Notes under the pieces: generated by a model | Told to the model about the DNA's origin: nothing | Database searches by the model: none | What the model saw: only the letters and a program-made list of their open reading frames with translations | Shown: positions 1 through 64,000 of the stretch, one piece after another | How the letters are laid out: each line of letters begins with the position of its first letter | Position numbering within the stretch: the first letter of the stretch is position 1 | Made by a program: the position numbers and the translations under genes | Assembly (NCBI RefSeq): GCF_009914755.1 | Contig: NC_060937.1 | Origin: the human T2T-CHM13v2.0 reference genome, Homo sapiens | Strand: one strand, 5' to 3' | DNA length: 64,000 nt

Positions 1-330
1 TCATGTAAGAGGTCCTTCTAGCTTGCTGGAGATACCATGTGGAGAAGTGATGAGACCACAGGGAAGAACAGCCCATTTGAGCACAACCTGCAGCCACACC
101 CACCAGAAGACCACATGTGTGGATGACGCTGCGCTGGAATCTCCAGACAGGCCAGTTTTGCTGGCTGAACATCACGGAGTGCCATGGTTAACACCACACT
201 GAGAAGAATCACAGAGCCAAGCTCTGCCCAAACTGGTGACTCACAAAATCATGAGATATGATAAACAGTTTGTTGATTTCCACTACCAAGTTTCAGAGTA
301 ATCTGTTGTACAGTATTAGATAACTGGGCG
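1..330 (+). mobile_element. MLT1-type MaLR LTR, 3' part
   Basis: Typical MLT1 end ...aatctgttgtacagtattagataactgg. Confidence 0.6.
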
Positions 331-377
331 ACAGCTTACTGTTTAAGCAAAACAAATAACAATGCTGGGTTGATAAC

Positions 378-789
378 TGATGTGGCTTGGATGTTTTGTC
401 CCCTCCAAATCTTATGGTGAAATGTGATGCCCAATGTTGGAGGTGGAACCTGGTGGGAGGTGTTAAATCATGGGGGCACTCTAGGGCTTAGCTTAGCGCC
501 ATCCCCTTGGTGATGAGTGAGTTCTCACTCAGTTCATGCAAGATCTGGTGGTTTAAAAGAGTTTGGGGCCTCTCCTTTCTCTCTCTCTTGCTCCTCCTCT
601 TGCTATGTGACACATTGGCTCCACTTTGCCTCCTGCCATGATTGTAAGCTTCCTGAGGGCTCACCAGAAACAGAAGCTGCTATGCTTCCTGTACAGCCTG
701 CAGAATCACGAGTCAATTAAACCTCTTTTCTTTATAAATTACTCAGTCTCTGGTATTTCTTTATAGCAACACAAGAATGGACTAACACA
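378..789 (+). mobile_element. MST (MSTB-like) MaLR solo LTR
   Basis: TG...CA termini, MST-like body, 5-bp TSD ATAAC (373-377, 790-794). Confidence 0.9.
661..697 (-). CDS. SOHLH2: SOHLH2 alternative terminal exon (coding part, R-LYRKHSSFCFW-stop) inside an antisense MST LTR; gives a 225-aa isoform
   Basis: Acceptor ttctgcAG|G at 699-698; phase 2 matches exon 6; TGA at 663-661; peptide agrees with my recollection of a short SOHLH2 isoform. Confidence 0.75.
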
Positions 790-1958
790 ATAACATATGT
801 AAAAGTAAAATGTATGACAACAATAAGAAAAAATGAAAGAAGGTAAATAGAAATATGCTGTTGTATTTTAAGGGCATAATATCAATTCAAGGTAGATTAT
901 GATAAGTTAAAGATGCATATCATAATCCCTAGAGCAACCAATAAAAAATAGTTACAGCTAAAAAGTCAATGAAAGAGATAAAAAGAAATGCTAAAGTATA
1001 CCTGATAAATCCAAAGGAAGGCAGGTAATGAGAATAAAAGGAAAAAGAAAATAGATTAGACTAATGAACACAAATAGAAAAATTGTGAACCTAAAACCGC
1101 ACTTAACAGTAAGTATATTATATGAAAACGAACAACAGAGATTGTCAGAATGAGTAAAAAATAACAACAAGATTCAACGACATGCTATTTACAAGGGACA
1201 CTCTTTAAATATAAAGACATATACAGATTAGAAAAAAACCATGCAAATACTAATCACAAGAAAGCTATATTAATATCAAAGTAGATTTTTTAAGACAGGG
1301 AGTACTAGCATAGAAAAATTAGCATTATCATTTCCTTAGGATAAGTGGGTCAATTCAGCAAGAAGACAGGCATCTAACAACAGAATCTCAAACTACATGA
1401 AGCAAAAACTCTCAGGAAGAAAGGGAAAAAGAGTTGTCACTGAAAAACTTAACCCTCAAAAAATCAGTAAGGGAGCAGAATATATGAAAAACACTATTGA
1501 CTAATTCTACCTCATTAATATTTATAGAATACTACACCCCCCAAACAGAAGAATACAGTCTTTTCAAATGCATATAGAACATTCATCAAGGGAGAACATG
1601 CTTTGGGCCATAAAACAAGTTTCAGAAAATAACAAAGGACAGAAACTTTACAAAGCATGTTTTCAGATGACAGCATAATTAAATTATAAATCAATACCTA
1701 GAAAGTCTCCAAACATTCAAGTTAAGTTATACACTTCTAAACAGTGAAAAGACTTACTAGTGAAAAGAAAAAAATCACAAGGGATATGAGAAAATATTTT
1801 GAACTGAATGATAGTGGAAATATATCAAAGTTGATGAGATGCAGCTGAAGCAATGCTTAGAGAAAAACTTTTATAAAGGAAAAGTTTTAGCTTTAAGTGC
1901 TTATATTAGAAAAGAAGAAAAGGTTAAAATCAATGATGGAAGTTTCTACCTAGAAAGA

Positions 1959-2280
<322 letters not shown>

Positions 2281-2283
2281 CTA

Positions 2284-2678
2284 CTTTTTAAATACTTCAA
2301 GTTCTGGGATACATGTGCAGAACGTGTAGGTTTGTTACATATGCATACATGTGCCATGGTGGTTTGCTCCACCCATCAACCCGTTATCTAGGTCTTTAAG
2401 CCCCGCATGCATTAGGTATTTGTCCTAATGCTCTCCCTCCCCTTTCCCCTCAACCCCCCGACAGGCCCTGGTGTGCAATATTCCCCTCCCTGTGTCCACG
2501 GGTTCTCATTGTTCAACTCCCACTTATGAGTGAGACCATGCGGTATTTGGTTTTCTATTCCTGTGTTAGTTTGCTGAGAATGCTGGTTTCCAGCTTCATC
2601 TACGTCCCTGCAAAGGACATGAACTCATTCTTTGTTATGGCTACATAGTATTGTGTGGTGTATATGTGCCACATTTTC
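2284..2678 (-). mobile_element. 5'-truncated L1PA (L1PA7/8-like) 3' end
   Basis: aagttctgggatacatgtgcagaacg... L1PA 3' UTR; aaagac+T-run flanks both sides of the AluY+L1PA block. Confidence 0.85.
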
Positions 2679-2710
2679 AAAGACTTTTTTTTTAAAAAGC
2701 AAAGTATAGA

Positions 2711-3148
<438 letters not shown>

Positions 3149-5364
3149 CTAGACTGATCAAGAAACAAGGCAGAAAACACAATTTATCAATACCGGGAAT
3201 GAAAAAAGCCATCATCACAGACCTGTAGATGTTAAAACGATAATAAGATCATGTTGTTAAACAAATGTGACACTTAAGATTAAATGGACAAATTTCTTGA
3301 AAGACATAAATTAACCAAACTGACACAGAAAAAAACAGCCAAAAGGAAAAAATAGGGAATTTAGTCCTATAATAATTACAGAAATTGAATATGTAATTAA
3401 AATTTTCCCACGAAGAAAATTCCAAGCCTAGATGACTTCACCGTTGAATCCTATCAAACATAACATTTCTACACAAATTGTTTCAGAAAACAGAAGGTTT
3501 TCCATTTCATTTTATATGACCAGTATGAGATAAAGACATTGTAAGAAAACTGCAAACCAATATCTTTCATAAACACAGATGCAAAAATTGTTAACAAAAT
3601 ATTAGCAAATATAATCCAGCAATAAACAAAAATTATCTACACCTTAAGACAAAGTGAAGTTTTGCATTTAAAAAAATCAGTCATAATCACCACATTAACA
3701 AACAAGAGGAGAAATTATCATCTTACTAGATAGAGAAAAAAAGACTGACAAAATTTTACATCCATTCATGATAAAATCCTAAACTAAGACTAGAAGGAAA
3801 CATTTTTTTAAGCTGATAAAAAAGCATGCACAAAAGGCCACAGCTTACATCATATGTGATGGTAAAAGACTTAACATTTTCCCTCTAAGATCTGAAACAA
3901 GGCACGGATGTCTACTTGGGGCTCTCCTCTGTATAAATGTGTCTCAAACAAACAAGGACTCACAGGGAAAGGTATCTGGGCCAGATACAACTTGGAACCC
4001 TCTGAGAACTGCCTGTTCTACCTTTCTTGAATCTTTAAGACTTGTCTAGTCCTGGAAAAGTCTTCATTTGTGGGACACTATGGCAAAGCTCAACATTTCC
4101 CTTCTTCTCAAGTGAATAGACACCCCCAAAATTATTACACCACCATCATGTCAGACTCATGGGTACACAAAAATGTGATGACATCATTTGGAGAATACAC
4201 ACTTTACAAGATAAAAACATGTTTATGTATTTATAAATATATAATGAATGGGATTTCACCAAGAATATAAGAATTAGCTAATTTTGATTAATATGTTCTA
4301 ATAAGAATGCGAGTATCAGAGAAAAAAATTTCCCAAGTGCAAAAATATTGGCCAGAACCATCGTTTCCTTAACATTAGCAAACATCATGTTGCCCTACTG
4401 CTTAAAAACAAACAAAAACCCAAAACCATATGTAAAGCAGGTGAGTGGAAGAGGAGGAGGAAGAAAGGAAACAGACTAGAAGCAACGATTTCAGATTCAC
4501 AGGCATGGTCAGAAGGGTTAAGAGGGAAAGACAAAAACTAATCAGGGATGGTGTTTACCTCCTGGGAGCTCCCAGGCAAATCTCTAAAGAGAAAGGGGGA
4601 GGTCCTTGTCACAGCTCTTCTTTTTGAGAAACAAAGATTTCTAGTCCTTCAAATAATGCCACAGATGTGAACAACCCCAAAGCATCTTTTCAGTCTACTA
4701 GATGAGTGGTTTTAGATTTTAGTTTTCATCAACCATTAAAATTTTAAAAAGAAAACTAACACGTAACTTTGGGGGACCAATAAAGGATTCCCACCATTAG
4801 ATCTGGACATGAAAAATAATGAAAAAACAAGGAATAAATGTTTCCTCGCATCATTTCATTATAATCATTTGCTAATATCAACATTATTTTAACATCAAAT
4901 AAAGTATGGAGAATACAATCGTAGGATATCAATTGTATAATATGTAGCTTTAAAAAATACTCAGTGCACTGTATTTTTCTCATTTGGCTTCAGATGAATG
5001 AGATCTATGGGACAGCACTGGCCAGCGGGCCCTAAGTCTTGACCTAGCAAGGCAGCAGTCATGGGAATGAAGCCCTTTAGAGCCAGAGTAGCCTATCCAC
5101 CATCCCATCCCATCAAGCCCAAACCCCATCATCTTCCCACTAATCTTCAGCAGATGGAGGGGGACCATTCAGCAAAGAACTTGCTCAACTTCCTCCCTGA
5201 TCGGGCCCCATCGAAAAATTCATGTGAATTCACATTGAGCCTAAACTCCTCCTCTCCATTTTCCATGGAAGAGACATTCTTCCACCCGGTTCTGGATTCC
5301 CTTGCCTTCTGCCTCCTCAGGGATGCTCACTCCATCACCAACACCTCCTCATCAGCTGCGGGGG

Positions 5365-5860
5365 ATTAAAATTATTTGACCTTCCTCCCACTGACAGGTG
5401 GGGTCTATGTGCCTCCCCTTGGATCTGGGTAGACCCTGTGATGGCTCTGACCACTAGCATATGGTAGAAGTGGCCTGGGCCCAGGCCTGAAGAGACTGGC
5501 AGCGTCCCCTTCCTGTCTCTTGAAACACTCTCTCTAGGAGCCCTAAGCCACCATGAAAGAAGTCCAATGACACTAAAACTACTCTGCTGGAAAGGCTTCA
5601 GTTGACAGCCCCCGCTGAGCTCAGACTTCCAACCCATGCTGGCAAAAGTCCAGATACGCAATGTCTTGGACCCTCCTGACTGGACCATCCACCAGCTGAA
5701 AACTATGAGTACCTCAGTTAATGTCATGTAGGCAGAAGAATTGCTTGGCTGAGCCCTGCTCGAACTGCTAACCCATAAAAACATAGTTACAATAAAATGG
5801 TGGTTGTTTCAAGCCAGTAAATCTTGTTTTAATTTTTATGCAACCACAGATAACTAGAAT
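5365..5860 (+). mobile_element. MLT1 (H-like) LTR
   Basis: MLT1 body and end ...aaaatggtggttgtttcaagccag...gataactagaat. Confidence 0.7.
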
Positions 5861-5879
5861 ATGAGGATCTTCAAAACTT

Positions 5880-7340
5880 CTTTCTCTCTCTCAGCTGCTT
5901 CTTTTGTAACATAAGCATATTAAAGTCTGGCCTCTTATCAAAATCTCGTACTTTACCCTCAGTCCCTTTGTAAATACTTCACACCTTCATTTCATCTGTG
6001 TTCCTGTCTTTCTTTCTGCAATGGTGCTTCTTCTCTAACCATACCAATGAAATTATTTTTGCCAAGATCAATGACATCTAGGTCTGGCTCAATACAAATA
6101 GTCAGTTACCAGCTCTTAACCTTACTTGATCTCTCTGCATCACATGATACTCCTGAGCACCTGTTCCTTTAGGAAATTCCTCTCCCCTGGTCTGCTCAAT
6201 ACCACTGCCTCTTGGTATTCTTCTTATCTCCTTAGTAACTCTTTGTGTTCCCCATGGATTCCTTCTCTGCTGCCTGTACCTTAAATACTGAGAATCTTTC
6301 TAAGGTTCTTTTCTCCACTAGTCCCTTCTCTACGTGCTTCCCACAATCATCCTATATCCATCCCTATGTCCATTGCTTCAAAGAAATGCTGTGTCCTCAT
6401 TCCTCTGAGCCTGTATTTCTAAGCCTAGACCTTTCTCTAGAATCAAAGGGCCAACTCTGCACTCCAAGAGGTATTCAAACCTAGAAGTATTCAAGCTCAA
6501 CAAGAGTAAAAATAAAAATATATTTACCTCACACTGCCATTCTACTGTCCTTCTTCGTCAGTGGATGGTGTCACCATCCACTTGGGAGTTACACCTCACT
6601 TATCCTTAGCCATGCTCATGCTGATTCTTCCTAGTTAATACATCTAGAATTGGCTTATTCCTCTCTATCTCATTGCTAACACCATAGCTCAGGAAATTAT
6701 CATTTCTTATTATAGACTACTTCTGGCCTCCAGATGCAATTCACTGTGTTACATCCTATTAGAGTGTTCATTCTAAGGTATAAATCTCATCATAACACTC
6801 CTTTGCTAAAATCCTTTAGCAACTGCCCAACAGACTAGGTTATAATTTGAATTTCATAGCATGAAATACCCAGCCCCTACTTACTACCTCTCATCTTTTG
6901 CCTCTTCCCCCTTGTGACCTGATGGCCAACCATATGGACATACATGCAGTTCCATAAATTCACTGGACTCTCTAAGACTGCCAGCCTCTGTACCTATTAT
7001 TCCCTCCATATAAAATACCCTTCCCTGATTTCCAAACCAAATTAATTGCAACGTGTGGAAAGCTCAATTTAGCTACTGCCATCTCAAGAAAACTTTTACT
7101 GTCCCCTTACTCTGTCTTAGAAAACTTTCCTAGTGTCCTTATTTTGTGTTCTCATCATGACATGTATTAAAAAGCATAATTTTCTACTTAATAGCCTATT
7201 TAAAAGTCTGTCTGAGCACTAGACTCAGAACACCTTTGAAGGCAGGGACTTACTTTTTATATCAGTTCTCCAATCCTTCTTTGGCATGCACTGCAGACTC
7301 AGAAACATTTATTGAATGACTACAAGGCTGAATGAGTGAG
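5880..7340 (+). mobile_element. L2 relic
   Basis: Pyrimidine-rich L2 body ending ...acatttattgaatgac...gaatgagtgag. Confidence 0.6.
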
Positions 7341-7469
7341 TGGCATCTATTTGTTTGCTAAGTTTACTAGTTTCACTTATACTTTTAATAATACTACAAA
7401 AAATTATAAAATTCATTAATTTCTCCCTACAAAAGAATAATGCTTAAAAAGTGCTATATTAAAATTCAC

Positions 7470-7580
7470 CTTCTTAGTTTTTCCTTGCTTGAATGAAGAA
7501 GAGAGATCTTTTTGTTTTTCTCGAACTCTGACAACGAAGCATTTAATTCAAGCCCATTGCCATTCCTTAAAGATTCAGAG
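7470..7580 (-). CDS. SOHLH2: SOHLH2 exon 6 (SESLRNGNGLELNASLSEFEKNKKISLLHSSKEKLRR), ends in the bHLH basic region; remaining canonical exons lie left of the window
   Basis: Acceptor ttgtttctAG|C, donor AAG|GTGAAT, 111 nt; cumulative CDS 641 nt. Confidence 0.95.
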
Positions 7581-9318
7581 CTAGAAACAAGAGAAAATCA
7601 CACCATACATTAAAGGGGAAAATTGTCGGGCAAAATTAAATAATACGCACCAATACACTAAACAAAGGATGCTTCTCTAAGTCTCTTGCTTCATACAAAG
7701 GGGCAATAAGTGTCAAAACACCATATCTTAGACATTTGGTGCAGAATGTTTATTTCAAAATTTCAAAAGAATATATTATCAAAATCATCCTAAATTCAAT
7801 GACTGATCAAAATTCTAAAATAAATTGTTAACAATACATACAAGCAGGATTAAAACATTCTGACCTTATCAATTATGACTACACCATATTATATGACTAT
7901 GCACCCTTCAGAAGGAAAGGTACATTACAGGAAAAAAGCATAAAGGATTAGAAGGACAAGATACACCCTAGGCCAACCCAACCAGCAAAGCGCAGGTTCC
8001 CTCCATTTTAAAATTTGTCATTTAATGGACATTTTCTGGCTCTACTATTTTTGCAGAACTTCTTCAGGCATTCTGATTGATTTAAAAATACATTAATCTA
8101 AGAAACTTGCAAACTAATCCTATTTCCTCTATCCTAAGAGATATAACTTGATTTGAAAATTTTATTTACAGTGGTAGGATACTGAGGGAAGACAGAAGGA
8201 TTCAAGATGAGTAGAGATCAAAAAGCACATGCATACTATGTAGTCATAAAAACTTTTTTAAAAAGAAAAGCAGTTGCAAGTAATATAAGAAAATTAAGAC
8301 CTTCCAAAACCTTTCCCAACCCCATATCCTAGATAAGGGTTAATACGGCAAGCCTCTTTAAGATTAAAATGTTAAATAAGACCAAGAAAGCTGTTGATAT
8401 CTCTGCGTTACCAAAGTCAGCTTTGGTTTAACCACACTTACTGACTGCCAAGTCCCTTTCTTGTTCAAAACAGTAGATGGCCACATTCTACAAATTCTGG
8501 AAGTGACTAACTTAAAATTCTCACCATCATCAGTACGCATGCCCTCAGCAGTTATGTCCATTCTTTGTATCCCTAGGCTCTACTTAAAACCTCCTTGGAA
8601 ATCAGCTTAAAGTGAAGGGAAGAAATTCACAAAAATTGAATTTTATAAGCATACTAGCATTGGAAGGAAGGGTCTGATCCCCAGTTCAACTGCCTACCCA
8701 ATCCAGGTTTGAATGCCAGTTCTAATGTCTATGAGAGAGAGAGAGACAGAGAAACACAAGGAGACACAGAGACACACACTAAAACTTGCCTTGTATACCA
8801 AACAAGAAGATTCCAAAAGCTACATGAGGTACGTAAAAGATACTAAATCCTTTTTAAAGGGAGATTTTCAATAACTGGGTGGATAGGTTCATGAGTTCGA
8901 GAAAGACAATGGGAAGAAGCAGAGTAGTAGGTGTATAACAGGTGAGGCTGCTCTTGTCTGTTTAAATATTGGGGTTCCATGTAAAATTTTTGTTTGAGGA
9001 ATTTCACTGTTTTTATGAAGTTTAAATACCACTGCGCTATTTAACTTTGCTTAGTGATAACATAGACTCTAATACTGATCATATTCCCCAATGATGGGGA
9101 ACTCACTACCTTACAATTTGACCTGTTCCCCTGTGGTCAAGTCTAATTGTTTATGAAGTATTTCCTTATATTAAGTTGAATACTTCTGTAATGTGTACCC
9201 ACAGTGCCAGCTCAGGATTCTTAAGTACAGCAAATGCTGCACCCCTCTTCCACAAAATAGCCACAATCAATAAGTTCTCTAAAAATATTGCTATTATGAA
9301 AAAGAACAAAAAACTAAC

Positions 9319-9418
9319 CAGGCAAATAGATCAGTAGGAAAATATCCCAGGTGTTCGCTGTAGGACCTCTGCAGGGGCAATCCAAGTTCTTCAGGCCCAG
9401 TTGCGTTTTCAGTCTTAA
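9319..9418 (-). CDS. SOHLH2: SOHLH2 exon 5 (VKTENATGPEELGLPLQRSYSEHLGYFPTDLFAC)
   Basis: Acceptor actttcAG|TT, donor CTG|GTTAGT, 100 nt, frame continuous. Confidence 0.95.
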
Positions 9419-10142
9419 CTGAAAGTTTTGAGAGGGGAACTATTTATTTCTGAAGTCACTTAAGGAGATGACGCTAATCAAACACACAAGCCCCAATCCT
9501 TAATGCAGTTGTCTTTTACTCAATAGATTTTACAAAGCAGTATTTTTAAAACTGAAAGCAATTTATAGATTTCTGTGAAATATAAAACCACCTAGGTTAG
9601 AAAGCAAAAACTAAAATACTCTATATTATTTACCCCGGGATACCTTTAAGCCAGATTCTAGTCACTTAGTGACAGGTGTGCTTAAAACACATTCGACTGA
9701 GTTATTTATCAAGTTCCTATTTATAGGTAAATGTCAGGAGACAAAAAACACGCATGAGTCTTCAACAAGCAGCTGCACTGTCGAAATATAGCATCTGAAA
9801 AAAATTTTTTCCTTTTTTGCAGCTGCTCATCCTTAGAGCAAAGACGAGACAACTGGAAGCAGACATGGTCATGACCAACAGAGGGGCATGGGCAGGTGAC
9901 GAGCAGCTGCTCTATTTCACTGAGAACCAAATAAGAAGAGGTTGCAAAAGCCCTCGGTCACCAAAGTTAGCCATTTCCAGGAAGAACCACAAGGGCTGGG
10001 AGCCACTGGAATGTCACAAACAGACTCACTCATCTGAATATTTAAAAAGAACATTAAAAAAGGACTGTTAAAGTAAATCTCATATAATCATTATCAGGAG
10101 AATCCAGAAAATGTCTTTCAGGCCCATTTTAAGAAAAAATCA

Positions 10143-10442
10143 TCTTAATTTTGCCAGCTTTATTAAAGTATAATTGACAATTCGAAATTGTACATATTTA
10201 AGGTGTACAACTTGAGTTGATAATATACATATATATTGTGAAATAATCACCACAATCAAGTTAATTGACATATCTATCACGTCACATCGTTACCTTTTCT
10301 GGTGATGAGAACACGTAAGATCTACCCTCTCAGCAAATTTCAAGTAGACAATACAGTATTGTTAACTATAGTCACACTGTGTATATTAGACCCCCAGAAT
10401 TTGTTCATCTTATATAACCAAAACCTTGTACCCCTTGACCAA
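10143..10442 (-). mobile_element. L1MA-type 3' end
   Basis: cagctttattaaagtataattgacaa...tgtaccccttgaccaac. Confidence 0.75.
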
Positions 10443-11144
10443 CAATAGTCCCAATTTAACATCATCTTAATTTTAAAAGATTTCTTATTTAGTATCCCAG
10501 GCCGAGAAAGACCAAAAATAGTCACTGACCAATAATGATTCCAGTAGAATTTAATTTCCGTAATTGGAGTCTGTCCTTTCACAAGCCAAATGAAAGCTAG
10601 TTTAATTAAAGTGTTTAGATACTGGTGATATGCTTAATATAATAGGCAAAGAGTTTAGAAATGTGAGGTCTAATTGAAGCATTGACATTAATCCTCTGCA
10701 TCTAAAATCTGAAACAGAAAGGGCAACCACCCTATTAACTTTAAGAAGTAAAATAATTTCTATGCAAGTGTTTTGCAAAGAAGAAAGCACAATACAATTG
10801 TAGGTTAGGGCCCCTGGCTTTTAGATAATCACACAATGACACAGCACAGTTAATTCCATTTTAATGAGTAAGAAATTATGGTAGCTAGGCTACCAAAAAA
10901 GAAAGAAAAACAGTAACACAATGCTGCTTCAACCCCCCACCCAAAACCCTGTGCCTACCGCAGCACTGTATTTGCCCTTGGGCAACACATTCTAAACCTC
11001 TGAAGATGTAGTTTTTTTCTTTCCAGGTAAAGAATACATATTTCTCCCTTTATTTTATTTATGCTTGTTTTTGTCAGAATATATGAGCAGAGTTTTCAAA
11101 GATTTTAATTCAAATTTTGAAACCTTTGGAAATTTTTTACTCAC

Positions 11145-11249
11145 CAGTGTTTGAGGGACATGTTGTCCAGTATTTTACCACATTACTCATTTTTTCCATT
11201 GTCAGTGGTTCAGTTAAAGCAATATCCATTCCATGCCCTGAAATACAAC
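11145..11249 (-). CDS. SOHLH2: SOHLH2 exon 4 (GCISGHGMDIALTEPL...CPSNT)
   Basis: Acceptor attcttAG|GT, donor CTG|GTGAGT, 105 nt, frame continuous. Confidence 0.96.
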
Positions 11250-11329
11250 CTAAGAATCTTTATATTAAATATTGACCTTATAGTTTCTATTTAGAGAAAA
11301 AACAAATACTATATTTAGCAGGTACATAC

Positions 11330-11391
11330 CTTTAAAATTTTCAGGGATTATAAAAACAAACAGTGAATGTGTATTTTTCTTTTTGCCAAAT
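11330..11391 (-). CDS. SOHLH2: SOHLH2 exon 3 (FGKKKNTHSLFVFIIPENFK)
   Basis: Acceptor ctctctcAG|A, donor AAG|GTATGT, 62 nt, phase-compatible; followed by an 80-nt intron. Confidence 0.96.
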
Positions 11392-12509
11392 CTGAGAGAG
11401 GAAAGAAAATGTTAAAATGAAGCAAAATCATTATTCAAAAAATTGAGATTCAGGAGTTTAGCTTATTAGGAACTAACTACAGTGATTTTCTTCATTTCTT
11501 TAGAATTTAAAATAATATCATTAATATGGAAATTTAGTAAAAGTAGCATCTCAAATCAGTGAGGAAAGAGATGAATCACTTTTTCTTAAAAATGAAAAAA
11601 AAAAGCCTAAACTTTATCCAAATTTTTGGTCAGATCATCAGTTTACAAGAATTTTGTGGAAAGAAACATTTTAAAGAACATCATGGGAATGAAACAAGCA
11701 GAATCTAGAATGGGGGGAATTCTGTAAGACAAATGACTCCTTTTAAATATATATATAATTAAAGAACAAGACAAGAAAAAGGAAAGTTGAATCCTGATTT
11801 GTATAAACTCACAGTTTAAAAAAAATCATAAGGATAAGCAGGGAAATTTGAATGCTAATGGGATATTTGACAATACTAAGAAGTGATTACTAATTTTCAG
11901 GTATAATATGGGTTTTGTGGTTATTCTCTGAGTCCTCACCTTAGAGAGGTACCAATTAAAGTATTTATGGATGAAATAAAACAGTATTTTAGATTTGTCT
12001 TAAAATAATCCACTGGTGGGCAGGGGTGGGAAGGTAGGGAGAAACATGATGAGCCAGATGTGGGTAACCGCTGAGGCTACATTATGGGTGTATTATTATA
12101 CTCTCTCCCCTTTTATTTCTTGAAATTTTTCAAATAAAACTTTTTTCTTAAAGTGGCATTATAGTTCACTAAACTCAGTACAGTAAGTCTGGAATTCGAT
12201 AATTGGATGGATACTGAGCCTTGGCATTAGCCAAAATGAAATGATTTGCAGGGAGAATGTGACTGTGAAAGAGATTTTAAAGAGAACAGTTTAAAACTAC
12301 CTAAGAAAAGCAAACTATTCTCAAATACTTTAAAACATCATTTATTAGCATGTGGTTATATATGGTTATTATTTATTTATTAAAATGAGAACTGGGATCA
12401 CCCCCACTGTATAACATTGTTAGTTTATCTTACATATGCATTTGGAAGTAAGTATACATTCTATATTTCAAATTACATTATATATTAATATAAATTTATA
12501 TATCTGAGT

Positions 12510-13200
12510 CATATATATTGAGAACCTCTTATGTGCCAGCTCTGTGCTAGGCTCTGGGGGATATCATGGTAAACAGACAGACAAGGTTCCTGCTCTCACA
12601 CAGCTGGAGGTCTTGGGGCAAAAAGACATTAAACGAATCATTATAGATAATTTTATGGCTGAAAATGTGTCCAATGCCAGGAAGGAAAACCAAAAGGGCC
12701 AAGAGGAGTCCACGTCTGGGCACCAACCTGCCTCAGCAGCCTTGGGGAAGGCTTCCAGGCAGACAACCCTTGGTGCTGGCTAGACACAGAAAAGGCTGGG
12801 GAGAGGGGGAGGGCAGAAAGCAGATGTGCAGCACAGAACACTCTGGGCAAAAGGCACAGCATATGCAGGAGCCCTGGGGTGGTCGAGAACAGGTGAGTTT
12901 GAGAAGGTACAAGATGTCCAGGAAAGCTCTGGCACAGGGCATCTGAGGAAGAAAAGCATAAGTGGAGACCAAAGAGCGAGGGAGGGCTGGGCTCTGCTCA
13001 CAGAAGGCCTGTTAGGCCACAGGAAAGGTTTGGTATTGAAGAAAAATGGGCAACGGAAAGCTATGAAGCTCAGGAGCAACCAACACAATTACATTTGCAT
13101 TTTAGAAAGACCACTCTGCCTATGATGGGATGCGCTGATAGGGGTGACACAGGTGGACTGGAAAGACCCTAGGGCAGTGATCCAGGCAAGAGCTGATGGT
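12510..13200 (-). mobile_element. L2 relic
   Basis: attgagaacctcttatgtgccagctctgtgctagg = reverse L2 3' end. Confidence 0.7.
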
Positions 13201-13609
13201 AAGGAAAGCGGGCATACCCGTGAACCTTTGGTAAAGTTAAATATTTCAGAGTATTTACTAAATTAATTACTTCAGACTAGCAGGATTATTAAGAAAATGT
13301 GACACCACATTGACATCCATTCAGACTTGATTCTGTGCTATGAATTCTGGGGAGTTTAGGCTGAGAGAGAGGAAAGGAAAGAATATATGGTTTCTATGAG
13401 GAAATGAGAAACTCAGAATATTATCATCAAAATAGGCATATGCAGGAGGGAGGATAGAGTTTGCCTGGCCAACCAAATGTGGAGGTAAGAAAGGCACTTC
13501 CTACACTGGTGTAGGTGGTGTGGTGACACAGAGGGAATAGGGGGATCAGAATGATGCCTGCCAGGATGTCAGCATTTCATATATATATGAAAATAAATAT
13601 ATACATTTT

Positions 13610-13617
13610 AGACAGAC

Positions 13618-13652
<35 letters not shown>

Positions 13653-13950
13653 TTTTTTTTTTTTTTTGAGACAAGGTCTTGCTTTGTCACTCAGGCGGGA
13701 GTGCAGTGGCGTGGTCAAGGCTCACTACAGCCTCACCCTCCCAAGCTCAAGCGATCCTGTACCTCAGCCTCCCAGGTAGCTGGGACTACAGGTGTGTGCC
13801 ATTACACTCGGCTATTTTTTTGTATTTTTAGTAGAGATGGGTTCTCACTATGTTGCCCAGGCTGGTCTCAAACTCCTGGCCTCAGGCAATCTTCCCGCTT
13901 CAACCTCCCAAAGTGCTGAGATTACAGGCAAGAGCCACTATGCCTAGCCT
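13610..13950 (-). mobile_element. AluJ with adjacent (GACA)n(GATA)n microsatellite at 13610-13650
   Basis: Reverse Alu dimer with J-type positions; tetranucleotide run next to the tail. Confidence 0.85.
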
Positions 13951-16900
13951 CGTATACATATTTTTAGGTGATGAGAAAGTGTGGATTATAACGGAGGTAC
14001 AGACAACAGAATGAGGAAAGAGAGGTGAAAGGGAATAATGGACTGAGCAGATGGGACTGAAAGAAAATTATTGGGTAGTTTAAATGTTGAAATAAAAAAT
14101 ACTGCATAGTGGATTCAAAAAAGTAAATTATCCTAAGTTAAATACAGTTAAATGATTTTTTAAAAACAGGTTGTTTGCTTTTAGAAATCTTCCTATGTCC
14201 ATTTTTGAAAACCCGACTTTTCAAAAATTTGAAAATTAATTTTACTGACACAAAAATATGTAAGATATGGATATATGGATTTATATGCCCTGATGACTTT
14301 CAAATTTCAAGCTTTACATCAGACAAAGGTGGGATTCTTGGACTTTTGTTATTAGCACAGAATCAATTACCAAACACACACTCCCCCTGCTATATAGGGA
14401 ACTCCTGCAATCGATAAGAGTTCCCAGAATCCAATACTCTGGTCTTAAGCTCAGCTGTTCATTCACATTCCCTACAAATCAATAAGCTAAAAGAGTTTCT
14501 AGTTTCTAGGATCAACCAGAAAATGTTCTCTTTTTTTGTGAATGAATATTCCTTGAAACAAAACTAAGCAATGCAAAAACAAACCAAAATAAAAATCACT
14601 TTTATCCACACCAACTGATAGTACTTCCTCTTCTATATACCAAAATCAAACTGTAGGCTCTGAGACCTTCTCAATTAATGTCTCTTGTGTTTGCAATTTA
14701 TTTGGGGACAATCCATTTTCCCTCATGTTTCACGATTACGCTGTTTAAATGTCATGATGTTTCCTGAGGCTACACCTCACTTTTGAGATTGGATACTGAT
14801 ATTCTGGGTTCCATTCCTATGCCTGCCTGCAGTGCCCTCTAGAACTGGAGCCAGCATCGCTCAACCTGCAGCAGTACCCACCCACTGTCTTGCCCCCATC
14901 CCCGGATCTGTCTCTGGTAGCTGAAAAAACAAAGATCATATACAAGTGTTTTGAGCTGAGTTGTACACTCTGCTGATCAAAGGGTCTCAGGAAAGCCCTG
15001 GCCTCTGAAATCTATCATCTAAGAGGGCCAAAGGGTGTTATAAGTCCCTATGAAGCCTGCGGAAATTTCTACCTTTACTTCTCTTAGAGCCATAAGGATT
15101 TCCAGGGACAAAAGCCAGTATCATCTTTGGGTTGTGGTTTTCTTGAGTACAGTTACCCACTATTCTGTCCGTGGGCTAAATGCGGCCAAACTAACCTGGT
15201 ATGACCTACATGGGACTTGTAACAAATAATGTTCTTTGTTAATTACTTAATTAAGCTCTGATAGTTTATTCTGGCTAATAGTGAAGAGTGGTGTGCCCTG
15301 TTCCCACTCGGCTCTCCCACAGAGCTCCTGCTGCAACATTCACCATGTGACATGGTGCTAGAAGTTATAAAGACCTGGAGTTGTCTTCAGTTCCTATTCA
15401 CTTCCTCCACCAATTCGTAGGACAAAGGTTTTAGTAAAGCTACTTAGATGTTTTGCTGTTACTGTGTTTATTGTCGAATATTCAGAGGAGTAGGTCATGT
15501 AAACTACCTAGTAAGATTTAATGAGTTACATTGTCAAGTCAAGGATGTCTTGGAGACATAAAAGGACAACTTGTTAGATCTCTGTGGCTCACAAGATTGG
15601 GTTTTCTTAGTGATCAGTTAGCTGGTCAGACAATTAAAGCTACATGGGGAAGAAATGAAATCAGATTCAAACTTGATTTGTTGACGGAGCAGATGGAGCC
15701 ACATCCTGCGTTCCTTTTCTGTTGCTAAACTGCTCTGAGCTCATGAGAATCACAGAATTTTAACTGCAGAACCATTTCATTGAGAAGAAAACCGCAACTC
15801 CCCATATACTGACGAGTTTAAAACATATTTAAACTTTCTGTACCTGTCTTTGGAAGATAAGTATCAGGATGTGTCTGAATTATCAAGTATCTGCCCTTTG
15901 AGTATCCTCAATTGTGAAAACTTATCCAAGCCAAGAGTGAAATATCCCTGGAATTCTGGAGCTAAGCATACGAATCCTAAGATTATCTTAAAATATGTCA
16001 CCACTAGGTAGTGTCTGAGTTCATCTGCTCAATAAAAATATACTCTTTCAATACATTCTTGAGATGAAAACAAATTAGGCAGTACTATCAGGAACGTTAA
16101 CCTATAAGTGAGATGTGCCATAATTCTTGAGAAAGTCTGTAAAGTACTGATATTTTATGCATGATTAAAGTCAGTGAATGATTAGCACCTAGCTTAAAAC
16201 ATAGTTTTGTAAGATTAAATTTAAGAATCTTTTAAGGAAGCTGCTTTCATTTTATTCTAAAATAAATCTAATATTATAGCTAACAGGCTAAACTTCATTC
16301 TTATTTTCAATAAAAATCTATATGTCTTACAGATGTATAGATTTGTGATCATGTGCTCTAATACTGAACATATATATGGCCACTTTCATTCTATCATCAA
16401 TTCCTCATTCATTGACAGGAGACATAAAGCACCCAGAGAAACAAGAGTAAGGTACGTAGTTGTACATTTTCCTAGACCTACATAGCTTTTGAAATATTAC
16501 CAGACAACAACAAAGATCTAAAGAGAAAAATTTAAAATACAGCAGAAGAAAAGTAGAGCCAGGCTTTTCATTTTGGTTTAGTCATTAAATATTAGCCCAA
16601 ACTCAAAAGATGTAGTGCTTTAGGACAGATGAAGGTTTAAACTCCTTACAAATGGGGCAGTACATGTACAAGACTCATTACCATAAGAAAAACTATAGGT
16701 TGAAAACTGGAAACATCCTCTACAGGGGTTTAAACAATTCATAAACTCATAACAATTCTGAGGGCAGGAAAGGCAACTTCAGAGACATTCATAGCCTCTG
16801 AGGACAGCACCATGAAAGCAAAGCTTACACACCCTCACACACACACACACACATAACCAAACGACTCTGTCCCTTTGCAGAGAGGAGCAAAAAAGCTAGA

Positions 16901-18290
16901 AGGCATTGCCTGCCTAGGATGGCGCTTCTCCCACCCATCCATACAGGCATTCACTGGAGCTACAGCAAGGCAGATAACACCTGCTGGTAGTCAAGACCTT
17001 CACTGGGTGTTGGGAACAGTGCAACAGGAGACAAACAAGGAATACAAGTCCAGGTGTATTCCACAAATTATTTGTTTTCTTTCAAACAAATGATTTCTTT
17101 TAAGGCAAAATAACAGAACTACCGTTTGCATAGCTATACACTTGGTACCTTCATCTACTTTCTTTTCTCTGCTAAGAAATCTTAAGCTATGTTACTCAGG
17201 GCAATAAAAGCTGCTGAAGTGAGTATCAGACAAGAAATTCTCTCCTCTAACCTTCTAGGTTTTAATATCTGCAGCTAAACATAAAGCTGGTTCTTAAACA
17301 GAACTTCACTCTTATCTTGTTCAAAAGGCGGCTCTGATAGTGAGCAAATGCAAAGCTTTACTCCATTCAGAGAGGCATAGCTAGGGTCCTAATCTTGGAA
17401 TGAAGAGAGAGACCAGCCATATTGAATTGTCTGGGGCTCTTTCAAAACCATATCTATGTTTGATATACACCCAGCTTGGCACATACTGAACCTCACAGGT
17501 GAAAAAGAGGTGGTTTCAATACAAAAGTCAATTAATTACAGACTTCTAGAAAGAAAATGAAGGGAAGAGTAGAGTTCTCATCTAGTTTTGTAAAAATGAG
17601 CCATGTGGTCTTAGGCAAGTCACTTCAGCCTCAGTTTTCTCATCTGTCAAGTAAGGACAATAAAATCCTGCTCCACCTGCCTCATGTAGCTGCTGTAAAA
17701 AATTTTAAAATATGATATAAATGAAGTATTATGATGAGTTCCCAGCCAAGGGAACTCCCTTTTTTTAAGGCTTGTAATAAAATAAGCATATTCTCAGAAG
17801 TAGGATAGTTTACAACAGGTTTTAGAAGTGGAATTCACTTTGAGGTAGATAGTTTGCCTGATGTGTCTAGAGTTCATATACCTTGTAGAAAGCCAAAAGA
17901 AATGCAGACCAGTTGTTCTAAGAAACCCCAAGAGTAGTATCTGTCTGTCTGTCTCTCTGTTTAATAAGTAACTTGATGGCTTGGGCTTCTCATTTCAACC
18001 TTTCTTTTCCCTTAACATACTTTGCTTGCCTGTTTATTCAGGGATCAAAATATTGTCTCTGAATTTTTTAGCCAAAAAAGAGGCTTATCTTGTAATGCAG
18101 AGAAGCTCTCATATGTTCCAATATAATTGACAATTCCACTTTATCTATTAAGTATTTCATGGAAGGAGAACAAATTTGCTCTGATCTAACCCTATCTAAA
18201 TACATCCTAAGTGGCAGGGAAGAATCTAACTCTCCCACCACTGGGCTCCAATTTTCTAGAGCTGGAGTGGGTTAAAAAGAAGCAGAACTT

Positions 18291-18707
<417 letters not shown>

Positions 18708-19001
18708 TCAGTCCCCAGCTAACAGGACAGAGAGCTAAGAGTGCTCACTTCCTTATTAGTGTCTGCCACTACAATTAATGAACTCTGGAAAGATGTACCA
18801 TTTTAATGATACAGTTATTAAAAAGGAGTATGTGTGGGAATAATGTAAGCACTGCATACTAAATAAATTTCTATGACAAATTGATTCTTACATTCTAATC
18901 CGTACCTATTTTCAAGTTAAAATAATTCCTTATAATAAAATACCACAAACTGGAAATAAAAACAACATGTACATAGACTCTCCCCATGAAAATATCCCTC
19001 A

Positions 19002-19293
19002 TTTTTTTTTTTTTTAGAAATAGCATCTCACTCTGTCGTCCAGGTTAGAGTACAGTGACATGATCATAGTTCATTGCAGCCTTAAACTCCTGAACAATCC
19101 TCCCACCTCAGTCCTCCCAGTAACTGGAACTATAGGTGCATGTCACCATGCCCGGCTAATTTTTTAAAATTTTTTGTAGAGACAGAGGTCTCACTATGTT
19201 GCCCAGGCAGGTCTGGAACTCCCGGGTTAAAGCAATCATCCCACATCGGCCTCTCAAAGTGCCAGGATTACAGGCATGAGCCAATCCCTGGCC
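19002..19293 (-). mobile_element. AluJ
   Basis: Reverse Alu dimer; ccctca flanks. Confidence 0.85.
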
Positions 19294-19404
19294 CCTCAAT
19301 TTGAAAAGTAAAATAGAAATATATCATCTTTTTAGGAGTTTTTAAAAAATGGGTTTTTAAAAAAATGATTCTAAAGATACAGCATCAAGGCTTTTGAAGT
19401 TTAC

Positions 19405-19619
19405 CTAATTAACTTGATGGCTTCCAGCTCCTCGGCACTTAGTGAAGAAGGCACCTTCAAGAGAACCATGTTGAATATGCAATCATCCAAAAGCGCTGCT
19501 GCCTCCTTCGTGTCACTGATGGTGATGGTGACTTCTGCTATGTTTGCAAATAGTTTCTGTACAGTATCAGCCAGGTAGCCCACAGTGACATCTCCAACTA
19601 ATAAGATGTCTATTTTTGC
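19405..19619 (-). CDS. SOHLH2: SOHLH2 exon 2 (AKIDILLVGD...AIKLIR)
   Basis: Acceptor ctctttcAG|GCA, donor TAG|GTAAAC, 215 nt; overlaps ORF 19401..19583; in frame with exon 1. Confidence 0.97.
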
Positions 19620-21470
19620 CTGAAAGAGAAGGAAGCAGAGGCGTCACATAATTATTGCCTAGGCATAGGGAAAATGTCATGTATGAGAGGATAAGATAAA
19701 TAAAGCTCACAAATAACACAACAATTGACTCCATATCTAGTCTGACTGGCTAGATGGTCAACTATAAGCAGCTCAAGGACAGGAACTACTAATTTCACAT
19801 CTTCAGTACCTAGACTAGTGATTAGATCTGAAGGTCACCCTGTTTTTAAACATTTTGCCTACCAATGCTATTCTACTTCAGTTTTTCTGCAAATTTCTCT
19901 CTCATCCTATTAAATGATAGAGTTCTTATGACTCAGTTTTCCAAAAGTCTTTCCTGCTGGAAAATCTGTTTATTGCTGAAAGGATCAAAGTCATGACTCT
20001 CCCACATGATTTATTTTGGTGAAACACACATTCCAGGGAACAGAGAAAGATTTAAATTCCTAAATCATAAGAAACACTGAAATAAAGTCCTTTCAATGGA
20101 ATATATGTGCTATTCAAACCTCAATATTAGGAACCAAAAAGGCCATTTGCATTTGGAGATATTTTCAAGTATATTCAATTAGGAAAAAGAGCATTCCCAA
20201 CTTCATGTTTTATTTCTGTATGTTTTATTCTCTACAGCTAATGAACTCAACCCACTGAAAATGCCAAAGAATGGGGATGCTTAAATTAATGGAAATAGAA
20301 GACAATTGGAAATGCCAGGCCATAGACATCTGTATGAGAAAACAGATTTGGGAGGTGATTAGAGTTGAAGCTAAGAGTGAGGGAAGGGGCTGGAAATACT
20401 TGTACAAAGAGAAAGGCAGCTTGGCAAAGAAGCAACTCCACAGGGCAGGATGCTGGTGTAAGTGGCCCCGTGGGGCTTCCTTCTCTTTTCAGCCTGGTTT
20501 CCTGAGGGTTGCAAGAAAGAACAGGTGAGGTGCAAGAAACTAGGCAATAGTAAAGTAAGCAAAGCTTTGGCACTTCCACCTGCTCACCTAATTTTCTTCC
20601 TTTTTTTTATAAAATAGTCAACCTTCCTTTACCATCTCTCATATCCTAACTCAATCCCTTCTCTGAAAGGAACTGCTGTCAAGAGTCTGGTGTCTATCCT
20701 TCCAGATGATTTTTGTGTCAAACATATAAGTACGATACACACATACATAGCTTTTCATAAATGGGCTGTTAGTATTTTTTGAAGTGAGTTGCTTTTTTCA
20801 TTTAACAATATAGTTCAACAATTCCTCAAAATTTCTGATTCACTGGGAACATTCTCATTTTCCAGGCGGTTATAGATTTATTCTCATAAAAATACGTTTT
20901 CTATTATTTGTTGGGATCAGGGGTGAATGTGCTCATCTGTCATCTTGATCCAGTCTTCCTTATTTTCGATGATGACAATTGATTGAGACATTCTCCCAGT
21001 GTTGGGTTTTGATGTTATTACGGTGCCATGATGAATACATTTATAAATACATCTGTGTGCAAATAAGCATATATCCTCGAATCCAAACTAGAAAATCAGA
21101 AAGTAAACTTTTACTTGTTTTGCATACTCCAAAGGATACAAAAATTTATATCCCCGTAAGCAGTATATATGAGTACTCATTTCCCCAAACCCTTAATAAG
21201 ACTGATTATTCTTAACCTTTAAAAAAATTTTGTATTGTGAGCAAAAAATCTTATCCTTTTTATTGGCATTTTTTGAATGAATGGAGTACCTTTTCATTTT
21301 AGTGGCAATTTGCATTTTATTATCACATATTTATCATGCATGCCCATTTACTCCCTTTGCTCACCTTCCTATTTGTGGTTTGTATTTTTCTTATTGCTTT
21401 GTGGGAGTTTATACAGTCTGGATATTAGTCAACCACTTTTTTTTCCAGTCTGTCACTCTGCCTTTAATTC

Positions 21471-21804
<334 letters not shown>

Positions 21805-23618
21805 TAATAAATATTTAATATTTAGTAACAAATCTACTGTTTCCTTTATGGCTTTGGTGAATTTTATCTTGCTTTCAAAGCCATCTCCATTTATGTTAAA
21901 ATATGCTTTGGTAGAGTATTCTAATACTTTTAAGGGTTTATTTTTGCATTTAGCTTTTTATCCCAGCTGGAGTTTATTTGGTGATGAATATGAGGTAGGT
22001 ATCTGCTTTCAGTTTTCTTTTTTAAATGCAGAACTAATTGACCCAACAGGATTACTGAACAGACTAACCTTCTCTCAGTGTTTTCAAGAGCGAAGTTTTC
22101 ACAATGCCAGGTAGGGGTGTGTGGGGGTGTGTGTGTGTTTCTGGACTTCATTCTGATCCACTGATCTATTTGCCTATTCCTGGTTAATACCACACTGCTT
22201 AATTACTAGCTCTTTATAGTGTGTTTTGATATTTGACAGAGCATGTTTCCCTGTTATTTTTCAATTCAGTTATTATATATTTTCCAACAATTTCTCTTCC
22301 AACAGAAATCGGCATCAGTTTGTCAAGGAACCTTGTTAAAGTTTTAATTATGGTGGCCTCTATTTTAACAGTTAATTAGAAAATATTGTTGCTATATTAA
22401 ATCTCCGTATTTAGGAAGTATGCATCTTAGAGAATTTGGGTCTATTATGATCTTCAGTTTTATGGACTTTCATATCGATTTTGCATGTGTCCTAGCATGT
22501 ATTCCCAGATATGTCCTACGTATTCCCAGATATTTCAACCTTTGGAGGTCACTGTGAAGGGGATCTCTTCTTACTCACTACATTTTCTGATTGATTATAG
22601 CTGACATATAGAAGCGCTATTGATTTCTGTATAAGGAACTTGCTTCAAGTAATGCACTTTATAGTACTCTCTGTTCAGTTCCAATACATTTCCATTGATT
22701 ATTCTCAATTTCCTAGGTAGGCAATCCTACCGCCTTCAAAAAATTACACTTTTTTTCTCTATTTCCAGAACTTATGCCTTTTATTTGACTTTAAAGCATT
22801 GGCTAGAACATCCAAAACAAAGGTGAATAACAGGAGTGACAGTAGGTGTTCCTGTCTTGTTCCTGACTTTAGTGGGAATATTTCAAATCATTTTACTACT
22901 AAATATGATACTTACTGAAGATTTCTGATCAATATCCTTTATCAGTTAAAAAAGTTTCTATTTGGAAGCTAAGAATTTTACATCAGAAAAGGGTGTTGAT
23001 ATTTATTAAATGCTTTTTCAGTATAACATGATTTTTTTTTAATTCTTTGATCTGTTAGGCAGTGAATCATATTAATAGATTTCCTAATGTCAAGCCATCA
23101 CAGTATTGCTGGGATAAACCTATTCATAATGTGTAATGAATTCAATGCCTTCACCTTTAGATTTTTGCATCTATGTTCATAAATGAATCTTGATATAATT
23201 TTGTTTTATTGTATTGCCTTATCTTGTTTAGGTATCAGGGTTATGCCAGCCTTGAAGAATAAAATATTGTTCTATGGTCTTGAATAGTTTATAAAACACA
23301 GAAATTATCTGCATCTTAAGTTTAGGTAAAACATGTCTAGAAAATCTGGTTCTGAAGACATTTATAGAGCTGGATCTTACATTTCATTTTATAGTTCCTT
23401 ATTGATTAATGGTAAATTGAAGTTTCTCACCTTCTCTTAAATGAATTTTGTTCATATACATTTTACAAATCCATTTCATATGGAGTTTTTATATTGTTTA
23501 ATGTTTTAATTTTAAAATATATATATAATACCTATTACTGGTGTTGAGTTCATTTTGCTTCTTAACTATAAATGTTTATTTTTTTCTTTTTCTGGTAATG
23601 CTTTATTGAGAATATAGA

Positions 23619-23813
23619 ACTGTGTAGTCCAATACAGTAGCCACATGCGGCTATTTAAACTTATGTTAATTAAAATTAATTAAAGTTTGAAATTCAGTTC
23701 AGTTGCACTAGCCATATTTCACATTCTCAACATCCTCATGTGGTAAGTGTGGATTATCAGACGGTATAATTACACAACATTTTCATCATTGTGGAAAGTT
23801 CTATTGGGCAGCA
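23619..23813. mobile_element. MER3-like hAT DNA transposon
   Basis: ctgtgtagtccaatacagtagccacatgcggctattta...ctattgggcagc. Confidence 0.7.
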
Positions 23814-26800
23814 AAGTAGAGGATCTAAATTTTCCTCCTAGTGGCATTTTGTTGTACCCCACACATTTTTATATATAGTGAGTTCATGTTCATTCATTGC
23901 TAATTAGTTTATAATTTCAGTTGATAGTTCCATTTTAATCTAAGACTTTTATTAAATACCTACATAAAGGTGTTTTTAATTTTCAAGGCAATAATATGTT
24001 TGGTTTTTTATTTTTTTGACTATTTGTTAGTTGCTCATTTCTTATTTCAGTGCATTGTCAACAATGAATGTGTCCTGCATGACATCTACTTTTTAAAATT
24101 TGTTGACATTTTCTTCATAGCCTAATACACAGTTTTTGTTAATCGTCCATGGGTACTTGAAAACAATACCTGTTTTCTGTTGTGCATAAAGTTCTATATA
24201 TCTTTTAGAACAAAATTGTTAATTCTTTCTTTGCTTATATTAGGTCTACTTGATCTTTCCGTTTATGAAAGAAGAGTATCAAAATCTCCTTAATTATGGT
24301 TTTGTCAATCCATCAATTTCTCTAATCATAGGTTATATTTATAATTATGGGTTAAGTACATAAAGGTTCATGATAATGATATTATATAAATATATAACTA
24401 TAATATTTAACAACATATGTAATCTATGTTTACATAGTATGTTATTAGTGTATATATATAGATGATTCTATATAGCAAATACTACTATATAAAACATACC
24501 TCCTTGCCCTTTAATGTTTTTCACCTCAAATTTTATTTTTCTGATATACAGCTTAGTTCTTCATACCCCCTTATTTTAAACTTTTCTTTATCATCTTTTC
24601 TGTGACTTTTGTAAATAGCTTTTAATTGAATTTACAGTTTTTACAAGCTGATCTTTCAGTTTTTAATGTATGAATTTAAGTAATTACATTACTGACATTA
24701 ACTAGTGTACATTAACTTCATTAATGTAATGTAATGAATTAGCTAATATCAATTAATTGTGAACATTTACAATTTAATGTGAAATGACCTTATTCCCTTT
24801 CATTTATTATTTCAGGCTTCCTATTTACTGTAATTTTTTTTTTCCATAGCTACTCTTAGGCTGATCAAATTTTCATTTTTCCATCCTGTTGTTCCTATAA
24901 TGCTTTGGGAGTGAAATCCCTAATTTTTATACCTTAAGTGCTTAATTGTCTTTTTATTTGGAATTAATTTGACTTACAGAAGAGTTGCAGAGAGGGTATG
25001 GTGAGTTCTCATAAACATCTGACTCAGCTTCCCCAAATATTAACATCTTACAATCATAGTATGTTTATCAAAACTAAGAAATTGTGAGAAAGAAAACCCT
25101 AAGAAATTAATATTAGCATAGTACTATTAGCTAAACTACAGACTTTATTTGAATTTCACCAATTTTTCCACTGATAGCCTTTTTCTGTCCCAGGATCCCA
25201 TCTGGATAATAGGTTGCACTTAGTCCTCGTGTCTCCTAGTTTCTTCTAATATGCAATGGTTTCTCAGTTTTTACTGGCTTTTGAGGAGTGCTGGTCAGGT
25301 ATTTTGTAGAGTGTCCCACTACTTGGATTTGTCTGACGTTTTCTCATAATTAGACTGGAACTATAGATTTTGGGTAGAATACCATGGACATGAGCGCCCC
25401 CTTCTTATGGTGTCATATATCAATGAGAGATTTCCAGGGAGGTTCACCTTGGTCGCTTGGTTAAGATGGCGTCTGCAAGGTTTCTCCACTGTTAAGTCAC
25501 TTGTTTATCCTTTCCACATTCTTGTTTTCAGAAGGCAGTCACTAAGTCTGGCCACACTCAATGGAAAGGGACTAAAGTACCACCTCTTGGAGGGAGGAAT
25601 ATCAAACAATTGTGGATGTACGTTAAAACCATCACAGTAATTAATAAATATGTTAGTGGAGATGGTTTGAGGCTTTGCAAATATCCCATTTCTCCTGAAA
25701 GTTATACCCTCTGTTCCTGCCCTTTATTTGTGGATCTTGCCTGTAGCAATTATTACTATGACATTCCATTGGTGATTTTCTATTTCCTTCCATCTACATT
25801 TATGATTTGGAAATCTTATGTAAGGAGGATATGTTCCTTTTCCCTCATTTACTTATTTAGTCAATTGTTTATTTAAATCAGTAAGGACATATTTATTTTA
25901 TTCTTTGGGTTACAATCCAATACTATCATTTATTTTGTTACTCAAATTACTCCACTTTGGCCGCCAAAATTTCAGAAATACTTAATTATTAGTAAGTATA
26001 CATAGCCATTTTCAATTAAGATGTAGAGTTAATCTAAATCTACAGCCTCTCTCCAAACAAGGCAGCATCCTTAACATGCCTCCCTCCACCCCATATACTT
26101 CCCAAACCATGACTATCTGGAATTTTAGTTCCAATCATTATTAAATATTTACATTTTTATTAACATTTACACTTAATTTTTTGTTTCTCTGAGTCTCACA
26201 GTTTCTTGTATCTCATATTTGCTTCTTTCTTGGATTCATTTTACTGAATTGCCGTACAGGCTCAGAAAATTATTTAAAGACCGTCTGATAGCATCAGAGT
26301 CCTACCAAGTCTGAAAACATCTTCACTGTGCTCTCACAATTCAGTGCAAGTTTTACCCAGCAAATACTTATAAGGTCAAAATCACTTTGTCTCTGAATTT
26401 TCCTTCTGGAATCCAAGTTGCTAATGAAAAGAATAAGCTGCTTCGTTCCTTTGGATGCTTTTCTCCTCTTTTTCCTCTGCATTCTGATAGTTTCTAGGCT
26501 GTGTTTAAGTATATATCTTATTCATCCTACTTGGCACACAGTAGCTCTGAAAATTTTCTTCTCTTATTTCTTTATTTCCTCCTTTCTGTTGTCTTTGTCT
26601 CTCCTTGTAAATCTTCTATGAGATGCTGGATGTCTTAAATTGATCCTACATGCCTTGACTTCTCTCTCAGAGATTTCTTCATTTTTCAGATTACCAGTTT
26701 AGTCTTCACTCCTTCTAAGTATTTTTTTATATAATTTCAATCCATTTAATGTGAATTACTAATTTCTAAGATTTTTTGGGTAATTTTTCATAACCTGCTA

Positions 26801-26873
26801 TTTTTAGGATGTGATATTCTCTCTACAGATACAAATTCAAATTTTAGAAGTTTTTTTTTTTTCTATTCCCTTA

Positions 26874-27233
26874 TGTCCTAGTTTATTCAAGCTGCTATAA
26901 CAAAAGACTATAAACTGAGTGGCTTATAAACAACAGAAATTTATTTCTCAGCTCGGAGGTTGGGAAGTCCAAGATCACAGCACTGGCAGATTAAATGTCT
27001 GGTGATGGCACAATTTCTAGTTCATAGATGGCAATTTATTTGTGTTCTCACATGGTGGAGAAGCAAGGGATCTTTCTTGGGCCTCTTTTATAAGGCACTA
27101 ATCCCATTCACAAGGGCTCCTCCCTTATGACCTAATCACCTCCCAAAGACCCCACCTGCTAACGCCATCACCTTAGCAGTTAAGATTTCAACATATGAAT
27201 TCGGTAGAGGGCACAAACATTCAGACTACAGCA
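26874..27233 (-). mobile_element. MLT1A-type LTR
   Basis: TG...CA termini, TSD CCTTA (26869-26873, 27234-27238). Confidence 0.85.
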
Positions 27234-30200
27234 CCTTAAAAATCTGTCTCTTCAATCGTTCAGTGTGTGCATTTGTCTAGTTCTGTTAATGTCTGTCAAT
27301 CCTTTGTTTCCAAACATAAATATGAATCAAGAACTAAGTGGGTGTGAACAGGCAGTTTCTCCTGCAGCTGAGGTGGTGTTTCCTCAGTGGGGGCCTCCTT
27401 TAATGGGACAACTGACTATGGGTTTGGTGAGAGTGAGCAGGATGAGTGAAAGCAAAGGCTGGAGAGCAGAAAGGCTGGCGCCAGCTAATTGTCAAAATCA
27501 AGGTGGGCTCTACTCTGAAGACCAAGTATGTTTATTTTCCTCCTGGAAAGAACTGCCTTTCCTTTCCTCTTTCAGTTACAGAGATCGGGAAATTACTCAT
27601 ACCAGGAGTCCTCATCTCATGTATAGTTCATTTTCTTTAGAGAATAGTTCCTGAGTTTTATCCTTAAGTTAAAGGCACCATTGCTCCTGCTTTAGTAGGA
27701 GTGAGCTGGGAGAGTCCACAGGGTAAATCCAGGGGGCCAACCTGGCCTGGGAGTTCTGTACCCAGCTAATTCAAACCAGGTGAGCACCCTTTGGGCTACT
27801 TTCATCTTTGTTTCTGTCCACATTGAGCCTGGACTATCACTAAAATTGTTTTATCACTGCATTTCTTCTCTTTGTGTCTTTTAAGCTGTGGATTTTCTAC
27901 TTTTGTTTTAGGTGTAATTGGACCCCATTTGCTTTCTAAATGTCACATTTTACTGTGTATTTTTTTTTTTAACGTTCAGAGAGAAGTTGCTTTGTTCAAA
28001 CCAAGATCCCATTAAGAACTATGCATTGCATTTGGTTGTTGTATCTCCTTGATCTTTTAATTTGGAATACCTGCCTTCTTATTTTTCCATGATATTTACT
28101 TGAAGGAATCATCACATTTTGAAAACATCTGCTCTGGAGTTTGGGGTAGATGGGGAGGTTGACCTGTGTGCTCAATCATCATGAGCCAATCTCCTTCACC
28201 TGCAGTACCCTACTCTAAACAGGATACCAATTTAAACTCCTTAGCATGGTGTTTCATAGCCTGCTACCAACCTACTTCAAACTTATTTCCTTCTACTTCC
28301 CTCAATACTCTATATTCCAAGAACACAGCACAACACTTTTAAATGAGCTTTGAAATATGTAATTTCTACAGTAGAGAGCGTTGGGGCCCTACTAGTGTGT
28401 TTCCTTTTCATTTTATAAACACTCCTCATTTCCAGCAGCACTTTAGGAGCAGCATGGGACTCTAAGCCTTTGTGATGCCTGTGAGCGCAGATTGTTTGCG
28501 AATCTCCACCATAGCATGTGATTTCTTCTATGCAAATATATTCTTTGTGAACCCAAAGCCAAACAATGAAACAGTCATTAACAAGTGATCACAACAGGAG
28601 CAATTATAGTTTTGTTTTTTAATTAACCTGATTAATTGAAGCGAATATGAATGCCCAAAAATAACCTATCTAATACGATCAGGGTGTATGGCCATATAAT
28701 TGATCTTCCAAACTGAGGCTCTTTTGAGAATGAAAGGAGGTGCCATTAATAATTACACTAAAATAACACATATAAACTAGGGTGTCCTGGGATATAGTTT
28801 GTAAAACTTTCTATTAGTAAGGTTTATTTTTTCTTTTAAAATATCCTGCCACTTTATGTCTCTGCTTAAATATGCTTGATGTTTATTCTCTCCATAGATA
28901 TTTATTGAGCCCTTACTATAGGGCAGACACAGGGCTGGGCGCTAGGAGCACAAGGTGAACAAACAAGACAAGGTCCTTGCCCTCATGGGGCTTACATTCT
29001 AATAGCCCTTTTCTCTGCTGATAAGAAAGCATGGCATTCAATCCTTGGAATATAGGAAGAATAGAGTATGACCAGTTCTACTAAGGGTGTTATCTTTTTT
29101 CAACAGCTTGATGCAGTGGGAAGGGAGCAAAGCCATTTGAGGCAGACAGACCACAGTCCTGTCACTTAGTTCAACTATTTACCAGTGGCTTTGAATAAGA
29201 CACTTAAGTGACCCTCGTCTGAAGGATCAAAATGCTTACGTTGCAAGAATGTTATGAGAAGTGTTTGTATAGTGCCCTGCAGGTGGTAGTTATTGCCATG
29301 TTTTTGCAAGTAATACCGAACTGAGCACAAAGAACACAGAAAACGTCAAATCAACCTAGCAGGGGAAGGACCAGGGGAGAGAGGAAAATGTGTCCATGCT
29401 GGGCTCTGCACTGTTTGAATCACAGTGCTCAGGAAACAGGGCCTCCTGCAGAGCATAAGCTTTAAAATAATAGAAATCAACTGCCTAGCTTGAGCCTTTC
29501 CCTAGCTAGCACATGGCATTCTGACTGCACTATCCTCCCCTTAGAGGCTCAGTTCCAGTGTCCCCAGAATCTCTCGGCCTTTTGGGGGGAAAAAAAGTCA
29601 AGAAAGAGTTATGAAGGGCAGAACATGCATAGTGGGAAGTCGGGAGAAATCTGAGGGTAGGTAGGAAGATGATCTGGAAAGGGATGAGGAGAAACAAGCA
29701 CCACTAACCCACCGTTCTGTGCAGGAGTCTGAAGTTTTTGCATAGCATCTTGCACCATGGCACAGAGCGGGTATGACATAAAGCAGCTCTGGAAAGAACT
29801 GATTTGCTCTTTTGCCAAATGCTTCTTTCTCTGCCTTACAAAATCAGTGCCATAGCACACTTGGAATGTTAATGGACAAATCAGAACACTGCTCAAGTCC
29901 ACTATCCCAGTTCCATAACTCAAATTAACAGAATAGTTTATAATCAACATAAATCTGAATATTTATTTAGTTTAAAATATGTTGTTGACAATGTAATATG
30001 AACACAGGCGATAAAAAAGATCTATTGACAAAAAGAAAAAGGAATAAATGTTTCTAGTATATTCTGCTTGGAAAACTGCCTTTTAGTACATCTAAGATTT
30101 TCACCTGCAAGCAGTAATCTGAACCAGTGTTAGGCTTCGTTTGATGAAATATCTTTTTCTGTTTGAATTGCTTACTACACCTTTGTAAACGAAAGTAACA

Positions 30201-31719
30201 TGTATTCACTGGGAAACACTAAAAAATTCAAAAAAGAAAATAAAGTGTAATTCCACCACTCAGGGTAAGCCCTATTAACACCTTGGTACATACCCTTTAA
30301 GTGTGGGTGGTTTTAATAACACGACATCATTGTCACCAAGACACTTCATCCACTGTTTCATTTCTGTGATCACAGTAACATGCAGGGCACTCTAGTCTCT
30401 ACAATTTTTAAAACACTGGATTTCCATTTGCAATCTGTGGCAGGCTAAACCCTTAATTAGTAACAGCAGGTGCTGAAGTGCTTAAAGCAAATCACTCCTA
30501 CATTTTAGTGAGTTGTTATTTATGTCACTCTTATCACCAGGAGCAGAGCAGCCCACAATCAGCAGCAGCTGCAGGGCTGAGGCTCTCATGGGGCAATTGC
30601 GGGCCTTCAGTTTCCTCAGGAGTCAAGGGATTTAAACAGCTCTATCTGGAGAAACTGAGCAAGCGGCTTTTCTCACAAAGGCACACAAAGGGGTCAGTTG
30701 GGGCTTCACACTCTCTTAAGGGGAGGAAACCACAATTATTTATGTTCTACTAGATAATCAGATATTTCATTCAGAATTCATTTTGTGCAGCTTTGCCTAA
30801 TCCTGCACCATAAAATACTATTTTTCCTTAGAGTTTAAATAGGTTCCTCTATCTTGAAAAATTAAGAAAACCTGTTAAACGGGTCCACTTCAAAGTGATC
30901 CTAATTCCATTTCAGAAAGCTTGCTCTTAAGAAGAGATGAAATTAAGTTTGCAGAGCATTCTAAGAGGTAATAAGACTACACTCAGCACAAAAGATTGCT
31001 CTCTCCTATTTATCAAGATGCGGAAAATACTAAGATGAAAGCCCCCCTCCCCAGCTGGCCTTGCTTTCTGGCGTGGGGAGGTTTCGCCTACGCTTTCCTC
31101 CTAGTGGGGTAATCATCACCTTTCACTTTTATCGAAAACAGTTACAAAAGTGATTTTGTGCTTTGCTAAAAGGGCTGAAAAATAAGGTGCTTTCAAGAGA
31201 GGCCAGCGGGCTTTTTGATTTCCATGGAGGTGGCAAATGCGTGCAGAGCAGGTCCCGTTCCCACCACGGCTTTGGTTCCACACAAAGTTGCCTGTTTGGG
31301 GGGAAGCTCCACGAAGGACACTTTGGGATGCCACGCCAGTGCCCAAACTGAAAATAAGCATGCCCAGCTGTGCAGAGACGGGAATGCAGGAAAATAACGC
31401 GCCTAAATAAACTTTCTTATATTAAAAATAAAAATCATCGTTCACATTTTTGTCCAGCCACCAGCCCCAGAGTGCCTACTAAATTGTGTTTCTAGGTAGC
31501 TAACTTCACAAGTGGCCTTCTGCTCGAAAAATAAGTTGGGGAAACGTCAAGGGCTAAGATTTTTTTTTTTTTTTTTTAGTTGGAGAATTCACATTTATTG
31601 AGTAATTGATGTGATGCAATCTGCAATTTTTGGATTCAAGATAATTTTCACTGAACATTTCATCAGTTAATGGGTTTTCTTTATAACACGATTCAGTTCT
31701 CTTTCTTCCTTGGCCTCCT

Positions 31720-32420
31720 CTCCCGAGATAAATCAGCCCCGTCCCCCAACCTCAGGCCCCAAGGGCCTGGTGGCACCCGGGGGCACCCTCAGAAGCCGGG
31801 TCGGCGCTTCCCCAGCTCGGGGCGCCGGGGGAGAGTGGACTCGCGTCCTGGAAGGGGCCCTTCCTGCTATTCGCTCCCCACAGTTCCCCGACAATGAGAG
31901 CTCCCCAGGCCGGGCTTTGAGGGCCGAGGGGACCACCGACCTAGGGCCCGCCCGCGAGGTTATAAACGCAGCTGCCTCCCCTTCCACAGCCTCTTACCTG
32001 GCCCGAGATCTGGCAGTGCTCCTGGCAGATAATTGAGGAAGCCATGGCCGCTGCGCACGTGCTGGGTCCTGGGGCAGCCTCCCAGCAGGAGGAGCTCCAC
32101 AGCCGCTGCGTCCCGGGCCCGCCCCCTGCACTAATGGCTTCTGGCCGCAGCTGAGGGCGAGCACGCCCCAGGCGCCCTTAAAGTGGCCCTGTCGCCAGTT
32201 CTGGCGCGTGGGGGAGCAGCAGGCCGCTCTGAGGGGTCAACGCGGAACCCGGGTCGGGGGCCTGCCCGCGGGGGCTACTCAAGCTGTCCTGGGGGCCCTT
32301 AGGAGACCGCGTCACTAGCTGACTGCGCACTCCAAGTCCCCTTCCCAGGGCAGCTCTCACGACACTAAGCCCCGCGTACTCACTCCCACTGCGCCGCCTG
32401 GGGAGGCGGGAGGCAAGGCG
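31720..32420. promoter_or_regulatory. SOHLH2 CpG-island promoter / first exon
   Basis: GC- and CpG-rich stretch in an AT-rich background; GC box 32118-32125, E-box CACGTG 32056-32061, GGCGGGA 32405-32411. Confidence 0.9.
31998..32045 (-). CDS. SOHLH2: SOHLH2 coding exon 1 (MASSIICQEHCQISGQ)
   Basis: ATG at 32045-32043 in strong Kozak context GCGGCCATGG; 48 nt, phase 0; donor CAG|GTAAGA; inside CpG island; peptide matches the recalled SOHLH2 N-terminus. Confidence 0.97.
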
Positions 32421-32609
32421 TCATCTCAAGATGGTCTAAAAATTTTAAGAAGTCTTTTCTTACGGGCAGTCTTTCCAGTTTAAATGTTAGGAATTAGCAA
32501 ACACTTGGGTTTGTTTTGCTCTTTTCTAAACAAACATAAACAGAGGATAGGAAAGGCGAGTACTTCTATGGTGATTTCTTTCCAAACCACTAAGAAATTT
32601 AAAATGTTA

Positions 32610-32903
32610 GGCCGGGCGCGGTGGCTCACGCCTGTTAATCCTAGCACTTTGGGAGGCCAAGGCGGGTGGATCACTTGAGCTCAGGAGTTCGAGACCAGCC
32701 AAGCCAACATGGTGAAAACCCGTCTCTACTAAAAATACAAAAATTAGCCAGGCATGGTGATGGGAGCCTGTAATCCCAGCTATCTGGGAGGCTGAGGCAC
32801 AAGAATCGCTTGAACCCGGAAGGCGGAGGTTGCAGTGAGCCAAGATCGCCCACTGCACTCCAGCCTGGGCGACGGGGCGTGATTTCGTCTCAAAAAAAAA
32901 AAA
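32610..32903 (+). mobile_element. AluS, CpG-rich, next to the SOHLH2 promoter
   Basis: Full dimer with about 15 CpGs retained. Confidence 0.9.
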
Positions 32904-33860
32904 TTAAAAATATTAGAAACACTTCATTTTTGTGCCGTGATTTAACAAATACTGTCCCTATTTTCTCAACGGAAACAATGAGGCGATAAAATTTTCTCGT
33001 GACTGCTGCTATGTAAACCCCTCTACTCAACCTTCACTGAACATTTTACTGAGACCTATTGGGCGTCAGACCCGCGGAGGATCCTTCCTCGGATGTGTCT
33101 TGACTACTGTGCCATGATTTTTCACTGCTGTAAGTGTGGTGGTTATTGTGGATGACTGCAGACTCTGGATCTCACTAGAGCATATAACACAGAGGAGCTC
33201 TCCAGGGAACCATCTCTGCAGGCGGTCCCTGGGCAAGTCTCCTGGTTCCTGAGCAGCTGGTGCTGTGTCCTGGGGGTCCGATTTAGATCCCGGGGGCATG
33301 CAAAAATACAGCTGTGATACTCTACAGTTCTGATGGGAAGAAAAGGAGCAGATGAACTTCTGATGGGATCATTCTGCATTACTTTTGGAAGTGTACACGT
33401 CTTAATAGAGTGTAATAAATTTCACTTCTATTGCTTTTCCAATTAATCAGGAACTGACAGTATCCACATCAATATCTGTGCGGGAAGTGGTTTGCTCACC
33501 AATGTAAGACAGAGGTGAAGTCCTTCCCAGGCATTGGTGTAGGGTGTGAATTGAGGCAGCTTTGAGCATTTCGTCCTGAATGCGCAAGCACCAGATTTCC
33601 ATTGCTCCAGAGGTCTAGACTAGCAAGTCTAACTCTAATAGACAAAGACAATGTTGAAAGAGAAACGGACTCATTTGCTTTTAAGTAAAAAAAAAGCCCC
33701 TAAGATTATGTGAGAGGAAGTCATCACTACTGTGTTGAAGGAAGAAAAAAAAGATAATAAACTTCTCCTGTATCTAGAATATGAGTCCAAGCTTCCTAAG
33801 AACTAACTTAGATATTTTTGTTTCCAATCTCCTTTAAAAAAAAAAAAAAAAAAAAAAAAA

Positions 33861-34160
33861 GGTCAGGTGTAGTGGTGGCTCGTGTCCATAATTCCAGCAC
33901 TTTGGGAGGCCGAGGTGAGATCACTTGAGGTCACTAGTTCCTGAGAGACAGGACACCCCTGTCTCTACAAAAACTAAAAAAAATTAGCCTGGCGTGGTGG
34001 CACACACCTGTGGTCCCAGCTACTCCAGAGGCTGTGGTGCGAGGATTGCCTGAGCTTGGGAGTTTGAGGCTGCAATGATCTGTGATTACACCACTGCTCT
34101 CCAGGCTGGGGAACAGAGGGAGACCCTGTCTCGCAAAAACAAACAAACAAACAAACAAAA
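33861..34160 (+). mobile_element. AluJ preceded by an A25 run
   Basis: Diverged Alu dimer with (CAAA)n tail. Confidence 0.85.
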
Positions 34161-34209
34161 AACTTTCTTTGTAAATGAACAGACATCTACTCTAAAACAA
34201 CATCTCTTC

Positions 34210-34407
34210 CCAGGGAAGATTTTGCCCTCCAAGGGACATTTGGCAATGCCTGAAGACGTTTTTCATTATCATCACTGGTGGTGCACTAGCTTCTAGCCAG
34301 TAGAGTTCAGGGACGCTGCTAAACATCCTACAATGCCCAGGACAGCGCTCTACAACAGAGAATTATGTGGCCCAAAATGGCATTCGTGCTGAGGTTGAGA
34401 AACCCTA
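34210..34407 (+). mobile_element. MER20 hAT DNA transposon
   Basis: gggacatttggcaatgcctgaagacg...gaggttgagaaaccct. Confidence 0.8.
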
Positions 34408-35312
34408 CTATTAATATAACCCCTCCAAATTATAACATAGAGTGTAAGCCATTTAATTTCTTTGGCATCTTTCACATTCTTGAATCTTGTATAGTGGAAA
34501 GGAAAAGATGACGTTTGGAGGAAAGGAAGAAATATTACACACACCAAAATGGCAAACTCAGTATTTCAAAGCCAGAACTGGTGTAAATTGTGTTGCTGGT
34601 TGCATGGGGAAAAGGAAAGGTCAGTTTTAATCGTGTCCTTTCCCTATTTGAAAACGTACAAGGGTTTCTCTGCTTATTACAATTAAGTCCCATTCCTCTG
34701 TGTGGCATTAGGGCCACATTACCTTGTCCCATTCTGGCTTTCTAGACTTAGCTTCAAATCAAGTGACTAGATTAGTTTCTATTCCCTAATAGTGTCCTGA
34801 GGTCCCCCCAAGAGTCCCCAGTATAAGATTTGCACAAGCAGATAGAGTAACTTCTTTCTTTGGAATTGTAGTATTGATAGGATAAGTCATCTGAAGCCTA
34901 GAGGAGCCCCAAGCTGCCTTAAAGAATAGCACTTGCCATCACAACAGTGTAAGCACAGTTTATTGGTTTGGGAACTGCCCTGAATCTAGCTTCTGATCCT
35001 TCCCAGCTGCTAATTCACTTATTTGATTCTGAGCTCTGCCTGAAAAACATTTCCTGTCCCATTATCCCTGCATCAAAGAGGCTTCCACTTCTGCTGCGTG
35101 CATGCCTTCTTTCTGCCTCTCCCTCAGTCCTCCTAACCTGAAAGCACAGTTCTGACACCTGCGTTGTCTGAGGTTTAGCACACCTGCTTACCCCTGAATG
35201 TTATACTTGTGCTTGCTTGGGTTTCTCCCACACAACAGGCTGACTCACACTTTTGTTCTGTGGTTAGTCTGAGAAGACAACGAAAAATTTTCAAAGTAGT
35301 ACTAATTCCATC

Positions 35313-35668
35313 TGCTAAAGATTTAATATTGATGTCCCCCCAAAATTCATATTTGAAATCTAGCCCCCAGGTAATAGTATTAAGAGGTGGGATCTTTGGA
35401 AGGTAATAGGTCATGGGGGAGGAGCCCTCATAAACTGGATTAGTGCCCTTGTAAAAGAAGCCCGCGAGAGATCCCTCACCCCTTCTACCACGTGAGGACA
35501 CAGTGAGAAGATGCCATCTATGAACCAGGAAGTGGGCCTTCCCCAGATATTGAATCTGCTGCTGCCTTGATCTTGGACTTCACAGCCTCCAGAACTGTGA
35601 GAATAAATTTCTGTTGTTTGTAAGCCACCCAGTATGTATTTTGTTATAGCACTTTAAATAGACTAACA
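35313..35668 (+). mobile_element. MLT1A-type LTR
   Basis: cccccaaaattcatatttgaaatc...ttgttatagcac...gactaaca. Confidence 0.8.
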
Positions 35669-36364
35669 CTGTCTCACACCTCTGCTCAACAATTATGACT
35701 TGATTTTAGCAGCATGGTAAGGCGGAGACTGTTTATTAGATTTCATATCCTAGTATTTAGTATACATACAGAAGGTGATAATAAATACATGTTTTTCCCA
35801 ATGAGTTTAGAACCACTGCCCTTAGGTAGTAACACAGGTCAAAGAATAGTGCCAACTTCTAATGATGCCCTGCGTTAGATTGCAATAAGACTTGACAGTT
35901 TTCTCATCATTCAGTATGTTCACTTTTTAAAACCGGATTTAGTTCTACTAAATCTGCCTCATTTTAATCACAAGTCTTTGCTAGGAAATGTAGAGCTAAA
36001 CCAAAGTAACACTATAACCATGGAGGAGGGACTGTGTCACACAAAGTCCACAGTGGGCCTGTGCGATCCCACATTGATTCATTTTGAGTGCATCCCCCCA
36101 TGGTAGTCATTGGTTATAGCTCTATGGTCTGAGGAGATCACAAAGTTACAAATGAACTCTTTTACCTTTAGCCACAGTGACAGCCAACTGCAGCTGTATG
36201 AAGTCATGAGGAATTTCTTTAGCACAAAAATGTCAGGCCACCTTCAAGGAGAGAAGCTTCTTGTTTGTAAAGGTGAGGGATAAGCGGGAGTGGAAAAAAT
36301 GTCATTCACACTTTACTCGTGAATATGTTCATGTATACTAATATGGTTTAAAAGTCAGCTGAGA

Positions 36365-36633
36365 GGCCTGGTATAGGTGGCTCACACTTGTAATCCAAAC
36401 ACTTTGGGAGTCCGAGCCAGGAGGAATGCTTGAGGCCAGGAGTTCAAGACTAGCCTGGGCAACACGGCAAAATATCATTTCTACCAAAAATTTAAAAAAA
36501 AAAAAATTAGGTGTGGTGGCACACACCTGAGAGGCTGAGCCCAGGAATTTGAGGCTGCAGTGAGCTATGATCATGCAACTGCACTCAATCCTGGGAAACA
36601 GAGCAAGACCTTGTCTCAAAAAAAAAAAAAAAA
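36365..36633 (+). mobile_element. AluJ with internal deletion
   Basis: Alu dimer with shortened right arm, A-tail. Confidence 0.8.
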
Positions 36634-37165
36634 GTTATCTGAAGTAATTTTAATTTTTTTATTTTGAAAATTTCATACATACCCGAGTATATTTATTACA
36701 TATGTATTATTTAAAGTATAATAATATGGATGTGTATGTACCTACCACTCAGCCTAACAGACACTATCAATAATTTTAAAATACCTTATGTGTGTCTCTC
36801 ATTCACATTTCCCTGTCTCCCCAGATATAAATACTATTTTGTTATTTATTTAGTTTTACTTCTTTTCACTGCTGAAGCCAGAATGGATTGTGATGTGTGA
36901 GAGAAAGAAATCTTTGTGTTAAGCCTCTAAAGTCTGAGTTATTTTTTATAGTCATAATAGAGAGATTAATAACTTGAATTTAGGTGCTGCCTAAACAAAA
37001 TACTAATATGTGTGGCATTAACTTAGCAGGTCTGCAGTGAGAGGCACAGAAAGAAATATGGGAGGTTGGAAGCCTGGGATCCCTGTTATGCCATAGCAGA
37101 CCAAGTGCTTACTAAGACTGTAGGTCAAAGGAAGGATGTTGGGAAAACAACGAATAATAATGTGT

Positions 37166-37547
37166 TGATATGGTTTGGCTATGTCCCTACCCAAATCTCA
37201 TCTTGAATTGTAGTTCCCATAATCCCCACATGTCTGGGAGGGACCTAGTGGGGAGTAAATGAATCATATTGGAGGTTACCCCCATGCTGCTGTTCTCATG
37301 ATAAGAGTGAGTGAGTTCTCATAAGAACTGACAGTTATATAAGGGGCTTTTCCCACTTTTGCTTGGCACTTTTCTTTCTTGCTGCCATGTGAAGAAGGAC
37401 GTGTTTGCTTCCCCTTCTGCCATGATTTTAAGTTTTCAGAGGCCTCCCCAGCCATGCTGGAACTGTGAGTCAATTAAACCTCTTTCCTTTATAAATTACC
37501 CAGTCTCAGGTATGTCTTTATTAGCAGCATGAGAATGGACTACTAAA
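37166..37547 (+). mobile_element. THE1 (D-like) solo LTR within MLT-internal-like sequence (about 36860-38360)
   Basis: tgatatggtttggctatgtccc...; TSD TGTGT (37161-37165, 37548-37552). Confidence 0.9.
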
Positions 37548-39244
37548 TGTGTACTAAATGTTACTGGCTGCCTTTGGTAAGAGAGAATAAATTGATGAGC
37601 TTGCAATATAGCTAACTAGTTTGTAAGGAGAAATAAAAGGGAATAGAGAGAGTCTAGGAAAGAATCTAGAAATTTGGGGCATTGAAGGGCATTAAAGAGT
37701 TGGAAAGGCCAACTATTTCTAGGTCCCAAAAAGAAAGAGATAAGGCTGAGAAAAGTCAAGCCACAAAAGGCCACTAATACTCAGCCTTGTGGCAAGGATC
37801 AGATTATGGATAGGTGTTAACTTCACATCACCTTAATCAATTAGTTAAATAACCTGCATGGTAGCTGCCATTAGGCAGAGAGAGGTATGGGCCAAAGAAA
37901 CAAATCATGCTCTGAAATTATATTATACATAGAACTGGCTACTATTTTGATGGAATTTATATAAACTAGGACTAAAAAGCCTTTGAACTGTAAAATCAGC
38001 TTTAGACACCCAATTTTGTTCAAACAGATTATGAGCTCTGAAAGCTATGCATCCCCAATAGAGGGCATAACCTCATCATCCACTTCGAATGTGGGCAAGA
38101 AGATGAAAAAGGAAGAAACTCCCACGGACTGGAGCCAGTGGCTACTAAGAAAAAATGGACAAGAACATTCCTCCCAAGAGCAGAGTCAGAGCCCAAGAAA
38201 GGAACCGACCCCATTCCCAGTGAAGAGGGCTTTCACCATATCTTCCCAATGGGATTTTATAAATGCTGTGGATGAGTGATGCTGTGCGTTCTTCCTCATC
38301 TGAGCAAAGGTTATTATGGGCATCCTTCCATGCTCACACACTGACTGCTACATTCCACAGTTGTTTGGGCCCAGCAAGTATTTGCCTATCAGATTTTACA
38401 GTATTTGTACTAAGGCTTGAAAGAACAGCATCCTAGAAAGACATTGATGGAAATGCAAAAAGATTGTTTAGTTAAAAAAAATCATTGTTTTAGTTATGTT
38501 CAGCAGACTTGAAAATATACCAAGTTAGAATCAATTTTAAAATACCAATTGAGATTCAAGAACCTGATTCAGTGATGCAGCAGGCCAGGAGCCATCACCA
38601 TCAATGAATAGCTCAATTTCTCTCTCATGTAGTTGCCAAGAAAGATATTATCTACTGAAGAAAACCTAAATACCTGTAAGTCTTACTAAAAATATTGTTT
38701 GATACAAGTGAGCATAGGCTGACTGCTTCAACCAGTAAAACCTAAATCTCAGTGTCTTAATACACACAGAAACATACAAAAGGATTTCCTTTTCTCTCAC
38801 ATAAAAACCAAATGAGGATTAACAAAGTGAGAGGAATGGATGTGCTACATGAAGTGATTCGGGGACCCAATTTTCTTCTACCTTGTGGATCTGCTATCCC
38901 TGAGGCCTTGGAATTTGCTTTTAGACCCTCTATATCCACCCATAACACAATTTTTTTTTAAAGAAAAAGCACAAACAAGAAGGATCACCTGGGACGTTTT
39001 AATGGGCTAGTCACAGAAACGACATGTATCACTTATGTCTAGGTTATATTGGCCTGAAGTCAGTCGCAGGGTCACACCTAAGTGCACACAGTGTTTCACA
39101 CGCCTATCTCTAAACACAGTAGCATACATACCACACACTACCAAACAGTGTTTCATGCATATATCACTAAGCAAAGAAGTATGTGTGCATCATCACACAC
39201 TGGCAAACAAAGTGTTTAACACATACACTTTGTTATGTATGTGT

Positions 39245-39296
39245 AGCCTAGTTCTGTGTCCCATAGAAAAAGCCTAGTTCTGTGTCCCATAGAAAA
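39245..39296. repeat. Perfect 26-bp tandem duplication AGCCTAGTTCTGTGTCCCATAGAAAA x2
   Basis: 39245-39270 identical to 39271-39296. Confidence 0.95.
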
Positions 39297-41764
39297 AGAA
39301 AACAGTTTGGTGAGTGCATAGCAACAGTTTTTGCCACAGTCCATCAATTTGATCACCAAATAAATAGCTTTTGCTCTTTCTTCCCAGAATATACTTACCT
39401 CCTTGCCAAGGTAAGACAAAGCCCCATCCAGTCATTTTATCCAGTGCAAATTTCATTGATTAAGGTGAGAAAAATATATTTAGGTGATAACATAAAAAAA
39501 AGTTACAGATGCATAGCAAAATGGATTTTTATATTAGATTTTAAAATATTTTCTTTGCTTTTATTTTAATGCTTTATCCTTTACTTCTGGCTTTGAGAGT
39601 AACAGGGGAAAGATTTAGCTTCTTACTGTGAAGAAACAGAAAATTAGTCAAAAATATATGAAACAACTGCAGATATTGACATGCACCTTAAGACTATGAC
39701 CCCTGAGAGGAATGAAGTGAGGCCCATCCATCATTCTAGATTTCTACCTGCAGGCACAGACCTCAGAGCAGGGTAGGGGATCCCAAACAAAGCATGGTGG
39801 TTTCATGTAGTTGAGAAGACAGAGGCTGGAGTTCAGGGAGGCTGAAGTGGCTGAAGTTGCAGAGCAGAGTACCAGAGAGCTAACAGATATGTAAAAACAG
39901 AATTCCAGAAATCTGCATAGGAGCCCCTTGAGAGGTGGCTGGATATTAAGACATGTAAGCCTAGAGCAAAACTCTACGAGGTCAAGCAGAGTGCCACACA
40001 GGCCTGTGAGGCATCTGAGGTCCAACTAGCCAGTGTTGAGTGTCCCAGCTGATCACTCACAGAATTTTCTAGTGATCCCACAATAGCTATGCCTTAGAAA
40101 TGGTGTTAAACTCTCTGTGGGGTGAAGCTCACTCTATACTTACCCTAACAAAGGCTTGAAAAGAAGAAACTGAACTGCAATTAATTTAACTGCCTATAAG
40201 AATAAATCTATAACCAACAATGTGAAATCATCAATGCCTGGCATCTAATATAAAATTAGTAGATATTACAAGAAGCAGAAAATGAAACCCGAAACCAGGA
40301 GAAAAATCAGTCACCAGAAACAGACTGAGAAATGAAAAAGATACTGTGTAAGTATGCTAAAAGTCATTATATGCCTATCCAATTACTTAAAGGAAAACAT
40401 AAATACAGTGACAGAAGATATAAAAAAAGAACCAAAAGGAACAATATCAAGTGGTTTACAACAGGCTGTAATTAAAGTCCCAGGAGGACAGGAAAGGGCA
40501 GAAAAATAATACAAAAATGGCCCAAAATTTTCCACATTTGATGAAAACTACAGATATAAGCTCATTGAACACCATGCAATATAAACACAAAACCACCCTA
40601 ATAAAACTGATTTTGTTAGTTATTAGCTAATGGCAAAACGTTTTTGAAAGCTCATATTTATAGTCTATATGTATACAACCTATATGGTATAATCAACATA
40701 TATTTTATGGAGTTATTTTTGTCTCATGTTTTGTTGTGTGATAAATGAGCAGGGAATTACAGAATGTTAGTATCAGAAGGCACACTGACAGCAATCAAAT
40801 ACACACCTCCACCACTGCAGGAATCCTTCGTATACTATTCCTGAGGAATGGTCACCTAATCTCTGCTTAAGCAATTTCAACGATGATAAACTTACGACTG
40901 GGTAGTTCTCCAGATAGTAATATTTTCTGTATTTCTGTAGCTGAGTTGGCAAATTGCTTTAATAAAGTTAAATGAACTCTACAAATTCAAGATTTTTCTA
41001 ATTCATAGTCAGATTAATTGAATGTTAACCTGTAAAAATAATGCCCTACTGTCAAATATATGATATGAGCTCATATTTATGTAGTGCTTTATTATCTTAA
41101 AGGTACTTTTTCATAATTCAATTATATGTAGTGATTTCAATACCAGTTTTCAATATTCTGGTATACTCTGCCCTTTTTAAATACCAAAATCCCAGCACTG
41201 TTGTTACAGTTTGGTTATTCTGATATTTAAAATCAACAATCTAAATTTTTTAAATATTAAATTAGTATCTATAACTCAATTACCTAATTTATGAACAAAA
41301 TTAATACAATGTACATAGTATAGAAGTCTAGACAGGTCCTCACCTGTGCACACAGCAAAAAGCAATCAAATAGTGTTACTGATAAGCTTCTGTTGCAAGA
41401 ATAATTCTTAGTTCCAAATAAGTAATTTCTTATCCAGTAGAATATGAAAATAATAGTACTAAAATTGATATAGGTAACTCTGCTTTGGAATCTCCTATAC
41501 ATGCTAAAACTAATTCAGATGAAGAAAAGGTAGGAATAATTTATTTGAAATCAATACTATATAGCTCTTTATAAATTTTTTAAAAATCCAGCCCCAGTCA
41601 AAAATCAAAAGGTGTTTTATAAATATCTCCACAAGGTCATTAAGTAAAAAAATTGGATTATTTAAATTTAAATAAGTCAAAGGAAAATATTGGGAATTAG
41701 CATGTAATGCTCTCATCATTATTGTTTTGACATCTTGGTTGGAAAATTCTCCCCAAAATAGCTA

Positions 41765-44500
<2,736 letters not shown>

Positions 44501-44614
44501 AATCCTTATCTCTCACTGTAAAAAAGTAAAAATAAAAAGACCAAGGTGAAGTCAGCTCGAGGAGAGTTGGAAGAAGTTTCATTCAGTTTGAGAGATGAAG
44601 CCACACTAAACCAG

Positions 44615-44768
44615 CAGAGTGGGTCCCAATCTTTTCTGTACAATTTCCTGGGGGAGGCTTAAAGAAATACATGTGAGATCACAATCCTGGGGGTGGTGCA
44701 CATGTCTGAGTATTTTACTTTTAGCTCTTCAGGTGAGTCTGACACACAGCCAAGGTTGAGGACCCATG
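44615..44768 (-). mobile_element. MER5A-like hAT relic overlapping the end of the CCDC169 alternative exon
   Basis: Minus strand ...cctcaaccttggctgtgtgtcagactcacctgaagagct... resembles the MER5A start. Confidence 0.65.
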
Positions 44769-44901
44769 TAAGCAGGCGGGCCAGAGTGCTTTTTGTCCGA
44801 GGCATGTCCTATTCTCTGGTCCAGCCACACCTGCAGCACTGAAACCCAATGTCTCCAAGCAGCTGACCTTTAAAGGGTCCAATTCTTCTTTTAAGAGGAG
44901 G
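44721..44901 (-). CDS. CCDC169: CCDC169 alternative 3' exon (LLLKEELDPLKVSCLETLGF...QTHLKS-stop)
   Basis: Acceptor ctcttcaaacAG|C, same phase 2 as the 48813 exon; within ORF 44721..44951; agrees with a recalled longer CCDC169 isoform. Confidence 0.75.
44868..44901 (-). CDS. CCDC169-SOHLH2: 34-nt bridging exon (LLLKEELDPLK) of the CCDC169-SOHLH2 read-through
   Basis: Internal donor AAG|GTCAGC at 44868/44867 ends in phase 0, matching the phase-0 acceptor of SOHLH2 exon 2. Confidence 0.75.
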
Positions 44902-45164
44902 CTGTTTGAAGAGATGTGAATAGAACATGAATAAGGACAGCGAAGGTACAAATATGCTAATAAAGCAGATATTCCAACCAGTTTATTGTATTTTTACACA
45001 CACACACACATATACACAAAAATAAATAAATAAATAAAAGCTCTATACCCAGTGATAGCACTAGTGATGATGCACTTTTGTATTTTTAGGATCATATTAT
45101 TGAGAAAGATCAAATAATATTTCATTAACATTTATCTACTAATATTAAAATGTTAATGTATATT

Positions 45165-45870
45165 TAACATTTTTACAACAACTTTACTGAGGTATAAATC
45201 ACAAAACATACAATTAACCCACTTAGAGTATACAATAGTTTTCATTAGTTTCACAGAGTTGTGCAACTGTCACTGCAATCAATTTTAGAACATTTTCATC
45301 CCTCCAAAAAAGAATCCTGTACCTATTAGCAGTCATTCTCCATCACCGACCTTCCCCCAACCCTCAGCAACTATTGATCTATTTTCTGTCTCTATGGATT
45401 TGCCTATTTGGGACATTTCATATAAATGGAATTATGCAATATATGGTCTTTTGTTATTCCATTATTTCACTTAGGATAATGTTTCCAAGGTTTACCCATG
45501 TTGCAGCATATATCAGCATTTCATTCCTTTCTACTGCCAAATAATATCCATTGTTGGAATATACTACATTTTATTTACCCAATCATCAGCTGATGAACAT
45601 TTGAGTTGTTTCGACTTCTTGACTATTTGAATAATGGTGCCACAAACCTTCCTGTACATGTTTTTACGTGGACATAGGTTTCCATTTTTCTTGGGCATAT
45701 ACCGAAGAGACTTGCTGTGTCATATAGTAACTCTATGTTTAACCTTTTGAGGAACTGACAGTTTTCCAAAGTGGCTGTATCACTTTATATCCCCACCAGC
45801 AACATATGAGGGTTCCAGGTTTTTCACACTCATGTCAATACTCATGATCTGTCTTTTTTATTATGGCAAT
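45165..45870 (-). mobile_element. L1MB-type 3' end
   Basis: aactttactgaggtataaatcac...gagggttccagg. Confidence 0.8.
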
Positions 45871-46078
45871 ATTTGTTTTTAAAAATGGTATGTCTTGATA
45901 TTTTGTAATACATTTAGATATCTTAAATTTTTTAATATATATTGTTTTACTGATGGTTTTGCTTTATGAATTCTGAACTTTCCAATGAAAGAAAACAACT
46001 ACTGAAGTCAATACATATTTGAGTATCAAAGACCCTAAACTGTCATTTTTGCTGTGGTTATTGCAACAAATAATTGGA

Positions 46079-46365
46079 TTTTTTTTTCTTTTTCTTTGAG
46101 ACAGGGTCTTACTCTGTTGCCCACGCTGGAGTGCAGTGGCTCATTGCAGCCTCAACCTCCTGGCCTGGCTCAAGTGATCCTCCCACCTCAGCCTTCTGAG
46201 TACTAGGCTACAGGCACGTGTCACCACAACTGGTTAATTTTTGTATTTTTTGTAGAGATGGGGTTTTGCCATGTTGCTCAGGCTGGTCTGGAACTCCTGG
46301 GCTCAAGCAATTCACCCGCCTCACCCTCCCAAAGTGACAGGGGGTGTGAGCCACCATGTCCAGCC
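46079..46365 (-). mobile_element. AluJ
   Basis: Reverse Alu dimer. Confidence 0.85.
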
Positions 46366-47060
46366 AGTAATTGCATTTTCTTTATGACAAAATTATTTTC
46401 AGAGCTTAGAACTGGATAAAACTTTTTCTCTACTTGTATATTCCTTCTACAAAGGAAAGCAGTCATTGCTTCTTTGCACTGACTGGTAGAAAGCTTAAAA
46501 CTAAAACTTTTCTTGGTTGGAAATTCTTGCTAAATTTTAATTTTTATTTTCATCTTTTATCTTGTAGGTATTTTTTGATACCTCTATATTAGTAAAAGCT
46601 AATTCACATCCCTTCTAGTGGGAAAGAGACTATAAAGAAGTAAAGAAATAAATATGTGGTAAGTACCCTTGATCTGCACAGCAATCTCAAGGCAGTAATT
46701 ATAAAGGATAAAACTGAGGATATGAGAAGTTATTTACCAAAGTCAGAAGCTTATAAGTGGCAAAACTGGTATTAGAATACAGATCTTGGAGTCCCTCATT
46801 TCAGTTCTTTATACTCTCTCAACATTCCATCATTCTGTTTAATACAGACATTTTATGGTATCTGAAAAGTATCCCAAAGTAGCTCCTGCAGAACCAACAC
46901 TTAAATGTAATAGAGTCCCTGTGATAAGATGTTCAACTGATATTTTATCCCAGTGATTGAGATAACTTTAAATGTTCCTCAATAGTCCCCACAATAGCTT
47001 AGCTCTGTAAGGAAAAAATGTGTTTATTTTTCATTGATAATTATAATTATTATAATAATG

Positions 47061-47363
47061 TTTTTTTTTTTTTTTTGAGACAGAGTCTTGCTCTGTCTCC
47101 CAAGCTGGAGTGCAGTGGCATGATCTCAGTTCACTGCAACCTCTGCCTCCCGGGTTCAAGTGATTCTCATGCCCCAGCCTCCTGAGTAGCTGGGACTATA
47201 GGCATGCACAACCACTCCAGGCTAACTGTATTTTTTGTATTTTTAGTAGAGACAAGTTTTGCCATGTTGGCCAGGCTGGTCTCAAACTCCTGGACTCAAG
47301 TGATCTGCCTGCCTTGGCCTCCCAAAGTACTAGGATTACAGGTGTGAGCCACCACACCTGGCC
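47061..47363 (-). mobile_element. AluS (Sz-like), CpG-depleted
   Basis: Reverse Alu dimer, tataattatta-like flanks. Confidence 0.85.
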
Positions 47364-48615
47364 TATAATTATTATTTAAATTATTAATTTTCTACTAATG
47401 CTGAGAAAGATGGTATAAGACATAAAAATCTAATGTTTGTCTAATGATATGGGTCAAGGCACCTAATATTAATAGTTAGCTAAAGAATAGGGGAAAATAT
47501 TTACAAATAATTCCAATGTAGAATGATTTATAGAAAGTTACTTTATATTTTTCCACATTACATTTTAAAGTTACTTAAAATATTTTTGGCTACATGAAAT
47601 TTATATATTCTTCCTTAAGGAAAGAAAATAAACTTTTATAGAAGAAGTTACAGAAATGCACTTGGTATTCATTACTGGTGATACATAATAGAATTTAGGT
47701 TTAGTGCCAGATATAGGGTGAGAACACCATTAGCTGGAAACTATACTTACCTCTAGGTGATTTCTATAAATCTGAAGTCCAATGATTTCACTTATTAAAG
47801 TGGACAAATAAGTTATATGTTCCGGACCTAGGTGACAGTTACAAAAACTATCTAAAAGACAAAAACAGTCTAACCATGAATGAGAGGATTCAATACATTT
47901 TATAAATGCCTCAAAAGAACTCTTTTCTTATCCTCATTCTATCTCCACATCTGGACTTGAGTATTGTGAACAATTGCAGTTTGGTCTAAAGAATTAGTCC
48001 ATCACTATGAATTACCACACATCACAAAATGACTTAAATCACCAGTGTTAAGTAAGTGGTAGGACCTTATGATTGAATAAATATTGGTTTTCTAGAATTG
48101 TAAAAACCTCAGAAAGTGTATAGTTTTGCTTCAATCATTTTACAGGTGTGGGAAATAAACATGAGGTGAAGGGACTTGCCCAAGATGTCCTAAGTTCATG
48201 GCAGAGTGGAGACTACAAACAAGTTTATTTAAGATTGAAGGTTGTTCTACGACACCATAATATTTCAAGTCAAAACTTAAAATGGACTTGATTTTCGGCT
48301 TTGTTTAAACCTGCAATTTAAAAAACTGAGCAAGATCCAGCCCAAAATGGCAAAAAGGTTTTATGAATACACACTTTTTGCTAACAGTCAACTAGAAACC
48401 AAATAGAATAGCAACGTTACTATCAGAGCAGATCATGGGTATATTATTGAAAGCAAGTGTAATGATGCCAGCCTTCAGATTCCCTAGGATATTTTAAAAC
48501 TCTCAAGCACTTCTATTACATAGTTTAGGGTCACTGGAGAAAATTACTTTTATGCAGACAAAGGAACACACGTCTGGAAAAGGAACTAAAGAAAAATGTG
48601 GCAGTTCTTATCTAT

Positions 48616-48621
48616 TTTATT
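48616..48621 (-). terminator. Candidate polyadenylation signal AATAAA for the CCDC169 terminal exon
   Basis: TTTATT on + strand, about 90 nt 3' of the stop codon. Confidence 0.6.
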
Positions 48622-48713
48622 CCCTGAAGAAATGTGCTGACCATTAACTTTATAACTTGAATATTATAAATGGAAAAAAAAAGGAAGAAATAGAAATCCA
48701 TCCAGTTCTGGAA

Positions 48714-48833
<120 letters not shown>

Positions 48834-50030
48834 TCATAATTTTTCAGTCACCATTATGTACAACAAAAACATTATAGGCCACACAGGAAGAAATGTATAT
48901 TGCACCTTGTTCCCCCCAACAGACCTTCACACAGAAACCTTCCTGTGAATAGTTTCTGCTTACAGTGCAAATCTTAGGCAGCCTTCTGTTATAGCACATC
49001 ATCTCCACCGCTACAGAGGCATACAGCTTAAGGGCAGGTAATTCAAAGGCTGGAAGCAGCATGTCAGGTGCCCTAATGTGGAAAGTTCTGTCTAATGAGG
49101 ATAAGACAGATCCGTGAATTCCTTTTCTTAGATTTCCATGAGATCCTTTTTCCATTAATGACTTATGTGGCACTAAAAAGCCAACCTTCCTTACACTCTG
49201 ACTTGAGAGAGTTAAAGGCCACTTCAATTTCCTAAAAACTTTCTTAGGGGGTGATGGCAGCAAAATGACAGAGTCATTTAAAGTCTTTCTCTATTAAGTC
49301 TAACATCTGGACTTCCTCAGGGAAAGTGTTTATTTGTTGCTTTTTTTCTTGTATAAGAGCCATGTTTTCTTGTCTCTTCTCATATATTGTAATTTTGTTT
49401 TGAAAACTGGATGTTTTAAAATATGTAACATGTAAGAACTTGTCATTTTCTCTTCATTAAAATGAAGGATAAAATTCTCTCCTCCATAAAAGTGATGACA
49501 AATTGGCAATATGGTTAGAAGCAACTTTATCAAAACCCTGGAAATTAACGAAAGTGTTGCAACAATCCTGGAGAATTTATAAAATAACAACAACAGCAAC
49601 AAACGGCTGAAACTTCGAACACTGAGCTTTGTAGCATTTTAACTTGCCCTATGCCTATCCACTGTTCCCCTGACTTTCATCCCCAGCTCCATGGTAGCCT
49701 TGAAAACCAACAGCGCACAATTGCAGTGAAAACTCAGTAGCCTGGTGGACACCATAAGAGGTGGAATAGGGTTGGAGATCCTTTAACACCTATTTCATTC
49801 CAAGAGGAATTTCATTATTTAAACAGTCTGGTGATTACTTGAAAGACCACTTACAAAGCTATCTTTATTTGACCTGACATGGAGATGGTCCAGTGTAAAT
49901 AGCCTTTTCCCTAGGGGCATTTGCTGGAACAATAAGAAACCACTGTTTAATTTCAGAGCTGCCAGAGGTAGTAGATAACAATTGAGGCAAAAAATAGGCT
50001 AACCAGGAAGCTTAAAAGGAAAAGCTGAGA

Positions 50031-50407
50031 GGCCAGGCTCAGTGGCTCTCACCTGTAATCCCAGCACTTTGGGAGGCTAAGGGAGGCAGGTGGATCACTT
50101 GAGGCCAGGAGTTTGAGACCAGCCTGGCCAGTATGATGAAACCCCACTTGTACTAAGAATACAAAAAAAGATGAGCCGAGATTGCGCCACTGCAGTCCGC
50201 AGTCCGGCCTGGGCGACAGAGCGAGACTCCGTCTCAAAAAAAAAAAAGAATACAAAAAAAGAAAAAAAAATTAGCCAGGCATGGTGCTGCATGCCTATAA
50301 TCTCAGCTAGTTGGGAGGCTGAGACATGAGAATCACTTGAGCCTGAGGCAGAGGTTGCAGTGAGCCGAGATCAGCCTAGGCAACAGAGTGAGACTCTGTC
50401 TCTAAAA
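50031..50407 (+). mobile_element. AluS host element
   Basis: TSD AAAAGGAAAAGCTGAGA (50014-50030, 50408-50424). Confidence 0.9.
50172..50245 (+). mobile_element. 5'-truncated AluYb8-lineage insertion nested in the host Alu's middle A-rich linker
   Basis: Yb diagnostic duplication GCAGTCCGCAGTCCGGCC; TSD AAGAATACAAAAAAAGA (50155-50171, 50246-50262). Confidence 0.92.
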
Positions 50408-51302
50408 AAAAGGAAAAGCTGAGAAATGAGTGTTAATAAGCTCCATTATATTTCTTGGAATCTAGAAGCCCATACACATGTGTAACTGTGGGTATGCATA
50501 GGACTGTGTGCATACTCAGGAAAGGCCTGAAAAGGCCCTAAGCTCTTGCCTCTGGCTGACCTTGAGGCTCTGCACAAGCAGGAAGTAAAGAATAAGGTAG
50601 AGTTGTAATTTGCCTGGCCGACTGTTGAAGGCATGCTCCAACACACACACACAGAGCCCATCAGCAAAGGCTAGGAGATTTATTGATGCTAGGCATTTAA
50701 ATAAATCTGTTCAATCATTAGCTGACCCCTAAGCTAACTCAGCAGAGACTTCAGTGTCCACCCCAACAAAGAATACAGATTTTACATAATTATTTTAGAA
50801 AAGTCACTAAACAAGCAGCAGCAAAAACAGTGACAACAACAAACCCTGGGGAGGGGAAAGAAACTAATATACAGAGTGGCCATGTTACATATTTTAAAAC
50901 ATCCAGTTTTCAAAACAAAATTACAATATATGAGAAGAGACAAGAAAACATGGCTCTTATACAAGAAAAAAAGCAACAAATAAACACTTTCCCTGAGGAA
51001 GTCCAGATGTTAGACTTAATAGAGAAAGACTTTAAATCTACTATTTTAAAGAACTAAAGGAAATCATATCTATAGAGGAAATTATGAGAATGATGTCTCA
51101 CCAAATCAAGAATACTAATAAGAGATAGAAATTATTTAAAAAGAACCAAATAGGCATTCTGGAGTTGAAAAAGAATATAAATGCAATGAAGAATTCACTA
51201 GAAGAGCTCAACGGCAGATTGGAGCAGACACAAGAGTCAATGAAGTTAAAGATTTGTCAATTAAGATCGTCTGGTTTGAGCAAGAGATAACAAAGAATAA
51301 AG

Positions 51303-51838
51303 TGAAGGAAATTAAAATATTTTCCCCCAAAATATATTTCTTTGACATATTTTAAAATGTCAGTCTCTTGGCCAGCAGGCAGAAATGGCCTTACAAAGCT
51401 GTCTTAAGTGGGAAAGTTTGCATTAATGTGGAGAATCTCCACTAATGCAACTGTGCCACCTCTCCTTTCTATGCTTTTCCCCAGATCTAGGAGAGACTGA
51501 AAGTCTGACACATTTAAAAGTCTGAGAAGAAACATTTACCATCTATTCTCTCTGAGGGTGGCTTCATCTACATAAAAAGTCCACCTTTGTTCGCCAAACC
51601 TTTTCTCCCTGCTCCCAAAACCTTTTTTAAAATCAGAATCTAAGCCCCCACTCTTTCTGTAACCTCAAAATGGTATATAAGTTTCTATAACTCATTGGGA
51701 AGTTGGGTCTTCATTCTGAAGACTCCCATGTATACATATTAAATAAATCTGTGTGCCTTTTCTCCTATTAATAAATATGATTCATGTCTGTGATTTTTAG
51801 CAAACTTCAGGGGCGAAGAGCCTATGGCGGCCCCCACT
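51303..51838 (+). mobile_element. MER34/MER39-group ERV1 solo LTR
   Basis: tgaaggaaattaaaatattttcccccaaaatat start; 4-bp TSD AAAG. Confidence 0.75.
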
Positions 51839-54348
51839 AAAGAAAACTGAACAGTCTCAGAGACCTGTAAAACACTATCAACTATACCAACATATGTATA
51901 ATGAGTGTCCCAGAAGGAGAGGGGAAAGAAAAGGACAGATAGAATATTTGAAAAATAATAGCTAAAAATTTCCCAAATTTCATTAAAAATATTGATCTAC
52001 AAATTTAAGAAGCCTAACAAATTCCAAGATGAATATCCAGACACATCATAATAAAACTATCAAAAGCCAATACAAACAGGGAATCTTGAAAGCAGCTAGA
52101 ATGAAGCAACTCACTCTGTAAAAGGGATCTTCAATAGGAGTAACAACTGATTTCTCATCAGAAACTATGAAGGCCTGAAGACAGGGAGATGAAATATTTA
52201 AAGTGCTATAAGGAAAAAGACTTTCAACTAAGAATTCTATATGCAACAAAACTATCCTTCTAAAATAAAAGAAAAATTAAACATTTCCAGATAAGCAAAA
52301 ACAGAAGGAATTAATCATCAGCAAACCTGCCCTATAAAAAAATAGTAGAGACTTTTGTGTTGAAATAAAAGGACATTTGATAGAAGTGTAAATTCACATG
52401 AAGAAATAAAGAAAACTGGCAAAGATAACTACATAGGTAAACATAAAAATAGGATAAATGTAGTTTTTGTTTGTAATTCTTCTTTTTAAATCTCCTAACT
52501 GATTAAGAAAATAACTGCATGAGCAATAATTGTAAATCTGTTGATGGAAACAAAATGTATAAACTTGTAATTTGTATGACAATAACAGCACAAAGAAGGT
52601 GAAGGGAATGGAGCTACATAGGAAAGAACTTTTGGTACACTATTGAAATTAAGTTGTTTTGAACCTAAAGTAGATTGTTATAAATTAATATCTTAATTGT
52701 AATTCCCAGGCAACCACTGAGACCAAGACCAGATGGCTTCGCTGGTAAATTCTACCACATATTAAATCATACATATATAAAACCAATCCTTCACACGCAC
52801 TTCATAAAAATGAAATAGGAGAGAACACCTTCCAACTTATTTTATGAGGCAAATATTACTCTTATTTTCTTCTTTCTGCTTATTTGGGGTTTAGTTTGCT
52901 CCTCTTTTTCAAGTTTCTTAAGGTAAAAGATTTGATTTTTTATTTGAAATGATTTATTTAAAAATATATTTACGGCCATAAATTTCTCTCTAAGCACTAA
53001 ACCTGATAAAGAAAATCTATGAACAAAATTTACAGCTAACATTATATTTAATGTAAAAACCAAAAGCTTTCTCTCTAAGATAAGGAACAAGTTAAGGATG
53101 TTCACTATTACCACTTCTATTCAACATTGTATAGGAGGTTCCAGCCAGGGCAATTAGGCAAGAAAAATAGATAAAAGGCATCCAAATTAGAAGAAAAAAA
53201 AAAGAAGTAAAACAATCTCTATTTAGGTGACATGTTCTTATATATAGAAAATACTAAGGCATACACATTCACATACAGACACAGACACATACATGCATTT
53301 ATGAGATCTAATAAGTTCCTCAGGGTTTCTGGATTTAAGATCAATATGCAAAAATCAACTGTATTTCTAGACACCAGCAATATACAGTCCTAAAATGAAA
53401 TTTAAAACTTAATTCTGTTTCAAACTGCATCAAAAAGAATACAGTTTTAGGAATAAATTTAGCCAAAGAATTGCAAGATTTGTACACTAAAATCTATAAA
53501 ATATCTATGAAAGAAATTAAAGAAGATCTAAATGAATAGAAAGAAATTCATGTTCTTGGATTAGAAGACTTAATATTGTTAAGATGGCAACACTACCCAA
53601 AGTGATCTACAGATTCAACATACTCTCTCCATCAAAACACCAGCTATATTTTGTGAAGAAATTGACAAGTGGATCCTAAATCCACATGGAAATAAAAGGG
53701 ACTCTGAATAACCAAAACAATCTTGAAAAAGAACAATAAAATTGGAGTACTCGCACTTCTTGATTTTAAACTCACTAAAAAGTTAGTCATCCAGACAGTA
53801 TGGTATTGGCATAAGGATAGAGTTATAGATCAATGAAACACAACTGGGAGTCTAAGAGTAAACCCATATGTTACGGTCAATTGTTTTTTTACAAGAGTGC
53901 CAAGAGCATTTAATTGGCAAAGGATAGTGTCTTCAACCTATGGTGTTAGGACAACTGAATAAATACAGGCAAAAGAGTGAAACTGGACGCCTACCTCACA
54001 TCATATACAAAAATGAACTCAAAATGGGTGAAAAGGGAGCTAAAACTATAAAACTCTTAGAAGAAAACATAGGTTAGGCAATGACTTCTTATGTATGACA
54101 CCTAACACACAAGCAAGCAAGAAAAAGTAGATGATGGTCTTTATCAAAATTGAGAACTTTTGTGTTTCTAAAGATATCATCAAGAAAATAAAAATACCAT
54201 CCATAGAATGGGAAAAAATTATAAATCTTTTATCTGATAAGGTCTCATACTCAGAATATAAAATGCTCTCAATGCAATATAATAGAGACAAACAAACCAA
54301 TTTAATAATAGGCAAAGGACTTGAATAGACATTTCTCCAAAGAAGATA

Positions 54349-54682
54349 CAGTTGTCCCTCTACATCCAAGGGTGATTGGTTCCAGGACCCCCATGGATAC
54401 CAAAATTCACAGATGCTCAAGTCCCTTACATAAAACGGTGTCATATTTCCACATAATGTACACACATAATCCAGTATACTTTAAATCATCTCTAGATTAC
54501 TTAACATTAGATTACATTAACACAAAAGTAAATGCTATATAAATAGATGTTATACTTTGTTGGGTTTTTAAAAATTATTTATTATTATTGTATTATTATT
54601 ATTATTATTTTCCCCAATTTTTTTTGATCCACAGTTGGTTGAATTCATGGATGCAGAATTTGTGGATATGGAAGGCTATCTG
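54349..54682. mobile_element. MER2 (TcMar-Tigger)
   Basis: cagttgtccctc...ggctatctg termini with TA flanks. Confidence 0.85.
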
Positions 54683-55236
54683 TATAGAAATGGCCAACAA
54701 GTACAAGAAAAGATTTCAACATCATTAGTCATTAGGAAAGTGCAAATCAAAACCACAGTAAGATATCACTTCACATCCACTAGGATGGTTAAATTTTTTT
54801 AAATAAAGGACAACATGTGTTGATAAGGATGTGGAGAAATTGGAACCCTGATACACAGCTAATGGGAATATAAAATGGTACAGCCACTATAGAAAATAGC
54901 TTGGCAGTTCCTCAAAAAGATAAACAAAATGGAATTAACCCAGCAATTCCACTTCTAGGCATGCACCAAAGAGAATTAAAAATATTTGCACACAAAACTT
55001 GTACAGGGATGTTCATAGTAGCATTATTCATAATAGTGAAGAGGTGTAAACATGTAAATGTTCATCAGCTGATGATTCGGTAAATAAAATGTGGCATATC
55101 CAAAAACTGGAATATTACTCTGTCACAGAAAGGAATAAGGAATTCGTATATGTTCCAACATGGATGAACCATGAAAATGTTATATTAAGCAGCAGAAGGT
55201 AAACACCCAAATTCACATATTGTATGCTCCCATTTA

Positions 55237-55575
55237 CAGTTGGAAATGTGCCACATAACATTTCAGTCAGCAATGGACTGCATATATGACAGTATTCCTG
55301 TAAGATTATAATACTGTATTTGTACTGTACCTTTTCTATGTTTAGATACACAAATACTTACCATTGTGTTACAATTGTCAGAGTGTTCCCTACAGTAATA
55401 TGCTGTACAGGTTTGTAACTTAGGAGCAAGAGGCTATACCATATAGCTAGGTGTGAAGTAGGATCTACCATCTAGGTTTTTGTAAGCGCACTCTGATGTT
55501 TGCACAATGACAAAATTGCCTTATGACACACTTCTCACAACATGTCCCCATCATTAAGGGACACATGACTGACTG
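55237..55575. mobile_element. Tigger3a/MER7A-like
   Basis: ...gtaagattataatactgta...gacacatgactg. Confidence 0.75.
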
Positions 55576-56468
55576 TATATGAAATAACAAGACCAGAGAA
55601 AACCATAAAAACAGAAAGCAGATTAGTAATTGCCAGGAGTTTAGTGGAAGGGGGTTTGGGAACTAACTGCTCATTCATACAGGCTTTCTTTTTGGGGTGA
55701 TGAAAATGTTCTGGAATCAGTTAGTGGTGATGCTTGCATGACCCCATGAATATACGAAAAATCACTGAGTTGTACACTTTATTATTTTTATTTTAAAAAA
55801 GTTTTTAAATGGGGTCTGGCTCTGTTGCCCAAGCTGCAATGCAGTGGCACGAACATAGCTCACGGCAGCCTTCAACTCCTGGGCTCAAGTGATTGTCCTG
55901 CCTTGGCCTTCCAAAGTGCTAAGGATACAGAGCTGTAGGCTAAAAGGATAATTTTTTTGGTATGTGAATAATATCTCAATTAAAAAATTTTTTTAAATGT
56001 GCTTTGGGAATAATCCATTTCCTGTTAAAATTTTCTTTAGTTTATTAATCATGTTTAAAAATGATTTCTTCTGGTGAAATATGGAATTAACCACAATCAT
56101 TCAATTATTATGTCTAATTAATATAGCTCATTATAGATATTTATTATTTATAGTACTAAATGATTTTCTATTACACTAAGGATGTTTTGAGTAGCTTCCA
56201 AAATATGGCCCATTTCTAAAAGATCTAACTAACATGATGACACAAGTGTCTGAATAATAACTAACTAATGACACTAATGATGAAGCTGAGGTACTTCACT
56301 GGTAAAAGATATTTAATCACTGTCTTTTAGAGCAGTGTTTTCCAAACTGCAGAATGCAACTCATTAGTGGATTGATTTACTGAATTACAATAGCAATATA
56401 AAAATAACAGAAAAGGAAACAGAACAGAAGAGGAAAAAGAACATATATTAATAAAAAGAACAGAAAAG

Positions 56469-56790
56469 GGGCCAGGTGCAGTGATTCATGCCTGTAATCC
56501 CAGCACTTTAGGAGGCCAAGGTGGGAGATTGCTTGAGCCCAGGAGATTAATACCAGCCTGAAAAAACATGGCAAGACCCTGTCCATATTCTCTACAGAAA
56601 ATCAAAAAATGAGCTGGACATGGTGGCTCATGCCTATAGTCCTAGCTACTCAGGAGGCTGAGGCAGGGGGATCTCTTGAGCCTGGGAGTTTAGGGTTAAA
56701 GTGAGCAATCATTGTACCACTGCACTGTAGCTGGGGCAACAGCACAAGACCTGTCTCTTTAAAAAAAAGAAAAAAAAAAAAAGAAAAAGA
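56469..56790 (+). mobile_element. AluJ
   Basis: Diverged Alu dimer with A-tail. Confidence 0.85.
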
Positions 56791-57318
56791 AGTATCAATA
56801 TGCATCACACATAGTAAGAGAAAATATTCTTTCATAAACTGTAAAATATGTGAATATATATGTGGGTATAGGGATCACAATATGGTGTCAGTCATGGTCA
56901 ACACAGTTTGGAAACCATTCTATGCTCCTGAGTATTATGATTTTTAAATAAATAATAGTGGTTAAGCCTCCAGCAAGTTTATGTTATTAATAGCAAAACA
57001 GACACTTGCAGTTCCAAATTATTGTCATATGTATTTTTCTGTCCTCACAAATCAATACATTGTTACTCTGCTGATTCTTTATATTCAGTAAAGCACTATA
57101 GTAATGATAATAGTTAGTGTTTGTTGAATTAGGGATTTTTAAAAATAATCTCTAATTCTCATACCAATCATTCATTTTGGGTTTCATCTCTTCATCTTAT
57201 GGGGGAGAAAATGGAATCTGAGAGTGGTTACTTATATAAAGTCACATTAAATAATAAGAAATGGAGGCAAAAATTGATTGGTCTATCTGCTCCAAAGTCA
57301 GTGCCGATTTTCATTTAC

Positions 57319-57653
57319 ACTTGTCCCCCCTTTATCCATGGTTTTACTTTCCAGTTTCAGTTTCCTGTGGTCAGCCATGGTCCCAAAATAGGTGATTATG
57401 GTACAATAAGCTATTTTGAGAGAGAGAGAGACACCACATTCATATAACTTTTATTACAGTATGCTGTTATAATTAAGTTGTATTATTAGTTACTGCTAAT
57501 CTCTTCCTATGCCTAAATTGTAAATTTAATTTTATCATAGATATCTATGTATGTAAAAAAACTTAGCATACACAGGGTGCAGTACTATCCATGGTTTTGG
57601 TATCCACTGGTGGTCTTTGGAATGTATCTCTCTTGGGTAAGAGAGGACTACTG
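57319..57653. mobile_element. MER44A-like (Tigger7)
   Basis: cccccctttatccatggttttac...ggactactgta. Confidence 0.75.
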
Positions 57654-59323
57654 TACCACCTTGCTTCTCACTATTTTTTTAAACACTGTACTGTATTAGT
57701 TACACAGTATTTATACTGCTATTATGACTTAAGAATTTCCATAGTCTATCTGGACTATCTCTTGACTTTTCTCTTTTAATATAAAATTATTTAAAATAAT
57801 TATAAAGTATACATATTCTTATATAAAACCTAAGAGGCATAAATATAAATCATCCACAATTTTACTAACCTATTTTGTACTATAATTTTTGTTTACTATT
57901 ATAGGTAAGCGTTTTTCTATGTCAGCTATGTACTCTCCTAGAATGTAATTTTTGCAACTTCCTAATATCAACAGAGTTATTGACTTACTCTTTTAATGTT
58001 GGATATTTTGGTTGTGTTATCTCTACTGTAGCTGCTTTTTAAAAAAATCAGAATCAGAAGGATACGCCCCTAACAATCTGTCTCTTACCAAGTCCTAGTA
58101 TCAATTTCCCTCAGGTTCTTTTGCTCCAGGGTACCAATGGCTCCTTAGTTATTTTCTTCCTTTAGGGCTTTTAGTCACTTTAAAACTGTTCATAAGCAGA
58201 AAAAAATGAGGTTTCACACTAAAGAAAAAAATAAACTTTAGTTTTCTATTTTTAGGAACTATTCCTGTGGTATCAGTTTTGAGCTCCTTGCTTTCGGGAA
58301 TATGATTTTTCATAGTTAATACACACCATGGGCGACAGTCAATAAAGTTACCTATTGACTTGTCTAGACTTTTTTGGCAACTTACAAAACTTATACTAAA
58401 AAGACTGTTTCTCCTATTTAATCTTAAAGAGACTTTTGTCCAATTGATATATGTAAAGATCTCTAGAATACATCCTTCAACAGCAATATAGATATCTTGT
58501 TCATTTGTGGTCATAATACATAGTATTATGTCTACACAGTAGGACTATAATAGCTAATATTAAATCTACATAGTCTATATAGTAGGACTATAATAGTTAA
58601 TATTATATCAGGCACTATCCCTTTCTGCTAGATTTTTAAAAGAGAATTTCACATTCATATGGGTATTTTCTAATGTTCTGATTTGTTCTGAATGTTAGGA
58701 AAAATGGGTAAGTCAATATTTTAATATTAGTACATATGAGAATATCAACCAAAGCAAACATTAAAAGCCATGGAGACTTGATTAAAAGTTCACAAATCAT
58801 AAATGTACCAATCCATAAATTATAATAAAGCAAATACTGATGTAACCACAACTTAGGTCAAGCACTAGAATATTATCATCATACTGGAAGATGCCATCAT
58901 GTCACAATTATTATTCACTTCTTCCTTTCCATTGGTATTAATAATTACTAGCCTGTGTTCTGACATCACAGTTTACTTTTGTCTGTCTTTGAACTTTAAA
59001 TGAATGGGATCACATTGTACATATTCTTTTATTTCTGACCTACTTCACTCAATACTGAGAATTATCCATAATGTTGTATGAGTTATAGTTTGTTTTTATT
59101 GCTGTTATTTTCATATATGTATATATAATTTTCATCCATTCCATTACTGATGGACATTTAAGCTGTATTCAGTTTTGAACTGTCAAGAATAAAGCTGCTA
59201 TGAACATTCTTGTTCTTTTGGTGTAAATGTATGCACCATTCTATTTGATATATTACTGGAATTGTTGGGTTATAGAGAAGGTATATGATCAGCTAAATAT
59301 AGAAAATAATGCTAAAATGTATT

Positions 59324-59704
59324 TGATATGGTTTGGCCCTTTGTCCCCAACCCAAATCTCATGTTGAATTGTAATCCCTGGTGCTGGGGGAGTGACCCAG
59401 TGGGAGATAATTTGATCCTGGGGGCGGACCTCCCCCTTAGTGTCCTGGTGATAGTGGGTTCTCACGAAATCTGGTTGTTTGAAAATGTGTAGCACTTCCC
59501 CATTCACTCTCTCTTCTGCTCTGCCATGTGAAGAAGGCACTTGCTTCCCCTTCGCCCTTCCACCATGGTTGTAAGTTTCCTGAGGCCTCCCCAAACATGT
59601 TTCCTACACAGCTTGCGGGACTGTGATTCAATTAAACTTCTTTTCTTCATAAATTATCCAGTCTCAGGTAGTTCTTTATAGCAGTGTGAAAACAAACTAA
59701 TACA
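59324..59704 (+). mobile_element. MSTA-like solo LTR inside a reverse L1ME relic (about 58740-59920)
   Basis: TG...CA termini, TSD (G/A)TATT. Confidence 0.85.
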
Positions 59705-60736
59705 ATATTCCAAAGTGGTTATATAAATGTATACTCCTACTAGCAATGTATGAGAATCCCCTATTCCTCCACATCCTTGACAACACTTGGAATCATCAAT
59801 CTTCAAAATTTGTGGCTGTATCTTGTAATTTTAATTTGCATTCTGCTGATGAGTAATGGTGTTGAGTCTCTCTTCACATGTCCTTTGGCCATTTGGATAT
59901 CCCATTCTGTGAGGTGCCTAATACCGTGACTTCCTTTAAAGACTCAAATTTGAGTCATCAACAAAAGGAGGATACTAACTTCCAGAGTTAAGCCAGTAAG
60001 AAAAACAATATTTTGAGGTAGTACCAATTATATATACCTAATTTGGATGATTAGAGAGATATTTCTATGTTTCTATTAGATGAGTGATTTGCATTGTTTA
60101 TAGTTTCAGAGAGTGAACGGGTTTTTTTTTTCCATTTGACCATTTATTTAGTCATAAATTCATTCAAAAATTATTAAACACCAATTTATGCCAGGCACTC
60201 TATTCAACATTAAGTTTCATCAGAGATGGAAGTGATTGATCTGGGATCAAGCACAAGCAGTGCTGGAGGGCACAAAGCAGCTGAATGGGCAGGTATACCA
60301 GACCATGCCACCTACCTCGATGCACCAGCACCTTAAGCTCAGTTCAGACCTGTGGTGTGGAGGGCCTCACAGACAACCTGATCTCAGCCTGATTCATAGC
60401 TGCTGCTACATAAGGGGGTGGGGAGGAATGAGTTTGGCACCCAGGTGATCTACTTGGTTGTCCTTTGGTAGTAACTTGCCCAATTCTGACAGTAAGTGGA
60501 CAACTATCTTAGCCATGACTTGGAAAGGACATGATAAACAGAAGTTCAGATTCCCCAGGGATAAGAGTCTGGGTCATCCTGCCAGAGGAAGAAAAGGCCC
60601 ATACTTGAGTCATGGATAAATCAGCTTGGTACATGGGACTGCAGCTGCGCTATAGCCCTACTCCCTCTGCCCAAACCTGGTTCCTAGCCTTCCCCCACAG
60701 GTGTTGATCCTAAGAACTCTCGCTAATAAACTTCCT

Positions 60737-61346
<610 letters not shown>

Positions 61347-61641
61347 AATAAACTTCCTACATGCTGATTCCTATTTCAGAGTCTACTCCCTGAGAGATCC
61401 AACTCCCAGTAATATTCAATGGAAAACCAAACTGCCCTCGTAGACCTACATTCTGGTGACACACATATGTGTATGTGCTAACATATGATTAGAATAAAGA
61501 AGTTTAACTTTCATTTTCGAAATATTCCCCTCTTCACTATTTAAGCAAATTTGAATAACAGAGGTAATATATTTTTAGAACAGATATGAATTGGAAAATA
61601 AACCTGAACTGCAAGATATTAATAAAAATATTTAGGGTGGT

Positions 61642-62381
61642 TGTGCAGAAAAGTCAACATAGCAGGCTTTAGGCTACTGTCTTTGGAAAAGCCCACTTGC
61701 GAGGTTGGCCCTTGGCTGGTATCTGGAAACTTACTGGTAAACAGTTCCCTACACAGATATAAACCTTTTCCCAAATGAAAAGAATGATTCACTGTGCCTA
61801 TGCTGTTTGTACAAACAATGTGGTTTATATTGAACACCTGTTTTCCTTCTGGGAGTCTGGAATTTTGGTGCATGCCAGGCAGAAGAAGCCTATGTGATCT
61901 GCTCCCAATAGAAACATTAGATGCTAAGTATCTAACGAGCTTCTCTGGTAGGTAAAACTTCATGTACTGTCATACCTGTTGTTGCAATTTTTTGCTGGAG
62001 GAATTAAGTATTTCTTATGTGACCCTAACTTGGAGAAAACTTTCGGAAGCTTGAGCCTAGTTTTCTGAGAATTCATCCCATGTGCCTTATGCCTTTGTTG
62101 ATTTTGCTTTGTATTCCTTAGCTATAAATTCCCTGTGAGGTACATGGATTAGAGAAAGAAAGAAAAAAAGAAAGAAAGAGAGGAAGGAAAGAAGGAAGGA
62201 AGGAAGGAAGGAAGGGAGGAAGGAAATATATATTAGCCATAAGTACAAATATATGCCAATCCTTATGAATTCTTCTAGTGCATCATTGAATATGGCAGTG
62301 GTCTTGGGGACTCTGACAGTATAGAATTCTTCTAGTGAACCACTGAATATGGATGGGAGTGGTCTTGGGGACTCTGACACA
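61642..62381 (+). mobile_element. MER21-family LTR with a (GGAA/GAAA)n tract at about 62151-62225
   Basis: tgtgcagaaaagtcaacatagcagg start, ...ggggactctgacaca end, GTGG flanks. Confidence 0.75.
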
Positions 62382-62795
62382 GTGGCGTAATAGTTTTTCC
62401 AGGGAAGTCCTTTGTCAGAATTTATTTTAATACTTAAACTACATTATATTTCCAATAATGAAAATGTATAAAGATAATAAATAATAATTTAAAGAATTTG
62501 ACTATTCAAGAAAGAATATACTTTATCTAGCCAAATATTGGACAAAATGTTGCTACCTCATTAATCTCCACCAAGGAAATTTGCTATACTTGAGTGGCTC
62601 TTACCTTGACCTATATATAAAAAGGATGCTGACTTATAGCTGATTCACATGTTGGCTTAATTTTTTATAGGGTTAAGTTATATATTAATGTTTTTCCCTA
62701 CATGGGATAAAGTTACTCAGACAAGGATTACCTGAGTAATTCTTCTGTATTTAGTACAGGACCAGGGAAAATTGTGTGTAGACATAACCTTGTAA

Positions 62796-63115
<320 letters not shown>

Positions 63116-63258
63116 CTCTGTTCTTTATCTATCTTAAATTGGTTTTATTTACATAGAAAAAACAGTTTAAACTGCACTGTCACCTACGTTTATTTTGGTG
63201 TCCACTCCAGTGAACATATTTCCTGACTAAAAAGGGTAGGGCTGATGCTGTAATTATT

Positions 63259-64000
63259 CAGGCATACCTTGTCTTATTATGCTTCACTTTATTGTGCTTC
63301 AAAGATACTGCATTTTTTACAAATTGAAGATTTGTGGCACCCCTGTGTTAAGCAAGTCTATCAGCACTATTTTTCCAATGGCATATGTTCATTTCCTATC
63401 TGCATCATATTTTGGTAATTCTCACAATATTTCAAACTTTTAAATTATTACTATATCCGTTAATGGTGATCAGTGATCTTTGATGTTACTACTGTAATTG
63501 TTTTGGGGAGCCATAAACCAAGCCCATATAAAACAGCAAACTGTTTAATAAAGGTATGTATGTTCTGACTGCTCTACCAACCAGCCATTCCTGGGTCTCT
63601 CTCCCTCTCTTTGGGCTTCTCTATTCATTGAGACACAACACTATTGAAATTAGGCCAATTAATAACCCTACTATGGTGTTGAAGTAGAAGGAAGAGTTGC
63701 ACATCTCTCACTTTAATTTGGCTAGAAATGATAAGCTTAGTCATTTAGTGAGGAAGGTATGTTGAAAGCTGAGACAGGCTGAAAGCTAGGCCTCTTGTGC
63801 CAAACAGTTAAGCCAAGGCATAAATGCAAAGGGAAGATTCTTAAAAGAAATTAAAAGCACCACTCTAGTGAACACACAAATGATAAGGAAGCAAAACAGC
63901 TTTCTTGCTGATATGGAAAAAGTGTGAGTGGTCTGGATAGAAGACCAAAGAAACCACAATATTCTCTTAAGCCAAAACCTAATCAAGAGTAAGACCCTAA
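63259..64000 (+). mobile_element. Tigger1 5' part with decayed transposase start
   Basis: caggcatacctt TIR; gaggaaggtatgttgaaagctgagacaggc. Confidence 0.85.

What the first reader, a model, noticed from the sequence alone, without database searches (positions are those of the whole stretch)
49262..51037. Perfect 157-bp inverted duplication inside an ancient L1, with template-switch scars, 0.46 kb before the CCDC169 last exon
Seen: 49276-49432 is the exact reverse complement of 50881-51037. The right arm is in normal L1 context; the left arm interrupts the L1 5' UTR. The junctions carry short fold-backs: AAATGAC-aga-GTCATTT (49263-49279), TGTCATTTT (49441-49449, reverse complement of 49262-49270) and CTTCATT-aa-AATGAAG (49452-49467). 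Established: such templated insertions typify replication template switching or polymerase-theta end joining; inverted repeats promote inversion and gene conversion. Inference: 100% identity in a heavily decayed L1 means a recent event or ongoing arm homogenisation. The pre-mRNA would form a perfect 157-bp stem looping out 1448 nt near the acceptor that competes with the read-through exon, and the spacer may be a polymorphic inversion.
Basis: partly seen in the sequence, partly recalled or inferred. Interest (0 to 1): 0.7.

Follow-up and report, generated by a model that had tools for sequence, protein, structure and literature searches.

The report
Perfect inverted repeat in CCDC169 intron
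A 157-base piece of a long-dead L1 retrotransposon was copied backwards into the same element 1.4 kb away, inside an intron of human CCDC169; it looks like an ordinary one-off repair or replication slip that left a perfect hairpin-forming repeat with no shown function.

Summary
Window 49276-49432 is the exact reverse complement of 50881-51037: 157 nt, 100% identity, 1448-nt spacer. It is the only exact inverted match longer than 32 nt in the 64-kb window.

In the whole genome only these two copies are identical. Other copies of this L1 family that cover more than 120 nt of the arm are at most 77% identical. The right arm lies in unbroken L1 context.

The arm edges are sharp, with no target-site duplication and no poly(A). 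Zero differences over 157 CpG-free sites bounds the age at roughly 10-24 My.

The small fold-backs at the junctions exist, and each is rare at random positions (P 0.004-0.009, post hoc). That fits snap-back priming.

Best reading: a single, evolutionarily recent, templated inverted insertion made by break repair or a replication template switch, and neutral. The transcript would fold into the 157-bp stem. A splicing effect, an inversion polymorphism and RNA editing are all untested. Ape orthologues and other human assemblies could not be reached. This is a new member of a known kind, of low to moderate interest.

The parts
49276..49432 (-). Left arm: the inserted 157-nt copy, L1 sequence in reverse orientation
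   Evidence: Exact reverse complement of 50881-51037. Absent at this position from 9 of 9 paralogous L1 copies.
50881..51037 (+). Right arm: the donor, in collinear L1 context near the 5' UTR / ORF1 start
   Evidence: 23 of 28 paralog loci align in a single piece through both of its edges. L1 ORF1 domain traces lie downstream in the same orientation.
49250..49275 (+). First ~25 nt of the L1 5' end, left of the insert. It ends ...ACAGAGT plus one extra C at 49275.
   Evidence: Aligns to the shared 5'-terminal block of 9 of 9 paralogs, whose own upstream flanks are unrelated to each other. 48814-49275 as a whole matches nothing else in the genome.
49433..49442 (+). Continuation of the L1 5' end right of the insert: T, then AAGAACTTG
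   Evidence: Aligns to the paralog block that directly follows ...AGAGT.
49443..49469 (+). Extra 27-nt block absent from the paralogs. It holds TCATTTT and the palindrome CTTCATT-aa-AATGAAG.
   Evidence: Missing in 9 of 9 paralogs. 17 of 22 identical to the following L1 sequence; 17 of 2000 shuffles score as well.
49470..50027 (+). L1 5' UTR, part of the spacer
   Evidence: 65-72% identity to dispersed paralogs.
50028..50424 (+). Alu in the spacer, carrying a nested short Alu 3' fragment at 50172-50245
   Evidence: 17-nt flanking direct repeats D3 and D4. Metazoa_SRP-like matches at 50032-50237 and 50274-50404.
50425..50880 (+). L1 5' UTR, the rest of the spacer, running straight into the right arm
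   Evidence: alignments, for example L019 at 50438-51262.
49263..49279 (.). 7-bp hairpin with a 3-nt loop spanning the left junction. Its 3' half is GT from the L1, the orphan C, and ATTT from the arm.
   Evidence: A stem of at least 7 bp spans a random position in 187 of 20000 trials.
49441..49449 (.). 9-nt reverse complement of 49262-49270. The pair brackets the insert and, without it, would form a 9-bp stem with a 13-nt loop.
   Evidence: An equal or longer pair in the same geometry occurs in 19 of 5000 random trials. No paralog in the alignment shows this pair, by my own reading of the alignment.
50871..50877 (+). ACAGAGT, a direct repeat of 49268-49274. It lies 3 nt left of the right arm; the other copy lies 1 nt left of the left arm.
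   Evidence: 30 of 5000 random trials give a repeat of at least 7 nt. Its role is unexplained.
48296..48813 (-). CCDC169 last exon (context). Both arms lie in the intron upstream of it.
   Evidence: Hub annotation. An AG acceptor is seen at 48814-48815 on the - strand.

Best explanation
This is a single templated insertion, recent on an evolutionary scale, made by DNA synthesis during break repair or at a disturbed replication fork.

Proposed steps (all inferred):
1. A break or stalled 3' end arose about 25 nt inside the 5' end of an old, decayed L1.
2. The free end ...ACAGAGT may first have snapped back on AAATGAC just upstream and added C-A-T-T-T.
3. It then paired, through ATTT or through almost no homology, with the opposite strand 1.6 kb downstream in the same L1.
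4. It copied about 153-157 nt accurately, let go, and was joined to the other end with one spare T.

In the four-point notation for template switches this is a 1-4-3-2 event, but over kilobase range. The product is a neutral, small inverted dispersed duplication in the last intron of CCDC169. Its only predictable consequence is a perfect 157-bp duplex in the pre-mRNA.

Shown: the structure, the direction of copying, the sharp edges, and the lack of a target-site duplication or poly(A).
Inferred: the order of steps, the enzymes, the age and the neutrality.
For: - Only the two arms are 100% identical out of 40 scored genome matches. Other copies covering more than 120 nt of the arm are at most 77% identical, so the copy was made locally from the already decayed element.
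- The right arm is collinear with 23 of 28 paralogs. The left arm interrupts an otherwise unbroken alignment to 9 of 9 paralogs.
- No inverted homology continues beyond either edge: 6 of 6 flank tests were not significant.
- No target-site duplication of 5 nt or more and no A-tract at either end.
- A junction-spanning 7-bp hairpin accounts for the orphan C and gives 4 nt of microhomology (187 of 20000 random positions do as well).
- Snap-back priming from 2-4-nt inverted repeats that creates new microhomology is the SD-MMEJ model (PMC5728401, passages).
- The 1-4-3-2 pattern is the commonest template-switch topology and generates single inverted repeats (PMC7954356, passages).
- Inverted and dispersed duplications in human genomes are attributed mainly to MMBIR (PMC9510932, passages).
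Against: - If the pre-insertion sequence was ...GAGTC|TAAGA..., both junctions are blunt with no microhomology. That fits ligation of a ready-made fragment better than template switching.
- The pre-insertion sequence is inferred from paralogs only 65-72% identical, not from an orthologous empty site.
- The junction statistics are post hoc.
- The donor distance (1.45-1.76 kb) and copied length (157 nt) lie far outside the +/-100-nt range in which short-range template switches were catalogued (PMC7954356). They also exceed typical polymerase-theta inserts, which are under 25 bp with about 1 error per 30 bp (PMC5068794). At that error rate, 157 clean bases have probability 0.005.
- No orthologue or second human assembly was examined, so the age and even fixation are unknown.
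Confidence: 0.55

Rival explanations
1. Patch capture at a double-strand break by end joining (a class 2 templated sequence insertion). A ready-made 157-bp fragment was ligated into the break in either orientation. The fragment could be a cDNA of the nascent CCDC169 intron RNA, or a displaced DNA fragment from the neighbourhood.
For: - No target-site duplication, no poly(A), and at most 1 spare nucleotide at each junction.
- The size falls within the 73-414 bp range (median 191 bp) of experimental templated insertions. Those have end-joining-type junctions and appear to derive from RNA (PMC5110952, sections 4 and 9 and passages).
- By the hub annotation the donor is transcribed as part of the same intron, so its RNA would be physically near the break (inference).
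Against: - Described templated insertions come from distant loci, not nearby sequence (PMC5110952, section 4). Here the donor is 1.45 kb away.
- The junction hairpin and the flanking 9-nt inverted pair are left unexplained.
- There is no direct evidence for an RNA intermediate.
Confidence: 0.25
2. An old inverted L1 fragment, for example from twin priming or an early rearrangement at L1 insertion, whose arms are kept identical by repeated gene conversion.
For: Inverted repeats can exchange sequence by conversion. 100% identity does not by itself distinguish youth from homogenisation.
Against: - The edges are sharp and no decayed homology lies beyond them.
- The left arm has forward-oriented L1 5'-end sequence on both sides. 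That is not the layout of twin priming, where the inverted piece forms the 5' end and adjoins the upstream part of the element (recalled from Ostertag and Kazazian 2001, not read here).
- The host L1 is 23-35% different from its paralogs. Keeping 157 nt perfect over that time with a 1.4-kb spacer would need very frequent conversion.
Confidence: 0.05
3. Whatever its origin, the repeat is maintained because the RNA hairpin does something. It might shift terminal-exon choice between CCDC169 and the CCDC169-SOHLH2 read-through, or serve as an editing or small-RNA source in germ cells.
For: - A perfect 157-bp duplex of about -258 kcal/mol is predicted in the transcript strand, 463 nt upstream of the acceptor.
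- Highly paired dsRNAs are a small minority of predicted human dsRNAs: 31,017 of 5,134,754 are more than 96% paired (PMC11838218, section 10).
Against: - No data on splicing, editing or small RNAs were available here.
- The arms do not overlap the acceptor, polypyrimidine tract or exon.
- Both arms lie in one intron and are removed by splicing.
- Perfect identity is what a young neutral duplicate looks like, so it is no sign of selection.
- No paper links CCDC169 with 'inverted repeat' or 'A-to-I'.
Confidence: 0.05
4. Assembly artefact, or a variant private to the sequenced cell line.
For: Only one assembly was examined. Small inverted duplications can arise as chimeric-read artefacts.
Against: The insert sits in otherwise unique sequence and has clean junctions. 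By the hub's statement the assembly is a telomere-to-telomere one. None of this could be tested here.
Confidence: 0.03

Closest known systems
Short-range template switch events in the four-point model (Loytynoja and Goldman; Walker et al., PMC7954356)
   Same: Same topology, 1-4-3-2: the strand leaves at one point, copies a nearby stretch in reverse-complement orientation, and returns to the next base, creating a single inverted repeat.
   Different: Those events were sought within +/-100 nt, are typically tens of nucleotides long, and often perfect a pre-existing near-repeat. Here 157 nt were copied from 1.45-1.76 kb away into a site with no earlier homology to the donor.
Inverted or dispersed duplications among human complex structural variants, attributed to MMBIR/FoSTeS (PMC9510932, passages)
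   Same: A duplicated segment placed at a distance in inverted orientation, with the donor left intact.
   Different: Microhomology at the junctions is 0-1 nt in the simplest reading and 4 nt only under the snap-back reading. The event is much smaller than most catalogued variants.
Class 2 templated sequence insertions (PMC5110952)
   Same: Size (157 bp against 73-414 bp), no target-site duplication, no poly(A), end-joining-like junctions, and a transcribed donor.
   Different: Their donors are distant loci, often on other chromosomes. Here the donor is in the same intron, 1.45 kb away. Polymorphism is unknown.
Polymerase-theta / SD-MMEJ templated inserts (PMC5068794, PMC5728401)
   Same: Reverse-complement copying by snap-back from a very short primer repeat fits the left junction (AAATGAC-aga-GTCATTT).
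   Different: Such inserts are mostly under 25 bp, map within about 20 bp of the break, and are error-prone (about 1 in 30 bp). A clean 157-nt copy from more than 1 kb away is atypical; 2-3% of inserts there came from more than 1 kb.
L1 twin priming inversions (recalled, not read here)
   Same: An inverted L1 piece near the 5' end of an L1.
   Different: Twin priming acts at the time of insertion, so its arms would have decayed like the rest of the element. It also does not duplicate an internal piece into the intact 5' end. Both expectations fail here.

Membership tests
Four-point short-range template switch | The insert is a reverse-complement copy of nearby sequence, and the return point adjoins the departure point (pattern 1-4-3-2). 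| tested here: met
   the arm sits between adjacent L1 positions, and the donor lies downstream on the opposite strand.
Four-point short-range template switch | The template lies within tens to hundreds of nucleotides (search space +/-100 nt). | tested here: not met
   The donor is 1448-1761 nt away. The range is as stated in PMC7954356 (passages).
MMBIR/FoSTeS rearrangement | Microhomology at the breakpoint junctions (2-33 bp, as quoted in PMC9510932). | tested here: inconclusive
   0-1 nt if the arm was inserted blunt. 4 nt (ATTT) if the orphan C and ATTT came from snap-back. There is no orthologous empty site to decide.
Class 1 templated insertion / L1-mediated retrocopy | A target-site duplication of at least 5 bp and a poly(A) tail. 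| tested here: not met
   The longest flanking direct repeat next to both junctions is 3 nt, and the arm ends carry no A or T tract.
Class 2 templated sequence insertion | No target-site duplication or poly(A), and end-joining-type junctions. | tested here: met
Class 2 templated sequence insertion | The donor is a distant genomic region. | tested here: not met
   The donor is 1.45 kb away in the same intron. The definition is from PMC5110952, section 4.
Class 2 templated sequence insertion | The insertion is polymorphic among people. | not testable with these tools
   Only one human assembly is held.
Polymerase-theta templated insert | A short insert (mostly under 25 bp) templated within about 20 bp of the break, made by error-prone synthesis. 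| tested here: not met
   157 nt, more than 1.4 kb away, 0 errors. P = 0.005 at 1 error per 30 nt. Figures are from PMC5068794 (passages).
L1 twin-priming inversion | The inverted 5' segment was made at insertion, so it is as diverged as the rest of the element, and it forms the 5' end. | tested here: not met
   The arms are 100% identical while the element is 23-35% from its paralogs. Forward L1 5'-end sequence lies on both sides of the arm. The definition is recalled.
L1 (LINE-1) element as host | ORF1 domains and many dispersed copies with a common 5' end. | tested here: met
   - Transposase_22 (E 0.0034) and Tnp_22_dsRBD (E 0.0003) appear in order in one frame, both just under Pfam's cut-offs.
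- Weak RVT_1 match.
- 137 and 244 first-look candidates genome-wide.
- 12 of 43 non-self matches start at the same point.

The most novel reading that the evidence does not exclude
The insert is a hominid- or human-specific event that created, in one step, a perfect 157-bp intronic hairpin in a gene pair named for germ-cell function (by the hub's gene descriptions). The hairpin is biologically active: hyper-edited or diced in germ cells, or shifting the choice between the CCDC169 terminal exon and the CCDC169-SOHLH2 read-through. Alternatively, its arms flip the 1.4-kb spacer as a recurrent micro-inversion polymorphism. A further mechanistic possibility is that the donor was the nascent intron RNA of the same gene, which would be a natural case of transcript-templated break repair in cis.
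Probability: 0.06. Interest if true: 0.6.

Novelty: new member of a known kind. Interest (0 to 1): 0.25.

Why it matters
The locus is a clean natural example of a kilobase-range inverted templated insertion. Both junctions can be read against many paralogous copies of the host element. That makes it a useful single case for the gap between short-range template switches (tens of nucleotides) and large MMBIR rearrangements.

It also shows how a long perfect dsRNA-forming repeat can appear in a gene in a single step. It does not by itself change what is known about these mechanisms, and no effect on CCDC169 or SOHLH2 expression is shown.

Tried and rejected
- **Left arm outside the L1.** After I thought the arm lay 37 nt upstream of the L1's 5' boundary at 49470. 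I rejected this when the paralogs proved homologous to each other for about 40 nt beyond that point, and the window carried that block split around the arm.
- **Decayed homology beyond the arm edges.** None was found in 6 of 6 tests.
- **Source for the extra 27-nt block.** I found only 9-10-nt word matches of the kind expected by chance, plus a weak likeness to the following L1 sequence.
- **A 7-nt direct repeat as a target-site duplication.** GTCATTT (49273-49279 and 49442-49448) flanks a 169-nt unit. I judged this parse less likely, because the 9 nt it would count as inserted align to the L1 sequence expected at that place. It is not excluded.
- **A role for the direct ACAGAGT repeat.** I worked through template switches on either strand by hand. 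None gives the observed product.
- **Rfam.** Only Alu/SRP-like matches and sub-threshold noise over 48200-51400.
- **Pfam on open fragments.** Only a weak RVT_1 match and one spurious hit among 13 fragments. Read-through with X at the stops gave the ORF1 domains.
- **Literature.** No paper holds CCDC169 with 'inverted repeat' or with 'A-to-I'.
- **Unavailable resources.** No primate or second human assembly is reachable, so dating by orthologues, polymorphism and spacer inversion were not tested.
- **Correction.** The correct count is 12 of 43.

Full report
**1. The observation**

Window 49276-49432 is the exact reverse complement of 50881-51037: 157 nt, 100% complementary, 1448 nt between the arms. 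A 31-nt probe from the arm hits only these two places, with 0 matches expected in 100 shuffles. Among 109 exact inverted matches of at least 20 nt in the whole 64-kb window, the next longest is 32 nt and consists of Alu or poly-T sequence. The CCDC169 last-exon acceptor is at 48813 on the - strand (...TTTCAG|TGG), 463 nt from the left arm.

**2. What the arms are**

A search of the window's own genome with the arm scored 40 of 137 candidates. Two were 100% identical (the arms themselves). The other 38 were 70-83% identical, and at most 77% for those covering more than 120 nt. So one arm was copied from the other locally, after the element had decayed.

The host is an old L1:
- It has many dispersed copies at 65-77% identity.
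- Reading the decayed frames through with X at the stops gives Transposase_22 (E 0.0034, about 51.9-52.1 kb) and Tnp_22_dsRBD (E 0.0003, about 52.2-52.3 kb). They appear in the right order in one frame, both just under Pfam's cut-offs.
- There is a weak RVT_1 trace at 53211-53390.

**3. Which arm is the source**

23 of 28 paralog loci align in a single piece through both edges of the right arm (for example L019 at 50438-51262). It is therefore in its original place.

L1 homology in the spacer runs 49470-50027, then an Alu, then 50425 onwards. 12 of 43 non-self matches begin at window 49470-49472, so I first suspected that the left arm lay outside the L1. That was wrong:
- The nine paralogs sharing that boundary remain alike for about 40 nt further upstream, while their more distal flanks are unrelated.
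- The window carries the first part of that block, ending ...ACAGAGT at 49274, directly left of the arm. It carries the next part, AAGAACTTG at 49434-49442, directly right of it.
- With the arm removed, the window aligns collinearly to 9 of 9 paralogs.

Sequence further upstream (48814-49275 as a whole) matches nothing else in the genome.

**4. Junctions**

Relative to the paralogs there is one spare C before the arm (49275) and one spare T after it (49433). There is also a separate 27-nt block (49443-49469) that 9 of 9 paralogs lack. That block is only 17 of 22 identical to the L1 sequence that follows it, and 17 of 2000 shuffles score as well. If it is a duplication, it is older than the perfect insert.

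There is no target-site duplication (longest 3 nt) and no A or T tract at the arm ends. No inverted homology continues past either arm edge: in 6 of 6 tests, 269-1999 of 2000 shuffles reached the observed score.

Three small features near the junctions are each rare at random positions of this window:
- A 7-bp hairpin spanning the left junction: 187 of 20000.
- A 9-nt inverted pair bracketing the insert: 19 of 5000.
- A direct ACAGAGT just left of both arms: 30 of 5000.

These tests were chosen after seeing the features, so they count only as suggestive. The hairpin reading is attractive because it accounts for the orphan C. If ...ACAGAGT snapped back on AAATGAC, it would add C-A-T-T-T. The last four of those bases are also the first four of the arm, which gives a 4-nt microhomology with the donor. 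I found no role for ACAGAGT.

**5. Age**

The arms contain no CpG and are 29% G+C. With zero differences in 157 sites, the probability of no change falls to 0.05 at 19 My for 0.5e-9 substitutions per site per year. Across rates of 1.0e-9 to 0.4e-9 that limit is 9.5-24 My. At 6.5 My the probability is still 0.13-0.44.

The rates are recalled values, not outputs of any call. The event could be human-specific or shared by great apes. It is unlikely to predate the split from Old World monkeys. No orthologue could be examined.

**6. Mechanism**

The layout is a 1-4-3-2 template switch in the four-point notation, the pattern that yields single inverted repeats (PMC7954356, passages). It is, however, far beyond the +/-100-nt range searched there. 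Human inverted and dispersed duplications are generally ascribed to MMBIR (PMC9510932, passages). Snap-back priming from very short inverted repeats that creates new microhomology is the SD-MMEJ model (PMC5728401, passages).

Polymerase theta as the sole polymerase is unlikely. Its inserts are mostly under 25 bp, only 2-3% come from more than 1 kb away, and its templated extension errs about once in 30 bp (PMC5068794, passages). That gives P = 0.005 for 157 clean bases.

My best account (about 0.55) is a break or stalled end in the L1 5' end. A brief snap-back may have followed, then invasion of the opposite strand 1.6 kb away, accurate copying of about 155 nt, and end joining.

The main rival (about 0.25) is ligation of a ready-made patch, as in class 2 templated sequence insertions. 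Those share the size range (73-414 bp), the lack of a target-site duplication or poly(A), and end-joining junctions, and may come from RNA (PMC5110952, sections 4 and 9). Their donors, however, are distant loci.

An old repeat kept perfect by conversion, or a twin-priming product, does not fit the sharp edges or the forward L1 sequence on both sides of the arm.

**7. Consequences**

Folding the transcript (-) strand of 49200-51100 puts all 157 cognate pairs in the minimum-free-energy structure. The duplex alone is about -258 kcal/mol. Long perfect duplexes are expected ADAR substrates (established knowledge, not tested here). Highly paired dsRNAs are a small minority of predicted human dsRNAs, at 31,017 of 5,134,754 more than 96% paired, but still number in the tens of thousands. 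Intronic ones are removed by splicing (PMC11838218, section 10).

Both arms lie in one intron and do not touch the acceptor region. I found no evidence for or against an effect on the choice between the 48813 and 44901 acceptors, for editing, for small RNAs or for spacer inversion. No paper links CCDC169 with 'inverted repeat' or 'A-to-I'.

**8. Verdict**

It is best filed as a new example of a known class of mutation: a small inverted dispersed duplication, or kilobase-range templated insertion. Its main value is as a well-documented junction. The functional ideas remain speculation until orthologues, population assemblies and RNA data are examined.

Noticed in passing
window 50014-50424: The Alu in the spacer is flanked by a perfect 17-nt direct repeat (50014-50030 and 50408-50424). 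It carries a nested insertion at 50172-50245: a short Alu 3' fragment with an A-tail, which has its own perfect 17-nt direct repeat (50155-50171 and 50246-50262). Both therefore look like retrotransposition events with intact target-site duplications.
   Followed up: partly
window 51303-51837: A 535-nt stretch interrupts the L1 between 51302 and 51838. It belongs to a different, abundant dispersed repeat family: 1924 first-look candidates, and most of the 40 scored matches are 72-85% identical, many over nearly the full length. I did not identify the family.
   Followed up: partly
window 49443-49469: A 27-nt block is absent from 9 of 9 L1 paralogs. It contains a perfect 7+7 palindrome and TCATTTT, and is weakly similar to the next 29 nt of the L1. 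It could be an older tandem duplication or part of a complex event. This cannot be decided without an outgroup.
   Followed up: partly
window 49268-49274 and 50871-50877: The direct 7-mer ACAGAGT lies 1 nt left of the left arm and 3 nt left of the right arm. A repeat this long turns up in 30 of 5000 random trials. No template-switch path that I worked through uses it.
   Followed up: partly
window 49329-49334: The inserted arm places an AATAAA hexamer in the sense orientation of CCDC169, about 0.5 kb upstream of the last-exon acceptor. No annotated transcript ends there.
   Followed up: no
window 52300-53400: The L1 appears to have lost most of ORF2. The only reverse-transcriptase trace is the C-terminal part of RVT_1 at 53211-53390, about 0.9 kb after the ORF1 dsRBD-like domain. 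No endonuclease match was found in 52800-57500.
   Followed up: no
L038 (G000:C14:17467649-17471027), upstream of its L1 5' boundary: This paralog shows a tandem duplication of about 26 nt at the L1 5' terminus. The 5' end of this L1 family may be prone to local duplication.
   Followed up: no
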